Part shown: positions 1 to 64,000 of the stretch, piece after piece
How positions within the stretch are numbered: position 1 is the first letter of the stretch
Layout of the letters: every line of letters starts with the position of its first letter
DNA from: Sminthopsis crassicaudata
Taxonomy: Eukaryota
Assembly (NCBI RefSeq): GCF_048593235.1
Contig: NC_133619.1
Location: 582,979,963 to 583,043,962, forward strand
Length of the DNA: 64,000 nt
Direction of reading: 5' to 3'
Notes under the pieces: generated by a model
The model's database searches: none
Told to the model about the DNA's origin: nothing
What the model saw: the letters and a program-made list of their open reading frames with translations, nothing else
Made by a program: the position numbers and the translations under genes

Positions 1-99
1 TGGAGTCTTTATCATTCCCATAGGAAAAAAAATAACAAAGTAATTAAGTTTTTAAAAAAATGTGAAAAATATATCAATAATAAATTTGAAAACTAGCAA

Positions 100-185
100 A
101 TGTTAAGTGTCTGAGACCAGATTTAAACTCAGGTCCTCCTGACTTCAGTGCTGATGATCTATTCACTGTGCCACCTAGCTACCCC
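100..185 (-). mobile_element. CORE-SINE (MIR/Mar-like) 5' fragment
   Basis: gtgtctgagaccagatttaaactcaggtcctcctgac...tattcactgtgccacctagct is the reverse complement of a tRNA-derived CORE-SINE head (A/B box region). Confidence 0.7.
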
Positions 186-1767
186 ATTTGGATCTATTTT
201 TAAAATTGACTACCATTCCTTTATTATATTGAACAAAATAAGAGAAAGAAAAGTTTATTATAGCTATCCCAAATCTGATAATAAGACCCAACTGGTAGGT
301 ACAGATATCTGCAATATGCAATAATGTGGAAAATAAATAGGATTCCCTTTGATATTAACTAGATGTGTATTACTGTTACAAAATACTAGAGGGTGCTTTC
401 CAAAGTTCTAAAAAGCATAAAACAAACTTATACTCTCCCTTAAATTTCAAAGCATTTTTCCCTTTCTAGAGTGGCTTAAGATTTTTGATGATTAAGACAT
501 GAAAATAGTCACTAGAAGATCCATCTAGGAGAAGGAAATTTTGTAGAAGTACCCTCAAGGAATAAACATTAGGATATAATCCAATTTTACCAGAAATGAT
601 TTCTCTAGAAAAGAGAAAGGAATTATGATCAAAAGAGAATTTTTCTTATTTGGTAAATTATCATTTATATCCTTTTTTAATTTTTTTAATGTTTGGTCTA
701 AAATAGGAATGAAAAAAGAATAGCAATCATGAATCTCCCAATTATAGATACTATATTGTGATCCTTAAAGCTATGATCAGTCTGGATAGGATCCATCCAG
801 TGTAGACAGGAAAAATGTAAAAGAGAGGAGTGAGACAAATATCCAGCCTCTATTTAATAAAACTTTAAGGAGTCCTCTTACCTTTGGCTGAGTCTAGGTT
901 ACCTTAGTCTCCAATCGTTTCTTTATATACAGTGAGAAGCTGCATGGGCACATTTATATTGTTTGTCCAACTCATATCCAAGTGAATGTCAAGGGGAAGA
1001 TTCAGATGTGAGATGGTTTCTTCAGACTGGCCTTAAGGTTGTTAAATATTCGCCTGGAGATTATTGCTCTGGACTACATCCAGAGCACATTTTCTCTGCT
1101 TGATTTGATTTGATGCATTCCAGGCTATGCTATCTTTCAGATTCTTGCTGAAGCATTGATAACTTTCAATTGTATCCATATAGTGTTGGGTCCTCAGTGA
1201 TGTTACTACATATTGCATAATTATCCTTCACCCTGGAGGCATAAAATGTTGGAGCAGCATCACCAGACCTTCAGTTATACCTCATCATTCTTAGCATCTC
1301 TCCTTTCTTGAGTTGTGTCCGACTTCCATTGGGCTATCATTACCAAGCAAAAAATCTAGTTATTTTTAACCTAATACTATCCAGAGGTAAGAATTATTCT
1401 TCTCTGTGATGAAGTTAGCCAGAATATTAAAATTTTAGGCAGCATTCCCCACCACCTGTTTATAATGCTTTATTGCCACATGCTTAGAATAATCTGATCT
1501 GCAACATACTAGCCTCTGAAGCAGTTTTCAAAATTCTAAACATTTATTGTTGTATAAACATAATCTTGTAAGTAGCCATGGAAAAGTAGGGAGCAGCACT
1601 TCCATCAGGTAAAATGTGTGAATAGAAAAACTTGCAGGCACACATTGACATTCAAAAAAAATTTCTGAAAATTTTGAGCTATTAAAGATAATCTCACTGG
1701 CCCATGAATTTTCGCCCTAGTTCTATTTATTTGGGCCTTTGATGATTTCAGAAGATACTTTTGTTAA

Positions 1768-1795
1768 CCTAACATCTTCTTGATCTTTTTTAAAG
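1768..1795 (+). promoter_or_regulatory. Predicted 3' splice site of the OR52 coding exon
   Basis: CCTAAC branch-point match at 1768-1773, pyrimidine tract, AG at 1794-1795, 40 nt upstream of the ATG. This is the typical OR layout of a 5'UTR intron before a single coding exon. Confidence 0.6.
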
Positions 1796-1835
1796 GTTCA
1801 CAAATACCCATTATCTTACATGTTGACTGTTAAAC

Positions 1836-2780
1836 ATGTCATTCTCTAACAGGACCAATCTTCATCCCTCTACTTTCATTCTGATTGGAATCCCAGGATT
1901 AGAGAATGCACACATTTGGATCTCCATCCCCTTCTGCCTGGTGTACATGGTGGCTCTGCTGGGAAACTTTGCTTTACTATTCATCATTAAGACTGACACT
2001 AGTCTTCATGAGCCCATGTACCTCTTCCTTTGCATGCTGGCTGTGACAGACCTGGTCGTGTGCACTATTGCAATACCCAAGCTTCTCAGCCTCTTCTGGT
2101 TCAAAGATAGAGAAATCCGATTTGAAGCTTGCCTGACACAAGTATTTTTGATTCATTCCTGCTCCACAATGGAATCTGGTTTCTTTCTGGCTATGGCATT
2201 TGACCGCTATGTGGCCATATGTAAACCTCTTAGGCATTCAGCAATCCTGACCCACACAGTCATTGGAAGCTTGGGGTTGGCTATTGTTTTCCGTGGAGCT
2301 TTGCTAATCAGTCCTCATCCCTTTCTACTGAAGTGGCTTCCCTACTGCAAGACTAATATCATATCTCATACCTACTGTGAGTTCATGGCATTGATCAAAC
2401 TGGCCTGTGCTGAGACCAGAATACGTAGAGCTTATAGCCTAATTGTTGCATTCCTTACTGGAGGACTCGATTTCATATTAATCATCTGTTCCTACATTCT
2501 CATTCTCCATGCTGTCTTCCAGCTCCCTTCTAAGGAAGCACGTCTGAAGACCCTGGGAACCTGTGGATCTCATGTCTGTGTCATATTAGTTTCTTACATT
2601 CCAGCCTTCTTCTCATTCCTCACACATAGATTTGGACACCATGTTCCTCCTCATATCCATATTTTTGTAGCTAATATCTATTTATTGGTCCCTCCTATGG
2701 TAAATCCTATCATCTATGGAGTAAGAACAAAGAGAATCCGGGAAAGAATTCTCAAAGTCTTTAGTCCCCTGAAGACTTGA
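1836..2780 (+). CDS. Class I olfactory receptor, OR52 family, intact (314 aa)
   Basis: N-terminal NRT sequon, FILIGIPGLE, LHEPMYLFL, MAFDRYVAIC, SHTYCE, KTLGTCGSH, THRFG, PPMVNPIIYGVRT; uninterrupted 7TM ORF. Confidence 0.96.
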   Translation: MSFSNRTNLHPSTFILIGIPGLENAHIWISIPFCLVYMVALLGNFALLFIIKTDTSLHEPMYLFLCMLAVTDLVVCTIAIPKLLSLFWFKDREIRFEACLTQVFLIHSCSTMESGFFLAMAFDRYVAICKPLRHSAILTHTVIGSLGLAIVFRGALLISPHPFLLKWLPYCKTNIISHTYCEFMALIKLACAETRIRRAYSLIVAFLTGGLDFILIICSYILILHAVFQLPSKEARLKTLGTCGSHVCVILVSYIPAFFSFLTHRFGHHVPPHIHIFVANIYLLVPPMVNPIIYGVRTKRIRERILKVFSPLKT

Positions 2781-4921
2781 AGAGCCAAGATTTTTACACA
2801 TCAACCGTGTACCTAATCATAAACCAGAGAAACATGTGTTAGATGGATTTTGGAAATATGGATTAGGGAGGTAAGAATATAACATTGATATCTCCAGGAA
2901 AATATATCCTACTAATCCTAATAATGGGAAATGCAATGGTTGCAAAAAATGAAAAGATATGTATTATTGATGAAAAGTTAGTTTAATTTTTCCTGAAATC
3001 CAAGAATGGATAAACCTCATGTGCCCTGTTTCTGTTGCAAGGGATTATATGACCTTAAGTTTATAGCATTCTTGGTTATGACTGAAGAATCACTGAAGGG
3101 ACATTTATTGAAGAACACAATAGTCCAAATGCGAACAAACTGTGAGAAAAACTGATTATTCAATTAAAAAGACAAAAAAGAAAACAAAACAAAAAAAAAC
3201 TATTTTTGGATTTTATAGGCAAACTACTGGGATAATAAGTTCTTGTCAACAACTTTCTAGTCTTAATTACACTGTAACATAAAATCTAAAACTACATTTT
3301 TCTTTTTCCTATGTTGCTAGATGGACAATTGAACAATTGGGGGATGGGGAATAAGTAAGGAGTTATATAGAGATAGAATCCGAGTCATTTGAGAATTTGA
3401 GAAATATTTACTTGTGCAAAAAAACAAACATTTAACAGCCTCTCCCCACTTCCATCTCAGTTTGGGGGACTTGATAAGAAGGTAAAAGTAATGACGAAGT
3501 TGTAAATAATAATGATATTAATCATTTTGATGATAATGATAAAAGAGTTTATGTTCATGAGGTCACATATTCTTGGATTATATATTTAGGACTGGCAGAG
3601 ACTTTTAAACTCATATTAAGCTCAAATTCCCTTTGTTTCTGGTATGGAGATATGGAAGTGAAACCCAGACTTAGCTAGAATCATACATCTGGTATCTGAT
3701 GTAGGATTTTATTTCAAGGTTTCCAAATTCCAAGTTTATATACTATTCCATGTTACCTTTCAATTCAATGTCCCAGAAGTAGGATGTTGAAGACAGTGTT
3801 ACTGTTGTTGATGCTATTAAGATGGCAATCATAATAATGATGATGATAATGGATATAAGAATAATGTATAAATTGATACCCAAACAGAACTAAGCATTGC
3901 TATTTTTTAAGTAAACTATGTTTACATTAATGAGTTTTTTTTCTCTACAATAGCATGCCTGCTAGATGACTAAACTATTCACAGCCATACTGCCAAACTC
4001 TTGTTTATATAATATCCTAAATTAATAAAGGTTTCAAACAAAACTTTTCAGAGTTCTTTTGAAATTTTGGAGATATTTTTTGAATATGTGGTGTATCTAC
4101 TGTTATTTCTCACTCTAATCATATGATCAACATATCTTTTTCTCTTATACGTTTCTTAAATATTCTTCACTTTGCTTCTCCTACAGACATCAAAGTTGTT
4201 TAAATTCGGTAACCTGCTCATTCCTATAATGCTTCCACATGACTTTCTATTGTTCCTTTAGTGAGGTAGAATTTATTTTCTTCAGAATTTTAGTGCTCCT
4301 TGACTCATTGCAATACATCACTGGAAGGAAATTGTTATTAAAAAGAGGAGCTTTTACTTAATTTTTTTTTCTTAATAATTGTTGTCATTAAAAAAAAATA
4401 ACAAAATATACTTTTAAATTTTTGAAACAGTGCAATCCACTCTCTTCTCCCTGGTTAATTTTGATAATATTTCCTACTATGTGTGATTTTTAGAATATAA
4501 ATATATACAAATATGTGCACAGATATGCAATATACACAAATGAATATATGGCATGTATGCACATATTTATACACACATATCCATACACACATATCCATAT
4601 ATATATATATATCTGTATTAATCTTAAGTATCTAAAAGTAGTCCATATCACTGTAACATACTTTAAATAATATTTCTTCTTTGTGAACCAGTTTTTCTGC
4701 ATCAATAATTAGGACAAATTCTTTTGTGTGAATAGGAATCTCTTTAAAGACTAATTGTAATAATCCATCTCATTTTTGTGATCAGAAAAATGTCATACAT
4801 CAGAGGAGTATGTGAAAAAAATTCTCCATGCCTTCACCTTGACTTTTAGCAAAAAAATTTATACTAAAAACAATTTTTAAAATATGTTCAAATAAATACA
4901 TTGAATTTTGATTGTATCCTA

Positions 4922-5057
4922 NNNNNNNNNNNNNNNNNNNNNNNNNNNNNNNNNNNNNNNNNNNNNNNNNNNNNNNNNNNNNNNNNNNNNNNNNNNNNNN
5001 NNNNNNNNNNNNNNNNNNNNNNNNNNNNNNNNNNNNNNNNNNNNNNNNNNNNNNNNN
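4922..5057. other. Assembly gap (others at 16184-16312, 17292-17432, 38597-38748, 42484-42642, 57864-58019)
   Basis: Runs of N. Confidence 0.99.
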
Positions 5058-5787
5058 ATCTGCTTACATGTGCCAAGTACTGTGCTAAATACTTGGAATA
5101 AAAATACATGCAATATATATGACAGTTCTTCCTGTCAAGTAACAGAGATTCTAAAGAAGGAAAATAACATTGTAAAAAAAGTGAAAATATGCTGTAGAGC
5201 AGGGAAAGGAAATACTAGTGTTGAGAGAGATCCAACATTCCAAAGGTCATGATCTAAGCCAAGTTTATTAATATGGTGATAAAAATGCTTACTCCCATTG
5301 AGTTTTGACAATAAACTCATCTTTCAGAGGAGACAGCAGAGATGAACCATTCTTTCTGTAATTCAGCTCAGAAAGGAAAGTAACTGTTTTTCTACTTTTC
5401 AAGAGAGATAATATTCCAATGGCTCATGGGATAAGAGAGAAACCTACTAATCTGTTTTTCAGTCTGCATACTTGATTTTACCCATCTAGTGGGTTTATAA
5501 AGCCAGTGTGTGACCATAATTAAGAGGGAAAGAACAAGAGAGGTCATTCTCCAGGTAAAAGTGGATTTTATCAATATGATGTCATGTCAAGGAAGATCCT
5601 TGCTCCCCTTGCTCTGACTGGTGATCTTGTACCTTACCTGATACACACTTACCATTTCACGTTCATGGCTCTGATATAATATCAATAAAATTATAAACTC
5701 AAATATACTATTCCTGGAAATGCTGTATCACTCACCCAATCTGAACTCTGGTCATCCCTGTTCCTATAAATGTTGTCTTTCTTCATT

Positions 5788-5890
5788 AGATTATAAACTT
5801 TGTGAAATAAGTGACAGTCTTACTTGCTTTTTATTCATATCCTCAGTGCTTGACAAATGGCACTTAATTAATGTTTTTCATTCATTCATG
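5788..5890 (+). mobile_element. L2 LINE 3' end fragment
   Basis: gattataaact...atcctcagtgcttgacaaatggcacttaattaatgtttttcattcattca resembles the L2 3' tail. Confidence 0.6.
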
Positions 5891-7439
5891 ACATATTTCC
5901 CACTGCAAGTAAATGCAATTGCTAATTTAGAGCTGCATTACAAATGGTCCAAATCTATAAAACTCAAGGAGAAGCCAATTTCAAGGGCAGTAATAGGGAC
6001 CAGTGAATATTGTTTTATACATAGCTATGATTCTTCATCATTTCTCTTTAGCATCATCATGGCACAGACACTAGGAATTTCCCTAGAATAACTCAAAGAT
6101 TCAATCTTTTAACTTATTTTTCTTAGAAGGCCTCTTTGCTTTAGCATGTACATTGTACATGCAGATCCAATCCATTTTCCTTAAATGTTTCCCTATTTGT
6201 CTACCAGTTCCAAAAATGGAATTTTTAGTTTTATAAGATTAGGCTTTAGAAGTCTAGTATTCCCCTGGGTTGTCAACTTTTTTGATATTTGGCAATAACT
6301 TATTGGACTTAAATTTTAAATAGCAGAAAGTCCATCAAAAAACTGTGGGAGGTGATATTGGATACATTTTGAGGAAGGTAATATTAGCCACCATGTCACA
6401 GAACTTTCTGACTCTATAATTAGGATAAGGAAAGATAAAAAAATGTTTCTCAAGAGTTATGAGTAGTATGTTGTGGGAATGAACATATTATTGGCACCCT
6501 GGTTGAAAGTGAAGTGAAAGAAAAGATCATATGGCTGGAAAATATATGCCATGATCAGGCAAGTAACATTAACAACAAGGTCAGGTTCAGCCAAAGACAA
6601 AAAAATAGCCATCTCTGCTGACACATTTACCACTTATCAAATGGAGCCTTTCTCCAAGAATAGGAGTAAGATTTTGTTGTAATGAAGGCATAGTATTGCC
6701 CCAGGTTGCAGGGGAGTCGTATGTGGTTGTAAAAATCCAGCTTTTACTGTGACGATCTTGGTCTATATACATTATCTAATAAACCTGACTATCTTATAAA
6801 TACATTTGTAAATATGTCTAATTTATAGTCGCTTCAAATTACATGTAAGCTATTTAATGAGAATATGTGATGTAAGGCCAGGATGTCATGGCAGAGATGG
6901 GGCATTCTGCTTCAAGCACTGAGGAAGACAATGTAGATGTGAAAATGTCTATCTTTCATTTACTGTATATGAGAAATAGATGTGCATTTGTTTGGTTTCT
7001 AGAGTTGTCAGGATTGAATTGGAGAAATGGGACTTGAATTAGAGGGTTAAAACCCATGGGGACATGGGTGGGTGGTCAGAGTAGAGGTCATCTCTCCCAA
7101 AAGAATGTAAGAATATAAGCTCCTTAGAGCCAGGGACTAAGTTTTGTGATCTGGGTGGGGGCTTGAGATTTTAAAAGAATCTTTAGTTCTTTGCTCTAGC
7201 TTTCTATTGTTGAAGCCCCCTTAGTATATTCACATTCTTGTACCACTTCCTCAAGATAAGAGAAGGGTGAGGCTACAAGTCTACTGCAAAAATCCTGTTT
7301 ATTGGGACCTTGATCCTTCTCTGGACCCCATCCCTGTTGAACAAAAATCTTTGTTTCCTCTCTCTTTTGTTCTTTTTGCTGAGCCAAGTTTACTTTGAGC
7401 TCTGAAGCCCAATCAATACAAGGAAGAGACAGTAAAATA

Positions 7440-7693
7440 TTTCTAGCCATATGAAAAGATGCTCCAAGTAACTATTAATCAGAGAAATGCAAATTAAGAC
7501 AACTCTCAGACACCACAACACTTCTCTGAGATTGGCTAAGATGACTGGAAAAGATAATGCCGAATGTTAGAGAGGATGTGGGAAAACTGGAACACTGATA
7601 CGTTGTGGTGAAACTGTGAATGGATCCAACTATTCTGGAGAGCAATTTGGAACTATGCTCAAAAGGTTATCAAACTGTATACCCTTTGATGCA
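7440..7693 (+). mobile_element. L1 ORF2 C-terminal fragment
   Basis: gaaatgcaaattaagacaactct..., ggatgtgggaaaactggaacactgata, actattctggagagcaatttggaactatgctc are L1 ORF2 3' motifs. Confidence 0.85.
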
Positions 7694-7694
7694 G

Positions 7695-8490
7695 CAGTGT
7701 TTCTTTTTTTCCTTTTTTCAAAAATTTATTATATACTTTATTTTTTATTAAAGCTTTTTATTTGCAAAACATATGCGTGGGTAATTTTTGCAACATTGAT
7801 CCTTGCAAAACCTTTTGTTCCAAATTTTCCCCTCTTTCTCCCCACCCTATCCCCTACTTGGCAGGTTGACCAATACATGTTAAATATGTTAAAATACATA
7901 TTAAATCCAATATATGTATTTATATTTATACAGTTTATCTTGCTGTACAAGAAAAATTAGATCAAAAAGGAAGAAAAAGAAAAACTGAGAACAAAAACAA
8001 AATACAAGCAAATAACAACAGAGATAGTGAGAATTGTTGCGTTCCACATTCTGTTTCCATGGTTCTTTCTCTGGATAGAGATGGCTCTCTTCATCACTGA
8101 ACAAGTGGAACTAGTTTGTATCCTCTCATTGTTGAAGAGAGCCACGTCCATCATAATTGATCCTTATATAGCCTTTTTATTGCTTTATATGGTGATCTCA
8201 TGGTTCTGCTCATTTCACTTAACATCAGTTCATGTAAGTCTCTCCAGGTCTCTCTGTATTCATCCTGCTGGTCATTTCTTACAGAACAATAATATCCCAT
8301 AATATTCATATACCATAATTTTGTTCAGCCATTCTCCCTTTGATGGGTATCCACTCAGTTTCCAGTTTCTTGCCACTACAAAGAGGACTGCTACAAACAT
8401 TTTTGCACATGAGGGTCCCTTTCCCTCCTTTAAGATCTCTTTGGGATATAATCCCTGTAGAAACACTGCTGTATCAAAAGGTATGTATAG
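7695..8490 (-). mobile_element. L1 3' end (end of ORF2 plus 3'UTR and A tail)
   Basis: T-rich tail at left, ggtcatttcttacagaacaataat; ORF 8272-8466 (GLYPKEILKEGKGPSCAKMFVA) is the L1 ORF2 C-terminus. Confidence 0.9.
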
Positions 8491-8499
8491 GTCACATTA

Positions 8500-8875
8500 T
8501 GGAAGATACATTTTTTCTTCTCTTTTAATTATTGTTGCTGTTATTTTTCTTTTTTAGTTTAGTGCATTTTTTTACACATTTCCTTATGAGTCATGTTGGC
8601 AGAGAAAAATCAGAAAAGGGAAAATCAACCAGGGGGTGAGGAAAAGCAGAAGAAAAAGGGGAAAAAAGGGAATAGAATATGTGTTGATGCAGTCTGCATA
8701 GTTCTCTCTATGTATGCTGATGGTGTTTTCCAAACAAAGTTTACTGGGATTGCTTTGGATTATTTAACTCCTGAGAAGGTTCCAGTCTTTCATAGTTAAT
8801 CATTGTGCAATCTTGCTGTTTCTGTGTACAATGTATTCCTAGCTCTGCTTGTTTCGCTCAGCCTCAGTTCAGCAC
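8500..8875 (-). mobile_element. Older L1 3'UTR fragment
   Basis: caatcttgctgtttctgtgtacaatgtattcctagctctgcttgtttcgctcagcctcagttca is a diverged version of the L1 3' motif seen at 8190-8240. Confidence 0.65.
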
Positions 8876-8879
8876 TGCA

Positions 8880-9142
8880 TTCTAAGTGACCCTGTGCCAG
8901 TGTCTCCCATATCATACAATTAATTCAAAAAATCTGGAGACCATGGTAGTGTTCTTGTATTTCTTTTTCTGACCACATTGGGAGCACTTGCCCTTTGTGA
9001 AATCTCCATAAAATAATCTTCTTGGGAAGCATGCATTTGGCATTCAAACTTATGGTCCATCTAGCAGAGTTGTACTCTCTGCAGAAAAGTTAGAATGCTT
9101 GGTGATTCAAGAAAGGACCTTGGTGTCTGATCCTGCCAGGTG
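8880..9142 (-). mobile_element. RTE-clade LINE fragment
   Basis: cctgtgccagtgtctccca, ctccataaaataatcttcttgggaagc, agagttgtactctctgcag, tcctgccaggtgatct match recalled marsupial RTE ORF C-terminal motifs in antisense. Confidence 0.65.
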
Positions 9143-12100
9143 ATCTACTACTAAAAAAAAATATGTATTTAATCTAATTATAATAAAATATGCTTCACTG
9201 GGTTCACAATAAAGTTTTCAGGATTGATTAAGAGGATGAAGGGAGGGTTGGCCATCCATGAAATCTTCTAATTAATGAAATATAAAGTTCAATATTGGAA
9301 CAAAGTACACTAAAGTACAGATATAGATAAAGTACAATCATCTTACTTTTATGGGACTGGGAAGGGCCTGAGGGTTTCAATCAGACTAAGTATATGGATA
9401 TTTGTGGCAAAGGAATAGACACATTACTACATTTTAGGGAGGACATCAACTGATAAAGTGGATAATTGACCAGATGAGATCAACCAGGATGGTAAAGGAA
9501 CTAAAAGTCATTTCCTAAGAGAAGATACTACTACTACCACTAATTATTATTATAAAGAAAAATATGTATTTATATATACATATATATATGATATAAAGTA
9601 CCAAAATACACATATATGTACATATGTGTATATTACATGTATATATGATATATGTGTACATATATGCTATAAATTAGCTATAAATAAATATGTAAAGTAT
9701 AATTTAAGGAATTATATAAGTTGTCCAGGGAGATAGAGTTTCTTTCTTTTAATGATTTATCTATTTTGTGAATTCACACAGTGCTTTGGTTTGAAGTCCT
9801 CAATTTACAGTATCCTCAGAGACTCATCTACTATGATTCCCAGGTGACTTTCAAACACCAGAGATGATTTTTGAGCAATGTGTATAAAATATGCATATAC
9901 ATACCCAGAAACATACAAGATGCATTCTCTCTTAATTATCCATTGTTACTTCACCAGCAAAGCATGACCCTTATGTCATTGAACTTGGAGTATTTCAGAT
10001 CCTGAAAATAAGCATAGGATTTGTGTTTCAACAATTCCTTTGCAAAGTGGTTGGGAAAACAATGCAAATAAAAGGTAATTTTAAAAAAATCTTCTAACTG
10101 TATTTTGGAAAGTAACTAGAAATAAAGGTCACTTTTATCAATTCCTTAAACTCTAGGTTATTTTTATTGTATCTATAATTTTCTCCCTTCAGATTTTTTG
10201 GAAACCTAATTGAAGAGAAGGAAAAAATACTTATATAGGATGTGTTCAATAATTTTCATTGAAGTATTCCTAATTCATCAATAATATATCTGGAATGTAA
10301 GGATAGTATACTAAGATAAAAGAAAGCAGAGCAATCTTCCTATATGTTTACATTTATGGATATAGATTTTCCCTTATTAGAGGTAGCATATTATACTGGG
10401 TAGAAAAGCCAGGATGACCCGGGTTGGTAAGGCTCTCCTCTGACACAAACTGATTATGGAACAAATAGCAAGTCACTACCCTCTTGGTGCTCTAAATCTG
10501 AGGCATCACACACTTCCCACAGCTACTGAATGTAGTTTGAACCAGACAGATGAGTATTTTAAAAGTAAATAAAGCAGAAATAATATTACATTTTAAAAAT
10601 AAGTCATTAAGTGACCCAAAATAATCCTAATGCATTGATTAGTGTTGTCTTTTCTATTTGAATTTGACCTCAAGGGCTCAGGTAATTCTGTAAAATTATA
10701 GGGAGCAAAGAAAGTGGGGACCTGCCTTAAATAAAGGGAATTACCTTAATTAGAGTTTATTAATGAAAGTACAGATCCAGTTCTTATTTCTGATGGTTGA
10801 ACAGTTTCATTTAGATGCAAGATGATGTATAGGGCAATTTTTAATGATCCTTAAAGCTCTATAAACTAAAAGTTTGGTTTCTCCATGTATCTAATAATGA
10901 TTAACAATATCAATAGTCATTGATTTGAAGATTAAGGAAATAATAATATTGCTTTCAACAAATATATCCTTTCACAAGTTATTCAGCCCAAATCTCCCAA
11001 GACTTCAAGTCAACAAAACCCCACTACTTTCTGATGCAACCCATTCCTTCTTTTGAATAGCTTTAATTTTGACAGTTTTAAGAGAATCACTATGATAAAA
11101 TCTAATTTCTTTTAGATATGATAAGATTTCAAATACTTTAAAACTTACATCATATCTTATGTTGTTTTACCTTCTATTCTCATTTTCTCTAAACTCTTGT
11201 TTGCCTCAGTTTCCACTTCTGTAAAATAAGGATTATAAAATAGCATGTCACAGCACTGTTATAAAGATATGATTTACTTTTTATAAAACTTTATATAAAC
11301 TTCAAAGTAATATATGAATGCTAGTTATTATTATTATCTCCTCAGATGAAATGAGCTATAAGTTCTTGAACTGTTATCAGCTGATATCCTTCCTTAAAAT
11401 GTAGTTCCTAGAACAGCTATAAGATTGCAGATATACTTTTTTCCAGAATAGAATACAGGATAATAATTATATTTTTTGTAATGATATGTCTCTAAATAGG
11501 GCCTAAGACTTTTTCACATATCATACTGTACTACTGACTCATTTTGAATTTACAGATCAATAAAACTCCACGATCTTTTTTTTAAATGAATACCATCAAG
11601 CTTCTATTTTATGTATATTTATTGTGTAAATTTATGTGAATATTTATGAGTAAAACCCTGTGTGAGGTTTTACATTTATTCTTACTAAATATAATATTAA
11701 GAATTGTTTCCTAGTGACTTCAGCTAAATTTTAAGGTCAGAAAGGAAATGCAAAAAAGGTCTTAAAATAAAAAAAATAAAAAATAAAGTTTTTTCCCCCA
11801 CCCTTTTCAAGTCAGAAGCTTGAATAGCTCAATTGTTTATGAAGAGAACAGCAAGACAATGACACTTATAGGCTAAAAACTGCATTCCTACATTGTTCTA
11901 GATACTTTTCTTTTTTCAAAACCAGAGGAACAGGAATTAAGGTGCCTTAATTGTGGGGATGGGTTTTGAAGGATAGAATGCTGCTTAAGACAGGCTAGAC
12001 TTCCCCAATGTGATAATCACAGAGATCAAATAGTTAAGGGTTCAGAGTTACAGAGAGAAGAGGTTTTTATCCTGTCTTCAACTAAGGGTTGTTACCCCTT

Positions 12101-12174
12101 TTTAAATGAACTTCTTAGGAATTCAGGGAAAAAGATAATTTGTAACACCTAGAGTTAAAACAAAATCAATTCCA

Positions 12175-12737
12175 TTATTATTGCTCTGTAAGAAATGACC
12201 AGCAGAGATTTCAGAAAGGCCTGGAGAGACTTACATGAACTGAGGCTAAGTAACATAAGCAGGTCCAGGAGATCATTATATACTTTAATAACAGTACTAT
12301 ATGATGATCAATTCTGATGGACGTGGCTTTCTTCAACAATGAGATGAACCAAATCAGTTCCAATAGAGCAGTAATGAACTGAACCAGTTATAGCCAGTGA
12401 AAGAACACTGGGAAATGAGCATGAACAATTACATAGCATTTCCATTCCCTCTGTTTTTGGCTACTTGCATTTTTTATTTCCTTCTCAGGTTAATTTTACC
12501 TTATTTCAAAGTCCAATTCTTCTTATGTAGCAAAATAACTGTATGGATATGTATACATATATTGTATTTAACATATACTTTAACATATTTAACATGTATT
12601 GGTCTACCTGCCATCTAGGATAGGAAGTAGGGGGAAGGAGGGGAAAATTGGAACAGAAGGTTTTGCAATGGACAATACTGAAAAAATATCTATGCATAGA
12701 TCTTGTGAATAAAAAATCTATAATAATAATAAAAATG
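12175..12737 (+). mobile_element. 5'-truncated L1 3' end with target-site duplication
   Basis: L1 3' motifs and A-rich tail; caaaatcaattcca at 12161-12174 and 12738-12751; TT/AAAA site at the left flank. Confidence 0.9.
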
Positions 12738-12778
12738 CAAAATCAATTCCACTCAACTAAATTTGTAACTTAAGGAAG

Positions 12779-12949
12779 TGTTGAGGTTCAGAATGAGACC
12801 CCAAGAGAGGAGCTTGCAGACTGGTGTCACAAGATATTTCAAAAGAATTTTTAGGCTTGAACCCATCTCCAAGTCAAGGGACAAAGTTTATCATAATTGT
12901 TAACACTAGTTGAAGTAGGCTAAGTTCCAAAAGGATTTAGCAAAAAAAG

Positions 12950-13027
<78 letters not shown>

Positions 13028-13366
13028 AACTTTATAGGACAAAGTTAGAGAGACCAAAGTTTCATGTTATCTATTAGCTAATTTTATTGCTTACAAAGGT
13101 AGGTTTGAGGGGTGGTCTATTCACTAAGTCTCAGGAACTTGGTTATCACTGACCTGTAGATTATCAATCTGATAGTCAGCAATGTTGGTAGGGATATCCT
13201 AAAGCCAAAAGACTTTAAAATAATTGACAGACAAATTGTTATAACAATAGCACTCCAAGGTCAGGGAACCTTAGGATTACTGCTATATTTTCCTTAGAAG
13301 CTGTACTCCCTCCAGAAGAATGCAGGTGCCCATTGAAGAATTGTTGAGGCAAAAGATACCTCAACA
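12779..13366. mobile_element. Probable LTR-like element
   Basis: Terminal inverted repeat TGTTGAGG...CCTCAACA; no matching TSD found. Confidence 0.45.
12953..13023. repeat. (GA)n microsatellite, about 35 units
   Basis: Seen directly. Confidence 0.98.
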
Positions 13367-13567
13367 AGATTAGGGTTGCCAGTTCAGTGTTATGGGTATG
13401 GAGAAAAAATTTGCAAACTCAATTTGTCTCAAAGTTAATGGGCAAAGACATATTATACTGCTAACAGCAAATTAAGTTCCAAAAGAATTTATCAAAGTAC
13501 CAGAAACAAGAAGAGAAATTTATAGAAAAAAGATAGAAAGTTCAATGCTTCAAATCACTAATATGCT

Positions 13568-38028: not shown

Positions 38029-40149
38029 CATCACTCCAGCCCAGAATAGGGGTTCTTTCCTGGGGTCTTCTCAACTTGTCTTAGGAGAACAACCACTTTA
38101 CTCCAGATTTTGTTTCTTTCCTCTGCTTTACTTCCCGCAGAGGTGTTCTTTTGTCTTTCTGTGAATGGGAGGGGAATTTTGAGAACCAAAAAATTTTCTG
38201 ATCCACTCTTCCATCTTTTAAATATTTTCCTCTTGTTTATTTCCATGACCTTTTTTCAACTTCTTAGTAATAGTCTTTATCCAAGATTTGTTTGGAAATA
38301 ACACAACTATATGTTTCAATACAAAAAGCATTTTTACAAAAGATCAATAATCAAAAAATATAAATAGCTCAAAAGAAGAATTAAAAACCATTAAGAAGCA
38401 GATGAATATTATAGGCTCTAAAGCACTAACAACATTATGATCTAAATTTAAATGAATGTAGTTTTACCTAATATAGATCAAAATGCCAAAAAAGACAAGG
38501 CAGGAATGATGAATATTAGGAGGTCTGTGGAGAGACAGATACCTAAAACACTATTAGGGGAGTGGTGACTAGGCATAACTTTTTTAGAAAATAACTNNNN
38601 NNNNNNNNNNNNNNNNNNNNNNNNNNNNNNNNNNNNNNNNNNNNNNNNNNNNNNNNNNNNNNNNNNNNNNNNNNNNNNNNNNNNNNNNNNNNNNNNNNNN
38701 NNNNNNNNNNNNNNNNNNNNNNNNNNNNNNNNNNNNNNNNNNNNNNNNTTGTTTTAAGGAAGAGGTTAAATCTAAGTTATTATTCATCATATAAAGATTA
38801 GCTAAACAAGCTGGGGTCCATGAATGAAATATAAAATATTGTGCTCTAGGAAATATAAAATGTTGAATATAGAGAAGTGCTAACATAAGCTGAACATCTC
38901 TGCAAAGTGATACATACAGAACCAACAAAAAAAAGACAATAATTATAATAATGTAAATGGAAAGAACAAGAACAAATCCAATTTTTAAAAACTGCTGCAA
39001 GATAACAATGGCCAAGCATTTGAACCCAAGGAAGAGCTGTGAAAATGTGCTTATCTACATTTTGTACAAATCAGAGAAGCAGAGCAGAGAGAGGGCACAT
39101 ACCAACAAGGTAAGGAATGTGGAACTCTTTGTATAAGACTTGGTGACTTAGTGAATGTGTTCATTTTAAGAAAATCTTCTTTATAAGGAATGAGTCTTTG
39201 GTAGAGTAAGATTATTAAGTAATATTGAGAAATGTAGTTGATAAAAAAGAAAATAACTTTTTTTTTATCCTCTATTTTGTTTTCACCTTTTCAGATTTCA
39301 ACCTTTCAGGCTAATCTCCTATTGATCTGTCTCACATATTCTACAATTCAGTCATATTGGCCTCCTTGTTCTTTCTGGTGTCATATTAAGAACTACTTTA
39401 TATTACTTCATATTTCATTCTATAGGTAATAAGGAGAAAATGAAGCTTCATGAGCAGGGAAATTTTGCTAAGATCTTCCAACTGAAATAGTTCTTGATAT
39501 TTGAGACAATAGTGGGAAACAGTGCTTTGAATCTCAGTTGTCTTTCAGGACTTTCCCACTGTTCATTTGTTTTCTTTGTATACAACTCCCCATGACACTT
39601 TTTGGGCTTTTCTTAGTAGATATTCTGGAGTGGTTTGTCATTTCCTTCTGCAGCCTATTTTATAGATGAAGCACTGAAAAGTGACTTGCCTAGCTTCATA
39701 TAGACAGTAAGAGACTGAAGCCAGATTTTAATTCTCCAAGATACATCTTCTTGACATTAGGCATAATATGCTATCTATAGCATCACCTAGCCATTAGTAG
39801 ATTATGATTATATAAAATCCAATGCTCTTTTTCCCAGGCCTCATATTCCTAGACTTTTTAATAGCTTTTACACCATTGATGACCCTCTTCTGAATATCCC
39901 CAAGTCTTAACACAATGCCTGGCACAAAAAAGGTAATACTGAATGTTTATAGATAGATTGATTGGTGTTTTCTTTTGTTTTTCATGACATGAGCCTTTGC
40001 AGCAACATGGTTAATATCACCTTGACCAGAAGCTTCCAGTAGAATGTCACAGGGAACTGTCCAGAATGCTGCTTAACAGTTTTATAAGTGATTTGGACAA
40101 AAGTATAGATAGAATGCTTACAAATTTTCAAATGACTAGAATGTAGAAG

Positions 40150-40630
40150 ATGTATTTAATACAATGCATGCCAGAGTTGGCATCCAAAAAGATCTTTCAG
40201 AAGATTGGACTATTATGCTGAGTTTAATAATCTAATTTAATAATCATTTTATTAACAACAATGTAAAATCTTATACCAAAGTTCTAATTACCTCACAAAT
40301 ATAAAATGGGGGAAGGCATGGTTTTAAATAATCATTTTCAATGAAAAATAGCTGTAGCCTTTTACTGTGCTTTTGCTAATATTGTGATAAGGCAGCACAA
40401 AAGGCAATCTGATCATAGATTTCATCAGGAGAATCATAGTTCCTAGGGTTAAGATCAAAGTGCTCCAGTATTCTGTCTTGGTCAAACCACATGAAGAATA
40501 CCAGAATTATTTATGGAACCTAATTTTAAGAAAGACTTTGATAAACTGAAGAGCATTCTTGGGATTACAGCTAGGATGGTAAATGAATGTCTTATAAAAT
40601 GTTTGAAAGGAGTGGGGCATGTTTAGATGG
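40150..40630 (+). mobile_element. L3/CR1 LINE fragment
   Basis: aatgtaaaatcttata...tataaaatggggaaggcatgg, tgtgataaggcagcacaaaaggc, ggtcaaaccacat...aagaaagactttgataaactgaagag, ggatggt...gtttag match recalled L3 RT C-terminal motifs. Confidence 0.7.
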
Positions 40631-40879
40631 GATATCAGGGGAGCAGAATATCCTTGCAGTTTTCTAGCCATAATGGACTCTTTGTAGAATTATCAAGCCA
40701 TATTACCCCCTTTGTTCAACTCTCTTATTGAAAATATATTTGCATATTGAAAAAGATAACTTTTTTTTTCAAATTTGATCCACAATGTGGGAAAAGAAAA
40801 GAGAATAAGCCTTTATCTTGCCTACAATATGTGTGGTAAACACTTTTATCTCATGTGCTAAGCTGAATGTTATCTTACT

Positions 40880-41085
40880 GTAATTGATGTTTCTACAGAC
40901 ATTATTTCATCTGATCCTCATAATAGCCCAGAGAGATAAATGCTATCATTGCCTCCTTGTTACAGTTGGGAATAGTAGAGATTAAGGGACTTGCCCAGAA
41001 TCTCACAGAAAGATTTAAGGCAGGATTTGAACTCAAGCCTTGCTGAATTCTAGCCTAGTTCTCTATTCACCATGTCATCTATCAG
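40880..41085 (-). mobile_element. MIR
   Basis: tcatctgatcctcataatagcc...attaagggacttgcccagaatc...ggatttgaactcaag. Confidence 0.75.
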
Positions 41086-42849
41086 CCTAGTATGCAGATT
41101 TATTTGCCCTTAAGGAAGTATGTGAGTGTTGGAGTAGGTCCTAGGCATTCTGAGAAGATTGGAAAATATTTGAGACTATGGATATAATTCTTGAAACATC
41201 ATGCAGGCTTATTGATGCTCTTTAACAATTAATTGACCCATAGTGAGAATCATTTGTATACCAGTTCTATACTCATCATTTTATTAACCCAGAGGAAAGA
41301 TTTAAAAATGAAACACAAACAAGCAAAGAACAGCAACTGAAGAATTTTGCACCAAAGAGTTATAATTTGACAAATTATTATTACTTATTTATGACTCAAA
41401 AAAATGGAGATTTTTGAAATATTGCAGAAAGCTAGCTTAAATTTGGATAAGATCTCTCACCCAGGCAACCCAGGATTATACCAGGAAAAAAAGAAAAATT
41501 ATGTACCACAGGATCATTGCTTTCCTGCCTTCTGACAGGAAATGACAGGCTTCCAAGTGGAGGCCCCAGAGGAATAGAACTGGGGAGGCTTCTGCAAATC
41601 CTATGGAAAGAGTCTTTGCTCTTTCTGAAAGAGCATTTTGTACATCTAGTTGGGATTGATTACAACTAAGTCATAAAATCATTACTCAATGAGCCCAGTA
41701 TAAATGAGTCCAGAAATAAGATAGACAGATTTAAAGAACCCAAAGTCATTAAAGACACATGGAACTGGAGAAGGAAAAATTGCAAGAAGCCTTGTAGAGT
41801 TGGAAGAGAGGAGAGACAAGGACATGCCACAAGGAGCAGAGGGCTGGATACTGGGATCAAGGATATCTGCATCAATCAGCTGGGAGGAGTTTCAAGCCTG
41901 AAACTGTATTGCTAATACTTGTCTGACCACAGAGCCCAACGGGGCTCTATATCTCCTTTGTTCTCTTGGGATCCTTTAGGAAAATCTGGAAGTATGTTTT
42001 CTAAAGCCTAAGTCATTTAATCACCTTTCTTCATGTTTATAAAAAAAAATAGCACAAAACTCAAATCACTAGTCTTTGTTAGATTGGGTATATTTTTTTT
42101 CTAAATGGAGTTGAGAAAAAAGCAATCTGGATGGGAAGAAGGTATATGGAAAAGAGGGAGAGAGAAAGAGGGACCAGGACAGAGACTAAGATTAAGATAT
42201 ATTATCACTGGCATGTTCTGCCAGAATGAAAATATTTTAACTGAAAGGTTAAAGCTTAAAAAATAGAAAATCATAGACATAGTTACATAGTTATTATAAT
42301 TTCCAAGAGAAATAAGAGCACAATTGTTCAATGAGAGTGGCAAATAAGAGTAGTAAAACAAACTCTGCTCATAATAAGACATCATTTATTCTAAGATGCA
42401 ATGCTTTCTCGTTGATTAAATTTTTAGTCTTTTTACTTCCATAACTCAATCAAAAGGTGACACTACCTTGTAGTCTTTCCTGGNNNNNNNNNNNNNNNNN
42501 NNNNNNNNNNNNNNNNNNNNNNNNNNNNNNNNNNNNNNNNNNNNNNNNNNNNNNNNNNNNNNNNNNNNNNNNNNNNNNNNNNNNNNNNNNNNNNNNNNNN
42601 NNNNNNNNNNNNNNNNNNNNNNNNNNNNNNNNNNNNNNNNNNGCCTAGAACATTTTTTTAAATTTCTTCTTTGTTCCTTATGTTATACTTAACTATGAAA
42701 CTATTATCTTCCCTTTCCTACATGAAACATGAGCTTGTAGGTAATAGTAATGGTTTCATGTTTTTATTTTTATGTTTTTATATATTGAAATACATTAGTT
42801 ACTAAAATAATTAAGTCAAAATACAAAGTAAATTCTATTCAATATGTCT

Positions 42850-44050
42850 TTATTAAGCATCTTTTATGTGTGGTGCATTGTGCTCAATGCTGGTTAAACA
42901 GAGAACAAAATCAAGCAGTTCTTGTTCTCAAAGAGCTTACATTATATATTCCATGCGAAGTAACATGATCATAAAACCAATATTTAAAAACCATTGATAT
43001 GGTTTTATCAAGGTGGAAAATGCACCAAACCTGGGATTTAGGAAAGGTTATGTGTAAAAGGGACAGGTTAATGGCGTCCAGAGCAAAGGGATATTCATTC
43101 CAAGAAAGGAGAAATAACTTTTCCAAAGACTTGGTAGAAAGAAATGGAATGTCATGAAGCAAAAAGTCAGTCAGTAGTCATTTATTAATACCAACTATGT
43201 GCCCATGATAAGGGATGTGTCAAAAGGAAGGGAAGATATAGTCCCTGCTGTCTGCAAATCCTGCCCCCAAAATAAACAAAATACCAAACAAAGTAAAAAT
43301 ATATGTGCAATCAAGCCAGAGTGGAATAAATTGGAGATAAGCAACAGGAGGAAGGGACTAGGAATAACCCTAAAACAACAAGTAGTAGAAACATAAAACA
43401 TATGAAGTAAAGCAATTTGAAATGATCTTAGAAGCAGGTTGAAATCATATTGATAAGTACTTTAAATCAATCAGAAAAGTTGATATGTCATCCCAGAATC
43501 AATAAGACACCAATGATGCTTCTTGAGCAAGCAATTGTCAAGATCAGTTGTGTGCTTCAGGATTGTTTATTTAGGGAAAAAGGAGAAGATTGTGTGGATA
43601 TAGGAGAGAGTAGAGGTAGGAAAATTAATAAGAAAGCTACTCTATGAGTCCAGGTAAGAAATAATGGGGTCCCAAACCAGAGAGATTATCATGTGAGTAG
43701 ATATGAAGGGATGGATACAGAAATGTGGAGATAGACATAATATGTCAAGAGATTAGATAAGAGACTGAGGGAGATTGAGAAACTGAGGATGATTCTAAGG
43801 GAGGTCATGAACAGTTGTGACTGCAATGATTGTGGAAGCCTGGACAGAAATGTAGAAGTTCCAAGAGGACTGGATTTTGGACTGGGAAGATAATCCTCTC
43901 CGATTTGGACATGTTAATTTTTAGATATCTATGAAGCAATCATGTGAAGATTTCCAACAGTCAAGGAGGTAAGAAATAAGCTTGGAGAAGACTGAGTAAG
44001 AAATGTGAACAAAACTAAGAGGAAGCAATATTGATCAGAACTAAGTTGAG
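42850..44050 (-). mobile_element. Diverged L2 fragment (paralogous copy at about 56770-58050)
   Basis: ttattaagcatc...tgtgctcaatgctgg...ctcaaagagcttacatt tail; atttggacatgttaatttttagat internal motif. Confidence 0.6.
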
Positions 44051-44605
44051 TATCAATTTGTAATATCTAAATGGTTCTCTGTGGATAAAACAGATCATGG
44101 TTAAAAGTGTTGTGGGATAAATGTATTATGGTTGTAGGAACAAGAAATATAAATATTCTCACAGGAACAAGAAGGCTAGCAGTCAAATCCATTTTGGCTA
44201 ATTATTTAAATATTCTATGTGCCAAAGTTACATCCCCCTGTATAACCTAAAATCTACAACCCATTTCATTCTTAAGCAATTTCAATGAAACTCAAAAATA
44301 GAATGAGATATGCTAGATATATCATTCTTGCTACTTAATGCAAAATTTGACTGCAGGGTTCCCTAATAAAGTCTGGACTGATCACCCTGGATTTATGTGT
44401 CTTTTTCCTCAGAATACCTGTGTCACAAGTAGATACACTGGAGTGTTTCAGAATTGCAATCTACAAGACTCCTCCAAGTTTTTTTTTCTCTTCCTCTAGG
44501 TGATGTAGTTTTCCTGAGAAAAGTGGTAATGAAAACATAATTTAAGTCCTTCTTTCTCAGCATCATAATTCGTCATATGGAATAGGAATAAATTTTTAGC
44601 ATGAC

Positions 44606-45565
44606 CTAGCCCCAGGTGGAGTGAATCCTGGAAGGGACAACTAGACGGATTATCCCTGTGCGAATCTGCTTGGTCTTCACACTGTAAATTATGGGATTGA
44701 GCACAGGAGGCACCAACAAGTAAATGTGAGCCATGAAAATGTGGACAAGGGGAGGGGCATGCTTTGCAAAACGGTGGACAAGAGACAGACCAATCATGGG
44801 CACATAGAGGATGAGGACAGCACAGATGTGGGAGGCACATGTGTTGAGAGCTTTGAGCCTTTCCTTCTGTGATGCAATGCTCAGCACAGAACGGAGAATG
44901 AAGATATAAGAAACCAGAATGCCCAGGGAATCAAATCCCCATAGAATAATGATCAAAACCAATCCATAGATGACATTAAACTTAATATCAGCACAAGCCA
45001 AGCGAATCATGTCCTGATGTAGACAGTAGGAATGAGAAAGGACATGGGAGCGACAAAAAGGGAAGTATGCAAGACGGATCATCAGGGGAATAATGGAAAG
45101 GGAACTCCTGAGAAAAGCTGCTATTCCAATCTTGGTTATGCGCTGTGGGGTAAGGATGGTGGAATACCTCAGGGGGTGGCAGATTGCTACATAGCGGTCA
45201 AAGGCCATTGCCAGGAGTACAGCTGATTCTGTGAAGGAGAAAGTATGGATGAAGAACATCTGTATCACACAAGTGTTGAATTCAATCTCTCTGGAGATGG
45301 ACCACAAGACTCGGAAGAGTGATACAAGAGTGGGAAGGGACATGCCCATATCAGTGAGAGACAACATGGCCAAGAAATAGTACATGGGTTCATGGAGGCT
45401 TGGGTCAGTTCTGACTATATGAAGGATGGTACAGTTGCCCACTATCCCAATCAGGTAGAAGATGCAGAAAGGGATGGAGATCCAGTGGTGTAGTGCCTCA
45501 TAACCAGGAATCCCAATGAAGTAGAATGTGGTAGATAGGTCACTACTGATATTAAAGTCTGCCAT
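44606..45565 (-). CDS. Class I olfactory receptor, OR51 family, copy B, intact (319 aa)
   Basis: NIS sequon, GIPGYE, LHEPMYYFL, MAFDRYVAIC, SHSYCLHQD, KALNTCASH, HRFAKH, PPVLNPIIYSVKT. Confidence 0.96.
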   Translation of the reverse strand: MADFNISSDLSTTFYFIGIPGYEALHHWISIPFCIFYLIGIVGNCTILHIVRTDPSLHEPMYYFLAMLSLTDMGMSLPTLVSLFRVLWSISREIEFNTCVIQMFFIHTFSFTESAVLLAMAFDRYVAICHPLRYSTILTPQRITKIGIAAFLRSSLSIIPLMIRLAYFPFCRSHVLSHSYCLHQDMIRLACADIKFNVIYGLVLIIILWGFDSLGILVSYIFILRSVLSIASQKERLKALNTCASHICAVLILYVPMIGLSLVHRFAKHAPPLVHIFMAHIYLLVPPVLNPIIYSVKTKQIRTGIIRLVVPSRIHSTWG

Positions 45566-45613
45566 GGAGCTTCTGGAAAGAGCTGCAATCCCATGTCATA
45601 CATGTAATTACTC

Positions 45614-45640
45614 CTACAAGGAAATGAAAAACACAAAATG
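45614..45640 (-). promoter_or_regulatory. Predicted 3' splice site of the OR51 copy B coding exon
   Basis: Minus strand ttttgtgtttttcatttccttgtAG|gagtaat, 48 nt upstream of the ATG; the same motif is conserved in copy C at 62072-62100. Confidence 0.65.
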
Positions 45641-45648
45641 GCTGCAAA

Positions 45649-46479
45649 GTATACTTTAATATGAATTTGGTTGCTCTAATTTCCTGTTTTCTATTTAACC
45701 ACTGCTATTTTTACCCCTCTATTTTCTCTTTGTCCTTATTTCCTCCAAACTTTTCTACTGATATTTTGGAGTTACAAAGTTTGCTAAATGGTTTATTTTA
45801 TCCTTAAACAGCTGATAAGAGCAATTATAAGCTTTTTGATCCCATTATAAATTCCTTTAATATAGAAAGCTGTTTGAATTTTTTTTTGCCTTATTTGTAG
45901 TTCTGCATGAATAAGAAACAACCTGTTGTTTAAGGATTAAATTTGTTTAAAGTTTAATTCAAGAAGTTTAGATTATGCTGCCACAAAGTCTTGCAGGAAC
46001 ATGAAGATTGATACAAGGAATAGAAGTTTCCCCCTGTTGTGACTCACTAGGAAAGTCCTTCTGCAGAAAGTGTGACAATTAGAACAATTAGAGAAACTGA
46101 GGAAGGACAATTAGGGAAACTGAGTCAGAACAATTTAGGCAAACTGAGGTATACTTTAATATGAATTTGGTTGCTCTGATTTCCTGTTTTCTATTTAACC
46201 ACTGCTATATTTACCCCTCTATTTTCTCTTTGTCCTTATTTCCTCCAAACTTTTCTACTGATATTTTGGAGTTACAAAGTTTGCTAAATGGTTTATTTTA
46301 TCCTTAAACAGCTGATAAGAGCAATTATAAGCTTTTTGATCCCATTATAAATTCCTTTAATATAGAAAGCTGTTTGAATTTTTTTTTGCCTTATTTGTAG
46401 TTCTGCATGAATAAGAAACAAAACCTGTTGTTTAAGGATTAAATTTGTTTAAAGTTTAATTCAAGAAGTTTAGATTATG
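45649..46479. repeat. Near-identical direct repeat, 329/331 bp, with a 171-bp spacer
   Basis: 45649-45977 vs 46149-46479; two substitutions and one 2-bp indel. Confidence 0.95.
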
Positions 46480-46889
46480 TTCTTTATGTTTCTTGATTCT
46501 TCCTGAATTTTTTCCTGTCACAGTGTTTTTATTTAACAATTAAAGGACATTGCTATGAATATTTTATTAAAAAACTGAGTTTTTGTTTATGATTTCCTTG
46601 GGGGCATATATCCACTCATGGAATCACTAAGTCATTAGATATGAACAATTTAATCCCTTTTCTTATATAATTCAAAGTTCAACTTTTCATCTATCATCAT
46701 TCTATAAAAATATAACCTCACAGTTTAAATTGCTATTCTTATGTTCCCACAGGTCTTAGCAAATTAACTTAATATTTTATTATTTGCCAACCTGATAGGT
46801 AGAAGATAAAACTTCAGGTTTGTAACTAATCTGAATTTATATTACAAGGAATGATTTAGAGCAAATTTGCATATAATAGCTAACAATAA

Positions 46890-47395
46890 TATTTACTCTG
46901 TGCCAGGCATTAAGCTAAACACTCTGTTATTTTTATCTTTTTTTTATTTTCATTTTTTATTCTAGCATCCCTGAAAGCTAAGTGCTTTGTCTTTGTTTTA
47001 CATATGGAGAAATTGAAGCAAACAGGAAGTAAAGTGACTTCCCCAGTGACACACAGCTAGTGAGTGTCTAAGGCTGAATTTTAAATCAGATCTTCCTTAC
47101 TCCTGACTCCAGGCCTAGTGGTCTATCCACTATGTCATCTAGCTCATCATTTATTAAAAAAAAAAAAAAACCACTGTATGTTTATTTCCTGTGACCTCTT
47201 GTTGTTGTTACTCAGTTGTTTCCAATTCTTTGTGACCATTTTGGGGTTTTCTTGGCAAAGATACTAGAGCGGTTTTGTCATTTCCTTCTCTGGATCATTT
47301 TACAGATAGAAAAAAATTGAAGAAATAGGATTAAATAATTTGACCAACATCATACAGCCACTAATTGTCTGAAGTTGGATTTGAATTCATGAGGA
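46890..47395 (-). mobile_element. MIR followed by a Mar1-like SINE
   Basis: gtaaagtgacttccccagtgacacacagctag core; tggggttttcttggcaaagatactagagcgg tail. Confidence 0.7.
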
Positions 47396-47570
47396 TAAAT
47401 TGGAGGTCATATCAGATAGAAGGAAAAGAGTTTGAAAAGTAACAGGAAACATTTCTTGCAGATATGGAACTTTAGCTGAGACTCAATGGAAACCTGGGAA
47501 GTTGAGAGGCAGAGATGAGAAGGGAAAACATTTAAAGTCCTGTATAAAGTGAGAAAGGCTGCATAATTTT

Positions 47571-47819
47571 TTTTCTTTTTTAACTAAAGCTTTTTTCTTT
47601 TCAAAATATATGCATGGATAATTTTTCAACATTAACCCTTGCTAAACCTTGTATTCCAACTTTCCCCCATTCCCCCATCCCCTCTTCTAGATGCCAAGTA
47701 ATCCAATATATGTTAAACATGGTAAAATATGTTTAATTCAATGTATGCATACATATTTATACAATTATCTTGCTGCATAAAGATAATAAAATCAAACAGG
47801 AAAAAATGAGAAAGAAATA
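47571..47819 (-). mobile_element. 5'-truncated L1 3' end with perfect 17-bp TSD
   Basis: aaaggctgcataatttt at 47554-47570 and 47820-47836; TT/AAAA site. Confidence 0.9.
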
Positions 47820-48309
47820 AAAGGCTGCATAATTTTAACAAAGATCCCTTACCATACAAAATCTGTAATCTTCCCAAGACTTCTAACAACGGCAATAAGA
47901 ATAATAATTAACACAAAACAAAAATAATAATATCACATCTATTTAGCACTGAAAGCTTACCAAAATTTTCTATGCAACAATCATCTCCAAGTAATAGACC
48001 CAACTATCAAATCTCTAATATAGTACTTCAACCCAAATCTTCTGACTTCCACATTAAATGTTTTAGTTCCTTTGCCTCTGAAGACTGAACAACCTAGATA
48101 ATCTGGTGATCTTTTAACAGTGTAGAGTCTAAAGACTAAATGAAAAAGAAAACTGTATGCTGTATATTTTACCATTATACTTATTATTGAGACCATAACT
48201 CTATTAATGTAGTAGAATATTAATCCACTGTTAATGGATTACCCTATATTATCATCTATAAAACTGAAGACATTACTCAGTTTTAGAGCCTATAATTTAT
48301 TGTAGATTG

Positions 48310-48545
48310 GGAGAGGGCAAATAGGTGGCACAATAGAAGAAATATAAGACTTGAATTGGAAAAGAACAGAACTTGAAGTAGACCTCAGATATTTGTAAAC
48401 TGTGTGACTTTGAGTAATCCACTTAAGCACTTTGCCTCAGATTCCTCATTTGTTAAATTGGGAAAATAAAATCACCTACCACATAGAGTTAATTTGAAAA
48501 TCAAATGAGATATCATATGTAAAACTTTGCAAACACATATTGATG
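48310..48545 (+). mobile_element. MIR
   Basis: ggtggcacaatagaaga...ctgtgtgactttgagtaatcc...cctcagattcctcatttgttaaattgg...tcaaatgagatatc. Confidence 0.75.
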
Positions 48546-48689
48546 CTAATTATTATGTCGCATTGTTATTATCCTCATCACCATGATTATCATTATGAAT
48601 GAGAGGAGTGGAAATTCGAAGAGTATGCCTAGGACACTGGAATAATAATTAATATTTTTATGTTATCCTTACCAGACTGAGAGGTAAAT

Positions 48690-48960
48690 CATAGAAGAAG
48701 GCAACTATTGACATGCTCTCCTGGATCATTTCCTTGTTGTGACAGAAGGGCTTGTGCATCTCAGTGAAACCATGAGCCATTCCAAGAGGATTACCCAAAA
48801 TGGATAGGACATAATAAAGAGTCCTCAAAAATGGTGAACTAGTAGACAAGAAAATACCAAATCAGTCCAGTATCTTTGCTGAGAAAATTTCAGGGACAGT
48901 ATTAAATCCCTCACAGGGGCATGAAGAGTCAAATTATAACTGAATGACTGAACAACAAAC
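48690..48960 (+). mobile_element. Short RTE/BovB-type non-autonomous element
   Basis: tctcagtgaaaccatgagccat...cccaaaatggatagg...ccagtatctttgctgagaa (Bov-A-like segment) joined to cacaggggcatgaagagtc...ctgaatgactgaacaacaa (RTE 3' end). Confidence 0.6.
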
Positions 48961-49149
48961 CATTTCTATAGAGGAGGAAAATCTTTGGCTGTATAATGTA
49001 TTATATAAGAAAGAAAGAAAAATGAAAGGAGAATAGCAATCCGTATTGCATTGCTAGGGAGTCAATGTGGAGAGCACCAGTCAGTGTTTTGAATAGTAGA
49101 TGGGAGAAAAACTAAACATCAAAAGATAGCTTTTTTGTTTGTTTGGTTT

Positions 49150-49180
<31 letters not shown>

Positions 49181-51629
49181 CTTATGATCAGACTATGAAG
49201 ATGGAAATAGTTCTGTTTATTCATCGGGGCCTAAATTCTGGGGATTTAGTTATTCTCCATTCTGTCTCATGTTTAATATAATGTTCTTTTACTAAATTCT
49301 TTCCCTAAAGTGTGTTCATTGAGCAATTATAGTGGCCAAGATGACAGAGTGGAAAGAATACTGCATTTGCTATAAGATTTGAGTTTGAATGCTGACTTTA
49401 TAACTTGCTATTTTTTGACTCTTGGCCAAGTCACAACCTACCTAGTTTTTAGTCTTTTTCTGGGGGAAATAAATGAGATGTTTTATCTTGAAGATATCTT
49501 TAAAGAATTCAATATAAATTCTCCTAAAATATGTGAGAGACTGATAGCAACGGAGTTTTGAACCCTGGAATAAGGGAGACAGAAATTCTCAGATAATAAG
49601 CAGCTTCTGGTTTGAGACAAATTTAGTATTTCTCCTGAACACAACCATAATTTTCCTTTATAATAAATGTGAATGAAGTGGTAAATAAGTTGAGGGAGAT
49701 TATTGTATTTGATATAACATGGAGACTAAGGGTTTTCACACTGAACTGCGAACCACTTTTGGTCAAGTTTCCCTTGAACTTGATAAGTATCCTAACTGTG
49801 CCTTTGTGTGCTTTTATGAAAAATCATAGCAAAAATGTTCAACAACCCAAGTCCTGGTCTGTCTCTTAGATCTCTATCCCCAATGCCAAATCAAGATCAG
49901 AAATTTACTTCTGCATTCCTGAGCTCATTTTTACATCTCTAACTTTTAAGGACTCACTCAGATTCTGAAGGATGTCTTCTCACAATCGAGTCACACATTT
50001 GTTCCTATGTTGTAAACATGCAAGGCCAGCTCACATAAATCCATTCCTTGTTGTTCAGAAAACTAGACAATTCCCAAGGTTGCCAGAGCTCTGGATTATC
50101 CAAAGATTTGAAGTTCTCCACTTAAGAGATTTCAAAGGTCTCTTGGGCTTTGACTGAAATACAACTGGAAAATATTTGATGAAATTAAAATCTACACTCT
50201 CTCTTTCTTGTGCTTTTATTCTTAAGAACAAAAAAAAATCCCTAGATCAGTCTTTCACCATCTTTCACTCACAATTTCACAAAGAACCCATTATTGGTCT
50301 TCTTATCTTCAATGTTCCCCTTACAATTTATCCACCATACAGTTGATAAACTGATGTTTTTGCTAAAGCATATGTATGATCATGTCAGAGGCATGAGCAA
50401 GAAACTTCAGTGATTCCCTAGAGTGTCTAGGATGATCTGAAATGCTATTGATGTATATAAAGTCCTTCATAAGCTGGTTTCCAGACTCTACCTTATAGGA
50501 GTAACTAGGTGGCACAATGGATAGAGTACTATGTGTGGAGTCAGAAAGAGTCGTCTCCTTGGGTTCAAATGTGGCCTCAGACACTTATTAAAAACTTTGT
50601 GACTTGGAAAGTCATTTAATCCTATTTGCCTCAGTTTCTTCATCTGTAAAATGAGGGGAAGAGGAAATGACAAAACACTCCAGTATTTTTGCCCAGAAAA
50701 GACCAAATGAGATCACAGTGTTAGACATGAATGAAACAACTAAGCAACAACTAAAATATGTTTATTTAAATAAATTTACACTCACAAATATTGTTATACT
50801 AATAGATAATGGAAATCAAACATTAAAAGATATAACTCACATTAAAAAAAAAAGTCCTTTGATGTCTTCTGTCATTTTAAAGAGGTTTTTTAAAGTTGTC
50901 TCAGGAACAAAAAGTTTGAGAACTGAGGTTGTCTGAGCAGTCTAAAACATTCTAAATTATTAGCTGTGTTGATCAGGCTATCTATTAGATGTTGTAGAAG
51001 TAAAAAAAAAATGTTACTACAATACTCATAGAAATCCAAATGGTTGTTTTATTGGGCAAACCATCCTAGGACTTGTACCACTTTCTTTCTTTCTTTTTTA
51101 TTTGGTGAGGCAATTAGGGTTGACTTGCCCAGGGTCAAACAGCTAGAAAGTGTTCATTTTCTGAGGTTAGATTTCAACTCAAATGTTCCTAATTCCAGGG
51201 CCAGTGCTCTATTCAACTCAACATCTAACTGCCCCCACGTGCCACTTCTTGCTATATAATTGTCCCTGGATCTTACATCCACTGAAATTTTACCTATGTT
51301 GTTTCATAACTGTCCTTTTAGTAGTAGCCAACTCAAAAATATCTGGGAGTCACTAAGGACCACTTTTACACTAAAGGCAAGGAAGAAATGTCAAAAAAGT
51401 ATAGTATGTTATATCACAATGAATATAAACTTCTGGAGGGCAAGTTTTATTTCTTTGTTTATTGTCCCAAAAATCTAAAACAAACTCTGGTTCTTAATGT
51501 TGAATTCAATTGAATTGGAGATTTGGCCTTTTTAAGTAAATCAAAACTAGCAAGATTCAGCATAAAGAGCACTTAAGGACTGGCCTAATAGGATAAAAAA
51601 AAGATCCAAATGGCTAATAAATTGACGTA

Positions 51630-52772
51630 ATTTTTGAGTTTTTTATTAAAACTTTTTTATTTTTAAAACACATGCATGGATAATTTTCAAGATTCACCCT
51701 TGCAAAATCTTGTGTTTTTTTTTCTTTGTTGTGTTTTCTTTTTTCCTTTTCCCCCCATTCCCCTCCCTAAATGGCAAGCAATTCAATTCTTCTATACATT
51801 TTCAAGATTCATCTTTGCAAAATCTTGTGTTTCTTTTTTTCTTTTTTGTGTTTTCTTATTTCCTTTCCCCCCCATCCCCTTCGCTAAATGGCAAGCAATT
51901 AAATTCTTCTATACATATTTTCACAAATATCATGTTGCACATGAAAAATCAGATCAAAAAAGAAAAAAAAATGAAAAAGAAAACAAAATGCAAGCAAAAA
52001 CAAAAAAAAGAGCGAAAATGCTATGTTGTGGTCCACACTCACTTTCCAAAGTCCTCTCTTTTGGGTAGATGGGTATCTTCATGACTGAACAATTGGAGCT
52101 GGTTTGAATCATTTCATTGTTGAGGAGAGCCACGTCCAACAGGATTGATCATCATATAGTCTTGTTGCTGTGTATAATGATCTCTTTGCTCTGCTCATTT
52201 CACTTAGCATTAGTTCATGTAAGTCTTCCCAGGCCTCTCTGAAAACATCCTGTTGGTCATTTCTTACAAAACAATAATACTCCATAACATTCATATGCCA
52301 TGATTTATTCAATAATTTTTCAATTGATGGGTATTCATTCAGGTTCCAGTTTCTTGCTACTACAAAAATGGCTGCCACAAACATTTTTGCACATGTAGGT
52401 CCCTTTCCTCCCTTTAAAATTTCCCTGGCATATAAGCCCAGCAGAAACACTGGGTCAAAGGATATGCATAGTTTGATAGATAACTTTTTGAGCATAGTTC
52501 CAAATTGCTCTCCAGAATGGTTGGAGCAGTTCACAATTCCACCGATAATGTATCAGTTTTCCAGTTTTCCCACATCCCCTCCAACATTCATCATTATCTT
52601 TTTCTGTCATCGTAGCCAATCTGAGAGGTGTGATGTGGTAGTTTTAATTTTCATTTTTCTGATCAATAGTGATTTGGAGCACCTTTTTATATGACTAGAA
52701 ATAGTTTCAATTTCTTCATCTGAAAATTGTCTATTTGTATCCTTTGATCATTTATCAATCGAAGAATGGCTT
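51630..52772 (-). mobile_element. L1 3' end with an internal tandem duplication of about 115 bp (51684-51798 / 51799-51916), no TSD
   Basis: ORF 52109-52534 is the L1 ORF2 C-terminus; the two flanks belong to different parts of the duplication unit. Confidence 0.9.
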
Positions 52773-53455
52773 GAAAATGACAGACTTCTAAGCGGAGACC
52801 CCAAGGGAGCAGAACTGAAGAGATTTCTACAAATTCTACCAAAAGGGTCTTTGTTCTTTCTGAAATAGTTTTGTGTATGCCTAGTTGGATTTGATTATAG
52901 GTTTCTTAATATAATTACTCAATGAATCCAGTATAAATGAGTGTAGGTATGAGACAGATTTAAAGAACCCAAGATCTTCATTTAAGACACATGGGACTGG
53001 AGAAGAAAAGATTTCAAGAAGCCTAGAAGAGTTGGAAGAGAGAAGGAGAGACAAGGACATGCTATAAGGAGCAAAGGGCAGGTCACTAAGATCACGGATG
53101 TCTGAGTCAATCAATTGGAAGGAGAATCAAGCCTGAAGCTGTATTGCTAATACTTCTCAGACCATAGAGACCAAGAAAGCCTACTTGATCTCCTTGAGGA
53201 AAGTCTGAAAGTATGTTTTCTAAAGCCTGTATCATTTAAGCATTTTTCTTCCTTATTATGAAAAAATAAAACTAAACCCAAATCTTTGTTAGTTTGAATA
53301 TACATTTTATTTTTCTAAGTGGAGTAAAAAAAATTAAAAATAGCTGGAAAAGAGAAAGATGTATTGGAAGGAAGGAGAGAGAAAGAGAGCCGGGGGCAGA
53401 GATTAAGAGTTTAAGACATTAACATTGCCATGTTCTGTCAAAATGAAAATATTTT

Positions 53456-56198
53456 ATTTCTTTGTCTCTTTAAAAACTTTTTATTTAATTTTCAAAATTT
53501 ATTTTAATTAAAAGAAACAGTAAGAAAAAAGGAAAAAGAGTAAATAAATGCAAAAGAAAATAAAACAAAGCAAAAGAGAATATTGTGATGTACTCAGCAG
53601 AACATCAGGGAAGAGTCAAAATATATAACAACAAATTGAGAGATCAAAAAAGTATATATATATATACACACATATATATATACATATATATGTAGAAATT
53701 ATATTCATGAATGTCCACTTTTTATTTTCATTCTGTATTTGTTCTTTGACTTTCTGCTACGCATATTATTTACTTTATTTTTCCCCATTAATCCCTCCAT
53801 ATATGCAAACTACAGTTAAGAAAAGGTATATTTATGTATACTTATGTAGATATATGCATACTTACACACACTCACATATGCCCTATCTACACCCATGTCT
53901 TTGCTTTCATTCTGCTATATAACTGATCTTGCTATTACCTAACTTCTCCCCACCCAAGAATCCCTCTTTTTCTTTTTCCTTCACCCTTTACTTCCCTATC
54001 CACCCATCCCCCTGTTTTCTTTATAAACATGTATACTTTTCATGGTATATTGTTATGGGCCAGAACTCTGAAACAAGGATTCTTACAAGGTGCTAAATCG
54101 GTGGAATTGATAAAGACAATGTATGTTTAGCATGGTGCTTAACAGTTCTCTAGTTCAGTCCATGTACTTAGTACTTACTATAGTTCTACAAGATGCACAC
54201 CTTTGATAAGAGACCATATAAGCTCCTACAAACTCAGCCAGAATAACAAGTGGAAGATAGAGACCTTTGGTGGCAGTCTTCCTGCCTCTCCCACAGAAAA
54301 CAAGACACATTTAGGAGGACCTCAAGAAGCTGGCAGAGGTAGAGAAGACAAAGGACTGGCAGCAGGAGCTCAAGCTCTTGGAATCAAAGAGAGAGATAGG
54401 CCTCTAAGAAAGCTAACCGGGCCCAGAAAAGTAGACAAGACTTTGATAATAAAGGATTTGGACTTTAATACCTGGCTGTACTTGTGGTGATTACTGAACT
54501 GAAAGGAAGGGTGCTCACAGAGACCTCAAGAAAACTGAACAAGAGAACATTACAGTATATATGTAGTGTTACAGCCCTTTGAACCCATTTCTCATGTGAG
54601 TAGGTTTTCAGAACTACCATCCCTCCTCCACCCTCTAATACCTGTCTATTCTTCTTTTGCACTTCATTTATATAATATGATTGCTATTTTTACCTTAAGT
54701 CTGCCAGTCTTTCTTTTGAGCTTCTCTATTGTTGATGTGAATCTTAAGCACAGAGTATACATTTCACCTTGTAAAAAAAAAAATCCATCTTTAACCAGTT
54801 TGTCCATGTTGAGTTGATATTGGCTTTTATATGTTAACTTTTCAATTAAGTTCAGATTTGGTTGATAGAAAGTCCTAAAAATCTGCAAGTTTGTTAAAAG
54901 TCCATTTTTTCTCATTAAAATTATAGATGATTTTGTTGGATATGATATTTTTTTGCCACAAGCCTAGGGATTTTAATTGTTGGTAGATATGATTCCAAGA
55001 TCTCTGGACTTTTGTAACTGCAGTTAAGTCTTGTACAATTCTAATTGTAGCTCTGGCATATTTGAATTCTTTTTTTCTTGTTTCTAACAAAATTTTCTCT
55101 TTAATCTGGGGGTTTCAAAATTTGGCAATTATATTCCTGAGTGCTTTCCACAAAGGATATCTTTGAATTGGAAGTCAGTGGATTTTTTCTATTTCTACTT
55201 TCCCCTCATGTTTTCTTACTCCAGGACAATTTTCTTGGATTATTTCCTGTATTATTGTGTCAAGGTTCTCTTTTTTTTTTAGTCATAACTTCTGGCAGTC
55301 CAATTAATCTTACTATTTTCATCTTTGAGACTCTTGTTTTTTCTAGGTGGTTAACTTTTTTCATAATATTTTTTTCTTGGAAGATTTGTATTTTTAGCTT
55401 TTCCTCAATGTCTCTGATTTTATTTTTGAATACTTACTTTTAATTATTTTATAAATTCTCCCTGGGCAGGGAGGCATTCCACATAACTCTTTGGGATAGA
55501 AGTTTTTTTGTTTTTGTTTTTGTTTTTTTCCTAAAGTATCCTTCTCTTAACCCTAGTCATCCCTGTTCCCACACTATGTTGCAATGACGGGGTTCTTTCT
55601 TCTTTGCTGATTCACTTTTTTAAAATATGGGGTATTAGTGTAAGCATCTCAAATTGTGAGGTGGGCATATAGTGCCTCAAGATTCCCGTCAGCTTTCGAA
55701 TCTGATCAGGAACTCAAAACCTAGAATTCCCAATTCCTCCAAATGCCTGCAGCCAACAGTGTCCTTTCCACTCACCAGGAGCTGGTTTCTTGTTGTCCAC
55801 TGCATCTCAGCAGCTCAGTTGGGATTGACATTCCCAATCAACCAAGATTCACTCTATCTTCTGGGATAGAAACCCTGACTCCATAAATAGTATAGGAGGT
55901 GAAAGTCTCTATGGTTCCTGATAAGGCTCCAATTACACCAACCTCTCCTCCAGACTTCCCACTTAATGTTTCTGCCTAGTTAGTCCATCTGCACTTCAGA
56001 CAGGTTAACCCCCAGCCCAGGGTCTTTCTTTACATCTTCTTGGGTTGTATCAGGAAAAATTTTTTTCTGCCCCAGGTCTCCTTGATTTTCCACTAGCCTA
56101 TGTTTGCCCTGAAGGGCAATTAGTTCTATTTGTGGGGAGAAATCTGGAGTGTTTGAAATTTGCCAACCTACTCTGCCATCTCTCCAAAATCCTCCCTC
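53456..56198 (-). mobile_element. ORF1-only L1 derivative (HAL1-like) with 17-bp TSD
   Basis: ca[a/g]aatgaaaatatttt at 53439-53455 and 56199-56215; 5' motif gagatggcagagtag; ORF1 RRM/CTD remnants (IQEIIQENCP, EIEKIH, IRIVQDL, WTFNKLADF); A-rich tail; no ORF2 sequence. Confidence 0.75.
54051..54554 (+). mobile_element. Solo ERV LTR (504 bp) with perfect 6-bp TSD
   Basis: TGT...ACA termini, gtatat on both sides, TATA-like catataag near 54215, AATAAA near 54449. Confidence 0.88.
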
Positions 56199-56629
56199 CA
56201 GAATGAAAATATTTTCAATAAACAATTGAAGCTTAAAAAATGGTGAGAATCGTTGACTATTTTTGTTAAAATCTCCAAGAAAAATGACGCAATAATAATT
56301 CACTGAAAGTAGCAAATAAAAGTAGTAAAACAAACTCCACTCATTGTAAGACATCATTTATTCTAAAATGGAACATATTCTCTTTTTGCTTAAGTTTTCA
56401 GTCTCTTTAATTCAATGACTTAATCAGAAGGTAACTCTACCTAGTAATCTTTCCTGATCTACTCAGCTGAATCTATCTATATGTATATATTTAATTCCCC
56501 TCACTTATACCTAGAATATTTTTTTAAATCTCTTCTTTGCTCTTTATTTTATGTTATACTTAAATATGAAAAATCATCTTTCATTTTCCCCCTTGAAACA
56601 TGAGCTTGTAGAAAATAGGAATGGAGTAC

Positions 56630-56643
<14 letters not shown>

Positions 56644-56670
<27 letters not shown>
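56644..56670. repeat. (TA)n/(TG)n microsatellite
   Basis: Seen directly. Confidence 0.9.
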
Positions 56671-56671
<1 letters not shown>

Positions 56672-58721
56672 ATTACATGTATATTTATTTATTTTGAAAT
56701 ACATTATCCAGCTACTCAAAAATTTAACAGTCAAAGTAGGATGTAAATTCTATTAAATATATCTTTTTTAATCATCTCCTATGTGTTGAACATTATGCTT
56801 AGTGCTGGTTAAACAAAGACCAAAATAAAGCACTTCATGTTCTCAGAGAATTTACATTCTATTACAAGTAAAACAACATGATCATAAACAAGTAAAAACA
56901 AATATTTAAAAACTAACTATAGGGCAATATCAAGGTGAGAAATGCACAAAAACTAGGGTAGCTAGGAAAGGCTATGTGCAGGAGATGACAGTTTAATGGA
57001 ATCCTTAAAAAAGATAGAGATCTAAAAGTTGCAGAGAAATTCATTTAAAGAAGAAGGAAATCACCTTTCCAAAGGTTTGGTAGCATGAAATGGAATATCA
57101 TGGAGCAAAGTTAGTAAATCAGTCAGTATTAATTTAATAAATGGCAATTATATGCCCATGCTAAGAGATGGAGCAAAGGAAACAAAATGATAAACACTGC
57201 TATTGAATGTATCATATTTATATTTATACCCATCTCAAGCAAGCAAACAAACAAAAACAAAACAAAAACATATGTACAATCAAGCTATCCTAGGATAAAT
57301 ACAGATAATAGAGGGAAGGCACCAGGAATAACCCTAGAAACAGCAAGTAGGAAGAAGTAAAGAATTCGAAGCAAAGCAATTTGAAATGAATTTAGAAAAA
57401 TAAGTTGAAATCATATTGTAAAGTACTTTAAATATCAATCAGAAGAGTTGATATATTATCCCAAAATTAATAAGGCATCAATAAAGTCTCTTGAGCAAGT
57501 AAGTGTCAAAATCAGATGTGTGCTTCAAGATTATTTATCTGGATACTGAGGAGAAGATTATGTAGAGATAGGAGAGAGCATCAGTAGGAAAATTAATAAG
57601 AAAGATACTTTATAAGTCCAGATAAGAGGTCATGGTGTCTCAAACAAAAGAGATAATCCTGTGAGTAGAAAGGAGGGAATGTGAAAATGTGGAGGTAGAC
57701 ATGATATGTTAAGAGATTAGCTGGGGGCCTGAAGGAGACAAAACTGAGAGGATTCTAAGGAAAGTCATGAACTGCTTTAATGGTAATGATGGTGGTACCC
57801 TAGACAGAAATAGAGAAATGCCAAACGTATTGGGTATGGGAATGGGAGGATAATCATCTCTGANNNNNNNNNNNNNNNNNNNNNNNNNNNNNNNNNNNNN
57901 NNNNNNNNNNNNNNNNNNNNNNNNNNNNNNNNNNNNNNNNNNNNNNNNNNNNNNNNNNNNNNNNNNNNNNNNNNNNNNNNNNNNNNNNNNNNNNNNNNNN
58001 NNNNNNNNNNNNNNNNNNNGAGTCATGGAGGTAGGAATAAGCCTGAAGAAGATAGAGCAAAAAATGGGAAGAAAAGTATAAGGAGGAAATCTTGACCAGA
58101 GCTAAGATTAGTATCAATTTGTAAACTCTAAATTGTTCTCTGTGGATTAAATAAATCATGGTTAAAAGCATTGTGGGTTAAATGATTCATATAGAAATAT
58201 ATTAAATATAAAGTGGTCATATGTAAATATAAATATTCTCACCAGATCAAGAAAGTTAGCAGCCAATTCCATTTTGGCTAATTATTTTTATATACTTTGT
58301 ACAAAAGTTACATTCCCCTGTATATCCTGAGTGCTTTAATTCATTTCCTACTTAAGAAGTTTCAATAAAATGCAGAAGTACTTTGAGAACAAATCCTCTT
58401 TATAGAAATGCTGTGGTATACCTTTCTTGATATATAATAAAAGGTATAAGTGCAGGGATCTGTGGGAGAAAATTTGACTGATCATTCTGGTTTTATGTGC
58501 CTTTTCTCTCACAATACCTAAGTCACAAGTAGATACTATGTAGTGTTTCAGTAATTCCAGGCTACAATTTCACACCAGTTTTCCCCCCGGTTTTTATCTC
58601 TTCTAAGTGAGATATGTTTTTCCTGATTAGAATGGTAATGACCTCACATAATTTAAGATGCAATTTCTCAGTATCATAATTCTCATATGTGATGGGAATA
58701 AGTTCTTAGCACGACCTACCC

Positions 58722-59675
58722 CTAGGTAGAACGAATTCTTGTGGGGACAAATAGACGGATTATCCCTGTGCGAATCTGCTTGGTCTTTACACTATAGATT
58801 AGAGGATTGAGCACAGGAGGCACCAGCAAGTAGATGTGAGCCATGAAAATGTGGACAAGGGGAGAGGCATGCTTTGCAAAACGGTGGACAAGAGACAGAC
58901 CAATCATGGGCACATAGAGGATGAGGACAGCACAGATGTGGGAGGCACATGTGTTGAGAGCTTTGAGCCTTTCCTTCCGTGATGCAATGCTTAGCACAGA
59001 ACGGAGAATGAAGATATAAGAAATCAGAATGCCCAGGGAATCAAATCCCCATAGAATGATAACTAAAACCAACCCATAGATGACATTAAACTTAATATCA
59101 GCACAAGCCAAGCGAATCAAGTCCTGATGTAGGCAGTAAGAATGAGAAAGGACATGGGAGCGACAAAAAGGAAAGTATGCAAGACGGATCATCAGTGGAA
59201 TAATGGGTAGTGAACTCCTGAGAAAAGCTGCTATTCCAATCTTGCCAATGCGCTGTGGAGTGAGGATGGTGGAATACCTCAAGGGGTGACAGATTGCTAC
59301 ATAGCGGTCAAAGGCCATTGCCAGGAGCACTGCTGATTCTGTGTTGGAGAAAGTATGGATGAAGAACATCTGTATCACACAAGTGTTGAATTCAATCTTC
59401 CTGGAGATGGACCACAGCACTCTGAAGAGTGATATAAGAGTGGGAAAGGACATGCCCATATCAGTGAGAGACAACATGGCCAAGAAATAATACATGGGTT
59501 CATGAAGACTTGGGTCAGTCCTGACTATATGAAGGATAATACAGTTGCCCACTATCCCAATCAGGTAGAAGATGCAGAAAGGGATGGAGATCCAGTGATG
59601 TAGTGCCTCATATCCAGGAATTCCAATGAAGTAGAATGTGGTAGATAGGTCACTACTGGTATTGAAGTCTGCCAT
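58722..59675 (-). CDS. Class I olfactory receptor, OR51 family, copy C, intact ORF (317 aa); expression possibly impaired by the upstream L1
   Basis: Same motifs as copy B; ends two codons earlier (TGG in B vs TAG). Confidence 0.93.
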   Translation of the reverse strand: MADFNTSSDLSTTFYFIGIPGYEALHHWISIPFCIFYLIGIVGNCIILHIVRTDPSLHEPMYYFLAMLSLTDMGMSFPTLISLFRVLWSISRKIEFNTCVIQMFFIHTFSNTESAVLLAMAFDRYVAICHPLRYSTILTPQRIGKIGIAAFLRSSLPIIPLMIRLAYFPFCRSHVLSHSYCLHQDLIRLACADIKFNVIYGLVLVIILWGFDSLGILISYIFILRSVLSIASRKERLKALNTCASHICAVLILYVPMIGLSLVHRFAKHASPLVHIFMAHIYLLVPPVLNPLIYSVKTKQIRTGIIRLFVPTRIRST

Positions 59676-59724
59676 GGAGTTTCTGTAAAGAGCTGCAATC
59701 CCATGTCACACACACAATTACTTC

Positions 59725-62058
59725 TTTTTTTATAGATTTTTATTTACAAGATATATGCATGGGTAATTTTTCAGCATTGACAATTGCAAAACCTTTTGTT
59801 CCAACTTTTCCCCTCCTTCTCCCCATGCCCTCCCCCAGATGGCAGGTTGACCATTACATGCTAAATATATTAAAGTATAAATTCAATTCAATATATGTTT
59901 ACATGTCCAAACAGTTATTTTGCTGTATAAAAAGAATTGGACTTTGAAATAGTGTACAATTAATCTGTGAAGCAAATAAAAAATGCAGGTGGGCAAAATA
60001 GAGGGATTGGGAATTCTATGTAGTGGTTCATAGTCATTTCCCAGAGTTCTTTTGCTGGGTGTAGCTGGTTCAATTCATTACTGCTCTATTGGAACTGATT
60101 TGATTCATCTCATTGTTGAAGATGGCCACATCCATCGGAATTGATCATCATATATTATTGTTGTTGAAGTATATAATGATCTCTTGGTCCTGCTCATTTC
60201 ACTCAGCATCAGTTCATGTAAGTCACTCCAGGCCTTTCTGAAATCATCCTGCTGGTCATTTCTTACAGAACAATAATATTCCATAATATTCATATATCAC
60301 AATTTATTCAGCCATTCTCCAATTGATGGGCATCCACTCAGTTTCCAATTTCTGGCCAGTACAAAGAGGGCTGCCAAAAACATTCTTGCACATGTTGGTT
60401 CCCTTTCCTTTCTTTAAGATCTTTTTGGGATATAAGCCCAGTAGTAACACTGCTGGGTCAAAGGATATGCACAGAGTGATAACTTTTTGAGCATAGTTCC
60501 AAATCATTCTCCAGAATGGCTGGATGTATTCACAATTCCACCAGCAATGTATCAGTGTCCCTGTTTTCCCACATCCCCTCCGACATTGTACATTATATCT
60601 CCCTATCATTCTAGCTAATCTGACAGGTGTGTAGTGGTATCTCAGAGTTGTCTTAATTTGCATTTCTCTGATTAATGATGAGTTGGAGCATCTTTTCATA
60701 TGGCTAGAAATAGTTTCAATTTCTTCATCTGAGAATTGTCTGTTCATATCCTTTGACCATTTATCAATTGGAGAATGGCTTGATTTCTTATAAATTAGAG
60801 TAAATTCTCTATATATTTTGGAAATGAGGCCTTTATTAGAACCTTTGATTGTAAAAATGTTTTCTCAGTTTATTGCTTTCCTTCTAATCTTGTCTGCATT
60901 AGTTTTGTTTGTACAAAAACTTTTCAATTAGACAAAGTCAAAATTTTCTCTTTTGAAATCAATAATGATCTCTATTTCTTCTTTGGTCATAAATTCCTTC
61001 CTCTTCCAGAGGTGTGAGAGATAAACTATCCTATGTTTCTCTAATTTATTTAAATCTCATTCTTTATGCCTATGTCATGAACCCATTTTGACCTTATCTT
61101 GGTGTATGGTATTAAATGTGGGTCAATGCTTAGTTTCTGCCATACTAATTTCCAATTTTTCCCAGAAATTTTTGTCAAACAGTGAGTTCTTATCCCCAAA
61201 TCTGAGGTCTTTGGGTTTGTCAAACACTTGATTATTAAAGTGATTGTTTTGTCCTTTGAACCTAACCTATTACATTGATCAAGTGGTCTATTTCTTAGCC
61301 AATATCAAATGGTTTTGGTAACTGCTGCTTTACAATATAATTTTAAATCTGGTACAGCTAGGACACTTTTATTTGATTTTTTTTATTAATTACCCTGAAA
61401 TTCTTGACCTTTTGTTTTTCCATATGAACTTTGTTGTCATTTTTTTCTAGGTCATTAAAATAATTTTTGGGAGTCTGATTGGTATATTGCTAAATAAATA
61501 GATTAGTTTAAGTAGTTTTGTCATCTTTATTAAATTTGCTCGCCCTATCCAAGAGCATTTAATATTTTTTCCAATTGGTTAGATCAGACTTAATTTGTGT
61601 GGAAAGTGTTTTGTAGTTTTGCTCATATAGTTTCTGATTTTCCCTTGGCAGATAGATTCCTAAATATTTTATACTATTGGTACTTACTTTAAATGAAATT
61701 CCTCTTTGTAGCTCTAACTGTTAGATTTTGTTAGTGACATGTAAGAATACTGATGATTTATGTGGATTTATTTTGTATCCTGCAACTATGCTAAAGGTGT
61801 GGATTATTTCTAATAGCTTTTTAGTAGAATCTCTGGGGTTCTCTAAGTATATGATCACATCATCAACAAAGAGTGGTAATTTGGTTTCCTCAATACCTAC
61901 TCTAATTCCTTTAATCTTTCTCAACTCTTATTGCCAAAGCTAGCATTTCTAATAAAGTATTGAATAGTAATGGTGATAGTGGGCAACTTTGTTTCACTCC
62001 TGATCTTATTGGGAATGGTTGCAGTTTATCCCCATTACATATGATGCTTACTGATGGT
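59725..62058 (-). mobile_element. 5'-truncated L1 (2.33 kb) with 14-bp TSD
   Basis: cacacaatta[c/t]ttc at 59711-59724 and 62059-62072; T run at 59725; AATAAA on the minus strand at 59744-59739; ORF2 pieces 61721-61924 (LFVDDV) and 60304-60747. Confidence 0.95.
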
Positions 62059-63844
62059 CACACAATTATTTCTACAAAGAAATGAAAGACACAAAATGAC
62101 TTCTTCACTATTGCACTCCTCTATTTTCTCTTTGTGCATATTTACTGTCTACTTTTCTACTGATATTTTGGAGATACAGAGCTTGATAAATGATCTATTT
62201 TATTCCTAAACAGCTGGGAACAGCAATGATAAGCTTTTAGGTCTCTTTTTAAATACTTTTATTTATTTTTCTAACTTTATTTAAAAATAAACACTTATTT
62301 AAGTATTTAATATTCAATAACAAATATTTAATTACATAATTAAAAACAACTTAAATATTTAAATAAATAATTGAAAATTTTAAGAAATCATTTATTCAAA
62401 CATTTCTATTTGAATAAATGCTTTGCCCTATTTATCCTTCTGCATGATTGAGAAATGACTTGTTTAAAAAATAAATTAGTTTAAAGCTTAACTCAAGGAA
62501 AAAAAAAACTTTTGATTAATCATGTTGTATCTTTTCTCTTTCCTCTTCTACCCATAGTTTTCTGGCCAATATTCCTCAAATAAAAATCTGTTTATCTATG
62601 CAACTATTCAAGATGCTGTTTCTTCTAGAATAAAACACAGACTCTTAATTTTGGCTTTCCCTTTACAATAGTTCTGTATTTCCTGACTATTTTTCCTGAC
62701 TTATTATGCATTTCTCCTAGTCATGCATTTATTTGATTCATCCTAACTGACCTAATTATACATGGCATGGTTGTCTCTTACTCAAGGCATTCTTTCTTTG
62801 TGCTTGTACAAAAAGTGATCTCTATGTGTGAAATACATTTCTCTTTCCTCTCTACTTTTATTTCCTAATTTCCTTCCAATCTCAGATCATACCATGACTT
62901 CTATTTTGGTCTTTTCTTGTTTCCTTGCTAACTAGTGCTGACCTCTCATTTCCTTCAATTTTCTGTTTATTTACTTTGTTTAATTTCATATACATATTTA
63001 TGTACTTCCTTGAGAAAATGTAATTTACTTTAAGGCAGAATTAATTTCATTTTATCCTATTTAAAATGTCTATGATATTAAAATGTGTTGGTTGTTTAAA
63101 TAAATTTATGAGAGCATATCAGTTTTTCAGAGGCTTCCCAGTTCTTTGATATATTTAGATAAATCATTGACAACTTTCTACCAGTAACAGAATCAATAGT
63201 CATGATCACATCTCCACGTGGACTCAGGACAGACCCCCTCATCATAGACATTATTGAGCTTGCAAAACAAATCTCAGCCTCTTACTAAAAAGTATTTGAC
63301 CCTGATTTATATTTTCTGATATAACTAATTTTTCTATGCAAAATCCTTCTTTTGACAGAATCTTTCCTTTGTCCCTTTCATTCTTAGTTGAGATGATACC
63401 CTCTACATTGCACAAAATGACATCAACTGTAAAATTAAAAAAACACACAATAACACCCAAGCTTAATCACAAAGATATTGCTATTACAGTTTTTTTAATC
63501 TTGTATTTAAAAAAAAGTTTCTTAGGTTTTGAAATTTTCTTTTAATTAAATCAACATTTCAAGAAATCCCAGCTACCCTCCTTTACAAAATGAACAATTG
63601 CTTGAACCACAGAATGACACCTGAGCTAAATTCAATATGGCAATAGACCGTTTTTATAAAATGCTCAATATTTTCATCTTGCTTGACTTTAAGACTCACC
63701 ACTAATGTCCCACTTTCTGTAGATTTACTTTCCTAGTGCTTTTCATATGCCTTCCTCATTGCAATTTCCATTTACTCTGCATATATCTTGGATATACCTA
63801 GTGATTTATATGCAATTATGTATTTATTTGTAGTTATTATATTT

Positions 63845-63960
63845 ATATTTCTCCCCCATTGGAATGTGAGCTACTTGAAGGTAGGATTTGTTTTTATTTT
63901 TCCTTGTGTCCCTAGTTTTTGCATAATGTCTGGCAAAAAGTAAGAATTTAAATAACTACT
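63845..63960 (+). mobile_element. L2 3' end fragment
   Basis: ctcccccattggaatgtgagctacttgaaggtagg...tgtccctagtttttgcataatgtctggc. Confidence 0.65.
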
Positions 63961-64000
63961 TATTGGTATTTAAAAATATACAATTTTCTGCTTTTGTCAC

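What the first reader, a model, noticed from the sequence alone, without database searches (positions are those of the whole stretch)
59675..62100. Sense L1 inserted exactly at the splice acceptor of an intact OR51 gene
Seen: copy B has the acceptor ...catttccttgtAG| 48 nt upstream of its ATG. In copy C the homologous tract ...catttctttgtAG| sits at 62073-62072, and its G is the first base of a 14-bp TSD flanking a 2.33-kb L1 in the same orientation as the gene. The L1 AATAAA (59744-59739) and A tail now lie about 65 and 50 nt upstream of the OR ATG. The AG recreated at 59725-59724 (A tail plus TSD) has no pyrimidine tract. The L1 3'UTR offers a cryptic acceptor, ttttttatttgcttcacAG (59966-59965). 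Established: sense L1 insertions can cause premature polyadenylation, and L1 poly(A) signals are often leaky. Inference: copy C may be a cryptic null, intact in ORF-based OR counts but not translated, or it may have been rescued by L1-derived splicing.
Basis: partly seen in the sequence, partly recalled or inferred. Interest (0 to 1): 0.72.

Follow-up and report, generated by a model that had tools for sequence, protein, structure and literature searches.

The report
Old L1 at smell-receptor splice site
A 2.3-kb L1 jumping gene really did land on the predicted splice site just upstream of a dunnart smell-receptor gene, but it landed long ago and the gene has stayed under strong selection since, so it is probably a tolerated insertion and not a hidden dead gene.

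Summary
A 5'-truncated, sense-oriented L1 (62058-59725, minus strand, 2334 bp) is flanked by a 14-bp target-site duplication matching at 13 of 14 bases. It sits at the best predicted 3' splice site of an intact OR51-like gene, copy C (58722-59675). Paralogue copy B keeps the empty site.

The "cryptic null" reading is disfavoured.
- The L1 is old. It carries 5-8% private substitutions and five private frameshifting indels, against a B/C per-lineage dS of about 0.107.
- Copy C has an Antechinus orthologue of the same 317-aa length, so the B/C duplication predates crown Dasyuridae (about 21-29 Ma).
- B versus C gives dN/dS = 0.12. Copy C's private changes are 5 non-synonymous to 12 synonymous. 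A dead paralogue in the same window (copy A) shows 24 to 8.
- If copy C had drifted neutrally since the insertion, an intact ORF would be expected in under 2% of cases.

So the gene has very probably stayed functional. How its mRNA gets past the L1 could not be tested. It could use a weak acceptor 7 nt before the ATG, or L1-derived acceptors at 59966 and 59924. This is a well-documented but fairly ordinary tolerated insertion in a hazardous position.

The parts
58722..59675 (-). Copy C: intact 317-aa class I (OR51-like) olfactory receptor ORF including stop
   Evidence: ORF list. Pfam 7tm_4 covers 1-278 of 280 profile positions at 376.8 bits. The exact protein is held by NCBI and UniRef.
59676..59710 (-). 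Native proximal leader between the 3' TSD and the ATG. It holds the AGs at 59694 and 59684 and an upstream ATG at -29.
   Evidence: 31 of 33 bases match copy B, against about 81% identity in the flanks. Binomial P = 0.036.
59683..59684 (-). Proximal AG 7 nt before the ATG. It is a weak candidate acceptor lying downstream of the L1 poly(A) signal.
   Evidence: Score 1.4, and 1.6 at the same site in copy B. The leader it would give has no upstream ATG.
59711..59724 (-). 3' copy of the target-site duplication
   Evidence: Read directly. It matches the 5' copy at 13 of 14 bases.
59708..59718 (-). GU-rich run just downstream of the L1 poly(A) signal. It could serve as a downstream element for cleavage.
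   Evidence: Read directly. The functional reading is inference.
59725..62058 (-). 5'-truncated L1 in the same orientation as the gene: 3' part of the RT domain, the rest of ORF2, the 3' UTR and a short A run
   Evidence: Homologous to six or more other L1 fragments in the window at 64-86% identity. RVT_1 match on 61724-61924, E = 1.5e-6. 43 or more stops in every frame.
59739..59744 (-). L1 terminal AATAAA
   Evidence: Conserved at the 3' end of other copies of the family.
59965..59983 (-). Acceptor-like site in the L1 3' UTR (pyrimidine tract plus AG at 59966-59965)
   Evidence: Score 8.2, equal to the native acceptor. It is present in other copies, so it is a family feature and not a change specific to copy C.
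59923..59924 (-). Second acceptor-like AG in the L1 3' UTR
   Evidence: Score 5.7. Also a family feature.
61682..61690 (-). Best donor-like site inside the L1 (GT at 61687, core GTAAGT)
   Evidence: Score 5.4, the highest between 62200 and 59676. Any use of it is inference.
62059..62072 (-). 5' copy of the target-site duplication
62072..62098 (-). Predicted native 3' splice site of copy C (pyrimidine tract plus AG at 62073-62072), now separated from the coding exon
   Evidence: Score 8.2. 25 of 27 bases match the copy B site.
45566..45640 (-). Copy B empty site: the same acceptor tract and a 48-nt leader without the L1
   Evidence: score 9.1, exon start 48 nt before the ATG.
34529..35194 (-). 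Copy A: 5'-truncated dead paralogue (aa 96-317), used as an internal neutral control
   Evidence: tblastn at 87% identity. Private changes are 24 non-synonymous to 8 synonymous, and DRY has become DHY.

Best explanation
An old, fixed, 5'-truncated L1 inserted by ordinary target-primed reverse transcription. It landed on the pyrimidine-tract/AG boundary that is the best predicted 3' splice site of OR51-like copy C in the fat-tailed dunnart.

The gene was not killed. It has stayed under purifying selection for most or all of the time since, so it must still yield a translatable mRNA.

My preferred route is inferred, not shown. The L1 now lies wholly inside an enlarged 5'-UTR intron. Productive transcripts join the upstream non-coding exon to an acceptor downstream of the L1 poly(A) signal. 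The best candidate is the weak AG 7 nt before the ATG (59684-59683), which is conserved in copy B and would give a short leader free of upstream ATGs. The old acceptor at 62073 and the L1's own acceptor-like and poly(A) sites then act as decoys. They would lower output without abolishing it.

I put about 0.8 on 'still functional, insertion tolerated' and about 0.45 on this particular route. The confidence value given is for the route.
For: Insertion is real and lies after the B/C duplication:
- TSD plus an empty site in copy B.

The L1 is old:
- Three-point K80 private branch of 0.04-0.13, mostly 0.07-0.11.
- Parsimony-private substitutions of 5.1-7.8%, and five private frameshifting indels in the ORF2 part.
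- Its indel-to-substitution ratio is 0.071. That matches the neutral ratio of the B/C flanks (0.063-0.09), so the private changes are post-insertion decay.

Scale:
- dS(B,C) = 0.215, or about 0.107 per lineage. Flank identity is about 81%.

Constraint on copy C:
- dN/dS(B,C) = 0.12.
- Copy C's private changes are 5 non-synonymous to 12 synonymous, against 24 to 8 in dead copy A. Fisher P = 0.005.
- Only 7 amino-acid changes are private to the dunnart copy C since its split from Antechinus P0124. The two share six derived residues and the 317-aa end.
- Neutral simulation gives P(ORF intact) below about 2% for t of 0.04 or more, and P(14 or fewer aa changes) = 0.0045 at t = 0.04. Poisson P(5 or fewer non-synonymous changes in 509 sites) = 5.5e-5 at t = 0.04.

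For the route:
- Only the AGs at 59694 and 59684 lie downstream of the L1 AATAAA and also avoid the -29 upstream ATG.
- The 33 nt before the ATG match copy B at 31 of 33 bases.
- Devil models P0132 and P0133 start with a translation of the same 21 nt as in copy B.
- OR genes commonly use several alternatively spliced 5'-UTR exons (PMC7055050).
Against: - No transcript evidence at all.
- The -7 acceptor is weak (1.4) next to the old acceptor and the L1 acceptor (8.2 each), and it has an AG 10 nt upstream.
- My splice matrix is approximate and written from memory.
- The L1 age rests on a handful of copies from one window. Part of the private branch could be evolution of the source lineage.
- Selection is measured over the whole copy C lineage, so a recent loss of expression cannot be excluded.
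- One 113-nt stretch is identical between B and C (P = 0.025). It could be a small gene-conversion tract.
Confidence: 0.45

Rival explanations
1. Rescue by L1-derived splicing. The upstream exon joins the strong acceptor-like site in the L1 3' UTR (59966, or 59924), either directly or after a short L1 exon that uses the old acceptor and the donor at 61687. The mRNA then reads through the L1 poly(A) signal to reach the ATG.
For: The 59966 site scores 8.2, equal to the native acceptor, and 59924 scores 5.7. A strong GTAAGT donor at 61687 could define a 385-nt L1 exon with the old acceptor. OR mRNAs tolerate many upstream ORFs: 67-86% of mouse OR genes have them.
Against: The resulting leader of 247-289 nt carries 7 upstream ATGs, three of them in strong context. 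It also holds AATAAA followed by a GU-rich run, which looks like an efficient cleavage site 50-65 nt before the ATG. Both acceptors are family features with no change specific to copy C that would suggest exaptation.
Confidence: 0.25
2. Cryptic null. The L1 cut the coding exon off from its acceptor and imposed premature polyadenylation. On this view copy C is transcriptionally or translationally dead despite its intact ORF.
For: The best predicted acceptor is separated from the exon by 2.3 kb of sense L1 carrying 11 poly(A) hexamers. Sense LINEs next to acceptors lie in the zone where LINEs are depleted and where mutagenic insertions cluster (PMC3088655).
Against: The L1 carries about 0.06-0.09 substitutions per site of decay, yet the ORF is intact. 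Copy C's private changes are 5 non-synonymous to 12 synonymous, against 24 to 8 in the dead paralogue. Neutral survival of the ORF over that span is under 2%. The Antechinus orthologue is also intact.
Confidence: 0.07
3. A new transcription start. Copy C is now transcribed from a start site inside the L1 3' end or in the 50 nt after it, so splicing past the L1 is not needed.
For: Nothing direct. It would explain continued function without use of a weak acceptor. No conserved upstream exon was found in the 1.9 kb of window upstream, and B/C homology there is at the neutral level.
Against: A 5'-truncated L1 has no sense promoter. No promoter feature was tested or seen. The window ends 1.9 kb upstream, so a native upstream exon may simply lie outside it.
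Confidence: 0.1
4. The old acceptor is still used and the whole L1 is carried as a 2.4-kb 5' UTR.
For: The acceptor at 62073 is intact and strong.
Against: That leader would hold 58 upstream ATGs and 11 poly(A) hexamers. This is hard to reconcile with the purifying selection seen on the ORF.
Confidence: 0.03

Closest known systems
Fixed intronic L1 insertions in the 'underrepresentation zone' next to splice acceptors (Zhang, Romanish and Mager 2011, PMC3088655)
   Same: A sense-oriented LINE directly beside a 3' splice site. This is the position and orientation in which LINEs are depleted and in which most mutagenic L1 insertions are found.
   Different: This one is old and fixed, and the host gene remains under purifying selection. 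It lies in a 5'-UTR intron of a gene family whose leaders are naturally variable, not between coding exons.
L1-mediated transcript attenuation, cryptic polyadenylation and exonization (for example Kaer et al. 2011, PMC3192792; Han, Szak and Boeke 2004 and Perepelitsa-Belancio and Deininger 2003, the last two from my own knowledge)
   Same: An A-rich sense L1 with many internal poly(A) hexamers plus acceptor-like and donor-like sites.
   Different: No transcript data here. The effects are inferred from sequence only.
Typical mammalian OR gene structure (Barnes et al. 2020, PMC7055050)
   Same: A single coding exon preceded by a predicted acceptor 40-50 nt before the ATG, seen in all four intact ORs of the window. 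Upstream ATGs in the leader are common in the family.
   Different: In copy C the predicted acceptor is displaced 2.35 kb from the exon.

Membership tests
Class I olfactory receptor (OR51/52-like, Pfam 7tm_4) | Full-length match to the olfactory-receptor 7TM profile | tested here: met
   7tm_4 covers 1-278 of 280 positions at 376.8 bits, E = 1.1e-112. The nearest named relatives are OR51L1-like and OR51G2-like.
Class I olfactory receptor (OR51/52-like, Pfam 7tm_4) | Uninterrupted ORF with the conserved DRY-type and NPxxY-type motifs | tested here: met
   A 317-aa ORF. The MAFDRY and NPLIY motifs are present in the alignment. Dead copy A has DHY.
Class I olfactory receptor (OR51/52-like, Pfam 7tm_4) | Expression in olfactory sensory neurons | not testable with these tools
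L1 (LINE-1) insertion by target-primed reverse transcription | Reverse transcriptase coding remnant in the stated orientation | tested here: met
   RVT_1 E = 1.5e-6 at 28.5 bits, just under the 29.6-bit cut-off, on a 67-aa stop-free piece of the minus strand. There are several homologous L1 fragments in the window.
L1 (LINE-1) insertion by target-primed reverse transcription | 3' poly(A) signal and A tail, 5' truncation, flanking target-site duplication | tested here: met
   AATAAA at 59744-59739, an A run of 7, and a TSD matching at 13 of 14 bases. The element starts inside the RT domain.
L1 (LINE-1) insertion by target-primed reverse transcription | Empty site in a homologous sequence | tested here: met
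   Copy B carries one copy of the TSD-homologous tract and no L1.
Regulatory (cryptic) pseudogene | Relaxed constraint on the ORF after the disabling event | tested here: not met
   Copy C's private changes are 5 non-synonymous to 12 synonymous, against 24 to 8 in dead copy A. dN/dS(B,C) = 0.12. The ORF is intact despite an L1 age of about 0.06-0.09.
TE exonization or TE-derived splice site in a host mRNA | Transcripts containing a junction at the TE-derived site | not testable with these tools
   No reads could be laid. Only sequence scores exist.

The most novel reading that the evidence does not exclude
The L1 has been co-opted. Its 3'-UTR acceptor now supplies the first base of the coding exon, and its poly(A) signal, backed by the GU-rich target sequence, acts as a built-in attenuator. 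That arrangement would have been kept for more than about 12 million years and would set the expression level or choice frequency of this receptor. It may be shared with Antechinus.
Probability: 0.2. Interest if true: 0.5.

Novelty: new member of a known kind. Interest (0 to 1): 0.3.

Why it matters
OR repertoires are usually counted by ORF intactness alone, so regulatory nulls would inflate functional counts. This case shows how to test that worry from sequence alone: date the insertion, then ask whether the ORF drifted afterwards. Here the answer is that the gene did not drift.

It also gives a clean natural example of a sense L1 in the most hazardous intronic position that a gene has tolerated for many millions of years. 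That makes copies B and C a matched pair, with and without the L1, for measuring what such an insertion does to splicing and polyadenylation in olfactory neurons.

Tried and rejected
- **Orthologous loci.** The other collections hold no marsupial genomes.
- **Reads.** The look-up of sequencing runs listed 23 runs. So there are no junctions, no 3' ends and no polymorphism data.
- **Earlier notes.** Notes of this scan held nothing near the locus.
- **Exaptation signs.** I looked for changes specific to copy C that strengthen the L1 acceptors or weaken the poly(A) signal. There are none; these sites are family features.
- **Upstream exon or promoter.** I looked for one conserved between B and C in the 1.9 kb upstream. 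Homology reaches only to 62497, at neutral-level identity.
- **Gene conversion.** I considered whether conversion from copy B keeps the ORF intact. Differences are spread along the CDS with dS = 0.215 and only one 113-nt identical run, so I rejected it as the main explanation.
- **Literature.** One search for OR acceptor positions returned nothing useful.
Full report
**Identity of the locus**

The window carries four intact class I olfactory receptor ORFs, and all four are full-length matches to Pfam 7tm_4. Copy C (58722-59675, minus strand, 317 aa) and copy B (44606-45565, minus strand, 319 aa) are 95% identical in protein. Their nearest named relatives are marsupial OR51L1-like and OR51G2-like proteins. 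Copy B shares its contig length with a Sminthopsis crassicaudata entry. The exact copy C protein is present in NCBI and UniRef, so it is annotated as coding.

**Check of the observation**

Read on the minus strand, the layout is:
- a pyrimidine tract ending in AG at 62073-62072;
- 14 bases at 62072-62059;
- 2334 bases (62058-59725) that end in AATAAA (59744-59739) and a 7-nt A run;
- the same 14 bases again at 59724-59711, with one mismatch;
- 35 more bases, then the ATG at 59675.

The inserted block is homologous from its first base to its last with other L1 fragments in the window, at 64-86% identity. A stop-free piece of it hits RVT_1 with E = 1.5e-6. It has more than 40 stops in every frame.

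Copy B has the same upstream sequence without the block, and the alignment runs straight across the insertion point. The A of the AG may belong to the duplication, so the exact nick position is ambiguous by one or two bases. The target reads as a degenerate L1 endonuclease site (my own knowledge of the TT/AAAA preference).

**Is the -48 AG the acceptor?**

This cannot be shown here. With an approximate position matrix written from memory, the -48 site is by far the best acceptor within 300 nt of the ATG in copy B (9.1). It is also the best in copy C once the L1 is left out (8.2). The two more distant ORs of the window have their best sites 40 and 50 nt before the ATG. This fits the published picture of OR genes: a few short non-coding exons spliced onto one long coding exon (PMC7055050).

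**Age of the L1**

No family consensus was built. I used three-taxon comparisons with other copies in the window.
- Three-point K80 estimates of the branch private to this copy range from 0.04 to 0.13, mostly 0.07-0.11.
- Strict parsimony, counting sites where this copy differs and two others agree, gives 5.1-7.8% private substitutions.
- In the ORF2 part there are five private indels, all of them frameshifting.
- The private indel-to-substitution ratio is 0.071. The ratio in the non-coding flanks of B versus C is 0.063-0.09. So these private changes behave as post-insertion decay and not as evolution of an active source element.

I take the age as about 0.06-0.09 substitutions per site. The single mismatch in the TSD and the eroded tail agree with that.

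For scale, dS between B and C is 0.215, about 0.107 per lineage, and their flanks are about 81% identical. The L1 therefore arrived roughly 55-85% of the way back to the B/C duplication.

**Age of the gene lineage**

In a maximum-likelihood tree, copy C is sister to Antechinus flavipes P0124 with 99/97 support, apart from copy B and its Antechinus and devil relatives. Copy C and P0124 share six derived residues and the shortened 317-aa end.

The B/C duplication therefore predates the Sminthopsinae-Dasyurinae split, dated at 20.6-29.3 Ma (PMC5715987). That caps the neutral rate at about 4-5e-9 per site per year. It puts the L1 at not less than roughly 12 Ma, and possibly before the split.

**Did the gene drift after the insertion?**

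No.
- dN/dS between B and C is 0.12.
- A third paralogue, copy A (34529-35194), is 5'-truncated and plainly dead. It has DHY in place of DRY, and its private changes are 24 non-synonymous to 8 synonymous, the neutral 3:1 ratio.
- Over the same 666 nt, copy C has 5 non-synonymous to 12 synonymous and copy B has 8 to 16. Copy C differs from copy A with Fisher P = 0.005.
- Only seven amino-acid changes, mostly conservative, are private to the dunnart copy C since Antechinus.

If copy C had been neutral since an insertion of age 0.04 (my lowest estimate):
- about 20 non-synonymous changes would be expected in those 509 non-synonymous sites, against 5 seen (Poisson P = 5.5e-5);
- about 26 amino-acid changes would be expected over the whole protein (P of 14 or fewer = 0.0045);
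- an intact ORF would survive in under about 2% of cases, and far fewer at 0.06-0.09.

Differences between B and C are spread along the CDS, so wholesale gene conversion does not explain the intact frame. One 113-nt identical run may be a small conversion tract or a strongly constrained segment.

The "cryptic null" reading is thus disfavoured. A recent silencing cannot be excluded.

**How might the mRNA get past the L1?**

This part is inference. Features that make the insertion look dangerous:
- 11 sense poly(A) hexamers;
- a terminal AATAAA followed by a GU-rich run supplied by the target site;
- an acceptor-like site in the L1 3' UTR as strong as the native one (59966), and a second at 59924;
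- a GTAAGT donor at 61687.

Both L1 acceptors occur in other copies of the family, so they are not adaptations specific to copy C. Using them would give a leader of 247-289 nt with seven upstream ATGs, and the poly(A) site would lie inside the last exon. Carrying the whole L1 in the exon would give 58 upstream ATGs.

Only the AGs at 59694 and 59684 lie beyond the poly(A) signal and also drop the strong-context upstream ATG at -29. That ATG opens a 47-codon frame overlapping the start codon.

The -7 AG is weak (1.4). It is conserved in copy B, and the 33 nt before the ATG match at 31 of 33 bases, against about 81% identity nearby (P = 0.036). Two devil protein models begin with a translation of those same 21 nt.

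I therefore prefer a model in which the L1 is simply part of a longer intron and the proximal AG serves productive transcripts, with the old acceptor and the L1 sites draining part of the output. The L1-acceptor route is the main rival. OR leaders are known to be rich in upstream ORFs and in alternative splicing, so either is plausible.

**Comparison with what is known**

Sense LINEs next to acceptors are exactly the class that is depleted in introns and over-represented among disease insertions (PMC3088655). L1s are known to cause intron retention, exonization and cryptic polyadenylation (PMC3192792, listed; I read only its title and abstract). The element fits the dasyurid L1 picture of old, decayed, 5'-truncated copies with 5-15 nt TSDs (PMC4408412). 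What is unusual is survival in that position beside a gene that stayed constrained. This is less surprising in a 5'-UTR intron of an OR gene than it would be between coding exons.

**Limits**

Nothing from those places was sent to a search tool afterwards.
- Splice scores come from my own approximate matrix.

**Verdict**

The null interpretation is disfavoured. A tolerated or rescued insertion is likely, and the route is untested. Interest is modest.

Noticed in passing
window 34529-35194 (-): Copy A is a 5'-truncated paralogue of copies B and C, covering aa 96-317 at 87% identity to copy C. It evolves neutrally (private changes 24 non-synonymous to 8 synonymous, DRY to DHY) and shares N111 and P157 with the copy C lineage. 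What removed its 5' part was not examined.
   Followed up: partly
window 45649-45977 and 46149-46479 (+ coordinates): A near-identical (99-100%) tandem duplication with a 500-bp period lies upstream of copy B. It starts 34 nt upstream of copy B's predicted acceptor AG. It is either very recent or an assembly artefact.
   Followed up: partly
window 59704-59702 (copy C) and 45594-45592 (copy B): An upstream ATG in strong context sits 29 nt before the start codon. It opens a 47-codon out-of-frame ORF that overlaps the main ATG, and it is conserved in both copies. Copy B has two more ATGs just upstream of it.
   Followed up: partly
window 25634-26156 (+) and 26151-27337 (-): Two L1 fragments of the same family abut in opposite orientation and cover overlapping parts of ORF2 (K80 distance 0.127). 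The arrangement looks like a twin-priming inversion or an inverted duplication.
   Followed up: no
copy C CDS nt 698-810 (window about 58978-58866): A 113-nt run is identical between copies B and C although dS is 0.215 overall (P = 0.025). It could be a small gene-conversion tract or synonymous constraint over the TM6 region.
   Followed up: partly
proteins P0132 and P0133 (Sarcophilus, UniRef): These 326-aa models lack a start methionine. They begin with seven residues that translate the 21 nt upstream of the real ATG. This looks like an annotation artefact, and it incidentally shows that the proximal leader is conserved across dasyurid paralogues.
   Followed up: partly
window 62115 vs 45641-45690: Copy C lacks about 49 nt that copy B has, 27-30 nt upstream of the predicted acceptor AG. 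That is where a branch point would be expected. The direction of the change (deletion in C or insertion in B) is unknown.
   Followed up: no
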